DNA from: an uncultured bacterium
Lineage (GTDB): Bacteria; Acidobacteriota; HRBIN11; JAKEFK01
DNA length: 64,000 nt
Assembly: GCA_963777505.1 (NCBI GenBank)
Contig: CAVZQN010000001.1
Coordinates: 675,792-739,791, forward strand
Direction of reading: 5' to 3'
A program made the position numbers and the translations under genes. This document shows positions 1 to 64,000 of the stretch, in pieces. Under the pieces are notes generated by a model, which made no database searches, was not told the DNA's origin, and saw only the letters and a program-made list of their open reading frames with translations. Every line of letters starts with the position of its first letter. Position 1 is the stretch's first letter.

Positions 1-74
1 TCAAGCGATTCCTTCGCAGCTAACGTGAACCAAAAGGCAGCAATGATGATGACAGTGAAAGCAGTTTTCTTCAT
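1..74 (-). CDS. N-terminus of a secreted protein, truncated by the window edge
   Basis: ATG at 74 preceded by GGAGG; reads MKKTAFTVIIIAAFWFTLAAKESL (signal-peptide-like) and runs off the window. Confidence 0.6.
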   Translation of the reverse strand, partial: MKKTAFTVIIIAAFWFTLAAKESL

Positions 75-97
75 TTTTTATTGCCCTCCAGGAGTTG

Positions 98-195
98 TGT
101 TTTGTAGTAAGGCACGCAGGCTCATGAGACAGTGCCGTTCTGGCTTTTTACGGCACTGCCTTGCATTCGCACGGCTGCGTGCGTTACTACAAACA
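98..195. repeat. Dispersed ~100-125 bp palindromic element, family A, copy 1
   Basis: TTTGTAGTAAGGCACGCAG...CAGTGCCGT...ACGGCACTG...CTGCGTGCGTTACTACAAA; homologous to 13387-13510 and 31291-31403. Confidence 0.85.
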
Positions 196-225
196 TAAGT
201 TAGACGAGATCATGACATCTTTGGT

Positions 226-2319
226 TTAACCTACCTGGATTAAACCAAAGCGATTGTTCCAGTATTTTTGGAAAAAGTCGTTAAGTACAGCAGGTTTATC
301 TCGAAATGCATCCATATAGCTGAAAGCTTCCTTCCTCGCAACTTCTAGAATTTTTTGATCCAGAATCAGATCAGCAACTCGAAATTTCGCCATGCCCGAT
401 TGTCTGGTCCCAGTTAATTCACCGGGTCCACGGATCTGTAAGTCGGTTTCTGCAATGCGAAAACCGTCAGTCGTACTGATCATAGCCTGAATCCTTTGTT
501 TAGCCTCCTGCGTTAACTTCGATACATTTGGAATTAAAAGATAAGAAAAAGATTGTTCTGAACCGCGTCCGACACGGCCTCTGAGTTGATGAAGCTGTGA
601 AAGCCCAAATCGTTCAGCATGTTCAATGACCATTATGCTTGCATTCGGCACATCGATACCGACTTCTATAACAGTAGTGGCAACCAGGATCTGAATCTTT
701 CGTTCTAGAAAATTGCGCATGAGAATTTCACGTTCAGCCGATGGGATCCCTCCATGAATTAATCCAAGAGATAAATCCGGATAGGCTTTATGAAGTTGAG
801 CGTAAAGTTGTTCAGCCGCCGAAAGCTGTAACTTTTCCGATTCTTCAATCAGCGGACATAACACATAAGCTTGTTTGCCGGCTTTTACATCCGCAGCAAT
901 TCTGCTGTAAAGCTCTGCTTTCTTTTTGATCTCAACACTTTTCGTGATGATTGGTTTCCGTCCTGGTGGCATTTCATCCAGAACAGAAGTTTCAAGGTCG
1001 CCATAAACTGTGAGCGCAAGAGATCGAGGAATCGGCGTTGCGGTCATAATCAGGCAGTCAGGCTGCTGTCCTTTCTGAAGCAGTCTTTCACGTTGTAACA
1101 CACCAAAACGGTGTTGTTCATCAATGATGACAAGCCCAAGACGATTAAACAAAACAGGATCCTGAATTAAAGCGTGTGTACCGATTACGAGATGGCATGC
1201 TCCACTGGCTACTTCTTCAAGAACTCCCGCACGTTCTTTGCGCTTTTGACCGCCGCGAAGTACACGTACTATATATGTAGTATTACTAAGGATTTGGCAG
1301 ATTTTACTAAAATGCTGCTCCGCGAGAAGCTCTGTTGGAGCCATGATTGCAACCTGTAACCCATTTTCGATAGCCACCATTGCGGCCATTAACGCTACAA
1401 TCGTTTTTCCGCTGCCAACATCTCCCTGCAAAAGCCTGTACATGACGACCTCGGCTTTCATGTCTTCTACAATTTCCCGGATCACTTTCTTTTGAGCTCC
1501 CGTAAGACGAAAAGGCAGCGCTTCTTTTATCTTGCGCCGGATCCGATCATCGATATCGATCCGGTGATCTTTCTTCGGCCTTGCTTTTCGCCGATATGCG
1601 AGACCAAGCTCCAAAAGATAGAACTCTTCGAAGATCAATCTACGATGTCCTTGCGAACGGCGAGCATCCAACTCATCGATCGTGATATCGGCTCCTGGAA
1701 AATGAAGCTGATTGAATGCAGTTTTGCGATCGACAAGACGATAGTGTTCACGAATTTTTTGTGACAATGGTTCACCGAATGCTCCAGGAGGAAGCGCTTC
1801 AAGACAGAAACGGATAATATAGCGAAGCATTTTCGGAGTAATTGTTCCAATTCTTTCGTAAACAGGACGCAGTTGAAGATATTCCGAAACTTCTTTTTCT
1901 TTCAGAAATTCGTACTGAGGGTCTTTGATTGCTGGACCGGATGAAATCGCCTCCATTTGAGCAATTCCATGCACAATCACTCTTTTCCCTTTTTCAAACT
2001 GGTCCTTTAGATAAGGTTGATTGAAGAAGCGCAACAAAGCAGAACCGGTTGTATCGCGGACCGTAACATCGAGAATTCGAAAACGCTGGCGGGATGTGAT
2101 GTGTAAGTTTACGCGAGAGACTGTTCCTGCAATCGTAATAGGCTGACCATTCTTTGCCTCGGATACTGTATTGAGATGCCGCCAATCTTCATAACGGAAC
2201 GGCAAATACCACAATAGCTCCTCGATTGTTCGTATCCCATGATCGCGCAAAACCTTTCCCCGTTTTTCGTTGATCAGCGGAGCGCTTTCGATGCTTGAAG
2301 ATAGCTGTAATGCTTTCAT
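226..2319 (-). CDS. recG: ATP-dependent DNA helicase RecG
   Basis: Wedge/OB domain, LQGDVGSGKT, DEQHRFGV, TATPIPRSL, QLRGRVGRG, DLQIRGPGE motifs. Confidence 0.97.
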   Translation of the reverse strand: MKALQLSSSIESAPLINEKRGKVLRDHGIRTIEELLWYLPFRYEDWRHLNTVSEAKNGQPITIAGTVSRVNLHITSRQRFRILDVTVRDTTGSALLRFFNQPYLKDQFEKGKRVIVHGIAQMEAISSGPAIKDPQYEFLKEKEVSEYLQLRPVYERIGTITPKMLRYIIRFCLEALPPGAFGEPLSQKIREHYRLVDRKTAFNQLHFPGADITIDELDARRSQGHRRLIFEEFYLLELGLAYRRKARPKKDHRIDIDDRIRRKIKEALPFRLTGAQKKVIREIVEDMKAEVVMYRLLQGDVGSGKTIVALMAAMVAIENGLQVAIMAPTELLAEQHFSKICQILSNTTYIVRVLRGGQKRKERAGVLEEVASGACHLVIGTHALIQDPVLFNRLGLVIIDEQHRFGVLQRERLLQKGQQPDCLIMTATPIPRSLALTVYGDLETSVLDEMPPGRKPIITKSVEIKKKAELYSRIAADVKAGKQAYVLCPLIEESEKLQLSAAEQLYAQLHKAYPDLSLGLIHGGIPSAEREILMRNFLERKIQILVATTVIEVGIDVPNASIMVIEHAERFGLSQLHQLRGRVGRGSEQSFSYLLIPNVSKLTQEAKQRIQAMISTTDGFRIAETDLQIRGPGELTGTRQSGMAKFRVADLILDQKILEVARKEAFSYMDAFRDKPAVLNDFFQKYWNNRFGLIQVG

Positions 2320-2356
2320 TCTCTTTATTGTAACTCTGCGTCTCTGTGGTTCAGAG

Positions 2357-4393
2357 CTAGTGGATGGGAAGTGAAGTTTTTTTCAATGAATATTTACGTA
2401 TCTTCTTTTGGAGTCCCTGCCTGGTTAAACCTAACTTTCGAGCCGTATAAGAAACATTCCAACCATTTTCTTCAAGGCTTTGCCTGATAATGTAGGATTC
2501 TACCGAAGAAATTTTGTCATGCAGCGATCCGCTTTGAACAGGGACGGAGACGGGCATATTTACGCCCGTTAACGATTTAGGAAGATGCAAAGGCTGAATG
2601 ATTTTGTCTGCTGTTAAGATCACAACGCGTTCAACAATATTCTCAAGTTCGCGCACATTGCCTGGCCAATCATAATCTTGAAGAACGCTGATTGCTTCCG
2701 GAGATATACGCTTTCCAGGCAGCTCGTTTGAAATACAAAATTTTTCGACAAAATAATTTACCAGTACGGGAACGTCTTCCTTTCTTTCACGCAAAGGAGG
2801 AATATAGAACGGCACGACATTGAGCCTGTAATATAAATCCTTTCTGAACTTTTTTTCGGCCACAAGACGTTCCATATCCTGATTTGTTGCGCAAATAATT
2901 CTGACATTTACCTTTCGATTCGGTTTATCTTCGCCAATCTTTTGAATTTCTCCATATTGAACTGCGCGCAAAAGAAGCGTTTGAAGTTTGATACTCATAT
3001 CGGCAACTTCATCGAGAAAAAGCGTCCCTTGATGTGCCAGTTCAAATTTTCCCATTTGATCTCGAATGGCGCCTGTAAATGAGCCTTTGACATGTCCGAA
3101 AAGTTCATTTGCAAGAATCTCTTCGGCCATTCCACCGCAGTTTACAGTGATGAAAGGCATGTCGCATCGTTTGCTATTGAAATGAATTGCGTGAGCGATC
3201 AATTCCTTCCCAACGCCGCTTTCCCCAAGAAGCATTACCGTTACATTGGATTGGGCTACCTTTTCAACGAACTGATCGACTTCTTGCATGATTTTACTTT
3301 TTCCAATGATCGTAATTTCTCCGCCTTTCAGTTTGATATATTCACCAAGCTGTGCCCGGCGCAGCAAAAACACCATTTCATCAATCAGTTTTTGCAAGGA
3401 TTGAACATGATCAATTGTGAAATGATTCAATCGTGTAGATTCCAAAAGTAGTACACCGATCCCACGGCCTTGAAAAATAATCGGGATCCCAAGATTCGAT
3501 TGAATATTACGGAATAATGTTACGTAATGGCGGTCTTTGGAGACATCACCGCAAATGTAAGGCGCCCTTGTGCGAAGGACTTCAAAAGAGATTCCGGAGC
3601 GTTGTCCCGCTGAATACTGTAATCGCGATGGAGGATTCTGAAAAAAATCACCTTTGCTTGCTAGCTGCTTGATAATGAGATCTCCAGTTGATTCCTCAAG
3701 TAAAAGGATGGTGCCATGGGCGGTTCCGGTTAATTCAAAAGCAAGTTGGAGAATATTTTTCAACAGTTGATCGAGTTGATTACTTTGAAGGGAATTCATG
3801 GAAAGAATCTTTGATGTCAGTTCATCGCGGAGTTGGTTCTCTTTTTCTAACGCTTCAAATCGTTGCATTGTTTTGATCAAGCGTGCAGTTTGAGAACAAA
3901 ATGCAAGAAGAAATGCCGCATCATCTTTGTTGAAGGCTTTTGCCTTATCAGATTCAATAACCAATATTCCGGTAACAGTCGTGGGAACTTTCGGTTCACC
4001 TGGTTCAGAACCCTTAACCGACACTGCAGTTTGCAATAGGGTTAAAGGGATATAGATTCCTGAGCGCGCACCGCGATAAAAAGGCAAATGGAAAGAAGAA
4101 TCCGAATAGTCCGTCACAATTTCATGATGACCTTCAAACGCAATTTCCTTGAATACAGGCTCCATTAAGGCAAGGAGAGTCGTTTTTCGGAGAAGATCGC
4201 GTTCGGTTTTTGCGCGTATATCCAGACATTCTTTTTCGTAGTCAATGAGCGCAAGCAGTCCGAAAGGAGCGTCTACTGCTTGCAAGCAAAATTCAAGAAC
4301 ACGATTCAGAAGTTCATTCAGGCTGGACATCGAATGAAGTTCAAGAATCAGAGGATAAATCTGCGCAATTCGATCGTCTTTGGTGACGGCCAT
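2357..4393 (-). CDS. Sigma-54-dependent activator (GAF-GAF-AAA+-Fis HTH)
   Basis: GESGVGKE Walker A, GSFTGA loop, FLDEV, WPGNVRELEN, C-terminal HTH; two N-terminal GAF-like segments. Confidence 0.92.
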   Translation of the reverse strand: MAVTKDDRIAQIYPLILELHSMSSLNELLNRVLEFCLQAVDAPFGLLALIDYEKECLDIRAKTERDLLRKTTLLALMEPVFKEIAFEGHHEIVTDYSDSSFHLPFYRGARSGIYIPLTLLQTAVSVKGSEPGEPKVPTTVTGILVIESDKAKAFNKDDAAFLLAFCSQTARLIKTMQRFEALEKENQLRDELTSKILSMNSLQSNQLDQLLKNILQLAFELTGTAHGTILLLEESTGDLIIKQLASKGDFFQNPPSRLQYSAGQRSGISFEVLRTRAPYICGDVSKDRHYVTLFRNIQSNLGIPIIFQGRGIGVLLLESTRLNHFTIDHVQSLQKLIDEMVFLLRRAQLGEYIKLKGGEITIIGKSKIMQEVDQFVEKVAQSNVTVMLLGESGVGKELIAHAIHFNSKRCDMPFITVNCGGMAEEILANELFGHVKGSFTGAIRDQMGKFELAHQGTLFLDEVADMSIKLQTLLLRAVQYGEIQKIGEDKPNRKVNVRIICATNQDMERLVAEKKFRKDLYYRLNVVPFYIPPLRERKEDVPVLVNYFVEKFCISNELPGKRISPEAISVLQDYDWPGNVRELENIVERVVILTADKIIQPLHLPKSLTGVNMPVSVPVQSGSLHDKISSVESYIIRQSLEENGWNVSYTARKLGLTRQGLQKKIRKYSLKKTSLPIH

Positions 4394-4454
4394 GGGTGAA
4401 GCCCCATATTAACATAGTCTTTGAGTCTTTGCGGTTCGTATTAAGATATGAGTT

Positions 4455-5642
4455 ATGGATTCACGAACCTTACTTAAGAAACTGGAAAAAACACTCGAAA
4501 AGATCGAGGAATCGCCCAACATCGCAACCATGCTTCATACAATCGTTGAGTCGATTGTTCAAGCTTTTCCCGAATTAGGAATTAAAGGCGGCCGCATTTA
4601 CGAACAAACAAACAGTCATTATCAATTAGTTTCGCAAGCAGGCGATTCACATGTTCCTCCGGATTATTCAATCTCGATGGACTATTACGCCATTCAAAAG
4701 CTCCGGAGTGAAGGCCAGGTATTTATGTGCCCGACGGATGAAGGATACGATCCAAAAATTGAAGGACCACTTGGGATGGAATGTTTTGCTGCGATCAGTT
4801 TGGGTGAACATGATGAGTGGTTCATTTCATTCTCACTGATTGAGCCGATCGATGAACAAAATGTTCATTACATGCTGACAAGTATTTATTTTGTTGCCAA
4901 TCTGAAAATCCGCACCAAAAGGCTTGAAACGTACATTGCGGAAGCGCGAAAAATTCAAATGAGCTTGCTTCCAACTGAGTTTCCACAATTCTATGATTTC
5001 GATATTTACGGCAGAAGTATGCCTGCGGCAATTGTTGGTGGCGACATCTTTGATTCGATTCCGATCTCTGAAACAATTCTTGGTCTTGCAATTGCCGATG
5101 CAAGCGGTCATGGACTTCCGGCTGCGCTTCAAGTCCGCGATGTGTTTATAGGATTAAGAATGGGACTTGAAAAGGATCTAAAGATTGTTCGGACGGTACA
5201 AAAGTTGAATTCTGTTCTTTCAGCTGCTGGCAAAAGCCATGAATTTGTCACACTTTTCTATGCCGAACTTGAAGATAATGGCAACTTTTTTTATGTAAAT
5301 GCCGGCCATCCCCCTCCAATTTTTTTTGGCAACACTACAGTTCACGAACTCACACGTGGCGGACTCATTCTTGGACCTTACCCGAGTGCGAAATATGAAC
5401 GCGGATTCGTCTTCTTTGAAAAAGGGAACACTCTTGTCATGTATACAGATGGTGTAACAGAAGCCACAAATACTGTCGGAGAAGAATTCGGAACAGAAAA
5501 ATTGACTGATCTCATTCAGAAAAATCGGGATGCCACTAGCAAAGAACTTGTCGATATTATCTTTCAAGAAATTGACAAATTCACAAATTCCTATACGCCT
5601 GCCGATGATCGAACGCTTTTTGTAGTGCGCAAAACTCGTTAA
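4455..5642 (+). CDS. PP2C/SpoIIE (RsbU-like) serine phosphatase
   Basis: VGGDIFD, IADASGHG, NAGHPPP, YTDGVTEA, DDRT motifs. Confidence 0.92.
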   Translation: MDSRTLLKKLEKTLEKIEESPNIATMLHTIVESIVQAFPELGIKGGRIYEQTNSHYQLVSQAGDSHVPPDYSISMDYYAIQKLRSEGQVFMCPTDEGYDPKIEGPLGMECFAAISLGEHDEWFISFSLIEPIDEQNVHYMLTSIYFVANLKIRTKRLETYIAEARKIQMSLLPTEFPQFYDFDIYGRSMPAAIVGGDIFDSIPISETILGLAIADASGHGLPAALQVRDVFIGLRMGLEKDLKIVRTVQKLNSVLSAAGKSHEFVTLFYAELEDNGNFFYVNAGHPPPIFFGNTTVHELTRGGLILGPYPSAKYERGFVFFEKGNTLVMYTDGVTEATNTVGEEFGTEKLTDLIQKNRDATSKELVDIIFQEIDKFTNSYTPADDRTLFVVRKTR

Positions 5643-5994
5643 CTCAATCGCACCACAAAGTCGCAAGAGCACTTGCAATTTTTCATCGTCGAAACAAACT
5701 TTTAATCTAGCTGAAAACGAGCCATGATCCACGATTTGCACGCTGTTCACGAGAAATTCACAGAACCTGTGGAAAACTGTGAAATTGCAGGATGATGAAA
5801 GATACTAACTGTAACGCGGGCAAGGACTTATGCGTGATGCTCAAAAATGATGCGTTCAGATTTCGAGGTACTCCACAATTGATGGTGGGCGGCAATTGAA
5901 TTAAACACAAGATAACCGTATCATAGAGGACAATGGGGTAGGAGAATTGCACTCACAGCTTAAACTTTCAAACCGAACGATCAAGGGCGGGAAC

Positions 5995-6381
5995 ATGCGA
6001 CATAAAAATGATTCCACCAAACGGTTTTTAGAAGAACTTTCCACTGTGAATGAGTCCGTGCCAATTATCGTTGAGGGCTCCCGCGATGTTCAAACGCTGA
6101 GAGCGTTAGGAATTCGCGGCCGCATCGTAACAGTTCATTCAGGCAGAAGCATTCAGCAGTTTTGCGATGAATATTCGGAAGAATATGGCGAAGCTGTCAT
6201 ATTGACAGATTGGGATTCGCGAGGAAACCAAATCTTTTCAATGCTGACACGTTTTCTTGAAGCTGATTGGGAACGTTACAATCATTTTCGGGAACGATTA
6301 ATGCATCTTGCTGGAAGCTCCTTTCGTGAAGTTGAAAGGATGCTTGTTTGGGAGCATCTTGCGCTTTCGAATCCAGCATGA
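5995..6381 (+). CDS. Small stand-alone Toprim-domain protein
   Basis: IIVEGSRD and ILTDWDSRG Toprim motifs; ATG at 5995 chosen as start. Confidence 0.8.
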   Translation: MRHKNDSTKRFLEELSTVNESVPIIVEGSRDVQTLRALGIRGRIVTVHSGRSIQQFCDEYSEEYGEAVILTDWDSRGNQIFSMLTRFLEADWERYNHFRERLMHLAGSSFREVERMLVWEHLALSNPA

Positions 6382-6896
6382 GCATTCTGACTCATGATGA
6401 GATTTTAAAGGAAATAAAGTCAGGCGCGATCAGAATCGAGCCATACCATCCGGAATGCGTAGGCCCGGCTAGTGTAGATCTTCATCTGGGAAAGGAATTT
6501 CGTGTATTCCGCAAAGTTCATGATGTCGTTCGCGTAACTCCTGATTCAAATTACGAAGAAATCACCGAACGGATATTGGTCGATGATCATCTTCTTTTAA
6601 TGCCTCAGGAAACTGTTCTGGGAATTACCGAAGAAAAGATTACGTTGTCATCAAACTTATGTGGATGGCTCGAAGGACGTAGCCGTTTTTCAAGACTTGG
6701 TTTGCTTGTGCATATTTCCGCAAGTTTCATGCAGCCTGGAATTGCAAACAAACAAGTGCTGGAAATCAGTAATCAATCACCGATGCCACTTGCGTTATAT
6801 CCAGGCATAGCAATCTGCCAATTTATTTTTCAACGAACGATTGGTGAAGCAACGTATCAAGGTAAATTTAAAAATCAAAAGGAAGGAAACTTCTAG
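6378..6896 (+). CDS. dcd: dCTP deaminase
   Basis: GPASVDLHLG, GRSRFSRLGL, LEISN, ICQFIF; ATGA overlap with the Toprim gene. Confidence 0.9.
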   Translation: MSILTHDEILKEIKSGAIRIEPYHPECVGPASVDLHLGKEFRVFRKVHDVVRVTPDSNYEEITERILVDDHLLLMPQETVLGITEEKITLSSNLCGWLEGRSRFSRLGLLVHISASFMQPGIANKQVLEISNQSPMPLALYPGIAICQFIFQRTIGEATYQGKFKNQKEGNF

Positions 6897-6914
6897 GTCT
6901 CGGCGCCTCTGCGG

Positions 6915-7878
6915 TTAATCTGTTCGCCAGTTATCAGGCAAATCTAAAACGATCGCTTCAGGCGATTGTTCAGCAAGATTATCGAACGTTAAAACAACCC
7001 GTTTCCCCGCCTCATACCAACCTAATCCTTCCCAATTCATGGTCTTTAGATGATCAGGGATTTTGCTTTTCAGATCGAATGGTTCGCCGAATCGTTTTCC
7101 TGCCTGATCAAAACGCTGAAGCCAAAGATAACGATATTCGCGTACTGGTAGCCCATTTTGTGAAGACAACAATACAATGAATCCCCATTCAATGGTGTCA
7201 TCTTCTTTCGGAAGACGGCTCCAAACAAGATCCGGCGCGCGAAATCGTTGCGCTTCCGGTTCAGACCCAGAAAATTCGAAAACTTGCAGTTCCAAAATCT
7301 TCAAATCCTTCGTTTTGAAGGTTAGATTTTTTTCATTGGATTGAATGTTACTAAGAATGACCAGAGGTTTGAATGCTATTTTTCTAACTGACTCTTTCAG
7401 TTGATATGGAATTTTTTCCGCTTCAGGATATCCACCTTCCCAAACGAGTGCTACATTGGATGAACCGTCATCGTTTTTGCGAACAGTTACGCCTTCTAAA
7501 CCGATCCCACCGAATTCAGTAAACGATTCCGGGTATTGAGCCACCATTCCTGTTTCACTGATGAGTGAAAACAAAGTTTCAGAAAGAACGACCACCCGGC
7601 CGTCTGCGAGAACATTGATCCCTTCCAGGTCGAGTGCGACTGCAGTTTCACCGAGGACTCTCTTTTCCAGCTTTTCAGGAAGCAATGCAATTCGAAACTC
7701 ATTTTCATCATTGAGCGGGAAGCGGAAATAGGAACCAGGCACTTTGTCCGCAGCAATGAGCAGACGTATTTCCGTCGCGAACGATTCCTGAAGCTCCAAC
7801 TAAAATTGGATCGAGAGCGGCGTGAGAAAAGCGCAGAGTCAAACAAACTAGAAGTAGAGAAAGTAGAAGCCGTTTCAT
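6915..7878 (-). CDS. Secreted hypothetical protein (possible beta-propeller), apparent frameshift near 7765
   Basis: ATG at 7878 gives signal peptide MKRLLLSLLLVCLTLRFSHAA; removing one base joins it to the 6915..7799 frame; repeated LEG/WEG motifs. Confidence 0.65.
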
Positions 7879-7902
7879 TTAAGAACTAACGCGTGGTGAT
7901 AT

Positions 7903-9549
7903 TTAATCGAGCATCGGAATCTTTATGTTTTTTTCAGTTGCGACAGACTTCGCTTCATCATAACCTGCATCAACATGGCGAATGACACCCATTCCTGGAT
8001 CGCATGTCAAAACGCGCGAAAGGCGTCGCGATGCCGCATCTGACCCATCAGCAACAATGACCATCCCTGCATGCAATGATTGTCCGATTCCAACACCGCC
8101 GCCATGATGATACGAAACCCATGTAGCTCCTGAAACTGCATTCAGTAAGGCGTTTAAAATTGGCCAATCGGCAATTGCATCACTTCCATCTTTCATCCCT
8201 TCCGTTTCACGCCGCGGCGATGCAACAGAACCACAATCTAAATGATCCCTCCCGATAACAATCGGAGCACTGACTTCTCCTTTTTTTACAAGATGATTGA
8301 TTCTCTCGCCAAATTCTGCACGCTCACCATAGCCAAGCCAGCAAATCCGCGCAGGCAATCCTTGAAACTGAACCCGTTCGTTAGCAAGTTTGATCCAACG
8401 AGCGAGTGATTCATTCTTTGGAAACGTTTCAAGAATCGCACGGTCGGTGCGATGAATATCTGAAGGTTCACCCGATAATGCAACCCAACGGAATGGTCCT
8501 TTGCCTTCACAAAAAAGTGGACGAATATAAGCATGAACAAAACCAGGAAAATCGAATGCCTGTTTTTCTCCGTTTTGAAATGCCATTCCACGAATGTTAT
8601 TGCCATAATCGAATACAACTGAGCCACGCTTTTGCAATTCCAGCATGGCTCGCACTTGTTCTGTCATTGCTTCCATCGAACGGCGAATGTATTCCTTCGG
8701 ATTTTTTTGTTTTAGCACCGCAGGATCTTCATCAGGCAAATTATTTGGAACATAGCCATTGAGCGGATCATGAGCGGACGTTTGATCGGTGACTATATCC
8801 GGAATAACATCGCGACGAACAAGTTCCGGAAATATATCTGCGGCATTGGCCTGTAGACCGACCGAAATCGCTTTGCCTTGTTTTCGTGATTCATCGATCA
8901 GTGAGAGCGCTTCATCCAACGTACCTGTAACAACATCTAGATAGCGTGTCTGCAAGCGGCGTTGAATGCGATTTCCATCAACTTCTATGCAAAGGATTGT
9001 TCCTTCATTCATTGTTACAGCCAGGGGCTGAGCACCACCCATACCCCCTAAGCCAGCAGTTAGAACAAAACGGCCTCGCAGCGTTCCACCAAAATGGCGG
9101 CGCGCAATTTCCGCAAAAGTCTCATATGTCCCCTGCAAAATGCCCTGAGTACCAATGTAAATCCAACTTCCGGCTGTCATCTGCCCATACATGATTAAGC
9201 CCATCGCTTCCAACCGCCAGAATTCTTCCCATGTTGCCCACGCAGGTACAAGGTTGGAATTAGCAATCAAAACGCGCGGAGCATCTTCATGTGTACGAAA
9301 GATTCCCACCGGTTTTCCAGACTGGACTAACAAAGTTTCATCTGAATCGAGGTCCCGAAGACTTCGCACAATCGCTTCGAAACAATCCCAGTTGCGCGCC
9401 GCTTTGCCAGATCCCCCGTATACGATCAATTCTTCCGGCTTTTCGGCGATATCAGGATCCAGATTATTCATTAACATTCGCAATGCGGCTTCTTGAAGCC
9501 AACCTTTACAGCTAATTGTCGATCCTCGGGGCGCTCTCACTGTTCTCAT
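7903..9549 (-). CDS. hutU: Urocanate hydratase
   Basis: [44 protein letters not shown]; start at MRTVRAPRG. Confidence 0.97.
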
Positions 9550-9613
9550 GAAGGCTATTTTAGTACACAAAAGTAAATTGTTAACTCTGTGTCTTTGTGG
9601 TGAAATTGAATCC

Positions 9614-11143
9614 ATGAAAGTTGTTATTGATGGAAATCATTTATCTATCCCAGACATTGCAGCGGTTGCCCGCGATGATGCGGAAGTATCCATTGCTCCC
9701 GAAGCAATGGATCGCATGATTCAATCGCGTAAAGTCATTGATCAAATTTTAGAAACGAATCAAGCCGTGTATGGAGTGAATACTGGATTCGGCAAACTTG
9801 CTGATGTTCGAATTCCAGCGCATCAGGTCAATGAACTTCAACTGAATTTGATCCGCAGTCATGCTGCCGGAGTCGGCAATCCATTTTCTGTTGTTGTTAC
9901 GCGCGCTATTATGCTTTTGCGCGCGAATGTTTTAGCAAAAGGAAATTCAGGAATTCGTCCGAAGGTTGTTCAGCTTCTAACAGACATGCTGAACAAACGA
10001 ATACATCCCGTGATTCCGGAGAAAGGTTCAGTAGGAGCGAGCGGAGATCTTGCACCGCTGGCACATCTGGCGCTTGTTCTTATCGGCGAAGGGAATGCTT
10101 TTAGCGGTTCATCGATTCTTCCAGGCAAACAAGCTCTTTCAGAAAGAGGATTAAATCCGGTTGTGTTGCAGGCGAAGGAAGGTCTGGCCTTAATCAACGG
10201 AACACAAGCGATGACTGGAGTTGGTGCTTTGTGCTGGCTTGATTTATTCAGGATAGCGCGAATCGCAGATGCTGCAGGCGCATTATCTGTTGATGTCATG
10301 CGCGGGACTGATGATGCATTTGACGAACGGATCGTTAATGTACGTCCGCATGCCGGCGCTATTACTGTTGCTCGAAATTTAAGAGATTTGATGCGCGGCA
10401 GCAGGATTCGCGAATCGCATCGACAATCCGCACACAAAGTGCAGGATCATTACTCGCTACGTTGTATGCCGCAAGTTCATGGAGTCGTGCGCGATACTCT
10501 GCAAACAATAGAACGATGGATCCAAATTGAAATCAATGCAGCGACCGATAATCCACTGGTTTTTCCGGAGGATCATGCTTTGATCAGCGGAGGGAATTTT
10601 CACGGCGCTCCAATGTCAATCGGCTTCGATTTTCTCAGCATTGCGGCCACACAACTTGCAAGCATTTCAGAACGCCGCACTGCCCTTCTGGTTGATCCTT
10701 CTCAAAGTGATTTACCTGCTTTCCTGATGCAAGAAGCCGGTTTGAATTCAGGGTTTATGATGGCACAGGTTACGGCTGCAGCCCTTGTCTCCGAAAATAA
10801 AATTCTGGCACATCCCGCAAGCGCTGATACGATTCCAACTTCTGCTAACAAAGAAGACCACGTTAGCATGGGAGTTACGTCTGCACTGAAGTTGCAACAA
10901 ATTATTCAAAACACCGCATACGTTGTTGCCATTGAATTACTTTGTGCCGCACAAGCTGCTGATTTGCTCGCGCCGCTAAAAACTTCTGAATCCCTGCAGA
11001 TTTTACATCAACGGATTCGCTCTTATGTTCCCAAAATGGAAAAAGACCGCGTCCTATCAGAAGATATTGCATCGATTGTCCGCATCATGGAAACCAATTC
11101 GTTCTTGCGCGACATCGAAACCGAACTCGGACACCCACTCTGA
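9614..11143 (+). CDS. hutH: Histidine ammonia-lyase
   Basis: [12 protein letters not shown]-forming [25 protein letters not shown]; divergent from hutU. Confidence 0.96.
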
Positions 11144-11189
11144 GTCTTTGCGGTAAAAATTGAATCAGGTTTGATACAATAACAACGCT

Positions 11190-12441
11190 ATGCCGAATTT
11201 AGCTATTGTTGGAGCTCAATGGGGCGATGAAGGGAAAGGGAAAATTGTAGACCTTGTGTCACTGCATTTTGATTACGTAGCCCGTTACCAAGGCGGCCAC
11301 AATGCAGGTCACACAGTAATGATTCAAGGAAAGAGTTACGTTCTGCAGTTGATTCCCTCAGGCATGTTTCGCGGCGGGAAGCATGGAGTGATTGGAAATG
11401 GAGTCGTCATTGAGCCATCTGCTTTAATGGCAGAAATCCGCCGGATGGAAGAAGCAGGTTTTACGTTTGAAAATCATCTTCATATTTCTGACCGGGCGCA
11501 TGTGATCCTTCCTCATCATCGATGGCGTGAGCAGGAATCCGAAAAACAACTGGCAATTGGCACCACAATGCGAGGTATCGGTCCTGCATACGAAGATAAA
11601 GTCGCACGCCGCGGTTACAGAGTCGCTGATTTGGTCCGCGATGACTTTGAAGAAAAGATGAAGGAATTATATGAAGGAAAACCTCAAGCTGCTGAATTTT
11701 TGCAGCAAGTTCGGACCTATCAAAAGGAATTTTCAAAATACATTTGTCATTGTTCTTCACTTTTGGCAGAGGCGATCCGTGAAGGCAAAAAAATTCTTTT
11801 TGAAGGAGCACAAGGAACAATGCTGGATGTAGATCATGGAACTTATCCGTTTGTTACATCAAGCAGTTGTGCTGCCGGCGGCATCGGAACAGGTCTTGGA
11901 ATCGGTCCAGGAGCTGTCCACAAAGTTCTAGGCATCTCAAAAGCATACGTAACACGCGTTGGTGGAGGTCCTCTAACAACTGAATTGAACAATGAAATTG
12001 GTGAACTGATCCGAACAAGAGGAAACGAATTTGGAGCCGTTACAGGGCGTCCACGAAGATGTGGATGGCTTGATCTGGTCGCATTAAAATACGCAGTTCA
12101 AATCAACGGACTCGATGCGCTTTGTATCACCAAACTGGATATTTTGGATGCGTTGGATGAAATTCAATTGTGTGTTGCCTATCGTGGCCCATCAAATGAA
12201 CAGATTCAGGAATATCCAGCATCTCTTGAGCTCCTTTCACAATGCGTTCCAGAATACAAAACCTTCGAAGGTTGGAAATCAAATACATTTGCAGTTCGAA
12301 AGTTAGATGATATCTCTCCCAAGGCCCGCCGATATTTGGAATTTATCGAAGAATATTTACAAGTCCCGATTGCGCTTGTTGTCGACATCACCGGAAAGGG
12401 ACGACACGGTGTTTTATCCAGCGTTTGATGCCTTGATATAA
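11190..12441 (+). CDS. purA: Adenylosuccinate synthetase (apparent frameshift near 12379)
   Basis: GAQWGDEGKGK, GGHNAGHT, GTYPFVTSS, TGRPRRCGWLD; the expected C-terminus VSTSPERDDT lies in an adjacent frame ending at TAA 12441. Confidence 0.95.
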
Positions 12442-12485
12442 CGCAGAGGAGCAGAGGTGCAGGGGAGCGGAGGAGCAAATACGTT

Positions 12486-12890
12486 GTGAATGAGAAGTGG
12501 TATGGAAATGGATTGAAGTTTGAGTGCACGCAGTGCGGCCATTGCTGTACCGGTGCACCTGGTTACGTATGGGTCAGTTTGCCTGAAATTTATCGAATTG
12601 CCGAATTTTTACAAATGGATGATTACGAATTCAACAAGAAATACGTAAGGAAAGTTCATCAAAAGTTCAGCCTAATCGAAAAGCCAAATGGTGATTGTGT
12701 TTTTTACGATAAAGGTTGCACAATCTATCCAGTGCGTCCAACACAATGTCGTACTTTTCCGTTTTGGCCTGAAATTGTCAAAAGCTCCACTTCCTGGAAA
12801 GTTGCGGCTGCAGAATGTCCCGGGATGAATGAAGGAACGCTCCATTCAGCCGAAGAAATCGATACTGCAGTTGCGCAGAACAAAAGTTAG
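12486..12890 (+). CDS. YkgJ-family CxxCxxCC cysteine-cluster protein
   Basis: CTQCGHCC, CVF, CTIYPVRPTQCRTFPFW. Confidence 0.88.
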   Translation: MNEKWYGNGLKFECTQCGHCCTGAPGYVWVSLPEIYRIAEFLQMDDYEFNKKYVRKVHQKFSLIEKPNGDCVFYDKGCTIYPVRPTQCRTFPFWPEIVKSSTSWKVAAAECPGMNEGTLHSAEEIDTAVAQNKS

Positions 12891-12910
12891 ACTTCGTGAC
12901 CTTCGCGGAC

Positions 12911-13362
12911 TTACTCATAATTTCCAAACAGTCTTAAACGGATCGACCGTACAGACCCCATTCCTGTTAACTTCCGCGTGGCTTCAAAATACCCATCATT
13001 GGAATCGCCAATAATAAACAGTCCGCTTGGGCCAAGCTGTTCATCGACAACGACTGACTTCAAGATGGCGCCTCCTGCATCAAGAAATTGTATTTCAATC
13101 CGTTCGAGCAAAAGCGCAAATGCAATCAAATCCGGCGGCTGATGGCGGAAGACTTCAATCCGCAATTGCGTTTCCTGTTTGTTGGTCGGTTGAATGTGAA
13201 AGCGAACCTGGGCTGCACCATTTCCCAAGTTTGGATCATGAAACAATAATTCAGTGCCTGCGGAAACTCCTAGTTGAAAACTGTATTCTTCAAGGAGCGG
13301 TAATCTGTTTGAGCAAGTACAATCGATGCAAAGAAAGATGAAAATACTAACAGTCGCTTCAT
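12911..13362 (-). CDS. Secreted hypothetical protein, probable frameshift near 13300
   Basis: AGGAGG then ATG at 13362 (MKRLLVFSSFFASIVLAQ); a one-base shift joins it to the open 12911..13246 frame. Confidence 0.5.
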
Positions 13363-13386
13363 AAAATCCTCCTGACCTAAATATAA

Positions 13387-13510
13387 GTTTGTAGTAAGGT
13401 AGCAGTTCGATCGCATTTATGCGATCGACCAGTCCCGTTTATGATTGATCAAACAATTCGAACTTACGGCACTGCCTCGCATTCGCTCGGCTGCGTGCCT
13501 ATCTACAGAC
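13387..13510. repeat. Family A palindromic element, copy 2
   Basis: GTTTGTAGTAAGG...ACGGCACTGCCTCGCATTCGCTCGGCTGCGTGCCTATCTACAGAC. Confidence 0.85.
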
Positions 13511-13532
13511 CGTGTGTTAATATATTTACCTT

Positions 13533-14099
13533 ATGGATAAAGTCACCGCACAGATTGAAGCACGGCATCGGGTAGATTCGCTTCTATTTCATATTTTTGG
13601 AGCTTTACTTTTTGCATTGCTAACAGTTCTGGCTGCTCAGATCCGTATCCCGCTTCCATTTACACCCGTTCCAATGACGCTTCAAACGTTTATCGTCCCA
13701 CTTGCTGGCGGCTTTCTTGGATTGCGATGGGGCATTGCGTCGATGTTGTTGTATTTTGTATTCGGGTTCCTGGATACAAATGCATTTGCTGCCGCAAGTA
13801 GAGGGGCGCCATTTCTGCTGGCTCCAACGGCTGGATACCTTGTAGGTTTTGTTGTGGCTGCTGCCATGATGGGGTGGGCGCGCGATCAAAAATTCAGCAA
13901 CAGCGCATTGTTTGCTGCGTTGGTCGCTGCAAATTTGATGATCTTCTTTTGCGGAATGATTGGCCTCATGATTAATCTTTCAATGACACTTCCAGAAGCA
14001 TGGCTTAAGGGAGTTGTTCCGTTTCTTGCGGGCGGAGCCTTGAAGCTTGCCGCTGCGTATCTGGTACTTGTTTCCTACCGTTCACTACGCAAAGACTAA
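13533..14099 (+). CDS. bioY: Biotin transporter BioY
   Basis: IPLPFTPVPMTLQT, PTAGYLVGF, PFLAG; hydrophobic throughout. Confidence 0.92.
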   Translation: MDKVTAQIEARHRVDSLLFHIFGALLFALLTVLAAQIRIPLPFTPVPMTLQTFIVPLAGGFLGLRWGIASMLLYFVFGFLDTNAFAAASRGAPFLLAPTAGYLVGFVVAAAMMGWARDQKFSNSALFAALVAANLMIFFCGMIGLMINLSMTLPEAWLKGVVPFLAGGALKLAAAYLVLVSYRSLRKD

Positions 14100-14198
14100 G
14101 CTCTTTTCAGACACAAAGACGCAAAGACACAACGTGGCCAAACCACAACCAAAAAAACTTACCACGGAGTCACGGAGAGCACAGAGCTAACTCCGTGT

Positions 14199-14355
14199 GA
14201 TTGGATCGTTGCCGATTTTCTTGAAACGCTGAGAATAGAGTCCCAAAACAAACCTCTTCATATAAAGAGATGAATTTCAAATTCTGTCAGATTTGTTTTG
14301 GGACTCTATTCTCAGCCTCGTTCGCTACGCGAACGAAATCGGCAACGACCCAATC
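14199..14355. repeat. 157-bp nested inverted-repeat (MITE-like) element
   Basis: Outer arms GATTGGATCGTTGCCGATTT/AAATCGGCAACGACCCAATC; inner arms GCTGAGAATAGAGTCCCAAAACAAA/TTTGTTTTGGGACTCTATTCTCAGC. Confidence 0.85.
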
Positions 14356-14488
14356 CTTCGTGACTTCGTGGTTATTTCTTTTCAATTAACAGGAATTTGA
14401 GCTTTAGTACTATAAAGACAAAACGGACACTAATTTTTATTGAATTAATATTTGTGAACTTTGTGCCCTTGTGTCTTCGTGTTGAAAG

Positions 14489-15742
14489 CTACTGTTCTTT
14501 CAGCACAAATAAACCGCGTTCTATATCGCTGATCAAAATATTTCCACTGGGCAGAAATGGAAACACACCCCAGGCGCCATTAAAACTCACTGCTCCATGC
14601 CCCGGATGCATCCGTTGAGGTCCGCTGTCTTCTTTATCGTCTTCAGGATGAGTATCGAAAAAGGCAGTTTCTCGAATTTTAGTAGGATTGGTTACATCCA
14701 TCACAACAAGACCACGAGTGTAATGGGAAAGATAAAGCTTATTTCCTACAACGTAGCCGTTATGTTCAATCGATTTTTTTCTGCCATGAAAGGTTCCAGC
14801 AACCTTCAGGTTTCTAAAATCTTGAATGTTGATTGTAAGAATCCGTGTGTTCCCTCCAGAATCGACTTCGTCGAATTCATCAAAATTGAACAGCCAGTTT
14901 TTGTTGGACGAAATCCAGCTTGAGTGGGCATACCCTATTCGCGGATATGCAAACCGGTCCAGAACAACTGGATTACTCTTGTCTGTAAAATCGATTGTCC
15001 GCAAATCGCCCCCTGTTGATGCAAAAACAATTTCACAAGGATCATGGCCAGTTGCACATTGTCTCGCGCGAACGCCTGTAAATGTTTCGGCATAAATGTC
15101 ATGGACATACGTTTCGTTATATCTTCCAATAATTTTCGGATTCTTCGGGTTCTTTAAACTGTAAGCTAAAAGTCCTGCTTGATTGCTTCCTTGAACATAA
15201 AGGATCGGGGTTAGCCCTTCGATTCGTTTTCCACTGACAAAATCCACATTCGCGATAAACAACGTATGAGAAGTGGAAATTTCACGATCGGTAAATGCAA
15301 GTGATACTCGCCGCGGAAGCTCGGAAAGATCAATAACCTGCAGACCGCCATTAAATGCCTCTGTAGAAACGTATACATAGCCGTCCCACTTCTTCGTTTT
15401 GTCATTAAAAACGGAATAGACTTTTAATTCGCGCCAGTCAGAATCTTTTGCAGGAACAATCCCTACAACTCGCGGCTTAATTGGATTTGTAACATCAACA
15501 ACACCTGTACCGTTCGAAAGACCAATGATTGCATATTCATGTCCATCATCGGGATCGACATAACCCCAAAGATTACTCGCAGCTCTTGGAAGGGAACGAA
15601 ATCCATCCAGGGTGACATTGGCCTGCTGCGTTACGCTTCTACAAGCATAGACACCACTTTTGCCGCTGGCGCACGGAAGTGCACCGGCATTGAGATCATG
15701 AATCCACAACCCGAAAATTATAAGGAGTAAAATGATTCTCAT
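14489..15742 (-). CDS. Secreted choice-of-anchor B-like (LVIVD-repeat) protein
   Basis: Signal peptide MRIILLL; NLWGY, WRELKVY, YVHD, YAHSSW, GAWGVFPFLPSGNILISDIERGLF. Confidence 0.8.
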   Translation of the reverse strand: MRIILLLIIFGLWIHDLNAGALPCASGKSGVYACRSVTQQANVTLDGFRSLPRAASNLWGYVDPDDGHEYAIIGLSNGTGVVDVTNPIKPRVVGIVPAKDSDWRELKVYSVFNDKTKKWDGYVYVSTEAFNGGLQVIDLSELPRRVSLAFTDREISTSHTLFIANVDFVSGKRIEGLTPILYVQGSNQAGLLAYSLKNPKNPKIIGRYNETYVHDIYAETFTGVRARQCATGHDPCEIVFASTGGDLRTIDFTDKSNPVVLDRFAYPRIGYAHSSWISSNKNWLFNFDEFDEVDSGGNTRILTINIQDFRNLKVAGTFHGRKKSIEHNGYVVGNKLYLSHYTRGLVVMDVTNPTKIRETAFFDTHPEDDKEDSGPQRMHPGHGAVSFNGAWGVFPFLPSGNILISDIERGLFVLKEQ

Positions 15743-15786
15743 ATCGAACTCCGCCTTACCAATATGTGACCTTTTGTAGACTTTCA

Positions 15787-18717
15787 TTACATCTTATCAG
15801 GATCCAGCTTCAAAAAGTTTTCCATGACCCATATTTCGCTGCTATCCGTTACAGTCCAGATTGCAATCCGCTTCCCATCTGGATGGATCCTCATGTCATA
15901 AATATATTCACTGGATATTCCAAGGTCTTTAGGATTGCCACCGTTTTTTGAAATACTCCAAAGCCGGTGCGGACTATCAATCAAATCCCTGCGGCCTGTT
16001 GAAAATATTAAAGATTCACCATCAGGCCTCCAGGCTAAAGCCGAAATCCACTCCGGCATTTTTAGTGTGTAGATAGACTGGGTGTCTTTACCGTTTGCAG
16101 GAACAATTCGTATCGAGCTGATTCCTTTATTGATATCAGTACTCATCACTGCTAACCAGCGGCTGTCGTATGAAAGGTCGAAATCGGCCGCATCATCATA
16201 AATTTTCTTTTCTTTTCCCGTTGAAATTTCTTTTTCAATAATTGATCCATCTTTATTCATGAGATAGAAAATGGAATTGCCATCTGAAGATGCATGATAT
16301 TGGCGTACCGAATTTGTTGGACGATCTGCTATAACTCGAGATGATTTACCTGTATTGACGTTAATCGTATAAAGGCCGGGACCTTCATTTTCACTGCTAC
16401 CTCGAAATAGAACGGATTGCCCATCTGGAGAGAATCTGGTTCGTCCTCCTGCTGAAAGAACTTCCGGAAGAACCTGTCGAACTTCACGTGACTGCAACGA
16501 CACAATTTTCAAAGCAACCTGCTGCTGCTGAAACGAAGTCCAACGCGATGACAATGGATGGGACAATGATTGAAAGATCAGGAAATTTCCATCTCTTGAG
16601 AAGTCTGGAGCTCTGCTGAATCCAACATCACCTTCGGCAATTCTGGTAGGTGCTGAACCGTTGTCTAATGTCGCAGTAAACACATCCATTCCGGACATTA
16701 GATGCGCATAGTAAAGTGATCCATCTTTCGTAATTTTCATCGGTAAAATCTGACCAATATCTTTTCGAATTAATTCCGGAGTTTCCGCCGCTTTACCATT
16801 CATAATGCGCAAACTCCATGCATCATTTGTAGCTGAACGATCGCTTGCAAAGAGAATCCTGTTTCCATCCGGTGCCCATCCGAGCAAATAATCATTCGCG
16901 GGATGCGTAGTGATCCGTGTTTCGGAGCCATCCCTTAGTGAAACTAAAAACAGATCGTGATTCGGAGAACTCTTGTCTTGATGTAAGTCGTAAGCAAGAT
17001 AACGGCTATCAGGCGAAAAACTGATTTTCCGAATTCCCGTTGAATGAACTTCCTTCAGGCTTCTCAGTGATCCATCTTTAACCGATACTACACCGATGAC
17101 AGCAGTTCCATCCTTGCGTAAAAGGTGAGCAGCGATCTGTTGGCCATCTGAAGACCAATCCCGTGGAGTAATCCAAAATTCCTTGGAACGAAATAAAGTG
17201 CGTATTGTCCCTCCGGATGTGCTGACACTTCGCAATTCGGAACCAATACCAGATGATGGCCCGATGGAGTATGCGACTTGTTTTGAATCCGGAGAGAGAA
17301 GAGTAATCACGGGATGAGGAATAAAATCAAAAGGATGAAACCAGACGTTCGATTTCGTTAGCAAACGTTTTTTCTTCGTAACAAGATCGATGGCCATTAC
17401 GTTGGCTTTTTCCCAATCAATGTCGATCAAAACTTTGCCATCCGTTGATACGGCACCTGGAGGAGTCCCCGTTGCTCCGGTCCAGATTCTTTTTGCGATC
17501 ACTTCCGAACTTGATTTATTTGGTGATTGTCTTGTTTGCCAAAAATATGCAATTAGAAAAATGCCGATAAGAAGAACAGAAAGACCAAGAATCATGCGGC
17601 TGCGATGACGTGAGGGGATTAGCGGCATCGTTGTGACTAAAGATTTTTTTGTGATCGCATCCATCACTTCGGTTGCGTTTTGAAATCGATGCTTTGGATT
17701 TCTTTCTAAACAGCGAAGGATGATCCGTTCCCACTTCCTGCTCAGATCAGGAGCGATTAACTTTGGCGAAGGAGCATCTTCACTGATTCTTTTAGCGGCA
17801 ACTGTCAGAGGTGATTCTCCCTCCAGTGGGAGACGTCCGGTCATCATTTCGTACAGGACAAGCCCAAGCGCATAAACGTCGGTTGCAGGTGTTATCTGTT
17901 CCTTTTTCAATTGCTCGGGGGCCATGTATTGAGGTGTCCCTAAAACCTGACCTGTCTGCGTGACATCGAGCGATCCGCTTGCTGCAAGTCCGATTGCAAG
18001 ACCGAAATCGGTGAGCACCGCACGGATGCCGTTTCCATTTGGGACTAAAAGGATATTGCTCGTCTTTAAGTCCCGGTGAACAATACCAAGGCGATGCATT
18101 TCTGCAAGGGCTTCCAGAATTTGTAATACTATATTTGTAGTACTATTTTCTGTATCTGGGCCTTTCTGTTTGATTTTCTGGTGCAGGGTTTCGCCCGGCA
18201 AGAGTTCCATCGTCAGAAAAAGCTGATCGTCGTGCTGGAACAAATCAAAAATCCGGCATGCATTCGGATGTGTGACTTTACGAGCCAGATTTATTTCGCG
18301 GTGAAATCGCTCCCGAGCCGCTGAGTCGGCGATTAGATCCGATCGCATCGTCTTCAATGCTACGGTGGATTCAAGTTCTTGATCGTATGCCTCATAAACG
18401 GTTCCCATCCCGCCTCTTCCAAGTTCGCGGATGATTCGGAAACGTCCCGCCAGTAACGTGTCGGGTTCGAATTCAAGACCTGAGGAGGTATCAATTGCTT
18501 TCAGCAAGCCAAGTTCTTGATTGACCATTCCTTCAAACGCATGACCATTATTCATTGCAGCAGACAAAAGTTCTTCGACTTCGCTTCGTAATTCTTTATC
18601 AACTGATTCGAGAAAGTTTTCGCGTTCGGCAGGATTCAATTCAGACGCTTGATGAAAAATGCTCCACAGTTTTTCCCAAGCTTGTGGCGATTTTAGACTT
18701 CCCCCTGTGGAATCCAT
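15787..18717 (-). CDS. Membrane Ser/Thr protein kinase with PD40 (TolB-like) repeats
   Basis: GRGGMGTVY, VALK, HRDLKTSN, DFG, GTPQYMAPE; one TM helix; repeated SPDG/WSSDG motifs. Confidence 0.95.
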   Translation of the reverse strand: MDSTGGSLKSPQAWEKLWSIFHQASELNPAERENFLESVDKELRSEVEELLSAAMNNGHAFEGMVNQELGLLKAIDTSSGLEFEPDTLLAGRFRIIRELGRGGMGTVYEAYDQELESTVALKTMRSDLIADSAARERFHREINLARKVTHPNACRIFDLFQHDDQLFLTMELLPGETLHQKIKQKGPDTENSTTNIVLQILEALAEMHRLGIVHRDLKTSNILLVPNGNGIRAVLTDFGLAIGLAASGSLDVTQTGQVLGTPQYMAPEQLKKEQITPATDVYALGLVLYEMMTGRLPLEGESPLTVAAKRISEDAPSPKLIAPDLSRKWERIILRCLERNPKHRFQNATEVMDAITKKSLVTTMPLIPSRHRSRMILGLSVLLIGIFLIAYFWQTRQSPNKSSSEVIAKRIWTGATGTPPGAVSTDGKVLIDIDWEKANVMAIDLVTKKKRLLTKSNVWFHPFDFIPHPVITLLSPDSKQVAYSIGPSSGIGSELRSVSTSGGTIRTLFRSKEFWITPRDWSSDGQQIAAHLLRKDGTAVIGVVSVKDGSLRSLKEVHSTGIRKISFSPDSRYLAYDLHQDKSSPNHDLFLVSLRDGSETRITTHPANDYLLGWAPDGNRILFASDRSATNDAWSLRIMNGKAAETPELIRKDIGQILPMKITKDGSLYYAHLMSGMDVFTATLDNGSAPTRIAEGDVGFSRAPDFSRDGNFLIFQSLSHPLSSRWTSFQQQQVALKIVSLQSREVRQVLPEVLSAGGRTRFSPDGQSVLFRGSSENEGPGLYTINVNTGKSSRVIADRPTNSVRQYHASSDGNSIFYLMNKDGSIIEKEISTGKEKKIYDDAADFDLSYDSRWLAVMSTDINKGISSIRIVPANGKDTQSIYTLKMPEWISALAWRPDGESLIFSTGRRDLIDSPHRLWSISKNGGNPKDLGISSEYIYDMRIHPDGKRIAIWTVTDSSEIWVMENFLKLDPDKM

Positions 18718-18756
18718 CTTCTAGATCATAGAACAAAGTAGGTAGTAGGGGCGACT

Positions 18757-19876
18757 TCATTCCGAACGTGGACTGGTCAGCCCGCTTTGCGGCAAGCCGC
18801 GGCGTGTGACAAGATACACTGCGAAGCTGCCAAGCCAGTGCCCCCCTTCGTAATGTTCACCCGTTACAGCCTTCAGGCCTGATTTACGATGAATCGCAGC
18901 CGCGGATTTCAAACTCGCAACGCGCAGTATCTTCCGGGGGAAGGCCTGACGCAATTCCTTCCAACATCCAGGCGCGACTGAGATTGAGACCATCCAGATG
19001 TGCAAGTTTTCCATCTGTGGGATCGGTCACAACTCCCGGAACAAGCCAGCCGCCACTGCCATCCATCGGAATGGCCGGAAGGAAAGCCTTCAGCCACGCG
19101 GCAAATTCAACCGGTGAGAGAATTCTGCGCAGAAGATCAGCTTCTGCAATGCAAGGAGAAAGAAAATCCTGCCCCGAAGGTTCATAGGAAATCGGACAGT
19201 TGCGATCGTTTTTATAGAGTGCAATGATTCGTGAAATCAGCAGCTCCTTCATTTCAGAATCGGCAGCAATTCGCGACCAATCAAGAATGAGCCCGAAAGC
19301 GAATGCTGTTTGCGGATGTTCCCCCTCACGAATAGGGTACGAAAGTTTCGGAAGCCAGTTTTTCAATCGCAGTGCCGCTGCTGATTCCAAAGGTTTCAGA
19401 GTCTCGGACCATTGTCGCGCTTGAGGATCATTCCATTCCCGCAATTCAGCAGCAAGTTGAAGCAACCACGCGAGCCCGTAAGGACGCTCGAAAGTTTCTC
19501 TGCCTTTTCTCTGAAGGTATTCGACCTCCACCGCAATATTTTCCGGCGTCAAACTCTTTGCCAGTTCCGCGCGACTTCGCTCGGTGAAATTTCCATCCGG
19601 AAACATTCGCATTAGCCGGACGAGCAGCCAGTGACCATGCACCGCCGAGTGCCAATCGTAACAACCGTAGAATGCAGGGGTCAATTCGCGCGGCGGTTTG
19701 GCATCCGCATCGCTGTCGAGTGTGTGCGCAATTTTGTTTGGATACTCTTTGTGAATGCAGGTCAGCGCAAGTCCCGCAAACCGCTCCGCCGCTGCCTGAT
19801 CAAATTCCGACACCGCATCTTCAGCAAACAACTTGCTGGCCAACAAAATGATCAATGCACACAGATGCTTTTTCAT
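18757..19876 (-). CDS. DUF2891-like secreted protein (apparent frameshift near 18930)
   Basis: EYPNK, FYGCYDWHSAVHGHW, FERPYGLAW, HLDGLNLSRAW; the conserved end YEGGHWLGSFA lies in the 18757..19014 frame. Confidence 0.85.
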
Positions 19877-19984
19877 TTCTGGATTTTATCATCTCATTGA
19901 CTGCGCCACGATTTATAACACGCCTCATCATCATGCCAGGCAACGCCAAAAAAAATTCACCAAGTCCAAAATGAGAGCGCGCGG

Positions 19985-20176
19985 TCAGTTGCGACGTGCC
20001 GTCCGGCGCGCGACGCCTGCCACACTAACAGGCGAGCGTGGACGCCCCACTTCGGCATTGACGACTGAAACAAGACCGTCGTTGCCGCGAACCGAGAGCA
20101 GTTCTGCCAACTCAAGACCACCTACCACGATGAGGGCAAGCAGCAATAGGACCTGAATTTTCTTTGATATTCTCAT
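19985..20176 (-). CDS. Small exported protein coupled to the DUF2092-like gene
   Basis: Hydrophobic N-terminus and GRPRSPVSVAGVARRTARR tail; ATGA overlap with the upstream gene. Confidence 0.65.
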   Translation of the reverse strand: MRISKKIQVLLLLALIVVGGLELAELLSVRGNDGLVSVVNAEVGRPRSPVSVAGVARRTARRN

Positions 20177-21000
20177 TTCTCACCTTCCATGATGAAGTTG
20201 CTCGGAAGCTCACCAGCGTCCTTTATCTTCTTCAGTTCGTCATGAGTGATCTTCCGGGCATTAGCAGGCGCCGTAAAGCGGAAATCCGTTGACGGGACGT
20301 CATCGCCGGTCTTCCAGTTCCGGATTTGAATACTATACTGCGGGCTGCTGGCCACGGCCTTGGTCGTAACAACGTACCGGCACGGATACGGACGATCTCC
20401 CTGCGCGATCCAGATCTGCCAGTCCACTTCGCGGCTTCGAAATGCGAGGTAATCGCACTCGGTGCCACCGATTACGCCACTGCCCAGATCCTTGACGTCG
20501 ACAACGTCCGCCATCAGTTCGTCATAGGCTTTCGTAACAAACAAGTCGGCCGCCGGCAAAGGACGGTCGTACTTGTTCTGCAGCTCATCGATCATGTGAT
20601 CAATCGAACCGGGCGTTTCGACCTGCGCGAAAACGTTCCTGTTCCGGCCGAGCACGGTTAGCATCTTTCCATCGAAGACCATCTCGATATCAACGAACCC
20701 GCCGGACCGCGTAAAGCGGGCCTTGTCTGGGCGCGCCATCGCCACCGTCCCAGAGGCCGCCAGCGCAAGTTTCTGCTGGTCCTTCGTAACAACCTCCAGG
20801 ATCGAGTCGTATTCGAATGAAATCGTCTTCTGCCCCGCGACGTAGTCCGCCATTGCCTTCAACAGACTTTTCGCCTGGGCTTCGTCCGCGTACAAACACG
20901 GTGACATCGCCATCCACGTCAACAGCGCAAGCGCCGATGCCACCGCGAACGTGATCTTCGGTTGACTCTTCATTTCAACCTTTCGAGACATTTTTTTCAT
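20173..21000 (-). CDS. DUF2092-like periplasmic protein (LolA-like fold)
   Basis: AGGAGA before ATG at 21000; LPAADL, VDWQIWIAQGDRPYPCRYVVT motifs. Confidence 0.85.
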   Translation of the reverse strand: MKKMSRKVEMKSQPKITFAVASALALLTWMAMSPCLYADEAQAKSLLKAMADYVAGQKTISFEYDSILEVVTKDQQKLALAASGTVAMARPDKARFTRSGGFVDIEMVFDGKMLTVLGRNRNVFAQVETPGSIDHMIDELQNKYDRPLPAADLFVTKAYDELMADVVDVKDLGSGVIGGTECDYLAFRSREVDWQIWIAQGDRPYPCRYVVTTKAVASSPQYSIQIRNWKTGDDVPSTDFRFTAPANARKITHDELKKIKDAGELPSNFIMEGEK

Positions 21001-21147
21001 AACCAGTCTCCTTATACTTTGCATTCGTTGGTCCCTTTCACGATTGTATTTTACTAGAAAGTGGTCGACGTTCCATAAGCAGCAATGGAAGAATTAGTAA
21101 CGTCTGTATCTAAAATCATTTTTGCTGTGCCAAATTTTCACATGATT

Positions 21148-21459
21148 TTATTTCATTCCATTAATTAGCCCGTATATTGATGGGATAATCTTGCCAGCGG
21201 CCAGATCCTGAGGTTCAAGGCAGATTTCGTGGAAGAACTCATCAAAGGAAATCCAGAAACTACACTGCTCAATCTGAACGATTAGAAGCCTTGTGTCAGG
21301 ACCATCGATTGCTCGTATTATTTGTGCTCCCAGTCTAGCCGCCCAAGCTTGGGAACAGTCAGAAAAATCCTCGTAGGAACATTTGCCGATAGCGATGGAG
21401 TGTTGACCTGATGCCATCGATTCAAGGCGTGGATAACCCGGTTGGATTATTTTTGACAT
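21148..21459 (-). CDS. Cassette-borne hypothetical protein (DUF3630-like)
   Basis: Starts just downstream of the attC core GTTCGGC; IDGPDTRL..FWISFD motif. Confidence 0.65.
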   Translation of the reverse strand: MSKIIQPGYPRLESMASGQHSIAIGKCSYEDFSDCSQAWAARLGAQIIRAIDGPDTRLLIVQIEQCSFWISFDEFFHEICLEPQDLAAGKIIPSIYGLINGMK

Positions 21460-21472
21460 TTTTCTTCAGGCC

Positions 21473-21652
21473 GCCGAACGCCGGAATTCAGCGGCAACGC
21501 CGAAGCGAGAGCTAGCAGCTTGCTTGCTTTTTCCCAGCGTCCACCATTCTAACGCATTAGAGCTTTTTCTTCCACACGTGATACTTTGCCGATCCCAAGC
21601 GGCATGCGCGAGCAGGGCCGCCAGGTGTTGTCGCTGGAGAGACTTGTTTGGC
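21473..21652 (-). other. Integron attC site, long type (180 bp)
   Basis: Minus strand GCCAAAC-aagtctctccAGCGACAAC...GTTGCCGCTgaattccggc-GTTCGGC, just downstream of a stop codon. Confidence 0.75.
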
Positions 21653-21659
21653 TGGCCTG

Positions 21660-21980
21660 TTATCGAAGGCGAAACAATTTTCTTTTACCCTGATCATCAA
21701 ATTTTTCAATAACAACATTTTCTGCAGATTCTATGCAAACGGTTTGCATACGACCAGGTTTCTCGACCTCAAATGGACACACTGTAAAGTCTGCATAAAT
21801 ATGGGTTCTAAAGTTTAGATATTTGTAGAGACGATTGGGAACTATTGGATCTTCACCATATGCAGCGCCAAGAATTCTTTTCGTAGGGACAGGCCAAATT
21901 CGAAAAGTGGGCGTGCCGTTGTAAGGAGACATCCTGCCATGGACTTGAAAGCAGGAAGAGACAACTTCTCTGTTGTTGAT
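21660..21980 (-). pseudogene. 5'-truncated cassette gene (hypothetical protein)
   Basis: Coding-like CFQVHGRMSPYNGTPTFRIWP; the ORF-track N-terminus lies inside attC-homologous sequence. Confidence 0.55.
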
Positions 21981-22157
21981 GCGGGACTCAGCGGCACCGC
22001 CGAATCCGATGCAAGAGCATGCCCTTACTTTTGTTGCCCGGTACAAAACTATTCTAACGGATTAGAGTTTTCCCTGCCACAAAGTAATTTAACTGAATGC
22101 AAGCCGCATGCGCGAGCAGAGGCGCCGGTGTTACCCGCTGCAGCGATTTTGTTCGGC
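21981..22157 (-). other. Integron attC site, long type, right core missing
   Basis: Starts GCCGAAC-aaaatcgctgcAGCGG; collinear with 21473-21652 (CTCTAAT.CGTTAGAAT, TTCGGCG.TGCCGCTGA) but lacks a terminal GTTRRRY. Confidence 0.65.
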
Positions 22158-22161
22158 CGCG

Positions 22162-22512
22162 CTAAATTCGAACCTCGCGTTGGGATGCCCCGACGGAACC
22201 CCTTCTAATGATCACTTTTGCATTTCTACATAGTGGGTATTCGCGCAAGACGGGTTCGATTGCGGCAAACAATAATTCAGCATCCGGGCCGTACAAATAA
22301 ACGAGCGTTTCACCAGGTCCACTCTCATTGCCGTCATATTCGCCTAAACCATCACGAACTACCGATTGTAGTTTTTCTTCAAGAGTCATGAGATCGCAAG
22401 TGGCGTAGATCTCATCAGGAAGATTCATACCATCAAGATGGATGATAACCGCCTGCTCGTTTTTTAAAAGAGCCTTCGCTTTTTTCCCAAATAGTTGATC
22501 GAAAATACCCAT
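22162..22512 (-). CDS. Cassette-borne hypothetical protein
   Basis: Single ORF bounded by GTTGGGC and GCCGAAC; YDGNESG...LYGPDAELLF. Confidence 0.75.
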   Translation of the reverse strand: MGIFDQLFGKKAKALLKNEQAVIIHLDGMNLPDEIYATCDLMTLEEKLQSVVRDGLGEYDGNESGPGETLVYLYGPDAELLFAAIEPVLREYPLCRNAKVIIRRGSVGASQREVRI

Positions 22513-22525
22513 ATATTCCTGTGCG

Positions 22526-22583
22526 GCCCAACGCTCCGATTCAGCGGCGGCGCAGCGCCGTCCGCTGCAACCGGTTGTTAGGC
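22526..22583 (-). other. Integron attC site (58 bp, classic)
   Basis: GCCTAAC-aaccggttgCAGCGGacggcgctgcgccgCCGCTGaatcggagc-GTTGGGC; the upstream gene's TAA lies inside GCCTAAC. Confidence 0.92.
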
Positions 22584-23879
22584 GGCGCTGGCATTGACAG
22601 ATCGACTCCTACGCTTGCGTCGAATCGACCAGGCGATTGTTGGCACAGCCAGGACGATCACGAGGCTGCCGAGACCGATCAGGCGAAGCATCCCCGGGAT
22701 CGCCATCGTGAACGCGAGGAAGTCCACGTTGCCCGTTTCCCAGAAGACCCACTCGCCGGCCAGCCGCGTAGCGAGGAGGGGCTTACCGGTCTCGAGAATC
22801 ACGATGCCGTTGCCGGTGGCCGGGTTGAGACGTGCGGCGGTATTTATCGCAGGCTCGTTGTTGCCGTCATGACCGACGACGAAGCCACCTTTGTTGTTGC
22901 TGGCGTACAGGATGGTTCCAAGGCCCCAGATGTCTTCCGAAAACTTGGATGCGTGCGGCCGCCACATCTCGTTGATGATTGCTGGCGCAAGCACGCCGCG
23001 CCCAATCGGCTCGCCGTTCTTTCCCGGTAGGTGGGCCTGAACGAAACGCGTGAGGTCGGACACCGACGTGTACAGCGACGTAGCCGCAACCGCCGAAAAA
23101 CGATAGTGAGTCGACGGTTTGGAGTCGACGTCGTAGAACGTCGCGAGTGTCGATCCCTCTGCAGGTGTCCAACTGTATGACGAGCGAACCATACCCAAGG
23201 GTCGGAAGATGACGCGCTGCATGAAGCCCTCGAACGATTCGCCGCTCACTTCTTCGATCAGGAGCTGAAGGATTGCATAGCCACCTCCCGAGTACCGCCA
23301 CTCGGACCCGGGCTCGTATCCGACCTCTATAGTGCCGCTGGCCCCGGGAGACACATCCGCGGGTCGCTTGAGGGATTCTTCCAGTGACTGCACGGCCGCG
23401 TTGGGCGCGAAGCCGGCGTAGCCAAGTCCGTCGGTGAGCCCGGCGGTGTGACTCAGCAGCCGCCGCACCGTCACCTTGTTGTTGTCGAACTTGCTTTCGG
23501 GGAGCGCCCACCGGGTCAGGTAGGTGCTAACGGGTGCGTCCAGGTCGAGCTTTCCCTCTTGGACGAGCGCCATAACACCCCAAGCGGTGATCCACTTGCT
23601 GAGAGAAGCGGTTTGGAACACGGTATTCACGTCCACCGCTTCGCCGACGGAGACGGCATGGACGCCGTGGACAGAGCCATCGTCGATTACGGCGAACACA
23701 GCGTTGCCTGTGTTGCTGGAATCGACGAGCTTGGCAGCGGCGTCCATGAACCCGGCGGTGTCACCGCGAGGAGCGAGTGTCTGCTTCCACCAGCCTTCCG
23801 AGGTCCCAACGAACACGACGACGGCCCACAGAACGAGGAGCGCGAGAGTTGCTAAACCGACGCGAAACACAGCTTTCAT
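22578..23879 (-). CDS. Cassette-borne serine hydrolase (class C beta-lactamase/PBP-like) with two membrane anchors
   Basis: SxxK (TASLSK), LLSHTAGL, YSGGGY, GHDG; hydrophobic N- and C-terminal helices. Confidence 0.88.
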   Translation of the reverse strand: MKAVFRVGLATLALLVLWAVVVFVGTSEGWWKQTLAPRGDTAGFMDAAAKLVDSSNTGNAVFAVIDDGSVHGVHAVSVGEAVDVNTVFQTASLSKWITAWGVMALVQEGKLDLDAPVSTYLTRWALPESKFDNNKVTVRRLLSHTAGLTDGLGYAGFAPNAAVQSLEESLKRPADVSPGASGTIEVGYEPGSEWRYSGGGYAILQLLIEEVSGESFEGFMQRVIFRPLGMVRSSYSWTPAEGSTLATFYDVDSKPSTHYRFSAVAATSLYTSVSDLTRFVQAHLPGKNGEPIGRGVLAPAIINEMWRPHASKFSEDIWGLGTILYASNNKGGFVVGHDGNNEPAINTAARLNPATGNGIVILETGKPLLATRLAGEWVFWETGNVDFLAFTMAIPGMLRLIGLGSLVIVLAVPTIAWSIRRKRRSRSVNASAA

Positions 23880-23973
23880 TTGATCCTCTCACTCGTTTCG
23901 ATACGCTGATCTTGTTCTTGCGACGCGTCGTCTTTCTAGCCAGCCGCAGCCGCCACAGTGAGAGTCGTACGCC

Positions 23974-24054
23974 GCCTAACGCTTGAACTCAGCGGCGCGA
24001 ATCCGCGGATGAGCGAAGCGAAGACGCGGTGAGCGTCCGCTGCAGTGAATTGTT
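23974..24054 (-). other. attC site, distal part; its GGCT end lies at 25289-25292 beyond the IS
   Basis: AAC-aattcactgCAGCGGacgctc...gcgCCGCTGagttcaagc-GTTAGGC; removing the IS restores GGCTAAC...GTTAGGC (85 bp). Confidence 0.85.
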
Positions 24055-25288
24055 CTATGAAAGGAAGTCAAGTCGAAAGATAGTTCCCTTCATTGTGGGC
24101 TTTCCTAGAATAGCACCCACTGCGGTTGTATTTTACTGAAAAAGTCGGCAATGCTCCAAATGAGTCCTTTGTTAAGGGAAGTTTTTTTAGCAGACGTTGA
24201 TTTTGCAATCACTTTATTTTGTGCTGAAAATTTTTTCTTACTGATTTAGCCGAAAATGATTTTTGGTAACCAAAGTTCTATTTGTGGCTCAAAGGCCAAC
24301 GGCCATTATCCGTTTATCCGAAGGGGCATACCGTTAGGCAGGTGCCTGGCTGGTTGTATAGCCGGCTGACAACTCACTTTGATGCTCACCTTCGATTGGC
24401 AGCAATGAAAAATTCAGCAACGCCTGAATTCAGCAATGAATCGTGGCTCGCCTGTTTTCCATCGCTAATTGAACGAAATCATTTTTGCTGTACTAAATGT
24501 TTCACCTCGCTTCCAAAGAATAAGAGTGATTGATGCAAGTTTTCTTGCAATCGAAAGGATTGCCATTTCGGCCCGAATCCCTTTGGCAATCTTTCGCCGG
24601 TACAATGTTTTCATCGGATCTTTTCGGATTGCTTCCACTGCCGCACTCTTAAAAACCATTTTTAGAATGCGATTGTAATCGCGCGTAAGACCGCGAGTGG
24701 CATGCTTGTGCTGTTTTCGAATGACCGGCCACCGATGATGTCATGATCAGAACTGGAATGAATGACAACCGATAATCCACTGTAACTGCAAAGCTGACGG
24801 TCGGTTCGAAAACGGTGCGGAGTACCAATGACAGCTATCATAAACGCTGCGCGAATTGGACCAAAACCGGGAATCCCACGCAAAATCCTTTGTATTGGAT
24901 AACGCCTGGCTTCCTTTAGAAATACTTTCTTGATTTCTTTGCGTTGTTCTTTGAGTAAATCTAACTGAGTGTAGTAAAGAACAGCTCGCATCCTACTTTC
25001 ATCAATTGGAAATTTCGAAAGCCACTCTTGCCGATTTCGTTTGTAATAAACATCTCGACCCACACAGCAAATCGACCAACCTCGGTAAAGCGCCTTGATC
25101 CGATTCATCACTCGAATTGAATCACTGACTGTGGCTAAATAACCATGAGCCAAGTCCCTCAGTTTGCGAGTGTTTCGATCCCCTTGATAGATTTTGTTTA
25201 GTTCGCCAAGCCGTAACCAATTTGCTATTAGTTGTAGTTTCATCAACCACAGACTAACACTCAGGGGTGCCCTTTCTATATATCCGTT
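24055..25288 (-). mobile_element. Defective IS110-family, IS1111-type insertion sequence inside attC
   Basis: Transposase remnant, ~400 bp 3' non-coding end, imperfect subterminal IRs (GAAAGG/CCTTTC), AAC core at both junctions. Confidence 0.8.
24465..25246 (-). pseudogene. IS110-family transposase remnant (N-terminal DEDD domain missing, frameshift near 24725)
   Basis: IPGFGPIRAA, HRF, YSGL...SS, IARKL motifs of the C-terminal domain, split over two frames. Confidence 0.85.
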
Positions 25289-25315
25289 AGCCGGCCTGAC
25301 GGGACAACGGTCGTT

Positions 25316-26587
25316 TTAACGACGGGAGGCTCCCGCCGCGCGGGCCGGATCCGGGTTCAGCCGATCGAGACCCACTCGCCCATTGCTGATCACGAGCAGT
25401 GGGTCTTGCACGGTGGTAATGTCCTCGAGCGGGTTCTTTTCGATAGCGATGAGGTCTGCCTCGTACCCGGCTTCAACCAACCCGATCGACTTTTCCAACT
25501 GCAGCATTTCAGCAGCACGGATCGTCACCGCCTGAATGGACTCGAGCGGTGTAAAACCCAATTCGACAAAATACGTCATCTCTTGCCCGATGCGGATAAG
25601 ACTGTTTGGCTCGTAATTTGTGTCCGTGGCAGCGACTATTCTTGTCCCGATCCTGTGCGCGCGCTGTAGCATGTCGCGTGTCCGCGGTAGCATATGCTGT
25701 CCTCGGATGCGGAGTGCCGCCGAGTCGAAGGCGCCGCCGGCATCGCGCACGTCGATTATCACTCCGTAGGTGGCAACCAGATATACACCCTGCACCTTCA
25801 TGAGCTCTAGTGTGGCGTCTGACAGGTACGTGCCGTGCTCGATACTGCGCGCGCCCGCCCTGATCGCCGCTACTGCGCCTTCATCTCCGTGTGCGTGGGC
25901 CTGAACCGGCACGTTCTTGGTGGCGGCTTCCTGGACGATTGCGCGAATTTCGTCCTCGGTGTAGACCTGTTTACGGGGATCGGTGTCGGCTGTGGCAGCG
26001 CGCTCCGTGGCATGAACCTTGATCCAGTCGACGCCGTGCGAGAGATTCATCCGGACCGCCCGTCGTATGCGGTCGATTGTCGTGACGCCGGCCATCAAAT
26101 CCCAGTACTGGGGATCGGATAAGAAAGCTTCGTTCGCGAGCTGTGGACGCACATGGTAGCCGGCGGCGAGGACGTCTGGACCGGCTAATGCGCCCGTCTT
26201 CACGAGCTCGCGGAAGCCGACGTCGGTGTAATTAGACACGCCACCACTACGCGCCGTAGTCACGCCCGATTCGAGTGCGCGCCGGAACGCCTCCAGGTTC
26301 GCTGCGTGCATGTGCGCGTCGATGAGCCCGGGCAATACATACTTCCCTTTTAGATCGACCCTCTTTGTATCGGCTGGTGGCGGATTCGAGCCGATCGATT
26401 CGATCTTTCCGTTGCGCAGGACGATCGTCGCGCTTGCGGTAATGCGACCGCTGCGAACGTCGACGATGCTCGCATTCATCAACGCGAGAGGGTCATCTGA
26501 GTTTGTCGTTAGTACCTGTGCCGTCGCGCCAACAGAAAGGCAGATAGCGGCAACGAGGCAGAGAGCAGTCACTATGAGTGGTCGCAT
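25316..26587 (-). CDS. Cassette-borne secreted metal-dependent amidohydrolase (Xaa-Pro dipeptidase-like)
   Basis: PGLIDAHMH, DWIK, AHAHG, SIEHG, ATD; AGGAGG RBS; cassette ends GTTAGCC/GGCTAAC are complementary. Confidence 0.9.
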   Translation of the reverse strand: MRPLIVTALCLVAAICLSVGATAQVLTTNSDDPLALMNASIVDVRSGRITASATIVLRNGKIESIGSNPPPADTKRVDLKGKYVLPGLIDAHMHAANLEAFRRALESGVTTARSGGVSNYTDVGFRELVKTGALAGPDVLAAGYHVRPQLANEAFLSDPQYWDLMAGVTTIDRIRRAVRMNLSHGVDWIKVHATERAATADTDPRKQVYTEDEIRAIVQEAATKNVPVQAHAHGDEGAVAAIRAGARSIEHGTYLSDATLELMKVQGVYLVATYGVIIDVRDAGGAFDSAALRIRGQHMLPRTRDMLQRAHRIGTRIVAATDTNYEPNSLIRIGQEMTYFVELGFTPLESIQAVTIRAAEMLQLEKSIGLVEAGYEADLIAIEKNPLEDITTVQDPLLVISNGRVGLDRLNPDPARAAGASRR

Positions 26588-26631
26588 GAAAATACCTCCT
26601 CCGGACAGAACCCTAGCGTCGTTGGGCGTCC

Positions 26632-26708
26632 GGCTAACTACGCATTATACGGCAACATGGCGTATAACACGCCTTTGGAGCGTATTAGACGCCAAATTGG
26701 CGTCTAAT
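26632..26708 (-). other. Putative integron attI site with adjacent palindrome
   Basis: GTATAAT-N5-GTTAGCC simple site, upstream GTTATAC, and perfect palindrome ATTAGACGCCAA-A-TTGGCGTCTAAT (26684-26708). Confidence 0.6.
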
Positions 26709-26750
26709 TCCATTATGGACGGAAGAGGAGACAACACCAAGAACCGTTCA

Positions 26751-27323
26751 CTATTTTGCAGTTTGGCTAATTTCGCGCGACAACCATGCGCGCGCGGCAG
26801 CCCAATGACGATCCACATTTCGTGGAGAGATTGACATTGCTAGCGCCGTTTCTTTTACAGTCAAGCCTGCAAAGCATCGCAATTTCACAACATCAGCCAT
26901 TTGCATATCTTGTTCTTGAAGTTTCGTTAAAGCACGGTCAAATGAAAGAAGAAGATCAGGATTCGATTGCACTGCGGCCATATCATCAGTCAATGTGATT
27001 CTTCTTTGATTCCCCGCGCGTTTCAGACTGGCTCTCCGGCGCGCGTTATCAACAAGAATTTGACGCATAGCTTCGGCTGCAACTGCAAAAAAATGTCTAC
27101 GATTTTCCCAGCGCGGTTGTTCAGATTGAAGCAGCCGCAGATAAACTTCATGAACCAACGCTGTCGCTTGAAGTGTTTGCCCTGGTTGTTTGGCCATCTG
27201 AGCCCGGGCCATTTTACGGAGTTGTTCGTAAACTAACGGAAATAATTCCTGAACAGCTTCCTTATCCCCCAAGCTGATGGATTCGAGGATTTGAGTAATC
27301 TGGTTACTCGATGGTTCCGTCAT
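26751..27323 (-). CDS. ECF sigma factor, TIGR02999-like (kinase-associated)
   Basis: LFPLVYEQLR, TLQATALVHEVYLRL, HFFAVAAEAMRQILVD, W..ARAWL. Confidence 0.93.
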   Translation of the reverse strand: MTEPSSNQITQILESISLGDKEAVQELFPLVYEQLRKMARAQMAKQPGQTLQATALVHEVYLRLLQSEQPRWENRRHFFAVAAEAMRQILVDNARRRASLKRAGNQRRITLTDDMAAVQSNPDLLLSFDRALTKLQEQDMQMADVVKLRCFAGLTVKETALAMSISPRNVDRHWAAARAWLSREISQTAK

Positions 27324-27362
27324 TCTGAAAAATCTAATCCGCGTTCATCTTATCATGCGATC

Positions 27363-27446
27363 ATTAACCACGGAGTCACGGAGGGCACGGAGATAAGATA
27401 CATAATTTTTTATAAGCTCCGTGTGCTCCGTGACTCCGTGGTTAAT
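27363..27446. repeat. Family D inverted pair (ACCACGGAG-iterated motif)
   Basis: ATTAACCACGGAGTCACGGAGGGCACGGAG ... CTCCGTGTGCTCCGTGACTCCGTGGTTAAT. Confidence 0.9.
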
Positions 27447-27449
27447 CCG

Positions 27450-29255
27450 TTATTGCACGACGGCAACACGTTGCAATTGTTTGGAGAATTCGCGGAGTTC
27501 TTTTTGGTAGGCTTTCATCTCTTCGGGATCAAGCAATCCGTTAGCAAAATATGTGTCAGCAAGATAATGCACTTTGCCGGCATCTTCTTTTAATTCCAAC
27601 GTATAAGTGATGTAGTTACCGGTTTGTGATTTCTTAAATGGCGCCGTAATCAGTTTATGCCCTCCAAGATCAACCGAAGATTCAGCAACAATCCGTTCGG
27701 GATCTCCAAGCGAATAATATTGATCAGGCTGAGGATCGTACGCGAGACCATCAAGCGGTGAATAATTTAATGCGTTAAGCAGCAACATCTGATATGCATT
27801 GGCACGGTATACCGGAACGCTGTAGCCAATCGATAGCGTGCGATCGCTTTCCACTTTGGTTTCCATTTTCCGAACAGGTAAACCGCTGCGGATTACGGTG
27901 TTATAAACATAGTGTTTCACCATATTTTTCATCAAAGCATTTTTCATGACTTCTACAAGCTGAGTTGTTTGACCTGAAGTTTCCATTCGGCCCTGGAATT
28001 TCACTTCCTGTTCATTGAATGACCCTGAAAGCGAAAGTTTCGTAACATTTGAATTCAGAAAATCACGCGGAATTTCGATGAGCTTGTTTGGACCTACAAC
28101 AAGAGCTTGCTTGCCTTGAATGACTGCCGGTACTTCACCAAGTCTGAAATTCTTGACAGTGCTATCGACCCAGGTTCCGTTTCGAACCCCCGGAAGATAG
28201 GCAATGCAGTGATTAAACTGTCCCGGGCTTGGAAAATCTTTATAAAAAAATCGATTGCTGCGCGTATCAACAAGAGCGGGAAAACTTTCAATGCCTGCTT
28301 TTTTCAACAGTGTCACATACAAAAAGGTTAAGTCTTTGCAATCGCCATATTTTTTCTGAAACGTCTGGTTTGTAAATCTAGGTTTAAAACCACCAATTCC
28401 GATTTCAATTGCAGTGTAGGCATAATTTCCTTGAATGTACCTGTAAAGCGCATCGGCAAGTTCGTCTGTAGATTTTGTTTTTGATTTGGCTTCATCAATG
28501 ACTCGATCCATTAATGGATCCCATTGGTAAGAATGTTTTGAAAGTTCTGTGTACCATGTCGCAACACTTTCCCAACTCACCGTTGATAGAGTCCACTTAT
28601 CCGTCATACATTTTTCAGGCAAGAAGTCGACGCTTTTGGTGACATCCCCGTCTGAACGGGAAGATCCGAAGAGCGAAATTTCTTTACGATTTGAGCTGTC
28701 AAATTGAAGAATTGTTTTATCGCCTGTCGATGACTTCTGAATCTTAACAAGATCATCCTGTCCACGATATTTGATAGGGACAGTTGAAGGGAACGAAATC
28801 GTACAGGAAGATTTCTTTAATGGAACATCCGATGCGTAAAGACAAGAACTTATGTAGAGTAACGATGTAACTGCGCGGTCATATTCAACCGTAAATGTGC
28901 TTCCTTTGGTTAGCCATGCCGGAGAAACGGCTACCGCTTTCAGATCGGTCATCATTTCGGATGATTCAGAAATCGGCAATTCTAAAATGTCTTCTTCTTT
29001 GATCTTCTCAACTTTGCCATTTGGAAGATTGACCGATCCTGAAATATTTCGCACTTGAATGTAAGAATTTACCGGTAATATTTTCTGATAACCGGTGCCG
29101 TTTTCCGTTAAGATCCTGACAACTTCACGATGTCGCTCTGTTGCAAAGGCATTTGATTGAACATTAATAGTTACCGACTGATCGACGATTTCATAATCCG
29201 AACAAAATGCAGTTGCGGCCCACAACAAAATGAAGAGCGCCTTTACTTTCATCAT
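27450..29255 (-). CDS. DUF3857/transglutaminase-like secreted protein
   Basis: YTAIEIGIGGFKP, GDCKD, FNHCI, WVDST catalytic triad motifs. Confidence 0.88.
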   Translation of the reverse strand: MMKVKALFILLWAATAFCSDYEIVDQSVTINVQSNAFATERHREVVRILTENGTGYQKILPVNSYIQVRNISGSVNLPNGKVEKIKEEDILELPISESSEMMTDLKAVAVSPAWLTKGSTFTVEYDRAVTSLLYISSCLYASDVPLKKSSCTISFPSTVPIKYRGQDDLVKIQKSSTGDKTILQFDSSNRKEISLFGSSRSDGDVTKSVDFLPEKCMTDKWTLSTVSWESVATWYTELSKHSYQWDPLMDRVIDEAKSKTKSTDELADALYRYIQGNYAYTAIEIGIGGFKPRFTNQTFQKKYGDCKDLTFLYVTLLKKAGIESFPALVDTRSNRFFYKDFPSPGQFNHCIAYLPGVRNGTWVDSTVKNFRLGEVPAVIQGKQALVVGPNKLIEIPRDFLNSNVTKLSLSGSFNEQEVKFQGRMETSGQTTQLVEVMKNALMKNMVKHYVYNTVIRSGLPVRKMETKVESDRTLSIGYSVPVYRANAYQMLLLNALNYSPLDGLAYDPQPDQYYSLGDPERIVAESSVDLGGHKLITAPFKKSQTGNYITYTLELKEDAGKVHYLADTYFANGLLDPEEMKAYQKELREFSKQLQRVAVVQ

Positions 29256-31252
29256 TTATCCCCCGATGCCGCCAACGTAATTTTTTGAGGTGCAGGTTGA
29301 GTTGATGGCTTGAAATCAGGAGACATCAAAATCATCCAATAATGATTCGCATGATAGCGATCAAGGAATTCAGCAAATTTGGGAAAGAGTGATTGTCGTA
29401 CAAGCATGTCTCGTATCGATAAATTTTCGGTGATACGAAGCTGCTGATTTGTCCGGCTAAATTGCAATGAGTATCGAAGCGGAGTACATAAAATTTCAGT
29501 TGATGCCGGAAGTACTGGCACCATCCCGGGTTCAAGCTGAATTGTAATTGTTGATGAAAGTTCACCAGCAATTGGAAGAAGGAGTGGATTAGAGCGTCCT
29601 TCTACCAAAGATTGTCGGAATACAAATCCTGGATCCCAAAATTCATTAATGATAGTTTCCATGCTCGGGACGCCTTTGTTCCGTTTTGAAGTTCCTCTTC
29701 CCTTCACTTCAATTCCGTTACCAACAAAACTGTATTCAACGTTCTGTAATTGATCTGCATGAATTCGGCTGCGAGCTTCAACCGCAAGGACATTTTTTAA
29801 TACTGCATCACCTTCCTGTCTGTAGATATCAATCCATTTCCTTTGGAGCTCTCCGCCTAAATACCAGCGGAAATCAAGATTCCATGCATCCGCTGCAGGC
29901 ACAAGATTCAGATCCAAATGCATTTTGTTTCCTTCGCGAAACAACATGGTCGTTAAGTAAGGAGTCATTGTCCGGGTATTAACTTCAGTACCGACAGGAA
30001 CTACAAGTGCAAAACGGTTCATGGCTGCAGATGAAATACCGCCAGGCGGCATGCCATTCCCATTGCAATCAAGCAGGAATTCGGCCTTCGCGGTTTTAAC
30101 GTTCAAAAACATAAGATCAAGATCGAGTGGAAAAGCATTTTCCTTGTTTGCGGCAGGACGTCGATGTGAATTGACAAGCGCAAGTTCCGAATCCATTTTC
30201 AGAAACTTCAAACAGGATGCAAGAAAAAGCGCAAAGTCCTGAGGCGTTCCTACTTTTTTCTCCAATGTTTTTTCTGGATCTTGAAATAGAAAACCGGACT
30301 GAACAAGCGTTTTCTTTACAATCGTAATTTGTTGATCAGCCTTTCTGTATAACAACGGAACAGCCAAAGCAGGATTTGTTTCTTTTCCAACTGCCTCCCT
30401 AACAAACTGTGCCACTTTCGGATTTGCAATCGACGGAATTCGGGCCATTTCAGAAATAAATGAACCAAATTCAAACCAGTTATTCAGGAATTCGATTTTT
30501 TCGCCAAGCCTTCCATCCATGACAAGACGCACACGCGGCTGTCCTTCGTAGGTATCCGGAGAATGTGGTTCGGGTTCAACGGCTTTCACGTTTTCAACAG
30601 TAAACATGGTCCGCAGTCTTCGAACCTGGCCTTCAAGATACTGATCGTTCTTAACCCCGATCTGAGCATTTGCGCCTGTGCGAGTGTAAAAGTACGAATA
30701 ATCTTCTGGATGAATTAAAAGGAGAACTCCTTTGATGACTGGATACGGTTCAGCAAAATAAAAATCGTCAATATAAAACGGATAATGAAACGTGACAGTT
30801 GCCTTAAACTCAATAATGTCGCCTGGCTCCACAGCAGGTAAAGCAAAGCGAACAAAAGATACAGGTGCTGCATATTCAGTAATCCGTTCGGTGCGCATTA
30901 AATCGCGCGATGGAAGATTTACAATTGTGCCATTCGACTTAATCGTCCGGCCATCAAGCCGGCATGAAGAATAACAAGGGATACGAACACGCGTATGTTC
31001 CTTACCGGCTGCTGTAAGAATTTTGATGACCCTGTGGATCTTTTGTTCATGAGTGCTGCCGATCTGATTGTATTCAGTCACTGAAAGCAAGCCGACTGCA
31101 GGTACGTCTGGATAATCGGACGCTTCAGGGATACGTAATACGTTGTAACGGGCTAGCGTATCTTTTAAGGGCTCAAAACGTTGTGTTGGAATTGCATCCG
31201 CTGAAAAAGCGACGAAGACTAAAACGAGAACCAAACAAACTCTTAGAGTCAT
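29252..31252 (-). CDS. DUF3857/transglutaminase-like protein, catalytically degenerate
   Basis: IKILTAAGKE, FALPAVEPGDIIE; GTPQD in place of GDCKD; ATGA-coupled to its paralog. Confidence 0.8.
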   Translation of the reverse strand: MTLRVCLVLVLVFVAFSADAIPTQRFEPLKDTLARYNVLRIPEASDYPDVPAVGLLSVTEYNQIGSTHEQKIHRVIKILTAAGKEHTRVRIPCYSSCRLDGRTIKSNGTIVNLPSRDLMRTERITEYAAPVSFVRFALPAVEPGDIIEFKATVTFHYPFYIDDFYFAEPYPVIKGVLLLIHPEDYSYFYTRTGANAQIGVKNDQYLEGQVRRLRTMFTVENVKAVEPEPHSPDTYEGQPRVRLVMDGRLGEKIEFLNNWFEFGSFISEMARIPSIANPKVAQFVREAVGKETNPALAVPLLYRKADQQITIVKKTLVQSGFLFQDPEKTLEKKVGTPQDFALFLASCLKFLKMDSELALVNSHRRPAANKENAFPLDLDLMFLNVKTAKAEFLLDCNGNGMPPGGISSAAMNRFALVVPVGTEVNTRTMTPYLTTMLFREGNKMHLDLNLVPAADAWNLDFRWYLGGELQRKWIDIYRQEGDAVLKNVLAVEARSRIHADQLQNVEYSFVGNGIEVKGRGTSKRNKGVPSMETIINEFWDPGFVFRQSLVEGRSNPLLLPIAGELSSTITIQLEPGMVPVLPASTEILCTPLRYSLQFSRTNQQLRITENLSIRDMLVRQSLFPKFAEFLDRYHANHYWMILMSPDFKPSTQPAPQKITLAASGDK

Positions 31253-31290
31253 AAGGTTATTAGAATGCCGATATTATGACACGAATTAAT

Positions 31291-31403
31291 GTTTGTAGTA
31301 AGGCGACGCGGTTCGGCCGCATTTCTGCGGCTGAACAGTGCCGTCAAAACTCCCCAGCTCACGGCACTGCCTCGCTGGCGCTCGCCAGCGTGCCTACTAC
31401 AAA
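31291..31403. repeat. Family A palindromic element, copy 3
   Basis: GTTTGTAGTAAGGC...CAGTGCCGT...ACGGCACTG...CGTGCCTACTACAAA; contains the stop codon of the PPK2 gene. Confidence 0.85.
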
Positions 31404-32863
31404 TGATCCTTGATGTGTTTCACGGCAGAACGTAATGTCTTCACACGTGCCCACCATTTGGAGTTCCCTTCGACTACGATCCATGGGGCATAATCAGTGC
31501 TTGTTCGATTTAGCATTTCGGAGACGGCCTTGTAGTAGTCATCCCATCTTTTTCGATTCCGCCAATCGTCATCGGTAATTTTGTAATTCTTATAATCCAG
31601 CTTCTGTCTTTCTTTAAACCGGCGAAGTTGTTCCTCTTTACTAATGTGAAGCCAAAACTTGATCAAAATGACACCTGAGTTTGTCAGGTGTCTTTCAAAC
31701 TCGCGAATTTCTTTATATGCGCGGCTCCATTCCTGTTGTGTGGCAAATTTTTCAACTCGTTCTACAAGAACTCGGCCATACCAGGACCGATCAAAAATGC
31801 TAAACATTCCGGCAGGCGGAACTCTTTTCCAAAACCGCCAGAGATAATGATGATTTTTTTCTTCTTCAGTTGGCGCAGAAACTGCGGATACTTCAAACCA
31901 ACGCGGATCAAGTTTCGCTGTCAGTCTTCGAATGTTACCGCCCTTCCCTGCAGCGTCCCATCCTTCGTAAACTAAAATTACGCTATGTTTCTTCTCTGCT
32001 ATTTTGAATTGTAATTCCCGCAGTTCGTGCTGATACTCATTCACACTTTTTTCATACTGTTCTTCAGTCAGATTCTTGCTCAAGTCAGCACTCTTTAGCC
32101 TGTTATCAGAAATTTTTCGTTCAACAATCTCAATACTGCTTCGATTTGAATTTACTTTTTGTAAAGCTCCCGATAAGCCCTCTATTACATGATGGAATAC
32201 TTTTTCAGCAGCGAGATCAGAATCGCGCGCCGGGATCACAGACCATGGCGCATGAGCCGTACTCGTAAGCTCCAACATCTGCTCAACAGCAACCAGATAT
32301 TTGTCATATTTCTTTTGACGCTTTATTACATCAGGACTGACCTGCCACTTTTCAAACGGATCCTTTGCAAACTTTACCAGTCTCTTTTTCTGATCCTTTT
32401 TCGAGAAATGAAGCCAGTATTTCAAAATTAATGCGCCATCATCTACAAGATGCCGTTCAAATTCGTTGATCTCTTGATATGCAGATTTCCATTCTGTTTT
32501 TGAGCAACGTTTTTCAACGCGATCACCAAGTACACGGCCGTACCATGAATGATAAAAGATGACAATTTCTCCACGAGATGGAAGACGAAGCCAGAATCTG
32601 CGCATGAATGGATATTCAGCTTCTTGTTCTGTGGGTGGATAGATCGGATACGAACGAGCCCCACGTGGATCAAGACGTTCCGAAAGCATTCGGACAATCC
32701 CGCCCTTTCCAGTAAGATCCCAGCCTTCGAAGACAATCACTACAGGAATGTGTGCTGATCGGATTTGTTGCTGGAGTTGTCGAAGCCGATTCTGAAGAGC
32801 CGGCAGCGAATTCTTGAGTTTCTTAGCCGAAAGCTTTTGCGAAAGATCTACCTTATCAAGCAT
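31397..32863 (-). CDS. pap: Two-domain polyphosphate kinase 2 (polyP:AMP phosphotransferase)
   Basis: Two PPK2 domains: EGWDLTGKG and EGWDAAGKG, plus (D)RSWYGRVL. Confidence 0.9.
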   Translation of the reverse strand: MLDKVDLSQKLSAKKLKNSLPALQNRLRQLQQQIRSAHIPVVIVFEGWDLTGKGGIVRMLSERLDPRGARSYPIYPPTEQEAEYPFMRRFWLRLPSRGEIVIFYHSWYGRVLGDRVEKRCSKTEWKSAYQEINEFERHLVDDGALILKYWLHFSKKDQKKRLVKFAKDPFEKWQVSPDVIKRQKKYDKYLVAVEQMLELTSTAHAPWSVIPARDSDLAAEKVFHHVIEGLSGALQKVNSNRSSIEIVERKISDNRLKSADLSKNLTEEQYEKSVNEYQHELRELQFKIAEKKHSVILVYEGWDAAGKGGNIRRLTAKLDPRWFEVSAVSAPTEEEKNHHYLWRFWKRVPPAGMFSIFDRSWYGRVLVERVEKFATQQEWSRAYKEIREFERHLTNSGVILIKFWLHISKEEQLRRFKERQKLDYKNYKITDDDWRNRKRWDDYYKAVSEMLNRTSTDYAPWIVVEGNSKWWARVKTLRSAVKHIKDHL

Positions 32864-32940
32864 GTGGATGCAATATTGTACCCTCACCTCCTTTGCGGTT
32901 AAAGAGAATCATGTAAAAATAACGCTCTCAGGAGTCCGCC

Positions 32941-34785
32941 ATGAAAACAATTCTTTTTATTCTGGCATTTGCCCTATCTACTCTTTCCTTCGCAGCCGAA
33001 CCTGAAAAGAACCCAAAACTTCATGCTTTATTCGATGAAGAATGGCAGTTCCGGCTAAAAGAAGATCCGTTATTTGCAACGAATGTTGGCGTTCACACGT
33101 ACAACGATAAACTCCCATCAGTTACACAAAAGGATCAGGAACGTCGTGCACAAGCTTCGCAACAATTTCTGAATCGTTTGCATGAAATCGATCCAGCAAC
33201 GTTAAACGGTACTGATCGTGTCAGCTACGAATTGTTTGAAAGGCAGTTGAAGGACAACATCTCTGAGGTTGAATTCCGCGCATATCTGATTCCATGGACG
33301 GCCGACAGCGGATTCCATACTGGTTTTGCTCGCCTCAGCAAACTAGTCCCATTGAACACTGTAAAAGATTATGAAAATTACATTGCACGGATGAACGCGT
33401 GTCCCGCTTATATGAGTCAATACATCGAATTGTTACGCGAGGCAGTCAAAACAGGAATGACTTTGCCTTCTGCTGTCCTGGAAGGTTATGAACTTTCGAT
33501 GTCCACTCATGTGGTTGAGGATCCAACAAAGAGCGTCTTCTACGCTCCTTTCGTAAAATTACCTGTAACTGTAACTGCAAGCGAACACGAACGCCTTCGA
33601 AAACAAGGAACCGATGCAATTCGGAATGGTGTTGTCCCGGGATACAAATCACTTCTGGATTTTTTCCTTACTGAATATAAGCCTAAGGCGCGCAAAACTC
33701 TGGGTGCATCTGAGCTGCCAAATGGACGGAAATTTTATGAACATCTGGTACGCCAGTTTTCGACACTCAATCTATCTTCTGAAGAAGTTCATCAAACAGG
33801 ATTACGCGAAGTCGAACGCATTCAAAAAGAAATGTATGAAATCATCGAGAAGGTTGGATTCAAGGGCGACTTTGCAGCTTTCTTGAAATTTTTGAGAACC
33901 GATCCGCGCTTCTATCCTAAGACTGCGGAAGATTTGCTGAAAGAAGCTTCATACATTGCGAAGCGGATGGATGCCAAACTTCCTTCTTTGTTTAAAACGA
34001 TGCCAAGGTTGCCTTACGGTGTTGAGCCAGTTCCTGCGGAGATTGCGCCTAAATATACAGCCGGACGTTACGTCAACCCTGCAGAAGGAAGCACTGAACC
34101 CGGTTACTATTGGGTTAACACCTACAAACTCGATAGCCGCACTCTGTATACGCTTGAAGCGCTGACCTTACATGAAGCTGTCCCAGGGCATCATTTCCAA
34201 ACAGCGCTCGCAGCCGAATTAAAAGACTTGCCGGAATTTCGCCGCTTTACTTATCTCTCTGCTTTTGGTGAAGGTTGGGGACTTTATTCGGAATATCTCG
34301 GCCGCGAAGCAGGATTCTACACAGATCCTTACAGCGATTTTGGACGCCTCACTTATGAAATGTGGCGCGCTTGCAGGCTTGTTGTCGATACAGGGCTTCA
34401 TGCAAAAGGTTGGACGCGCGAGCAAGCTCTCGAATACCTCGGCTCACATACAGCACTTTCGCTGCTTGAAGTGCAAACGGAAACAGATCGTTACATTTCC
34501 TGGCCAGGACAAGCTCTTGCGTACAAAATCGGTGAATTAAAAATTCGCGAACTCAGAAAGAAAGCAGAAACAGAACTCGGCACAAAATTTAATGTACGCG
34601 AATTTCACGATGCGGTTCTGCTAAACGGTTCCGTTTCCCTTCCAATTCTCGAACGCTTGATCAACGAATACATCGCCAGGCAAAATAGTACGGAGCGCGG
34701 GTCTTGCCAGCCCGCAATTATTCTTGCAGGCAAGATGCCTGCGGCCCGAATGCGGACAAGGAGCCCGCGCTCCGTAAAAATCTAA
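32941..34785 (+). CDS. DUF885-family protein (true stop probably near 34689)
   Basis: HEAVPGHHFQ, EGWGLYSE, RLVVDTGLH, PGQALAYKIG; the last ~32 aa translate a repeat element. Confidence 0.92.
   Translation: MKTILFILAFALSTLSFAAEPEKNPKLHALFDEEWQFRLKEDPLFATNVGVHTYNDKLPSVTQKDQERRAQASQQFLNRLHEIDPATLNGTDRVSYELFERQLKDNISEVEFRAYLIPWTADSGFHTGFARLSKLVPLNTVKDYENYIARMNACPAYMSQYIELLREAVKTGMTLPSAVLEGYELSMSTHVVEDPTKSVFYAPFVKLPVTVTASEHERLRKQGTDAIRNGVVPGYKSLLDFFLTEYKPKARKTLGASELPNGRKFYEHLVRQFSTLNLSSEEVHQTGLREVERIQKEMYEIIEKVGFKGDFAAFLKFLRTDPRFYPKTAEDLLKEASYIAKRMDAKLPSLFKTMPRLPYGVEPVPAEIAPKYTAGRYVNPAEGSTEPGYYWVNTYKLDSRTLYTLEALTLHEAVPGHHFQTALAAELKDLPEFRRFTYLSAFGEGWGLYSEYLGREAGFYTDPYSDFGRLTYEMWRACRLVVDTGLHAKGWTREQALEYLGSHTALSLLEVQTETDRYISWPGQALAYKIGELKIRELRKKAETELGTKFNVREFHDAVLLNGSVSLPILERLINEYIARQNSTERGSCQPAIILAGKMPAARMRTRSPRSVKI
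34689..34776. repeat. Family B REP-like element
   Basis: TACGGAGCGCGGG...GCAGGCAAGATGCCTGC...CCCGCGCTCCGTA; second copy at 45820-45871. Confidence 0.85.
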
Positions 34786-35930
34786 TTCACGTCTTTTCCT
34801 GACTCTAGCGTCTTAATCATATTTTGCAGGCTTGTCTTATTGATTTCATCTGGCACTTGTTGAAGCGCAATCTTTGCATGCTTGAGTGCTTCTTTGTAGT
34901 CGCCTTTAGCTGAATGCATGCGCGTTAATCCAACTTCAACCGGCCATTGATTTGGAAATCTTTTGGCATTCAATTCAAAAATTCGATTCGCGTCATCCGT
35001 TTTTTTCTGAGCTTGAAGAGATCGCGCGAAACTATGAAGATCCATTGGACCAGCAGTTCTATGGTTTAAAGCTTTCTCTAACGTTTTCTTCGCCTCTTCA
35101 GTTTTGCCAGTTGCTTCCTGAAGCTGAGACAAAGTCGAAAGTGTTGTGAAATTTTCTTGACCAATAAATGGAAAACTTACAGCACCTTGAGCCCACTCAA
35201 GCCCCTTGTCAAACTTTTTCGCTTGCAATGCCCATTGTGCCGCTGCATCCCAGGTTTGCCAGCTAAAACCAGGGCTATCTCGAAGTTCTTCATCAATCAC
35301 TTTTACATAATAATCATCAATATTATCTACGGTGATTGTGAACGGCAGCTGCAGTTCCTCCCATCTTAAAGCGACGGTTGCTTTATTAGGTTGACGATCC
35401 GTGAATTCATACGTCAGCCATTCGTGGTATTCACTTTTTTCTGGTTTTGCTTTTACGCGAAGCGCATCTTCTGCGACTTTGTAAGTAAAACTTCCCCAGG
35501 CTGTGGAATTATTGGAGAAAATAATAGTCCATTCATTTTGATCTGGAAGAAAATGCAAACCATATGCGCCAGCTTTTAATAGCTGACCTTGCACTTTAAT
35601 GTCATGTGAAGTTTTGAAAACTGTATTTTCATTTGCACCGCCACGCCACGGACATTGGTCGCCGCAGGTGCCAAAACCAAGATTCGCCATTCCATAAGGG
35701 ACAAGAGTACCCCAGACCTTGCCGCGACGATCCGTTCCATCGGGTGCATGAACATCAGGACTGCTGTAATCAATTGAAATTTGTACGAGACCTATATGTT
35801 GGGTAACGGTCGCTCGCTGATTGTCTCCGCTGGGAGGTACGGTGATACCACGAAACTGAGCATCAGCAACAAATACGATTCCAAAGATACATAGAATAGA
35901 AACACCAACTGCCAAAATGTTTCTTTTCAT
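34782..35930 (-). CDS. DUF2911-domain protein with TPR-like C-terminus
   Basis: VTQHIGL, IDYSSP, WGTLVPYG, WRGGANENT. Confidence 0.88.
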   Translation of the reverse strand: MKRNILAVGVSILCIFGIVFVADAQFRGITVPPSGDNQRATVTQHIGLVQISIDYSSPDVHAPDGTDRRGKVWGTLVPYGMANLGFGTCGDQCPWRGGANENTVFKTSHDIKVQGQLLKAGAYGLHFLPDQNEWTIIFSNNSTAWGSFTYKVAEDALRVKAKPEKSEYHEWLTYEFTDRQPNKATVALRWEELQLPFTITVDNIDDYYVKVIDEELRDSPGFSWQTWDAAAQWALQAKKFDKGLEWAQGAVSFPFIGQENFTTLSTLSQLQEATGKTEEAKKTLEKALNHRTAGPMDLHSFARSLQAQKKTDDANRIFELNAKRFPNQWPVEVGLTRMHSAKGDYKEALKHAKIALQQVPDEINKTSLQNMIKTLESGKDVN

Positions 35931-36032
35931 AATTTTCTCCTAAGGTTTGTTTTAAGTGGTTTTACAAGTTGTCGACGAAACATGCGATTCAAATGTCGCA
36001 AGCGGGAATTTTTGAGAACCGAAAGGGTGAAT

Positions 36033-36827
36033 TTATTGCTTGATCAGTTCGAGCATTTCGAAGGCCCGTTCACCCAGATATCGGCGAATCATTGTACGAA
36101 GTGATCCCGTTTCATTCATCTGTTTGAGATGCGCATTGATTGCATTCCGCAGGTCGCTATTTTGTTGAACGGCAAAACCATAGTCAAAATGTTCAGGAAA
36201 ATGAAATGCCATTTTTAGATCCGGATACTTGTCGATATTGCCAATGACTGCAGATGAATCGAAAATACCGAAATCCGCTTTCCTTTCAGTGACCGCCTGA
36301 AACTGAGCCGTTGTATCTTCAGCATCAATCAATTGAACGTTTTTTACGGACTTCATCCGCTCTTCCATAATTGTGCCCAGCGTCAAAGAACATTTCTTGC
36401 CTTCAAGATCTTGTTCTTTCGCAATCGAACTCTCTTTTCGCACGACAATCATCATTACTACCGGGAAGTATGGATCGGAAAAGCTGACAATTTTTTCACG
36501 CTCTTGGGTGATCGTTACTGAACTTGCAATCACATCTCCTTCGCCATTCAGAAGCGCCGGAATTAAGTCCTTGAAATTCTCAAGAGGTTTAACTTCAAGT
36601 CCGACACCCAGACTATTGGCTAGAGTTTTCATGATTGCGATATCGAGTCCGTCATATTTTCCCGGTCCAGTTTGATAAACAAACGCGAGTGGATCTGGAT
36701 GCGACAAGACAATCAACTTCTTCCGTGCTTTTATTTCATCCACACTGGCAGCATGTGAGAAGGCTGCGGATAGCAGAATTAAAACGGCGAGAAATATTTG
36801 ACGTTTTGCAGATTTGCTCTGAATCAT
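36033..36827 (-). CDS. Family-3 (polar amino acid) solute-binding protein
   Basis: GLDIAI, LIPALLNGEGDVIASSVTITQER, FSDPYF. Confidence 0.9.
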   Translation of the reverse strand: MIQSKSAKRQIFLAVLILLSAAFSHAASVDEIKARKKLIVLSHPDPLAFVYQTGPGKYDGLDIAIMKTLANSLGVGLEVKPLENFKDLIPALLNGEGDVIASSVTITQEREKIVSFSDPYFPVVMMIVVRKESSIAKEQDLEGKKCSLTLGTIMEERMKSVKNVQLIDAEDTTAQFQAVTERKADFGIFDSSAVIGNIDKYPDLKMAFHFPEHFDYGFAVQQNSDLRNAINAHLKQMNETGSLRTMIRRYLGERAFEMLELIKQ

Positions 36828-36877
36828 TCTCCCCTTCACACATCTTAACGCGCAAGACATTGAGTTACAATACACAT

Positions 36878-38551
36878 ATGCTAAAAACAACCGCGCACGC
36901 CATTTTTCTCATTTTGATCCTCCTTCTTCCTGCATACAGCAAGGAACCGATACAACCAAAAGCCGATCGCATTTTCACGGATGGAAAGATCTGGACCGGT
37001 GATCCCAAAAATCCGTGGGCTCAAGCTCTGGCAATCAAAGATGATCTTCTTTCAGCGGTTGGATCGAACGAAAGTGTAATGCAACTCAAGGGAGATGAGA
37101 CAAAAGTAATTAATTTAGGCGGAAAGCTGGTTGTGCCCGGATTCAACGATGCTCATTTACATTTTCTAGTGCGCGACCAGGTCATGCTTGAAGAATCTGA
37201 TGATCTGAAAACAATTCAGAAGCGGCTCCGCGAATTCGCAGAAACGCACAAAGATTCTCAATGGATCCTGGGCCGGGGCTGGGGCTATGCATCGTTTCCG
37301 AATCAGCATCCGCATAAACGTTATCTGGATGAAGCCATTTCGGATCGCCCTATCGTTTTGGAAGAACGAGACGGCCACATGGCAATTCTGAACAGTAAAG
37401 CGCTAGAACTTGCAAAAATTACTGCGAAGACGCCCGATCCAGAACATGGACGTATCATTCATGATGAAAAGGGAGAACCTACTGGTGAATTGCAAGAATC
37501 CGCAATGGATCTTGTCGATGCCCTCATTCCTCCTGCCAGCGATGAGGAAAAGTATCACTCATTAAAACGTTTGCTCGATCAAGCTGCATCATACGGACTC
37601 ACTTCCGTACAAAATGCGTCGTTTAGTAAGGATAATTTGCCCGCTTACGATCGTGTTCTAAAAGAAAATGGATTAAAAGTGCGATTTTACTTTGCTACTC
37701 CATTTAAGAAAGATGCAACCGCGGAGGATTTCACTTACTTCCGTTCATTCAGCAAAAAATATCCAGAAAAAATGATCAAGTTTGGCGCTTCAAAAGGGAT
37801 GCTGGATGGCGTTGTCGATGCGCAAACCGCCGCAATGTTTGAGCCTTACACAACAGGCAAAAACGGAATCGCGATGTGGAATCAAGAAGATCTGAACAGA
37901 GCGGCTGTTCAATACGATCGTGAAGGGTTTCAGATTTTTCTTCATGCAATCGGTGATAAAGCAATTGCAATGGCTCTCGATGCATATGAACACGTTTCCA
38001 AAACCAATCCACCGAAAGATCGCCGTCATCGCATCGAACACGTTGAAGTACCGCGATTGAGTGACGTACCAAGATTTAAGCAGCTGAATGTGATTGCATC
38101 CACACAAGCACTGTTTGCAAATCCCGATAAGACAACGCTTGAGAATTACGCCCCATTACTCGGTCCGGCGCGTGCTTCTCATGCGAATGCCTTTAAGATT
38201 TTTGATGATGCAGGTGCTGTACAGGCGTTTGGAAGTGACTGGCCTGTTTTTTCGATGGAAGTTCTTCGTGGAATTTATTGTGCAGCATCACGTACAACGC
38301 CAGAAGGAACTCCAGCAAAAGGTTATTTTCCGGAACATCGCATTTCAGTGGAAGCAGCCTTGCGGCATTTCACCGTAGATTCGGCGTACGCTAGTTACGA
38401 TGAAAAAGTGAAAGGGATTCTAGCGCCTGGAAAATTTGCTGACTTTGTCGTGTTGTCAGAAAATATTCTGGAGCCGCCTGTTGAAAGAATTCTGAAAACG
38501 AAAGTAATGTTAACCGTAATGGGCGGCAAAGACACGCACGGAAGTCTTTAA
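36878..38551 (+). CDS. Amidohydrolase 3 (YtcJ-like), secreted
   Basis: PGFNDAHLH, HAIGDKA, RHRIEH, GSDWPV; start at MLKTTAH. Confidence 0.92.
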   Translation: MLKTTAHAIFLILILLLPAYSKEPIQPKADRIFTDGKIWTGDPKNPWAQALAIKDDLLSAVGSNESVMQLKGDETKVINLGGKLVVPGFNDAHLHFLVRDQVMLEESDDLKTIQKRLREFAETHKDSQWILGRGWGYASFPNQHPHKRYLDEAISDRPIVLEERDGHMAILNSKALELAKITAKTPDPEHGRIIHDEKGEPTGELQESAMDLVDALIPPASDEEKYHSLKRLLDQAASYGLTSVQNASFSKDNLPAYDRVLKENGLKVRFYFATPFKKDATAEDFTYFRSFSKKYPEKMIKFGASKGMLDGVVDAQTAAMFEPYTTGKNGIAMWNQEDLNRAAVQYDREGFQIFLHAIGDKAIAMALDAYEHVSKTNPPKDRRHRIEHVEVPRLSDVPRFKQLNVIASTQALFANPDKTTLENYAPLLGPARASHANAFKIFDDAGAVQAFGSDWPVFSMEVLRGIYCAASRTTPEGTPAKGYFPEHRISVEAALRHFTVDSAYASYDEKVKGILAPGKFADFVVLSENILEPPVERILKTKVMLTVMGGKDTHGSL

Positions 38552-38569
38552 CCGCAAAGACTCAAAGGT

Positions 38570-39556
38570 CTAGCGGTCAGCGTAGACAAACACTACGGGT
38601 TCGCCGGCATCGTTCAGATAGCCACGTTTGACGCTATCAACATTCACAAAAGGTGTAGCCATATTCCCTTTGGAATCAAGCGCAATGACTCCGCCATCAC
38701 CACCAAGATCAGCCAGCATTTTCAACACGACAGTTTCCGCAGCCTGAACGACGCTTTTGCCTGCATATTCCATCTGTGCTGAAATTTCATGCGCCGCAGC
38801 TAGCCGGATAAAGTATTCGCCGGTACCTGTTGCTGATACAGCAACCGTTTTATTATTGGCGTATGTCCCGGCACCAATGATCGGCGAATCTCCGATGCGT
38901 CCAAATCGTTTGTTCGTTGTACCGCCGGTAGATGTTGCCGCAGCAAGATTGCCGGAAAGATCAAGCGCAACTGCGCCGACAGTTCCATGCGGTTTGCTTT
39001 GTATTTCGTTTTTCTTTTCCTTTTGTAAAGCATCCCAGCGTTTTTGTGTGAAAAAATATTTAGGATCTACAAATTCTATTCCTTGCTCTTTTGCAAATGC
39101 TTCAGCACCATCGCGAGCCATCATGACGTGCTTTGATTTTTCCATCACGAGCCGCGCAAGACTGATCGGATTCTTAATTCGTTTGACACCAGCTACGGAG
39201 CCAGCTTTCAGATTTGAACCATCCATAATGGATGCATCGAGCTCATTCGTGCCCTCAGCCGTAAAGACTGCACCTTTACCTGCGTTAAACCATGGCGAAT
39301 CTTCAAGGATCCGTACAACTGCTTCAACAGCGTCCAGGCTTTTTCCACCTGATGACAGAATCTTTTTGCCTGCCAGTAATGCTTCCGTTAACGCTGCCCG
39401 AATTTCCTTTTCTTCTTCAGCCGGTAGAGCCTCTGAGATCGTTCCGCCATGAATCAAAAGACGATACTGAATTGCAGGCATTTTCTTTTCTTCTCCTGTC
39501 GAAAAAGACACAGTTATGATGAGTAATCCTGCGATGATGAGAATCTTCCACAACAT
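38570..39556 (-). CDS. iaaA: Isoaspartyl peptidase/L-asparaginase (Ntn hydrolase)
   Basis: IHGG, FNAGKG, ELDASIMDG, GTVGAVA, TSTGG, GRIGDSP, TGTGE. Confidence 0.93.
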   Translation of the reverse strand: MLWKILIIAGLLIITVSFSTGEEKKMPAIQYRLLIHGGTISEALPAEEEKEIRAALTEALLAGKKILSSGGKSLDAVEAVVRILEDSPWFNAGKGAVFTAEGTNELDASIMDGSNLKAGSVAGVKRIKNPISLARLVMEKSKHVMMARDGAEAFAKEQGIEFVDPKYFFTQKRWDALQKEKKNEIQSKPHGTVGAVALDLSGNLAAATSTGGTTNKRFGRIGDSPIIGAGTYANNKTVAVSATGTGEYFIRLAAAHEISAQMEYAGKSVVQAAETVVLKMLADLGGDGGVIALDSKGNMATPFVNVDSVKRGYLNDAGEPVVFVYADR

Positions 39557-39565
39557 ATTGCGCTC

Positions 39566-40141
39566 CTACATCACGTTCCCTTCGTTTGTAATTAATATCC
39601 AGGGAGTCTTCAAAATAATTTTAAAATCAGACCAGAAGGTTGCATCTTCGTAATACTCAACATCCATTCGGAGTTTTTCAGGAATCGGGAGAGCTGCCCT
39701 TCCGTTGACTTGAACAAAACCTGTCAGGCCGGGCCTATATTTCAATACTTGTAACTGGTAGTCATCGTATTCTTCTACGATCTCAACAACTTCAGGTCGA
39801 GGGCCAACCAGACTCATTTCGCCATTTAAGACATTAAAGATTTGCGGTAGTTCATCCAGAGCTGTCCTTCGCAAAAACCAACCGACTTTAGTAACCCTGG
39901 GATCATTTTCTTGAGTTAGAATCGGCCCAACTTTGTCCGCATTCTGGATCATCGTCCTCAACTTATAAACCTCAAACGGGATTTTATTCTTTCCAGCTCT
40001 GAGCTGTTTGTAAAATGGTGAACCCTTTGATTCCAGTCTGATTGCAATTGCACAAACGATTATTAACGGCAAAGCAAACACGAGTCCAAGAAGCGATAAT
40101 ATTACATCGAAAAGTCTTTTTAGAACGCTGTTTGAATACAT
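39566..40141 (-). CDS. Bacterial sugar (phosphoglycosyl) transferase
   Basis: [29 protein letters not shown]. Confidence 0.93.
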
Positions 40142-40228
40142 TTCCCCTTACACAAAGAAATCACTTACGATTAACTCCCCCACTCCCACAGATTGAAATT
40201 ATCTTACATCATTATATTTACAATGGTG

Positions 40229-40699
40229 TTATTTCTTTCTGGTAAACTCAACGGTCATTCCTTTGTCCATGGTCGGATCGCTTGTTGTCCACGCCTGGCT
40301 CATGTGATCGGCATCTTTGATCGTGAGTACGAGACCTTTAATATGCGGTGCTTTTGTGTCGGTCAAGTTGGTTGCATCAAGATAGCTAAACTTGTAGGAA
40401 TTCCCTGAGACTGTGCCTTCAAATCGGGGTTGATTATTCATGGCACAGTAATGAGTCATCATCAATTTAGGACCATTCATGTGATAAATGCTGACCATTT
40501 CGGTATCGCCAGGCATTCCGAGTGTTTCCTCCAGTGCAGTACCGTTAGAGATTAATTCATATTTCACATATGCGTCTTTTCCATCTGTAGTCTTACCTTC
40601 CCATTCACCAACAAGAGTTTTCAATTGATCAAAGTTGGGATCAGCAAATGCTGAGAGAGATGCAAATAGAAAAATTAAGATAAAACTAAATCGTGTCAT
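40229..40699 (-). CDS. Secreted hypothetical beta-barrel protein
   Basis: AAGGAG RBS, signal peptide, LVGEWEG, THYCAMNNQPR. Confidence 0.8.
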   Translation of the reverse strand: MTRFSFILIFLFASLSAFADPNFDQLKTLVGEWEGKTTDGKDAYVKYELISNGTALEETLGMPGDTEMVSIYHMNGPKLMMTHYCAMNNQPRFEGTVSGNSYKFSYLDATNLTDTKAPHIKGLVLTIKDADHMSQAWTTSDPTMDKGMTVEFTRKK

Positions 40700-40853
40700 A
40701 CCTTGAACTCCTTGGAATGTCTTTATTTTACTTAACGTTTTTGACATTTGAAAACCCTTCGCTAATTACCCTAAAGTACTATTGCATCTTTTTAAGGAGA
40801 GTGTATGGTTATCGTGAGACATCTGTCCAGATCATTGTGGAGGTGACCTGAGG

Positions 40854-41216
40854 ATGCCTGAGGTCAAGGTACTACTTGTGCAAGAAATAGGAACCATGAC
40901 TGGTGAATTCTTGAATATGATGAGAAACGCCGGTCTTGTGGTTCTTGGCGTCGCCGAAACAGGTGACGATGCAGTCCGGATTGCAACTGAAAAACATCCG
41001 GATATTGTGCTGATCGATACCCGGCTAAGGGTCGGGATGACGAGTGCTCAGGTTGCAGACGCATTTTCCGTATTAGATAATCCGCCAGGCATCATTTACA
41101 TCACTTTTAACAAGAGTGATGTACCCAATATTCCCGCACATCCATATGTTTTGAAGCCATTTTCGTTGGAAGAAATTACGAAGAAAATTCACGAAGTCCT
41201 AAAGATTCAGCCGTAA
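40854..41216 (+). CDS. Single-domain response regulator
   Basis: PDIVLID and VLKPFS; GGAGG upstream. Confidence 0.85.
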   Translation: MPEVKVLLVQEIGTMTGEFLNMMRNAGLVVLGVAETGDDAVRIATEKHPDIVLIDTRLRVGMTSAQVADAFSVLDNPPGIIYITFNKSDVPNIPAHPYVLKPFSLEEITKKIHEVLKIQP

Positions 41217-41242
41217 GAAATTTGGCCTAGTAAATCAATTGT

Positions 41243-41277
41243 TAGCCCCCAGCGTAACGCCGGGGCTATTTTCTTTT
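41243..41277 (+). terminator. Intrinsic terminator
   Basis: TAGCCCC...GGGGCTA stem followed by TTTTCTTTT. Confidence 0.75.
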
Positions 41278-41306
41278 GGCAAATTATGAAAGGGATTTAG
41301 AAATTA

Positions 41307-41350
41307 AAACCAGGGTTGCCGGGGTTTCAATGCCAGCAAAACCCTGGTTT
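41307..41350 (-). terminator. Hairpin, possible terminator for the minus-strand small gene
   Basis: AAACCAGGGTT...AACCCTGGTTT. Confidence 0.5.
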
Positions 41351-41409
41351 AGAAGATGCTTTAAAGCACAAACTCAATTGATAAGAACTGATTTATATAT
41401 TGCCTGAAG

Positions 41410-41586
41410 TTACACCCTCGCGAAATGACTTTCAACGTCTTTATCAATTAATCTCAGGATGTCTTCAACGCTCATTGCCGTTGCTTCTGAAGCATTGATT
41501 ACATTTTCCATGAGCTTGCACACTTCCTCATCATTAAGAAAGTTCAGTATGAAGAAATTGTCTCTTAACCACATCAGGTCGAGCAT
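41410..41586 (-). CDS. 58-aa acidic small protein, absent from the ORF track
   Basis: GGAGGT 5 nt before ATG; MLDLMWLRDNFFILNFLNDEEVCKLMENVINASEATAMSVEDILRLIDKDVESHFARV. Confidence 0.6.
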   Translation of the reverse strand: MLDLMWLRDNFFILNFLNDEEVCKLMENVINASEATAMSVEDILRLIDKDVESHFARV

Positions 41587-41706
41587 TCTGCACCTCCAGT
41601 GTGTGCTGATTCAATTATTTTCCTGGATAAAATCTGGATTAGAGCAGAATTTGCAGAAGATTTGTCATATGGATTGTTACAAGTAAGAACCCTATACTTT
41701 TGAGGA

Positions 41707-43440
41707 CTAAAACGTATAGCGGAGTTCGTAATAGATGCGATCACTTTGATCGAATCTGCCAAAAACACCTAGTGGATCACCGCTCAGGAAATCAGCACCA
41801 CCTGTCAGGCGCCAATTCTCATGAAAGTACCAGTTCAATTTAAGGCGGACCATAGAATCATTCCGGGTCAAGCTATAAATTACGAGTCCTTCCGGTTCCA
41901 GGCTTTCGTGAAAGGCTCTTGTCGATGCATAAAATGAAACTCCCGTTTCAAATTCCCGCAAAAACATATCTGGGTCATGGGATGGAAACCAGCGCTGAAA
42001 AAATTGGAAGTTGATCTTCGATTCTTCAGGAAGCGGGCGTTCCAAACTTAGAACGTAATCGAGAAAGTTTTTTTGAACTACACCATCTGCATCGCTTAAC
42101 AGATCGAGATTAAACCAGCGATCCATTGTATAAACTCCTTCCCCCTTAAATATGAAGGAGCCAAAATCCTTTGAAGTTGTCATGCCGAATTGTTGAATCC
42201 GATCATGATCCGGTTGATAGACAAATACAGGATCGGTCCCGCTTTGAATGGACCTTGAGAAAAAAGGTGTAGCATCAATGCTTCCATAATAAAACCCAGA
42301 AACGTCCCAACCGCCTTTTAAAATTGAGAGCCGGGCACCATACGCAGAATTTTCAAATGAATTGTCAGGTTGACGTTCATTAAGAATTACTGTGCCGAAC
42401 TCGGGCGGAGCCGGTGGAGGGAATGGATAAAATTCGCTACCAGGCACGCCGATTTCGTCATATGTCATATACGGAATAAGAATAAATTCGGCATGAAAGT
42501 CATCTTTAAAATATTCAGCACGAACAGCCCATTGTGGAATGCGAATTAAGTCAAAATCAAGTAACACGAATTCGCGCAAATCTTTTGCAGAAACTACATC
42601 CGCGAAAAATAAACCGATGACTTCACCCCAGATAATATGTTGACGGCCAAACCTGAAATCGAGATCACCAGCAGAAATATCAAGATAAGTTTCGTGAAAC
42701 AATGCTTCAAATTCTTGATCATCACGAACTGTTTCAGGATAGAAATCGTTTAATGCAAAAATTGCATCATAATAAGCGCGTCCTGAAATTTTGTACTTCA
42801 CGTTTTCACTGATGTCGCCTTCGATTCCAAGTTCAACTCGATTCTTAAACTTCGATCCATGCTCCGGATCAGCGATCGTATATGCCGCTTCATTTTGTAA
42901 AAAACCGGCGACTCGAAATCCTGATCCGCTTTGCATGTCTTCAAGCATGACTGGCGCTGGTTCTTCTTCAGGCATTGCTAAAGGAGGCGGCTCCGGTTCA
43001 GCGGGCACAGGGTCAGCAGGTACGGCCTCGGCGGCTGGTGGCTCAGCAGTTTGGGTTGGAGGTTCTGCGGGCTGCGGGGGTTCGGGTTTTTTAACTTCAG
43101 GCGCAGGTGGTGTCTCAACTTTTTTGCTTTCAACCTGAGGTGTTGATGGCGGAAAATATTGCCGAACGAAACCTTTAATTCCAATATGGCGCAATTGAAT
43201 CATCGCTTTTTCGGCTTCTTTCTTAGTGATATACGGACCCGCCATTACAACTTGAAGCTCAGTGTGTTCTTTCGTTACAAAACGTTCGAGTACAGTCGTA
43301 TATCCGGCAGTCTTTAGACGTTCGACAGCCGCATCAATGTTGGCTTGTTCTGCGTAGGCTCCGATTTGAACTGCGAAATCGGCGCTGCAAATGGAACTGA
43401 TGATCAATAAGACTGCACTTACAAGCAGCGCTAGTCTCAT
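41707..43440 (-). CDS. SPOR domain, Pro-rich linker and predicted outer-membrane beta-barrel (DUF1302-like)
   Basis: Signal peptide; FAVQIGAY...VMAGPY..KKEA SPOR motif; FGRQHIIWG; C-terminal ELRYTF. Confidence 0.82.
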   Translation of the reverse strand: MRLALLVSAVLLIISSICSADFAVQIGAYAEQANIDAAVERLKTAGYTTVLERFVTKEHTELQVVMAGPYITKKEAEKAMIQLRHIGIKGFVRQYFPPSTPQVESKKVETPPAPEVKKPEPPQPAEPPTQTAEPPAAEAVPADPVPAEPEPPPLAMPEEEPAPVMLEDMQSGSGFRVAGFLQNEAAYTIADPEHGSKFKNRVELGIEGDISENVKYKISGRAYYDAIFALNDFYPETVRDDQEFEALFHETYLDISAGDLDFRFGRQHIIWGEVIGLFFADVVSAKDLREFVLLDFDLIRIPQWAVRAEYFKDDFHAEFILIPYMTYDEIGVPGSEFYPFPPPAPPEFGTVILNERQPDNSFENSAYGARLSILKGGWDVSGFYYGSIDATPFFSRSIQSGTDPVFVYQPDHDRIQQFGMTTSKDFGSFIFKGEGVYTMDRWFNLDLLSDADGVVQKNFLDYVLSLERPLPEESKINFQFFQRWFPSHDPDMFLREFETGVSFYASTRAFHESLEPEGLVIYSLTRNDSMVRLKLNWYFHENWRLTGGADFLSGDPLGVFGRFDQSDRIYYELRYTF

Positions 43441-44230
43441 GAATTTATGACTTCGCCATCATTCATTCGAACCACTCGATCAGCTAGTTCCATAACCCTG
43501 GGATCATGAGTTGAAAAAACAAAGGTCGTTTTCTCTGAACGATTAATTTCTTTCATCAATTGAAGAATGCTTTCCCCCGTTTTGTGATCTAAATTCGCCG
43601 TTGGTTCATCAGCAAGAATAATTTTGGGACGAACAGCAAGTGCACGTGCTATCGCGACTCTCTGCCGTTGTCCGCCACTCAACTCATTCGGTTTGTGATG
43701 TGCAACACTGGATAGACCGACAACAGCTAAACAATGATTCACACGTTCTTTCCTTTCGAATTTGCTGATTTCATCAATTTGCAAAAGTGGATATTCAACA
43801 TTTTCAGCAGCCGACAACACGGGGAGCAGATTGAAAGTCTGAAAAATAAATCCAATTGTACGCGCCCTTAGATCCGCAAGTTCATCGGATGAAAGACCGT
43901 TTACAACGCGGTCTTCAATCGTAATTGTGCCTCCGCTGGGTGTATCAATGCATCCGATCAAATTCAAAAGCGTTGTCTTTCCGCTTCCTGAAGGACCGGC
44001 AATTGCAAGAAATTCTCCGCTCTTCACACCCATTGTCACATTCTTCAATGCCTGGACCTGATGATTTCCAAGTGTGTATCGCTTGGAGACTCGATCAATC
44101 GAAACGAGCTTTTCAACCGCTGCGGCAGCAATTTCAGGAAAACTTAGAAGCTTCGTATGGAATGTCAGAAGAAAATAATGGATCAAGAAAAGATCTGATA
44201 GTGCAGCATTCTGATTTGCGGAAAGAGTCA
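43437..44230 (-). CDS. LolD/MacB-type ABC ATPase domain, probably the C-terminus of the upstream GTPase-like ORF
   Basis: GPSGSGKTT, FQTFNLL, LSGGQRQR, ADEPTANLD, STHD; no convincing start codon or RBS near the domain start. Confidence 0.88.
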
Positions 44231-45810
44231 AGAATTGCTTTTTGATAAAGTGATTGTTGACTGATTGGAATTCCAAGATCTGAAAGCCATTTTGAAGCAT
44301 CATCAGCATTCATTGTGGCAACGCCGCGTTTCTGGGCCAATCGCTCAAGCAAGTACGAATAGACTTGTTCGGAAATATTTTTGACGCTGTTGAAATCCTT
44401 ATTGCTGATCGCCGTTTCGAGATATGAAAACAAAACTTGAACCCGAATATCTCCAGCAAATATTGCTGAAGTTGCGGGAGGCAAATCAGTGACAGGTTGT
44501 ATTTGGGGCGATGTCACATCAAGTAATGACTGAGTGACAGGTTGTGTTTGGGGCGATGTCACATCAAGTAATGACTGAGTGACAGGTTGCACAGTTACAG
44601 GATCAGGAACTGAAGAAGTGGCTGGTTCCTCTTGTATTTCCGGGAAGGTAGGCATTGGTTCTGCAGATGTCTCAAGATCGGGAACCGCAGGTGTTGCCGG
44701 TTCGCGATCAGGTTCTGCATCAGCAAATACAATCGTTTCTGATTCTTCTATTTCATGGGGAATGACCTGTTCTTCAACGTCTGCAAAGACCTCTTCCTCG
44801 TCTAAGTCTGTAAACACCGGTTCAGGTGACGGCTCGATCATGACCGCAGATTGCACTGCTTCACCTGGTTGAGCCTCAAGCTCCTGAGTGGTTTCATGCT
44901 CAGATTCTGGTTCGGCCTTGGGAGCGATCTTGTCTGCTAGTTGAAGAAGCTCTTCAAATTCAAACTTCTGTTCAAAAGGAAAGGCGGCTATTGGAGAGTT
45001 GCCATAGTCTATTTCTATTTCGTCCGGGTCGGAAGAACCATATTCGATTTCAAGCTCCTCAAATTCATGACCCTTGCTTTCTTCGGTTTCTTCAACCTGA
45101 GTTTCATTTGCTTGCTGCAACAATGTCAGTGCTGAATTTTCATCTGAACTTCCAATGACTGAAATTCCAGGCTCATTCATTGATAACGCTGCATTTTTTG
45201 AAATCGAACGCGCAGCCCCGATCAAAATTCCCTTATTATTCAAATCATTCCAAACAAGAGCGGTAATACAGTCTAAAGTCTCAAGAACGCCTGAACCAGA
45301 AGTGGCGCAAGTTTCAAAAAATTGCACGTTATAGGAATTCAGAAATAAATTCATTTTCCCAACAGGCAGAATATTGGGAAGATCCATTTTGTTGTATTGG
45401 ATAATCATTGGAAATTCTTTCAGAGTTCTGCCGCAAGCACGAAGATCTTCTTCCAGATTTTGATAGCACTTAAAGTTTGCAAACTGACACGAGGGTTGCA
45501 TGTCCGCAAGAAATACGCAGCCATCAGCGCCGTTGACCAGCGCATGTCTCAGCAGGTTATTTGTTACCTGGCCGGAAACAGTGCTGAGTTGAATTACAAA
45601 ATCATAGTTGGAGGAACTGAAATGATCAGGATGGTATTCAAAACTGATTTTGGATCCTTGTTCTGTCGCGAGGGATACTAATTTTCCCCGATTCTTCTCC
45701 GGAACATGATCATAAATATAAAGAAGCGAAGTATTCTTTCCTGCCTGTTCGGGACCATAATAGATGATCCGGGCGGTGACTTTTTTGTCTGCTCGATTAA
45801 TAAACGCCAT
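44134..45810 (-). CDS. MglA-like small GTPase domain with long acidic linker and helical domain
   Basis: MAFIN, IIYYGP..AGK.T, GKLVSLATE, TVSGQ, GADGCVF.AD, QYNKMDL, CATSG.GV. Confidence 0.85.
   Translation of the reverse strand: MAFINRADKKVTARIIYYGPEQAGKNTSLLYIYDHVPEKNRGKLVSLATEQGSKISFEYHPDHFSSSNYDFVIQLSTVSGQVTNNLLRHALVNGADGCVFLADMQPSCQFANFKCYQNLEEDLRACGRTLKEFPMIIQYNKMDLPNILPVGKMNLFLNSYNVQFFETCATSGSGVLETLDCITALVWNDLNNKGILIGAARSISKNAALSMNEPGISVIGSSDENSALTLLQQANETQVEETEESKGHEFEELEIEYGSSDPDEIEIDYGNSPIAAFPFEQKFEFEELLQLADKIAPKAEPESEHETTQELEAQPGEAVQSAVMIEPSPEPVFTDLDEEEVFADVEEQVIPHEIEESETIVFADAEPDREPATPAVPDLETSAEPMPTFPEIQEEPATSSVPDPVTVQPVTQSLLDVTSPQTQPVTQSLLDVTSPQIQPVTDLPPATSAIFAGDIRVQVLFSYLETAISNKDFNSVKNISEQVYSYLLERLAQKRGVATMNADDASKWLSDLGIPISQQSLYQKAILDSFRKSECCTIRSFLDPLFSSDIPYEASKFS
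44488..44589. repeat. 45-bp tandem repeat, ~2.3 copies (QPVTQSLLDVTSPQT)
   Basis: AGTGACAGGTTGT.TTTGGGGCGATGTCACATCAAGTAATGACTG repeated in frame. Confidence 0.9.
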
Positions 45811-45819
45811 GACACCTTA

Positions 45820-45871
45820 TGCAGGCAAGATGCCTGCGGCCCGTAATGCGGACAAAGATGTCCGCGCTCCG
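45820..45871. repeat. Family B REP-like element, partial copy
   Basis: TGCAGGCAAGATGCCTGCGGCCCG.AATGCGGACAA...CCGCGCTCCG matches 34725-34774. Confidence 0.85.
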
Positions 45872-46064
45872 ATATTTGATGGATTGTTGGGAAAATTCGG
45901 AGGTAGTAAATAATTCATTCTTTAGTCTCATGCCTTAATAACTGTCCCCCCACTGCAAGAGTCCAAAGAAAAAACCGTTTCGTAGTTGAATTAGTGTACC
46001 ACAGCTTTTATCATTCCTTTTCAGATTACAATAGACGTTCTAACTCCGGCTAATTGAACTAATT

Positions 46065-46820
46065 ATGAGCAATGAAACTGTCGAAATGGCTCTCATCCAA
46101 AGCCTAAAAGGTGTGTTCAGAGATACCAATGAACAGGAGCAGTACACTCGGGATGGCTGGCGAAGAATACAGGTAGTCCTTGATTTACTCGCAGATCTGA
46201 AGAAAGAAGGCGTCAAGAGTGTTCTGGAGCTGGGCTCCAATCCGTATTTGCTGACGAGTCTAATGAAGCACCGCTTTGATTTCGATCTTCATCTCGCGAA
46301 CTTTTTTGGTGATGATGTGAACGGCATTCATCAAACACATACTGCAGAACTGGATGGAAATCCAATTGAGTTTCAGTATTCACACTTTAACATTGAGCGT
46401 GATCCTTTCCCTTATGAAAATGAAAGTTTCGACTGCGTGATCTTTTGTGAAATTCTGGAGCACCTTTTGCTTGACCCGGATCATGCAGTTGCAGAAATGG
46501 CCAGGATTCTTAAGCCAAATGGATTTCTAGTCATCTCAACACCCAATGCCACACGATTAACAAATCTTTACTTCATTGCGCTTGGGAAGAATATTTATGA
46601 TTGGTATTCTGCGAATGGCGTATATGGACGTCACAATCGCGAATATACGCACAGCGAAGTTGTTGACCTGATGAATCGCCACGGCTTCAACATATTCCGA
46701 TCACATGTTCAAAATATTCAACCGCTGGCAAGAAGATTTACTTATCTACAAAAGCTGCGTCCAGAAGTCTGGTACGAACATCTTTTTATTATTGGGAAAA
46801 AGACTCAGGCAGGAACTTGA
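46065..46820 (+). CDS. Class I SAM-dependent methyltransferase
   Basis: VLELGS, FDCVIFCEILEHL, LKPNG, STPN, HNREYT. Confidence 0.9.
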   Translation: MSNETVEMALIQSLKGVFRDTNEQEQYTRDGWRRIQVVLDLLADLKKEGVKSVLELGSNPYLLTSLMKHRFDFDLHLANFFGDDVNGIHQTHTAELDGNPIEFQYSHFNIERDPFPYENESFDCVIFCEILEHLLLDPDHAVAEMARILKPNGFLVISTPNATRLTNLYFIALGKNIYDWYSANGVYGRHNREYTHSEVVDLMNRHGFNIFRSHVQNIQPLARRFTYLQKLRPEVWYEHLFIIGKKTQAGT

Positions 46821-47392
46821 GCTTTCTTTCGTATGTGAATTCGTGTGGCTTTTGGACTGTTCTTCCTGATCTGCTGTACATGATGCGCTCTCGCTTTCAT
46901 GTTTTGTACAGCACGTTCGAAAGCTATTTCAAATTGTTCGGCAGGTACTGCAATTTTTAAATCCCGCATGAATTCAAGCTGCTTCATTTCGCTTTGAGCT
47001 CTATGAAGTCCTTCTCTCACTTCTACGTTGATTGTTGGTAAATCAACTGCAACCTGAACGAAATCAGCTTTGTTCATAACCGCAACCGCTACTGGACTAA
47101 TGACGGCTTTCTCTGGTTGCATTTCATTGCACTCAGGTTCCTCAGCGAAAGTCATGTTAGTCACAGTCGATTCAACCACCGGAATGCTCTCAATCTTTTG
47201 GGCTATTGTGGATGGAGTCTCGACGTGCGGATTCAAAACCAATTTGAAAAAGCTGATTCCGTAAGATAGGCTGTTTTGCATATCCTGCGGAATATACTTT
47301 TGGGCCATACAAATCGGAAGGGTGAGCAAAACACAAACTGGAACAAACGTAGGAATTACTCCTGAAGCTATAAATGCAATTATTTTTCTCAT
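46805..47392 (-). CDS. Hypothetical protein with N-terminal hydrophobic segment
   Basis: 195-aa ORF with AAGGTG RBS. Confidence 0.65.
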   Translation of the reverse strand: MRKIIAFIASGVIPTFVPVCVLLTLPICMAQKYIPQDMQNSLSYGISFFKLVLNPHVETPSTIAQKIESIPVVESTVTNMTFAEEPECNEMQPEKAVISPVAVAVMNKADFVQVAVDLPTINVEVREGLHRAQSEMKQLEFMRDLKIAVPAEQFEIAFERAVQNMKARAHHVQQIRKNSPKATRIHIRKKAQVPA

Positions 47393-47458
47393 GGTTAATC
47401 ACCTTCTCAAGGTATAAGACGCTATAGACGATGAAAAGGTTTACTCGGAGTTACGAGA

Positions 47459-47484
47459 GAGGGGCGGGCCGTTTGACCCGCCCT
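47459..47484. repeat. Family C REP-like hairpin (GGGCGGG...CCCGCCC)
   Basis: Related copies at 50457-50484, 59551-59578 and 63001-63075. Confidence 0.75.
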
Positions 47485-47496
47485 AAAATTGCAAAC

Positions 47497-47712
47497 TTAA
47501 GTTTTTAGGAGAGGTCGACCTTCAGCGTCGACAAACTTGTTTGTAATGATGTTAATCAGGTCTATCACCACCCAAACGACGCAGCCGCCGCATGTCAATA
47601 ACTGGATGACGCCTTCTTTTGTATACCCGGTGTAAAAACGGTGAGCCCCTACGCCGCCCAAGAATATACAGAGCAGCAAGGTCGTAAGCCATTCTCTTTG
47701 TTCTCCTGGCAT
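47497..47712 (-). CDS. TM2-domain membrane protein
   Basis: FLGGVGAHRFYTG, LLTCGGC..W..ID; GGAGG RBS. Confidence 0.9.
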   Translation of the reverse strand: MPGEQREWLTTLLLCIFLGGVGAHRFYTGYTKEGVIQLLTCGGCVVWVVIDLINIITNKFVDAEGRPLLKT

Positions 47713-47776
47713 TATGCCTCCCTTCTGAATTGAACCTTACATATCAGGCGACATTTTAGCATAGAGACAAACTTTT

Positions 47777-49306
47777 TTACCGCGGAGTCGCCGAGAGGGC
47801 TTTTTGATAAAAGGACTGAAGATCCTTTTTCTGTTGAACCAATGATGGCTTATGAATGTACATCATGTGACCGGCTTCATAGTAATGCATTTCAATATTG
47901 TTCCGGAGTGAAGGATCCAAACCAAGATGATTAAATGTATACTCCGACGCAAAAAATGGAGTCGCAAGGTCGTAGTATCCATTCGCAACATAAACTTTCA
48001 GGTTTGGATTGATTGTCATTGCTTGTCTCAATCCTTCTGAACTATTGATGTAACGATCGCGGAATGCCTGGCCCGGATTCCAATCTTCGATTAAGGCAGA
48101 AATGATTTCGTAGGAGATGTCGTTTTCGAATTTTAAGTCAGTTCGAACGTAGTCGTTCAAAGTTGCTGTGAAATTTCCTTGAATCGCCGCATAACTTGGA
48201 TCGTATTCTGCGTCTTCGCCTGCTGCATCTCGATCACGTCCAGTAAAACGGCTATCCAGACGTCCTACAGTAATGCGTTCGGAACGGCGGAGTTCCTTAA
48301 AAAAACGAGAATCGCTGATACGAAGATCGCTCGCTTCAACGAAACTTTCCGATAAGCCTGTGTAACGTGCTACTTTTTGTGCAATCTTTTTTCGTTCTTC
48401 TTGACTGATCTGATCCCCTTTTAGTAAGGCTAATGAATATTCCGTTAACGCAAATTGTTTTGATTCATCAACTGCTTTTTTCAAATCTCCTTGCTGAAGA
48501 TCTGCCGGTAATTTCTTGTGATACCAGGCGGTAGCTGTAAAAGTAGGCAGGAAGAAAATATAAGGTGACTCGTTACCTGGCTCAAATTCCAGAGTTTGAA
48601 AATCGATTGCAACAGAAACCAGAATCACGCCGTTGAAATACATTCCATGACGATCCTGCAGCCAGTGAACTAAACCAGCTGCGCGTGTTGTACCGTAACT
48701 TTCACCTGCCAGAAATTTCGGAGAGCTCCAACGTTTTGCGCGTGTCGCAAAAATTCGCATGAATTCGCCGACAGATTCAATGTCTTCCTGGTAACCGTGA
48801 TATTGCTTCCCTGCTTCACCCGGAACCGGACGGCTATATCCGGTTGAAATGGGATCGATAAAAACAAGATCAGTTAAATCCAAAATTGAATATTCATTCG
48901 GCTCGAGAGTGTACGGCGGAGGATATGGATTTCCATCGTCTTTCATTCGAACGCGTTTTGGCCCAAAAATGCCAAGATGAAGCCAAACAGATGATGAACC
49001 AGGTCCACCATTGAATGAGAATGTTAAAGGTCGCGTTGATGAATCCTTAACGCCGTCTTTTGTATAAGCAATGTAAAAAAAGTTCGCTTTGGGTTTTCCT
49101 TCTTCAGTTTTTAATACGATATTTCCTGCGGTTGCAGTGTATTGAATCGTAGCCCCACCAATTGTCGCAGAATGTTTTGTTTCCGATCTGACTTCTTTAG
49201 GAAATTCCGGTTTGAACTCGGGCTTATCAGACTTTTTTTCTTCTTCGCTCCAAAGGATCATGCATGAAAACAAACATAGAAAGATCCCCAAAAGTAGTTT
49301 TTTCAT
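47777..49306 (-). CDS. Peptidase S10 (serine carboxypeptidase)
   Basis: FNGGPGSSS, DPISTGYS, GESYGTTR, GYYDLATP, YEAGHMMY. Confidence 0.93.
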   Translation of the reverse strand: MKKLLLGIFLCLFSCMILWSEEEKKSDKPEFKPEFPKEVRSETKHSATIGGATIQYTATAGNIVLKTEEGKPKANFFYIAYTKDGVKDSSTRPLTFSFNGGPGSSSVWLHLGIFGPKRVRMKDDGNPYPPPYTLEPNEYSILDLTDLVFIDPISTGYSRPVPGEAGKQYHGYQEDIESVGEFMRIFATRAKRWSSPKFLAGESYGTTRAAGLVHWLQDRHGMYFNGVILVSVAIDFQTLEFEPGNESPYIFFLPTFTATAWYHKKLPADLQQGDLKKAVDESKQFALTEYSLALLKGDQISQEERKKIAQKVARYTGLSESFVEASDLRISDSRFFKELRRSERITVGRLDSRFTGRDRDAAGEDAEYDPSYAAIQGNFTATLNDYVRTDLKFENDISYEIISALIEDWNPGQAFRDRYINSSEGLRQAMTINPNLKVYVANGYYDLATPFFASEYTFNHLGLDPSLRNNIEMHYYEAGHMMYIHKPSLVQQKKDLQSFYQKALSATPR

Positions 49307-49395
49307 TGTGGCTCCGTAGGTTTCTTCGCGAATCGCAAAACTATATTCTACGATAACTTTCTTTTTTCAAGACCAGGCTTTGAGTAACGAAAAAA

Positions 49396-50439
49396 TCAGA
49401 TGCGCCAGGAGTCGACTTCGTGTGCCGCTGAAGGCTGCACTTCTACAATTCCGGAAGTTGTATCGGTTTCATACTTCACTCGAGCAGTTGCCATCCCGTC
49501 AAGATCACTGTAGCGTGCTGTAATGCCAGCAGCGATTTGTATTTCATTTTCACCGATATTTCCTTCGACAATTGTGACAGGACCCATTACATCGATGCTG
49601 CATAACATTGCACGGCCTTCGGTTGCATAACGTTCAAGGAATTTGTTTTCCACTTCATCGCGGCCGACAACGATTTTTAGATTCGGAATCGGACGGAAAT
49701 GGCGTCCGACTTTTAAAAGGATCACATCATCCAAATCCGGAATTTTTCCATTCTCCATATGATCCAGAAGATCACGCATTCTTAACGCGTAATTTTTATC
49801 TGCAAGTGAGCAGCAACCACCGGCAGGCTGCGAATATTCAGTCACACCCATTTCTTCAGCCATTCGATATTGTTCGCGCCGTGAACGTCCTGAAATGGCT
49901 CCAAGTTTTTCGCGATCCAACCATCCATTGGTTTCTGGAATCGTTGGAGGCAATAGTCTTGCTGATAACGGACGCACAAGAAGTCCATCAAGGCCGCTTT
50001 CTTTTGCAACGATGCCCAATGCCTTTTTGTGTTGCGACATCGGACGCTGTCCAAGAACTTCACCTGTGAAAACAAATTGAGCGTTCTCTTGTTCCATAAT
50101 TTGTTTTGCACGGGCCAACATATAACTTCTGCAATCAAGACAAGGATTAATCGCACTTCCAAACCCGTATTTCGGTTTGATTAATACATCTTGGATGTAC
50201 GTAGCAGAAATATCGATGTACTCGATTTCTACTCCTAGTGATGCAGCCGATTTCAGGGATTCGTTGTAATAAACCTTTCCTTTTGCCTTTTTACGATTCA
50301 CCTGACGGCGAAAATCGGTTGTACAAAAACCTGTATAAAAATTGATGGCTTTGATTTCGATATCTTGTTGTTGCATCAGACGGACCGCTATCGAGCTGTC
50401 GAGACCGCCGGAAAGAAGTCCAATTGCTTTAATTGTCAT
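49396..50439 (-). CDS. ThiI/MnmA-like PP-loop tRNA sulfurtransferase-type protein
   Basis: SGGLDS, NPCLDCR, TGEVLGQRPMSQ, PAGGC, GRHFR. Confidence 0.85.
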   Translation of the reverse strand: MTIKAIGLLSGGLDSSIAVRLMQQQDIEIKAINFYTGFCTTDFRRQVNRKKAKGKVYYNESLKSAASLGVEIEYIDISATYIQDVLIKPKYGFGSAINPCLDCRSYMLARAKQIMEQENAQFVFTGEVLGQRPMSQHKKALGIVAKESGLDGLLVRPLSARLLPPTIPETNGWLDREKLGAISGRSRREQYRMAEEMGVTEYSQPAGGCCSLADKNYALRMRDLLDHMENGKIPDLDDVILLKVGRHFRPIPNLKIVVGRDEVENKFLERYATEGRAMLCSIDVMGPVTIVEGNIGENEIQIAAGITARYSDLDGMATARVKYETDTTSGIVEVQPSAAHEVDSWRI

Positions 50440-50486
50440 AGCTCATTTTACCGTAAGTAGGGCGGGTCTTAGACCCGCCCGTACAA

Positions 50487-51359
50487 TTAAGGACAAAATA
50501 GTCGCAGGGCTCGAGGGAGAATTTCAAACTTCATCGGTAAATAACCGATTAATTCACCATCCGCCTGAACAGGGATTTCACCAGCGCCGCTGGCCTCGAT
50601 GGTTGTGACTCTAAAACTCTCCACCGATTTCAAGGTCAAATGCCGCGCTTGCCATGCAAAAAGAACATAACGGATTAAACTGCCCAGGCCTGCTTCTTTG
50701 AACAACACAATATAAAGATATTCATCCGAAATATCAGCATCAGGTGCCAATCTAAAAAAAGCTGCATATTCACGAGAGTTGCAAATCACTGCAAAAATGC
50801 ATTCCTTTTCCGAACCATTTACCTTGAGAGTAATTTTCGGATATTTGTAATCCATTGCAGTTTTCAAGGCAGCAAGGCCGAATGCAAAATAGCCGACTTT
50901 GCGTTTTAGATGCCAATCAACATTCCGAATCACTTCGGAATCAAAACCGATTCCTACCATTAAAAGGAAATAACGTTTATTGGCTCTTCCTATTGAAATT
51001 TCTGTTGTTTTCCCTTCACCAATAATTCGAATTGCATCATTGATTGGCTGCGGGATGTTGAGTTCTCTTGCAAGCAGATTGGCCGTTCCTCCCGGAATTA
51101 AACCGATTGGAATTTGCTGGCCAAACATTCCATTGACGATTTCATGAACCGTACCATCTCCACCCCAACTAACCAGTAAATCCGGTTCATGGGTTAGAAG
51201 TTCTTGTACCATAGAAGGAATACTGACGTCAGCGAAAGTCGGACTCGGAGTGATATCGATGTCATATTTTTCGAATTCTCGAATGACATCGCTAACACCG
51301 GCATTCGATTTCATTCCTTGCCCCGCACCAGGGTTATAGATAAGAAAACCACGTTTCAT
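50487..51359 (-). CDS. Diacylglycerol kinase (YegS/DAGK) family lipid kinase
   Basis: YNPGAG, GGDGTVHE, PGGTANLLA, GIGFD, QADGE. Confidence 0.92.
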   Translation of the reverse strand: MKRGFLIYNPGAGQGMKSNAGVSDVIREFEKYDIDITPSPTFADVSIPSMVQELLTHEPDLLVSWGGDGTVHEIVNGMFGQQIPIGLIPGGTANLLARELNIPQPINDAIRIIGEGKTTEISIGRANKRYFLLMVGIGFDSEVIRNVDWHLKRKVGYFAFGLAALKTAMDYKYPKITLKVNGSEKECIFAVICNSREYAAFFRLAPDADISDEYLYIVLFKEAGLGSLIRYVLFAWQARHLTLKSVESFRVTTIEASGAGEIPVQADGELIGYLPMKFEILPRALRLFCP

Positions 51360-51395
51360 AATTTTGATTTTACTTTCTGACTCTGCGGTAAATTT

Positions 51396-52571
51396 TTAAG
51401 CGGCAGTGGCGGGACCTGGTGTATGCGAAATTGCGTCAACGTAAGGTTTTGATACCTGCAGGCTATTGACTGCCCAAACGGTAACCACGCACAACAGCAT
51501 CAAGATCCAGGAGAGGCCATATCCTATCAAGCCCGGCACATAATAATCCGCTGCCACAACAAAAATATTTGCAAGAGCAAGTGGCAGCAAGAATTTCCAC
51601 GCAAATGCCATTACCTGATCGATTCGGAATCGAGGAAAAGTCCCACGGAACCATATTAAAACAACAAAAAGTGAAAGCGATTTGATCATAAACCACAGCC
51701 AAGGTGGAAGCAAAGGACCTTGCCATCCGCCCAAAAACAGAGTGGTCGTCATTGCAGCAATGGCAAAACCGCTTAAGAATTCAGCCATCTGAAAAAGCGC
51801 AAACTTCATTCCGCTATATTCTGTGTGATAACCCGCAACTAACTCAGATTCACCTTCAGGAGTATCAAATGGTGTACGGTTAATTTCAGCAACACCGGTG
51901 ATAAAGAAAATAATAAAACCGAGAAACCCCCAGGAATGAAAAATATTCCAATGCATTCCTAAAAATCCGCCTTGCTTTTCAACGATGTCTACTGTTGACA
52001 TTGAGCCTGTCCACATGACAATGGCAATCACAGACAAACCTAAAGGAACTTCGTAAGAAATTGCTTGAGCAGCCGCTCGCATTCCACCAAGCAAAGAATA
52101 TTTACTTCGACTCCCCCAGCCGCCCATCACGACGGCTATAGTTTCAAGAGCCGCGATAGAAATGAAAAACAAAACTCCGATATTCAAATCGACTGCAACC
52201 ATCCCTGCGCCAAAAGGCAGTACGGCAAACATCATCAGCGAAGGAACCACAACCATGATCGGTGCAATCCGATGTAATACTTTATCTGCGACTGCAGGAG
52301 TAATGTCCTCTTTGCAAAACATTTTGATTCCGTCTGCGATGGGTTGCAGCAATCCGAAAGGGCCAACTCGATTCGGCCCCCAGCGGTCCTGCAAACGTGC
52401 AATCACTTTACGTTCCAGCAATGTCAGATACATCATCAATACAGGTGCGAAAAGCAGGATCGCAGCCATATTAATGACCATCGTAAGCAAATCGATCCAG
52501 GATCCTTCAAGAATCTTTGAAGCAAATTGAAGGATTGTTGACTGCAATGTTAGAAATATTTTATCCAGCAT
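51396..52571 (-). CDS. nuoH: NADH-quinone oxidoreductase subunit H
   Basis: ERKVIARLQDRWGPNRVGP, ISYE, RTPFDTPEGESELVAGYHTEYSG; TAATG overlap with nuoA. Confidence 0.96.
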   Translation of the reverse strand: MLDKIFLTLQSTILQFASKILEGSWIDLLTMVINMAAILLFAPVLMMYLTLLERKVIARLQDRWGPNRVGPFGLLQPIADGIKMFCKEDITPAVADKVLHRIAPIMVVVPSLMMFAVLPFGAGMVAVDLNIGVLFFISIAALETIAVVMGGWGSRSKYSLLGGMRAAAQAISYEVPLGLSVIAIVMWTGSMSTVDIVEKQGGFLGMHWNIFHSWGFLGFIIFFITGVAEINRTPFDTPEGESELVAGYHTEYSGMKFALFQMAEFLSGFAIAAMTTTLFLGGWQGPLLPPWLWFMIKSLSLFVVLIWFRGTFPRFRIDQVMAFAWKFLLPLALANIFVVAADYYVPGLIGYGLSWILMLLCVVTVWAVNSLQVSKPYVDAISHTPGPATAA

Positions 52572-52936
52572 TACGTCCACTCCAGATCGCGCTTCTTCCA
52601 AACGTAAACAAGACCGAGGAACAAAATACCAAGAAAGATCGCCATTTCAACAAAAGCAATTGGGCCAAGTTTTTGAAAAACAACAGCCCAGGGGAAAATC
52701 AAAATTACTTCAACATCAAAGACAATGAAAATAAGAGCGTAAAGATAATACTGAATTTTGAATTGAATCCAGGCATCACCCACTTTCTCCATACCGCATT
52801 CATATGGATCTAACTTACCAGGGGATGGTTTCTTCGGCCGTACAATTCGAGCAACAATGATCGGCATCGATGCAAAAACTGCAACAAGCAGAAAGAAGAG
52901 TCCGAGAAAAGTGTAATCCCATTGATAACCGCTCAT
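52571..52936 (-). CDS. nuoA: NADH-quinone oxidoreductase subunit A
   Basis: PYECG, YYLYALIFIVFDVE, PWAV. Confidence 0.96.
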   Translation of the reverse strand: MSGYQWDYTFLGLFFLLVAVFASMPIIVARIVRPKKPSPGKLDPYECGMEKVGDAWIQFKIQYYLYALIFIVFDVEVILIFPWAVVFQKLGPIAFVEMAIFLGILFLGLVYVWKKRDLEWT

Positions 52937-53328
52937 GATTGTTTGCCTAAAGCTACCTTAACAGCTTGAAGATATGGACCCGCTGCCTCATAATTTTCTT
53001 GCGCTGTTCCCAAAAGTTTTTGAGCGCGGATCAAGTTATCCACATGCGACTGTTCTAATTTTCCATTCTTAACAAAATACTCTTCCAGTACTATAACAAG
53101 ACAGCGGAACCCTGCAACTTTGTATCCAATTGAATGCAATAAAGCCATAGTTGCACAGTACATGGCTTGGTAAGATTTGTTCAGCATTTCAATATCTTTT
53201 TGGTCCGGTGCTTCTTTCAAAATTTTTTCAGCGTTTTCAAGATCTTTCGGAATCAATGCAACCGCAGTTTTGTCGTACCACAAATATGGACTCTCCAAGC
53301 AGTAACAGAGGTCTTCACTGCGCATCAT
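52933..53328 (-). CDS. HEPN-like (UPF0332-type) protein, degenerate
   Basis: SYQAMYCATMALLHSIG..EYFVKNGKL resembles the HEPN helix signature; ATGA overlaps at both ends. Confidence 0.6.
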   Translation of the reverse strand: MMRSEDLCYCLESPYLWYDKTAVALIPKDLENAEKILKEAPDQKDIEMLNKSYQAMYCATMALLHSIGYKVAGFRCLVIVLEEYFVKNGKLEQSHVDNLIRAQKLLGTAQENYEAAGPYLQAVKVALGKQS

Positions 53329-54359
53329 GATGACGGCTCCTCTTTCTTTTCTGGTGCTTGTTTTTCAGGCGCAGCAGCGGCAGGCTTGGCCTCGTCTGCT
53401 GTTGCAGGTTTCGGAGGAACTGGTGCTGCAGGTGTCGTTGCTGTTGGGGCAGGTGCTTTTGGCGCTTCAGGCGCGGCAGCAGGTGCAGCAGCTTTGCTGC
53501 GGGAGCAGTCCTGCGGCCTCAGCAGCTTTTGCTGCGGGAGCAGTCCCTGCGGCCTCAGCAGGCTTTTGCTGCGGGAGCAGTCCCTGCGGCCTCAGCAGCT
53601 TTTGCTGCGGGAGCAGTCCCTGCGGCCTCAGCAGCTTTTGCTGCGGGAGCAGTCCCTGCGGCCTCAGCAGCTTTTGCTGCGGGAGCAGTCCCTGCGGCCT
53701 CAGCAGCTTTTGCTTCAGCTGCGGCTTTTGCTGCATCTTCAGCCTTCTTTTTTAGCGGCAGCCGCTGCAGCAACTTCCTTCGCTTTCTTTTTCTTTTCTT
53801 CTTCCTCTTTTACTGCTAGTTCTTTAGCCCATGCACGGGGATGGGTCTTTGCATAATATTCCGTTGAAACAAGCAGATCCTGCAGATCGTACACATGCGA
53901 ATCGCGCCGCTCATAATTGCTTAATTCAAATTGATGATCCATTTTGATTGCATCAAATGGACAGAACTCGGAGCAAAATCCGCAGTTCATGCAAACATCC
54001 ATATCAATGAAGAACTCGGTTACCTTTGGCTTCGGCTTACCATCTGGCCCGCGTGTTTGAACCATCCATATACATTGAGGCGGGCAAACTTTAGCGCAAA
54101 TTCCGCAGGAAGTGCATCGCACGTCACCATTCGATTCTTCGTAAATTAATACAGGCAAAACACGAAATCGTTCAGGAATTTTCAGTTTTTCTTCAGGATA
54201 TTGAACTGTGAAGGATCCAATGTCTTCCGGTTTGTTCCGAAAGACTTTCTGGCGATCCTTTGCTCCGAACCAAAATCGAAAATCTTCGACATAGGTTTTA
54301 AATAAATGGCTGGCCGTGATTGCCATTCCACCGAGGATGTTTAAGCCGTACAATTTCAT
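53325..54359 (-). CDS. nuoI: NADH-quinone oxidoreductase subunit I with Ala/Lys/Pro-rich tail (several apparent indels)
   Basis: TVQYPEE, CTSCGICAKVCP, CMNCGFCSEFCPFDAI; tail continues across frames to TGA at 53325. Confidence 0.9.
53486..53714. repeat. 36-bp tandem repeat, ~6 copies (AKAAEAAGTAPA)
   Basis: GCTGCGGGAGCAGTCCCTGCGGCCTCAGCAGCTTTT head-to-tail with no spacers. Confidence 0.95.
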
Positions 54360-54429
54360 TTGTTCTTTTAACGCCGAGTACGCCGAGTTCTTTTCTTATT
54401 TTTTATTTTTTATTTTTGATTTTTTATTT

Positions 54430-56299
54430 TTAACGATCCACTTCACCCAAAACGATATCAATGCTTCCTAGAATTGCCATTACATCAGCCACAAGGTGGC
54501 CGCGGCACATATGTTCTAAAGGTGTAAGGTTCACGAAACTTGTTGCGCGAACATGATACCGGTATGGATGTGCTTCACCATCACTGACTACGTAATATCC
54601 AAGTTCGCCTTTCGGATTTTCAACACGCCCATAAGCTTCACCGGCAGGAACACGAATTTGCCAACCTTTTTTGCCCTGGAAAATATCGCCTTCGGGAAGT
54701 TGTTCAAGCGCTTGTTTCAAAATCTTTACCGATTCCCGCATTTCATCGATACGAACCATATAACGATCATAAATATCACCGTTTGGATACGTTACGATGT
54801 TGAAATCAAACCTGTCATAAATTGAATAAGGATCTGCTTTCCTGACATCGTACGGAACGCCGCCGGCGCGAAGAACAGGACCTGATGCGCTGAAAGCAAT
54901 TGCATCAGCTCCCTTTAAGACTCCGACTCCTCTGCAGCGATTTAAAAGAATTTCGTTGTTCGTTAAATAGCTATCGATTTCATCGATTGCACGAGGCATG
55001 CGTTCGTATACAAGTTTTCTTGCAAGCGGAAGAAATTCTTCCGGCAGATCTTCGGCAACTCCACCAAATCGGAAGTAGTTGCACATCATCCGTGAACCGG
55101 ATGCCATTTCAAATAAATCCAAAATTAATTCCCGTTCCTCAATCGCGTAGAGTGCTGGTGTAAAGAATGCACCTAAATCATTTAACAAAAATCCAGCAGC
55201 CCAAAAATGATTCAGTACTCGCGTTAATTCCGCCATGATCACGCGAATATATTCGGCGCGTTCCGGCGGTTTGATGCCCATCAGTTTTTCGACAGCTAAC
55301 GAATAACCGAAATTATTTCCCATTGAACAGATGTAATCGAGCCGGTCGGTAAACGGCATGTTCATCAAATACGTATTCCGTTCACCGATTTTTTCGTGGT
55401 TCCTGTGCATATAACCCATGACTGGATCGAGCGCTTTAATCCGCTCGCCCTGTATCAGGAGTTTCATTCGGAACACACCATGGGTGCTTGGATGCTGTGG
55501 ACCAACATTTATAAGAAGAAGATCAGGCTCAAGTTGTTCAGTTGATACTGCGCTTGCAGGGACTCCGATATCATCACCCGATGGTGTCCAGTCATCGGGA
55601 TTCCATCCTTTCGGATACATGACATTGCGATGGAATGGAACACGTTCTTCTGCACGTTTGTGATACCCTTCGCGCCATCGAGTCGAAAAAATTTTCCCAG
55701 GTTCTTCGTAATATGGCTCAAGCCAGTCTTTACGAAGCGGAAATCCTTCAAAATCGTCCCATAACAAAATCCGTTTTAAGTTCGGATGTCCTTCGAAGTT
55801 GATCCCCATCATGTCAAAGACTTCTCGCTCCTGGAAATTTGCTCCAGGGTAGAGCGGCGTTAGGGATGGCACCTTCGGATTTTCTTTATCAGCACGGATC
55901 TTGACACCTAATACTGGTCCGCCTTTTTTCGTGGAAACAAGATGGTAAACAACCTCATAGCTATCTTCGTAATCGACGGAAGTGAGATTCGTGAGGTAAT
56001 CATATGAAAGCGTATCTCGTAAATGCTTGAATACATCCAGTGCATGCTTCGTATCTATTACGAGATTTTCTTTTTGAGCCTGAACAGCGTTCTCTAATCT
56101 CAAACTCTCATTTAAAGAACGCGCAAGATCTTGAGCGGATGTCGGAGTTTCTTTTACTTCAGTATCGATTGGAAATGCGGCGATCCGTTTCGGCATTTCC
56201 TTTATTTCACGCTGATACTTTTCCGGATTCTTGCAGGCATCACGAATTTCATCAAGCTGACGCGGGTCAACGAGATCAGGACCAAGAAGCGGAACAGCG
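54430..56299 (-). CDS. nuoCD: NADH-quinone oxidoreductase subunits C/D, probably fused to NuoB
   Basis: [45 protein letters not shown]. Confidence 0.95.
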
Positions 56300-56854
56300 C
56301 ATCGCGGCAGGAGCCTCTTTGTCATACCATCGAACTTTGCTGATTGATTCACCATCAATCTTTTTTTGCAGCGTAATTAAGCCATCTAATAAAGCTTGAG
56401 GAGTAGGAGGACAACCTGGAATGTAAACATCAACAGGCAGAAATTCATCGATACCACTGACAACGTTGTAACCTTCTTTAAATGGTCCACCGCCTGTAGC
56501 GCAAGCTCCCATTGAAATTACATATTTCGGTTCAGGCATTTGGTTATACAAACGCACGATCATTGGAACCATACGTTTTACAACTGTGCCGGAAACAATC
56601 ATCAGATCAGCCTGGCGCGGAGATGCGCGAAAAAGTTCGGCACCAAATCGAGCAATATCAAAACGGGATGCTGCAGTGGCAATCATTTCGATCGCACAAC
56701 AAGCCAAACCGAATTGAAGCGGCCATATAGAAGAGCGACGTCCCCAGTTCACAACTTTGTCCAGAATACCAACCAGACCAGGCCAGGTTGTGACTGCTAT
56801 ATGACGACGGACTTCTTGTTCAAGAACCTGTTCTTCGGATAATTGTTCGGCCAT
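56276..56854 (-). CDS. nuoB: NADH-quinone oxidoreductase subunit B
   Basis: [32 protein letters not shown]. Confidence 0.96.
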
Positions 56855-56919
56855 AGGTGAAGAGAAGGAATTATAACAAGGAAATTACCATTTGTAACTC
56901 ACCGCAGAGTCACAAAGCA

Positions 56920-56953
56920 AAATAAAAAGGCGCGGATTTTTGCCGCGCCTTTG
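56920..56953 (-). terminator. Intrinsic terminator
   Basis: AAAGGCGCGG...CCGCGCCTTT stem with T-tract on the minus strand. Confidence 0.8.
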
Positions 56954-57006
56954 TCAGGTCTTTTGATAGTGGAAATTTTGATGGTAATTTTTTTATATTT
57001 TTTTTA

Positions 57007-57273
57007 TTACTTGGAACCGCCTCCAATTACTTTCGCATTGAACTGAACTCCAGTCGTGTCAACTAGCGATTCAAACTTGGCAGACATTGATGTAACAGTT
57101 TTCTTTGGCGGTAGCACCCCGCGTGCTATAAATTCGTCCTTTTCCCATTCGAGCCACACGGAGTTGCAAAAATCGAGAAAACACTGTCGATCCCCAAAAA
57201 CCATCCCGTCTCTCCTGAGCATGGTCCCATGCTTTTTCCCACAGATGTCGCAGACCTCAATGACAATTTGCAT
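57007..57273 (-). CDS. Small Cys-containing hypothetical protein
   Basis: AGGAGG RBS, CDIC and C..FC, own terminator. Confidence 0.75.
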   Translation of the reverse strand: MQIVIEVCDICGKKHGTMLRRDGMVFGDRQCFLDFCNSVWLEWEKDEFIARGVLPPKKTVTSMSAKFESLVDTTGVQFNAKVIGGGSK

Positions 57274-57549
57274 TGGACCCTCCTACGTGCAATCCAATGG
57301 ATGTTTCTTACAACATCCTACTCATTTAATTTAGGTACATCTTGGCAGCAAGCAAATTCTTTTCCAAGATTGTGGTGAGTAACTCAATTCTATTACTTTT
57401 CGAGTATTTATACGAGAAAATTAGTGTTTTCGGTTTGTCCTCGAATCGACCTAAACAAAGGACAAACGACTCCTTCCTATATATTTGACATTACCCTCTG
57501 TCCAAAAAGATTCTCGCCTGGAGAGATTGATAAGTTGCTATCAGAATTA

Positions 57550-57579
57550 CTTGACAATGACAGACTAAGATTTTATATT
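57550..57579 (+). promoter_or_regulatory. Sigma70 promoter of dnaK with overlapping HAIR-like sequence
   Basis: TTGACA-N17-TATATT; CTTGACA-ATGACAG-ACTAAG loosely resembles CTTGAGT-N7-ACTCAAG. Confidence 0.7.
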
Positions 57580-57631
57580 TTGAATTGAAATTTTACTGAC
57601 GCTATAGTCGCGAAAAAGGAGGCGTACTGCA

Positions 57632-59545
57632 ATGAGTAAGATAATCGGAATCGATTTGGGAACAACTAACTCCGTCGTTGCTGTTATGGAGGGGGATCAG
57701 CCCGTCGTAATTCCTAATCCCGAAGGTGGGCGGACGACCCCGTCCGTCGTCGCATTTACAAAGAATGGGGACCGTTTAGTTGGCCAGGTTGCCAAAAGGC
57801 AAGCCATCACGAATCCCGAAAATACAGTGTATTCAATTAAACGTTTTATGGGACGTCGTTTCCGGGAAGTTCCTGATGAAATTAAGATGGTCCCTTATAA
57901 GGTAGTTGAATCTTCTGGTGGCGATGCAAAGATTGAAATTCTTGGAAAAGAGATTCCACCTCCCGAAATTTCGGCACAAATCCTCAGATATCTGAAAGAA
58001 GCAGCCGAAGCGTATCTTGGTCAAAAGGTCACCAAAGCAGTTATCACGGTTCCTGCTTACTTCAATGACAGTCAACGCCAGGCCACAAAAGATGCAGGAG
58101 CAGTCGCTGGCTTAGAAGTCATGCGAATTGTGAATGAACCAACCGCGGCTGCGCTTGCCTATGGAATGGATAAAAAGAAAGATCAAACAATTGCTGTTTT
58201 CGATTTTGGTGGTGGAACATTTGATATTTCCATTCTTGAAGTTGGTGAAGGCGTAGTCGAAGTTAAATCCACAAATGGCGATACGCATCTTGGTGGAGAC
58301 AACATTGATCAACGTGTAATCGACTGGATTATTGATGAATATAAAAAGGATCAAGGAATTGATCTGAGCAAAGACCGGATGGCATTGCAGAGATTAAAAG
58401 AAGCTGCTGAAAAAGCCAAAATGGAACTTTCAACAGTTCTTGAAACGGATATCAATCTTCCTTTTATTACCGCTGATGCTTCAGGACCGAAGCATTTGTT
58501 AATGAAACTCACACGCGCGAAGCTTGAAAGTTTGATGGAAGATGTTTTACAGCGAGCTGTTGGACCCTGCAAACAAGCGATTACTGATGCGGGTCTGAGT
58601 GCTTCTGAAATCGATGAGGTCATTCTTGTTGGAGGTTCGACTCGTATTCCACGAGTTCAGGCGATTGTTAAAGAATTGTTCGCACGCGAACCACATCGCG
58701 GTGTAAATCCCGATGAAGTTGTTGCCGTAGGCGCTGCAGTACAGGCAGGTGTTCTCAGCGGAGAAGTGAAAGACATCCTTTTACTTGATGTAACTCCATT
58801 GTCTCTGGGAATTGAAACTCTGGGTCATGTTACAACCAAATTGATTCCGCGAAACACAACGATTCCAACACGCAAGAGCGAAATTTTCACAACCGCCGCA
58901 GATAGTCAGACAGAAGTTGAAATTCACGTACTTCAGGGCGAACGCGAAATGTCGTACGACAACCGCACATTGGGAAGATTTAATCTTGTAGGAATTCCGG
59001 CTGCGCCGCGTGGTGTGCCACAAGTTGAAGTTACATTCGACATCGATGCGAACGGAATTGTGAACGTTTCTGCAAAAGATTTAGGAACTTCAAAAGAACA
59101 AAAGATTACGATTACCTCTTCAAGCGGTTTAAGCAAAGATGAAGTCGATAAAATGCTTAAAGATGCAGAATCTCATTCCGATGATGATCGCAAGAAAAAA
59201 GAAGAGATCGAAATTCGTAATCGCGCAGATTCAATGATCTACAATACCGAAAAACTTTTGAAAGAAAACAAGGAAAAGCTTCCAGAATCAGAAGTAAAAA
59301 ACATTGAAGCTGCAATTGAAGCATGCAAGAAAGCGGTAGAATCCGGAAATCGCGAGGAGATTCAAACTAAACTTGATGAATTGACTCGCGCTTCTCACAA
59401 GATCGCTGAAGAAATGTACAAAAATGCAGGGGCTCAGCAACAAACGCAGGAACCAGCAGGAGAACAGCCTCCGCCGCCGTCATCTGGTGATAGCTCTGAT
59501 GGCGTCATTGATGCCGAATATGAAGACGTAAATAAAGGCAAATAA
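57632..59545 (+). CDS. dnaK: Chaperone DnaK
   Basis: [33 protein letters not shown]. Confidence 0.99.
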
Positions 59546-59606
59546 TTTTTGTATGGGGCGGGTCTAAGATCCGCCCTGTTACTTCGCAAAAATTCGGGAG
59601 ACTCTG

Positions 59607-60746
59607 ATGGCAAAAGAAGATCTGTATCAGCTTCTTGGCGTAACCAAAAAAGCAACGCAGGAAGAAATTAAGAAAGCGTATAAGAAGCTGGCCCGTAAAT
59701 ATCATCCCGATTTAAACCCAGGGGACAAAAAAGCGGAAGATCAATTTAAAAAACTTTCGCATGCTTACTCTATTCTTTCGGATTCAAAGAAACGAGCTCA
59801 ATACGATCAATATGGATCAATTTTTGGAGAAGGTCAGCAGCCTCCCGGTCCGGGTGGATCCGTAAATTTTGATTTTAACGGATTCGATTTTAATAATGTC
59901 GGAGGTAGTTCATTCGGTGATATTTTTTCTGATCTTTTCGGATCGATTCGTGGCGGCCGCAAATCTCGCCCTACGTACGAAGAAAGACGGGCTCCCGAAA
60001 AAGGACAGGATCTCATTTATCCAATTAACATCAGTTTCATGGATGCAATTCGCGGAATCACACCTGAAATTCACATCAATCGCAATTTGACCTGTACCGT
60101 TTGTAATGGTCATGGATATTCACCGAGTTCAAAAGCAACAGAATGTCCCGAATGTAAGGGTTCCGGTCAGGTAAATCGCGCTCGCGGATACATGCGTTTT
60201 TCTTCGCTTTGTAACGTTTGCAACGGTGAAGGTGTGTTACATTCACCCTGCAGCGGATGCGCCGGTCGTGGAGTGATTCCAAAAGAAGAAACAATCCGTG
60301 TAAACATTCCAGCGGGTGTTGATAGCGGATCGAAAGTTCGAGTTGCCGGAAAGGGACATGGTGGTTACAATGGCGGTCCGCCAGGTGACATTTACCTAAC
60401 TGTAAATGTCGCGACTCATCCGGTTTTTGTTAGAGAAGGTGACAACATTAAAGTCACTGTGCCTGTGACATTAACAGAAGCTGCATTAGGCGCTCGCATT
60501 GAGGTTCCCACAGTTGAAGGAAGTTCAAATATGAAAATACCACCAGGCACACAAAGCGGACAGGTTTTTCGTTTGCGCGAAAAGGGGGCGACTTCCCTTC
60601 GTGGACGTTCTCGCGGAGATCAATTAGTGGAAGTCAAAGTCATTGTTCCGCCTGTACGCGACGAACGAAGTAAAGAACTTTTAAGAGAGTTGGAGAAACT
60701 AAATCCGTCCAATCCGAGAGAAGAGTTGTTGAGGAATCGAGTATGA
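59607..60746 (+). CDS. dnaJ: Chaperone DnaJ
   Basis: J domain with HPD, G/F region, four CxxCxGxG repeats. Confidence 0.97.
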
Positions 60747-61180
60747 GCAGAAAAAAGGACGAGAAATTTTTTGCAATTGGTGTAGTCGCAAAGATGTATA
60801 ACATCCATCAACAAACGCTGCGACTATACGAAAGAGAAGGATTACTGAAGCCGGCACGTTCTGATGGAAATACACGGCTTTATTCAGAAAAGGATTTAGA
60901 GCGCTTAGAACTGATCTTAAATTTAAGCCGCGATATGGGTGTTAATCTTGCAGGCGTAGAAATCATCTTGAACTTGCGCGAAAAAATGCGTGACATGCAA
61001 TCGCAGATCAATGAGATGGTTCAGTTTCTCAAAGAACAGATTGAAAAGAAGGAACCTACCACCGCTGAGCCAGGTCAAAGAGGATTGGTGAAATCTCCAG
61101 CGGCCAATTTGATCCGCTTTTCACAATTTGTGGCGGAAGAAAAGATCCGGGCAAAAGAAAAGAAAACTCAGCGCGGCTGA
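60743..61180 (+). CDS. hspR: MerR-family heat-shock repressor HspR
   Basis: [36 protein letters not shown]; coupled to dnaJ. Confidence 0.9.
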
Positions 61181-61231
61181 AATCCAATTAGAGTTACGGA
61201 TCGCAGCCGCACTATTTATATTTGCTGCTGT

Positions 61232-61684
61232 CTATTTCGCGGGCGCTGCGGGCATGCTGGTATTCCAGATGTCACGATAAAGTTTCCAGTCGCCATTTAC
61301 TTCTTTCCAAACTACAACATACTTGCCGTGATCTACGGTTTTCCCCGATGGATCAGTAACTGTAAATTTGCCTACTTCGACTCCGAAATCATCTTCAGTT
61401 TCGGTATCCACTATTTCTAAGGTCAAGTTCATTCCAGCATCCATGAACCCTTTCCAAAAAGTTTGAATCGCAGCTCTGCCTTTAATCAAGTCGGAATTAG
61501 GCGGTAAAGCCATTGCATCTTCAGCATACATGGCTGCCAGCTTGGCATCGTCCTTGGCCTTAACCGCTGCTGAAAAATCTTTTGCAGCAGCTTGAACTGC
61601 ATCTTTGAAATCGTCAGCGGTTGCTGTGTTTATAAGAATCGCACATGAAAGTAAAACCAAAAATATAGGAATCGCCTTTTTCAT
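61232..61684 (-). CDS. DUF4440/NTF2-like secreted protein
   Basis: YAEDA..LPP, GRAAI, GKYVVVWK..NGDWKLYRDIWN. Confidence 0.88.
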   Translation of the reverse strand: MKKAIPIFLVLLSCAILINTATADDFKDAVQAAAKDFSAAVKAKDDAKLAAMYAEDAMALPPNSDLIKGRAAIQTFWKGFMDAGMNLTLEIVDTETEDDFGVEVGKFTVTDPSGKTVDHGKYVVVWKEVNGDWKLYRDIWNTSMPAAPAK

Positions 61685-61761
61685 TTATCACACTCCCGGT
61701 TTGTTTGGTCGAAATATACCATGGAATTTATTTACCGCAGAGACGCAGAGTCGGCAGCAGG

Positions 61762-62181
61762 TTATTTCTTGGCGGGTACGAGTTCCAGTTTAACTTTTAC
61801 CTTCTTGTTGCTTATGGTTGAAAAGAAATTTTCAAATACAAAATAATATGTTTCTTCAGGCAAGGCATCGACTGTAAAGCTGGCTTCCTTTTTCTTGTTT
61901 ATCCTCAAGGCATATTCACAATCATATTTGCTATACCACCGCACATAATTCTGTTGAGTGAGTACATACAGATTAATGTCATCGTTATATCCGCCTGAAG
62001 TACGAAAACTACCTTTAAACTGCATTTTCTGGTTTTCGTGGACGAGAAAATGGAATTTTGTAATATCATTTCTCAACACTGCGATTTCTTTGTCGATTAA
62101 GACTCTGCCCTTCGGTTCCGTACTAACTAACGGAACACATATAAGGAACGTCAATAAAGCGATCCAAATTTTTCTAATCAT
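61762..62181 (-). CDS. Secreted beta-sandwich hypothetical protein
   Basis: Signal peptide; DDINLYV, YYFVFENFFS..SNKKV. Confidence 0.7.
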   Translation of the reverse strand: MIRKIWIALLTFLICVPLVSTEPKGRVLIDKEIAVLRNDITKFHFLVHENQKMQFKGSFRTSGGYNDDINLYVLTQQNYVRWYSKYDCEYALRINKKKEASFTVDALPEETYYFVFENFFSTISNKKVKVKLELVPAKK

Positions 62182-62202
62182 TCTGTAGTTGGTGAGTTGC
62201 GA

Positions 62203-62973
62203 TTAAGCCTGGCCTTCTTTTTTACTACGCAAGAAGTCCCCGCCGGCTTTTCGCACATCTTTTCGAAAATCAGGGCCATCCAATTCCAAGGTAGTACACA
62301 TTTCATAAAGACGCGAAACAACCCGATAACCCAACCGGTCCTGTAAAGTTTCCTGAGCCGAAGCTCGTGAACCTTCCATTCCCAGATTCGATGTGACGAT
62401 CAATGGTCTCCGGTGGTTGTATCGAAGGTTAATAATATGAAATACAGTATCTTGCATCCAGTCGGTCATCCGGATCGAACCAAGATCATCCAGCATTAAG
62501 ACTTCAACATTTAGAATCGGATGTAGAATTTCGTACTCGGAAGTCTGGGCAATTTCATCGTAACTACTTCGGATCTCGGACAAAAGCTCATGAAAATCCA
62601 CAAACTGCGAAGGAACACCTTTTTTCAATAACGCTTTTAAGACAGCAACGCCAAGATGAGTTTTTCCTCGTCCTGCGCCACCCGTAAATAAAAGGCTTCT
62701 CTCCCGAAATGTTTCTTCATCGAGCAATGGATAATCCTGAGCATAGTTCATCATAAGATTTTTGATCTTGCCCTGATTAAATGATTGTGGGATATACGTT
62801 TCAAAATCGCAGGCAGCATAACGCGGCGGAATTTTAGCGGATGTAAACAACTTTTCGGTGTCCGCGCTCATGGAACACTGGCAGCGGCGAGCGCGGGAAA
62901 TTCCCCCTTCGGAGACTACTTCCCAACCTGTATCCGCACAAATTGGACACAATTCAGAAACACTTTCATCCAT
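62203..62973 (-). CDS. DnaC/DnaI/IstB-like AAA+ ATPase
   Basis: CPIC..CQC, IPPRY, GGAGRGKTHL, LDDLG, RY, TSN, SRL, GPDFR. Confidence 0.9.
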   Translation of the reverse strand: MDESVSELCPICADTGWEVVSEGGISRARRCQCSMSADTEKLFTSAKIPPRYAACDFETYIPQSFNQGKIKNLMMNYAQDYPLLDEETFRERSLLFTGGAGRGKTHLGVAVLKALLKKGVPSQFVDFHELLSEIRSSYDEIAQTSEYEILHPILNVEVLMLDDLGSIRMTDWMQDTVFHIINLRYNHRRPLIVTSNLGMEGSRASAQETLQDRLGYRVVSRLYEMCTTLELDGPDFRKDVRKAGGDFLRSKKEGQA

Positions 62974-63000
62974 GGATTTAGAATACCACGATGTTTGCTG

Positions 63001-63075
63001 GTAAGGGGCGGCCGCTTGCGGCCGCTTTTATGGTTCGGACACTGCCGGGCGGGCAGCCACAAGGGCCGCCCCTAC
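63001..63075. repeat. Family C GTAG-type REP doublet
   Basis: GTAAGGGGCGGCCGCTTGCGGCCGC...GGGCAGCCACAAGGGCCGCCCCTAC. Confidence 0.8.
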
Positions 63076-63080
63076 TAACA

Positions 63081-63653
63081 TTAACGATTCAATAAAATTT
63101 CGAGCAATTCCACATCAGCAATCAAGCAAAATTGGCATCTGGCGCTGCCATCAATCATGAATTCAGAACGCATGACCAGCACTTTCTTGTGCTCAATCGA
63201 AGCATCATCCAGCAGTGACTTTATAGCAGTATTCCATTTGTGATGAAATAATCCCGGCGCTGATGGAATGAAGATTTTACCAGTTATCTTACCGATGGCG
63301 TTCAGGTAAGCACCTGCCAGAATATTGCCAATTTCCTTTAATGCGGAAGCTTCAAATTCGTCAGATTCATTTCCTACCAGAACGTGACTCGTGACCTTTT
63401 TAGCATCCTCATCTGAAAAGATGATGAAGATCGTCCCTTTCGCGCCTCTAGTAAAACGAAAATTCAAAATTGTTTTTCTTTTTTCAGGTTCATCCAGCAC
63501 AAATTGACTGGAAAAAGGTTTCCATTCCACACAAGTATTTTCAAGAAAAACCTTTTTGTTTAGAAGTTGTGATAAAGCAGCTGATGCATACTCTGAACCG
63601 GCTTTTGCTAATTCTTTAAGCAGAATAGCCTGTTCTTGGCTAATTGTTTCCAC
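63081..63653 (-). CDS. cheC: Chemotaxis phosphatase CheC
   Basis: ALSQLL and SALKEIGNILAGAYLNAI; follows cheA. Confidence 0.85.
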   Translation of the reverse strand: METISQEQAILLKELAKAGSEYASAALSQLLNKKVFLENTCVEWKPFSSQFVLDEPEKRKTILNFRFTRGAKGTIFIIFSDEDAKKVTSHVLVGNESDEFEASALKEIGNILAGAYLNAIGKITGKIFIPSAPGLFHHKWNTAIKSLLDDASIEHKKVLVMRSEFMIDGSARCQFCLIADVELLEILLNR

Positions 63654-63707
63654 GTTTCCTTCCCCCCCTTACTCAACCGCCATGACGCTACGAGCGCCAG
63701 GACAATT

Positions 63708-64000
63708 CTAATTCTTTGTATCTCTATACAGTTCTTCCATATCCAGTACGGGCACAATTTCACCTTTCCCCAAAAGTGTTGTGCCGCTATAACAGGATAT
63801 AAGATTCAATGGTTCGCCTAATGGCTTCAATAAAATTTGCCTGCCATCAATTAATTCATCAACGCACCATGCAATTTTCCTGGATTGGTGTTCCGTAACA
63901 AATGCCGGCATTTCATCCGGGAAATTTCCAGGATCGGTACCACTTAGAACGCTCGCGAGCCGTTCCACATGCAGAGTTCCAGTTTCCGGAAATGCAAGTA
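63708..64000 (-). CDS. cheA: C-terminal CheW-like domain of CheA, truncated by the window edge
   Basis: VDELI..RQILLKPLG, YSGTTLLG.GEIVPVLD. Confidence 0.8.
   Translation of the reverse strand, partial: LAFPETGTLHVERLASVLSGTDPGNFPDEMPAFVTEHQSRKIAWCVDELIDGRQILLKPLGEPLNLISCYSGTTLLGKGEIVPVLDMEELYRDTKN

Follow-up and report, generated by a model that had tools for sequence, protein, structure and literature searches.

Two adjacent reading frames on the minus strand of the 64,000-nucleotide stretch of DNA analysed here (the window) are parts of one gene, which one surplus base at about 44232 splits in two, a conclusion that is strongly supported by uninterrupted homologues and by a closely related contig. 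The whole gene (43437..45810, minus strand; 790 codons once the extra base near 44232 is left out) encodes a rare protein in which a degenerate polarity-type GTPase domain is joined to a Lol-like export motor subunit, its parts being, in order, an MglA-like domain, an acidic linker, a helical domain and an ABC nucleotide-binding domain. We consider it probable that this one gene supplies the ATPase for an accessory, Lol-like envelope export pathway of the type VII ABC kind, that its G domain does not cycle, and that its split is a consensus error.

In the sequence as given, a 558-aa MglA-like open reading frame (45810..44134, minus strand) overlaps by 176 nt a second minus-strand frame, open from 44309 to 43437, that encodes the LolD/MacB-type ABC ATPase. 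Position 44232 is read as open in both frames, and with one base removed there they merge into 2373 nt, or 790 codons plus a stop, which bears out the original prediction that deleting one base at ~44230 would give one 790-aa frame. As also predicted, the ATPase frame lacks a good start of its own: its ABC domain begins (LVSIDRVSKRY) only at residue ~69, a TTG at 44186 is the only ATG, GTG or TTG between 44232 and that domain, and inspection by eye showed no Shine-Dalgarno-like purine run before this TTG or before the ATGs at 44300–44309.

All 14 full-length metagenomic homologues, counted as those covering the helical domain, are uninterrupted GTPase-linker-helical-ABC proteins of 705–805 aa with Ras/Arf and ABC_tran domains, so that the proposed search for proteins combining MglA and ABC_tran domains returned the predicted four-part architecture in every case; the frame is likewise intact in a third assembly, the metagenome contig L037. 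At 50% identity, the whole family falls into one cluster among 1.84 billion representatives, and we found no printed description of an MglA-like-ABC ATPase fusion family in the literature, in agreement with the earlier statement that no described system of this kind was known. The closest homologue (P0002, 774 aa, 87% identical) runs continuously through SLYQKAILTLSTNHNAALSDLFLIHYF, which is the repaired reading put forward originally. At the DNA level, a ~93% identical contig of 10,231 b (X2) covers 43400–45876 and leaves out one base at 44232, its only single-base indel relative to the window; the exact base (44232..44232) is ambiguous within the minus-strand AATTCTTGAC. Within the repeat-bearing linker, the same contig replaces 115 window bases (44542–44658) with 73 others. 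Finally, a profile of the helical-domain family matched the window in two frames, over positions 6–93 (domain E 6e-37) in the one encoding the GTPase and over positions 81–129 (6e-15) in the ABC frame, and since the match divides in this way, the break falls inside a conserved domain.

This helical domain (44106..44490, minus strand; ~120 residues) lies directly before the ABC domain, and in a structural model of the closest homologue it forms helices at residues 429–550 with a pLDDT of 85–93. It matched no Pfam family and gave no Atlas match, and is specific to the fusion family. The acidic, proline-rich linker that precedes it (44491..45225, minus strand; ~245 residues) varies in length among homologues and is predicted to be disordered, with pLDDT below 40 over residues 196–431 of the same model. 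A 45-nt tandem repeat (44488..44589; 2.3 copies, 98% matches) doubles a 15-residue unit, QPVTQSLLDVTSPQx, that is present in a single copy in the closest homologue, and it is here that the X2 contig differs.

The ABC domain (43437..44105, minus strand; ABC_tran 117 bits) retains all five motifs in the window, namely Walker A (GPSGSGKT), the Q-loop, LSGGQ, Walker B with the catalytic Glu (IILADEP) and the H-loop (THD), leaving the catalytic motifs intact. It had been described as an intact LolD-like ATPase, and the motifs agree with this, though its score against the LolD model TIGR02211 (228.9 bits) falls below the equivalog cut-off of 307.75, as does its DevA score (227.9 bits against 295.8). 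The ABC part of the closest homologue was modelled at a pLDDT of ~97 and superposed on 5xu1_A with Z 34.0 and an rmsd of 1.0 over 218 residues, on MJ0796 with Z 33.8 and on the MacB ABC domain with Z 33.7; MJ0796, MacB, YtrE, YbbA, FtsE and LolD all gave Z >31. By these model comparisons, the domain has the type VII nucleotide-binding fold of the MacB/LolD/FtsE group.

Judged by its sequence matches, the G domain (residues 1–195; 45226..45810, minus strand) belongs with MglA more than with any other small-GTPase family. Four MglA sequences matched residues 1–193 at E 3e-36 to 3e-35, with M. xanthus MglA at 3e-36, the next-best match being Arf1 (E 2.4e-5), and Pfam Ras scored 21.6 bits, exactly its cut-off. 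With MglA of Myxococcus xanthus and Thermus thermophilus (PDB 6h17, 5ymx, 3t12), the likeness extends over the full G domain and includes the G3 type, with Thr/Ser rather than Asp before xxG (TVSGQ here), and the NKxD motif; it differs from MglA in being covalently bound to an ABC ATPase, in the absence of an adjoining mglB, and in its catalytic residues. The P-loop, GPEQAGKN, departs from GxxxxGK[S/T], reading GK-N in the window and in 14/14 homologues, compared with GKTT in MglA. An Asn at this position is the classic substitution that lowers nucleotide affinity, as in Ras S17N and MglA T26/27N. The switch-I Thr (switch I TEQGSK) is replaced by Lys in 15/15 sequences, and the Arg finger is absent from all 15, the D-R53-T54 of MglA aligning with G, then S/N/D/E (S53 in the window), then K; the degeneracy noted originally, with a GPEQAGKNT P-loop and no catalytic Arg, was thus confirmed by motif alignment. 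At the catalytic Gln position, Q is found in the window and eight of the 14 homologues, and N (3), L (2) or E (1) in the others, next to an invariant SG. Conversely, the guanine-specificity motifs (NKMD and ETCA in the window) are kept: NKxD and ExxA show no variation across the window and 14/14 homologues, in which N26 and K54 are equally fixed, and N140, K141, D143, E166 and A169 are invariant.

Comparison of the sister species (L013) with L037 put dN/dS lowest in the ABC domain (0.023), followed by the helical domain (0.054) and the G domain (0.087), with the linker highest of the four parts at 0.18, values that are rough since dS, at 1.2–1.5, is near saturation. The G domain is under purifying selection. 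No mglB lies beside the fused gene in the window, and the genome carries a canonical mglB-mglA pair on contig C4, where its Roadblock gene adjoins a 195-aa mglA. It also encodes three extended MglA paralogues with acidic tails, the closest 44% identical, which retain GKTT, DRT and PGQ; SofG is another extended MglA paralogue.

We infer that the extra base most likely reflects a mistake in the assembly consensus and not biology, because many other frame breaks occur in this genome and its sister. Eight candidate breaks in this genome emerged from a search with 146 open frames from the sister genome (~46,000 residues aligned), and the reverse comparison (116 queries, ~38,000 residues) gave nine in the sister, or roughly one per 15–20 kb in each, an approximate rate because some entries in the counts, the nuoA/nuoH row among them, are gene boundaries that mimic breaks where the counterpart genome has a fusion. 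Among the eight are a 936-aa and a 627-aa protein interrupted mid-way. NuoBCD, a single frame in the sister species and in L037 (807 aa), is split in the window by an extra base near 56300; a tetrapyrrole methylase is likewise split, and the fused gene of the sister genome is itself broken elsewhere, where the G domain ends. Single-base frame errors are thus frequent in both genomes, and split genes there should not be taken as biology without reads.

A genuine frameshift in the strain, in which recent gene fission yields two polypeptides that perhaps still work, is distinctly unlikely in our assessment. One product would be a GTPase-linker protein of 558 aa whose helical domain is truncated, the other an ABC ATPase with an odd N terminus that starts at the ATGs at 44300–44309 or the TTG at 44186. 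The given sequence does carry the stop at 44134, with the 176-nt frame overlap and start codons in the ABC frame, and the extra base is a different base inside a would-be run of four rather than a simple homopolymer length error. We found no same-strain reads or contigs over 44232 (100%-identical short contigs of X1 and X5 map elsewhere), and hence none that contradict it. However, the break interrupts a domain with a dN/dS of 0.054, the gene is fused in 14/14 homologues and in L037, no ribosome-binding-like sequence was seen by eye before the candidate starts, and mid-gene breaks, including that in NuoBCD, are numerous in this assembly. The same assembly-wide rate of breaks favours a consensus error over a true pseudogene in a system decaying in this species after its operon was broken up, to which we assign a low probability. 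While the ATPase gene is frameshifted, the permease and LolA-like genes lie on another contig and a 377-aa membrane-protein gene was not found (see below), the lesion is a single one within 2.4 kb, the ABC catalytic motifs are all intact, and intact frames remain for the barrel, the two permeases and the LolA-like gene, which are 57–85% identical to their sister-species counterparts. For programmed +1 ribosomal frameshifting, in which one shift at ATT CTT GAC would restore the family reading, the probability is exceedingly low: the junction lies in a single frame in every homologue, the base is simply absent from the ~93% identical contig, the sister genome's break sits at a different place, and, compared with a prfB-type site, the A site holds neither a stop nor a rare codon and there is no conserved stimulator.

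With the gene read as one, its genomic context points to an export pathway. The stop of the ABC domain and the start of the next gene share an ATGA at 43437–43440, so that the coupling to a SPOR-barrel gene proposed originally holds at the level of translation. This gene (41707..43440, minus strand; 577 aa) encodes a signal peptide, a SPOR domain, a proline-rich linker and an outer-membrane barrel, with SPOR (PF05036) scoring 52.3 bits against a gathering threshold of 21 (residues 20–94; profile positions 3–76 of 76) and DUF1302 (PF06980) 47 bits against 23.2 (residues 202–492; profile positions 87–429 of 541). When gene order was inspected in relatives, the same succession was found in both the same-genus sister species and L037, and there it continues: fused ATPase, SPOR-DUF1302 barrel, a GT-C-like membrane protein of 365–377 aa, two FtsX/MacB_PCD permeases that are LolC/E-like (~405 aa each), and LolA_like. 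The earlier observation that no permease adjoins the fused gene stands for the window, but the permeases are not missing, since orthologues of the two permeases and of the LolA-like gene in those operons occur in this genome at C4:286816–290277 (85%, 77% and 81% identity). No ABC_tran was found among the 16 neighbouring reading frames examined around the C4 permeases, and a tblastn search of this genome at 1e-8 recovered no 377-aa membrane-protein gene. An 891-aa duplicated permease, with no ATPase listed beside it, adjoins the C4 pair, and orphan FtsX-type permeases occur elsewhere in the genome; because of these, the pairing of ATPase and permeases here is based on synteny in relatives and not on exclusion. 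The genome holds a single PF17131 match and a single barrel match. We also observed that the operon is broken up in this genome, an arrangement that would fit a decaying system as well.

In the pathway that we propose as probable, two copies of the fused protein would power a heterodimer of the two LolC/E-like permeases, which may pull a hydrophobic cargo (candidates are a lipid, a glycolipid or a lipoprotein) from the inner membrane and hand it to the LolA-like periplasmic carrier, from which it would pass to the DUF1302-like outer-membrane barrel with its putative peptidoglycan-binding SPOR domain. The G domain, held on a predicted disordered acidic tether of ~240 residues before the helical domain, is most likely a binding module that cycles slowly or not at all, because the residues for Mg2+ and GTP hydrolysis are lost while the guanine-recognition motifs and purifying selection are kept. 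It would act on the transporter as a tether or a gate, through protein contacts or nucleotide state, and it is probably not an MglB-driven switch. The P-loop Asn and switch-I Lys in 15/15 sequences, the missing Arg finger, the loss of the Gln in 6/14 homologues, an Asn that lowers nucleotide affinity in Ras and MglA, and the lack of an mglB next to the gene all speak against the original spatial-regulation proposal in its literal form, in which the G domain would be a working MglA-like GTP switch and position the exporter at a pole or septum. Such a switch is possible but doubtful, being consistent with the MglA descent of the domain, with retention of NKxD and ExxA, with the polarity cues that the genome's canonical mglB-mglA pair could give, with the SPOR domain (peptidoglycan-binding according to Pfam) that the system's own barrel carries in 3/3 loci, and with the reported polar location of MglA-GTP in M. 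xanthus (PMC3441718).

SPOR on the barrel and the GTPase on the ATPase co-occur in 3/3 loci of the clade and neither is present in 4/4 barrel homologues outside it, circumstantial support for a spatially regulated exporter as suggested by these add-on domains. A bolder version, which we regard as unlikely, is a trans-envelope lipid or lipoprotein route whose assembly or activation is confined to a defined cell site (the division septum or a new pole). In it, the degenerate G domain, built into the ABC motor, would sense polarity proteins or the guanine-nucleotide state and control whether the ATPase dimer closes, and the barrel in this lineage has gained a SPOR domain that would bind septal peptidoglycan. 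If true, the exporter would be an ABC transporter gated by GTP or polarity, and we found such a coupling described for no ABC system.

Several known systems resemble parts of this putative Lol-like exporter. With LolCDE and LolA it shares a LolD-type ATPase (the model of the closest homologue matches LolD in 9rlc with Z 32.0 and an rmsd of 1.6 over 225 residues), two separate LolC/E-like permeases and a LolA-fold periplasmic protein in the cluster. It differs in that LolB is absent and a DUF1302 barrel is present instead, in the 550-residue N-terminal extension of the ATPase, and in scores far under the equivalog cut-offs: 229 against 307.75 for the ATPase and, for the permeases, which score best against lolCE, 105.1 and 94.8 bits against the TIGR02212 cut-off of 362.45. 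A bona fide lolCE gene (385.1 bits) lies elsewhere in the genome, at C4:1617003. The DUF1302-like barrel and LolA_like protein are shared with the DUF1302/DUF1329 (LolA-like)/RND-MMPL modules of Pseudomonas and others, and relatives in the same phylum carry an MMPL - LolA_like/DUF1329 - DUF1302 triad, which holds the barrel in 3/4 loci outside the genus. Mutant fitness is reported to tie DUF1302/DUF1329 genes to an RND pump, with export of envelope components proposed and the function described as unsettled (10.1101/2020.07.04.188060). Here, by contrast, the engine is a type VII ABC and not MMPL/RND, the barrel has gained SPOR and the ATPase a G domain. FtsEX and MacAB-TolC share the nucleotide-binding fold (Z 32.1 to FtsE, 6z63; Z 33.7 to the MacB ABC domain) and the permease family, and FtsEX is reported as a type VII ABC system linked to the division site, providing a precedent (PMC11627006, PMC7468199). 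The FtsX equivalog score is 28.8 against a cut-off of 255, and the loci here showed neither a MacA-type adaptor nor TolC; in both systems, localisation comes through partner proteins, compared with a fused G domain in this family.

Bacterial small Ras-like GTPases are known as free-standing polarity switches, and the known regulation of ABC ATPases is through C-terminal ligand-binding domains or partner proteins. A conserved covalent fusion of GTPase and ABC ATPase under purifying selection would be a natural experiment in which cell polarity or guanine-nucleotide state is coupled to envelope export. The poorly understood DUF1302/LolA-like envelope module, now tied to a Lol-type ABC engine, would at the same time gain a handle on its cargo.

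The fused gene on the minus strand of the window (43437..45810) was recovered by our ORF scan as two overlapping open frames, a 558-aa ORF (45810..44134, minus strand) and a second frame (44309..43437, minus strand) carrying an entire ABC nucleotide-binding domain that begins only at about residue 69 of that frame and retains intact Walker A, Q-loop, LSGGQ, Walker B and H-loop motifs. Residues 1–195 of the 558-aa ORF align with M. xanthus MglA along the full length of the G domain (E 3e-36), the next family being Arf (2e-5); the Pfam match is weak, with Ras at 21.6 bits lying precisely at the cut-off. The stop codon of the ABC frame overlaps the start of the next gene (ATGA), whose product has a signal peptide and joins a SPOR domain (52.3 bits) to a DUF1302-like barrel (47 bits).

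The original prediction held that the GTPase frame and the ABC frame are one gene, and this was confirmed by uninterrupted homologues, by a helical-domain profile split between the frames and by a contig lacking the extra base. Among 5.8 billion protein clusters, 34 matched the 558-aa ORF, and 14 of these are proteins of 705–805 aa in which Ras/Arf and ABC_tran domains are combined, the very combination for which a search had been proposed. The closest homologue (P0002, 774 aa, 87% identical) runs uninterrupted through the junction with the residues predicted from deleting a single base. When profiles of the G and helical domains were built from the 14 homologues, the helical profile matched the window twice, with positions 6–93 in the GTPase frame and 81–129 in the ABC frame, and the break therefore falls inside a conserved domain. 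A contig of 10,231 b from sequencing run X2, about 93% identical to the window and covering 43400–45876, shows a sole single-base indel relative to the window, the absence of one base at 44232, and a further difference where the linker carries its repeat. In the same-genus sister genome (G001), the helical and ABC parts share one frame and the gene is interrupted at another place, where the G domain ends; in a metagenome contig of the sister's clade (L037) the whole fused ORF is intact. The fusion is thus very probably real for the family.

Two features of the locus were observed alongside. The sister's break lies at about 10530 of its fused-gene locus (L013), a spot that is intact in the window. 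The acidic linker in the window contains a 45-nt tandem repeat (44488–44589, 2.3 copies, 98% identity) that doubles a 15-residue unit present once in the closest homologue; the roughly 93% identical contig differs there.

With the 14-row alignment alone, AlphaFold2 gave an unusable model (mean pLDDT 38.5), and a 93-row alignment was used instead. In the resulting model, numbered as in P0002, the ABC domain reaches a pLDDT of about 97 and a helical bundle (residues 429–550, pLDDT 85–93) passes straight into the first ABC strand, with the G domain at about 60 and the linker below 40. A fold comparison of the ABC part (residues 549–774) with solved structures placed it closest to 5xu1_A (Z 34.0, rmsd 1.0 over 218 residues), near other type VII ATPases (MJ0796, MacB, YtrE, YbbA, FtsE and LolD, Z 31–34). 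Complex prediction of the G domain (1–195) with the helical and ABC parts (425–774), run on 14-row alignments and without controls, gave a score of 0.31, just under the mark of 0.32. A Pfam search with the helical domain, extended to E 1, gave no family (HNOB came nearest, at 0.046 and under its cut-off); the domain had no usable Atlas match, and its profile found no significant match elsewhere in this genome.

The interruption at 44232 could be a true lesion in the gene or an error of assembly or consensus, and the evidence on this is indirect. Eight sequencing runs were found, all with small word shares (0.05–0.09) and no RNA run among them, and in runs X1, X2, X5 and X6 no contig from the strain of the window covered 44232. 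Assembly quality was to be judged from the rpoB and rpoC families, but neither had a match in this genome, and comparison with the sister genome served instead. Using 146 sister open frames from 182 kb as queries (about 46,000 aligned residues), we found eight candidate frame breaks in this genome, among them proteins of 936 and 627 aa cut mid-way, and the reverse comparison gave nine in the sister (116 queries, about 38,000 residues). The resulting rate of about one break per 15–20 kb in both assemblies is approximate, because a few rows represent gene boundaries; in our judgement, it far exceeds the frequency to be expected of genuine pseudogenes in free-living bacteria. The sister reads NuoB-NuoCD in one frame and the clade contig has it as an 807-aa ORF; in the window an extra base at the junction, near 56300, splits it, probably a second consensus frameshift. 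On balance, we consider an assembly or consensus error the likely cause of the break at 44232.

Further irregular frames were noted in these assemblies. The window genes nuoB (56854..56279) and nuoCD (56358..54433) overlap in different frames at 56279–56358, and nuoA is broken in the sister (L013, about 3750) and intact in the window and the clade contig. Elsewhere in this genome, a tetrapyrrole-methylase-type gene lies in two overlapping ORFs (L036 4296–5142; G000:C3:437295–438141) that match profile positions 2–83 and 110–211, likely another frameshift in this assembly; it sits just downstream of the closest MglA paralogue.

The GTPase had also been called degenerate, which the homologues bear out: in the window, as in each of the 14 homologues, the P-loop reads AGKN, against GKTT in MglA. 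Across the same 15 sequences, the residues at MglA D52-R53-T54 are G, then S, N, D or E, then K, and NKxD and ExxA do not vary; at the place of the catalytic Gln, the window and eight of the 14 homologues have Q, and the rest have N (three), L (two) or E (one). Canonical MglA of this genome, which adjoins a Roadblock/MglB gene, and three extended MglA paralogues all keep GKTT, DRT and PGQ, and the degeneration is therefore confined to the copy fused to the ABC domain. Decay is not the cause: a comparison of L013 with L037 gave dN/dS values of 0.087 (G domain), 0.054 (helical domain), 0.18 (linker) and 0.023 (ABC domain), which are rough because dS is near saturation.

Asn at this place in the P-loop is the substitution that renders Ras (S17N) and MglA (T26/27N) nucleotide-poor or GDP-biased. 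The fused G domain may bind guanine nucleotide, or only a partner protein, without cycling of the MglA/MglB type. A non-cycling role, regulatory or tethering, is a tentative reading that we hold somewhat short of even odds. The alternative, a literal spatial switch, appears unlikely. In MglA itself, Q82A is described as GTP-locked and the GTP-bound form as polar (PMC3441718).

Among paralogues, a 502-aa protein (G000:C3:438111–439616; L036 5112–6617) comes nearest to the fused G domain, being 44% identical and having canonical MglA motifs. Its linker is acidic and rich in proline, and its helical C-terminal region ends LLYIHHFLCDLYLSL, recalling LFLIHYFLLTF of the fused family; the helical-domain profile scored below significance on it.

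Probable cognate permeases, absent beside the gene in the original prediction, were located through relatives. Behind the fused gene, and on its strand, the sister has the SPOR-DUF1302 barrel, a 377-aa membrane protein and two permeases of 405 and 404 aa that both contain MacB_PCD and FtsX domains, after which come a LolA_like (PF17131) gene on the opposite strand, an AMP-binding enzyme and a methyltransferase; this order is repeated in L037. Synteny in this genome stops after the barrel, and orthologues of the permeases (85% and 77% identity) and of LolA_like (81%) lie together on another contig (C4:286816–290277), where no ABC domain was found in the 16 neighbouring ORFs scanned. Both PF17131 and the barrel have single matches in this genome. 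Because the permeases score best as lolCE at only 105 and 95 bits, far under the cut-off of 362, and a genuine lolCE gene (385 bits) exists elsewhere in this genome, the system is an accessory Lol-like one. We regard it as probably belonging to a Lol-like/LolA-like/DUF1302 export route.

Beyond the genus, four of the 39 other relatives searched have a barrel homologue, in a tally that counts an unpublished genome (G035) on which no individual claim depends. SPOR is absent from all four, and three belong to an MMPL – LolA_like/DUF1329 – DUF1302 triad, the arrangement discussed for Pseudomonas (10.1101/2020.07.04.188060), where mutant fitness ties the triad genes to an RND pump and their function is described as unsettled. 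Between barrel and permeases, the 365–377-aa polytopic membrane protein (L013 13959–15089, L037 13874–14971) belongs to no Pfam family and has no match in this genome (tblastn, 1e-8); language-model features (0.97–0.99) suggest, as a lead only, a resemblance to GT39/PMT_2 GT-C glycosyltransferases.

Near the Lol-like pair on C4 lies an 891-aa duplicated MacB_PCD/FtsX permease (L016 13841–16992; G000:C4:291840–294991), adjoining a PadR regulator and with no ATPase listed beside it, so that this genome has more than one instance of orphan permeases of this type. All three loci keep, upstream of the fused gene, a gene whose 195-aa product has a hydrophobic segment at its N-terminus and falls into no Pfam or NCBIfam family (window 46805–47392, minus strand; L013 9167–9760; L037 9184–9774); it is immediately adjacent except in the window, where a methyltransferase gene (46065–46820, plus strand) intervenes. 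A promoter and terminator scan of 41300–46200 was uninformative, with fewer promoter-like sites than in shuffles.

In 1.84 billion representatives clustered at 50% identity, the whole-family profile had 635,901 matches. Of the best 150, P0010 (1433 bits) alone has the full architecture, P0039 is a 191-aa G-domain fragment, and none of the 148 others has a G or helical domain that would mark an independent fusion; the match after P0010 (397 bits) is to the ABC part only. Carriers among species-representative genomes, G035 again being counted, are this genome and its same-genus sister only, the sister is the sole match in a scan of genome contigs, and for one partial homologue the source gives the label Acidobacteriota. 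Two sets of look-alikes were rejected. At L053, matched over residues 1–772 in the metagenome scan, an ABC ATPase gene, a 349-aa gene and an MglA-like gene are separate on one strand (9874–12882), with an ABC domain only 28% identical to that of the window, and this neighbourhood may be unrelated to the fused gene; MglA-like loci in relatives (L003–L012) have no ABC domain within 1.5 kb.

In the open-access literature, we found no description of an MglA-type GTPase-ABC fusion, and MglA appeared alongside LolD, MacB, FtsE or LolCDE only in a Salmonella study. The sections consulted of a 2015 survey of prokaryotic small GTPases discard ABC matches as noise and mention no fusion (PMC4316618). Given this rarity and the lack of a literature account, we rate the system as a type VII ABC pathway of the Lol-like kind in which the N-terminal module is new.
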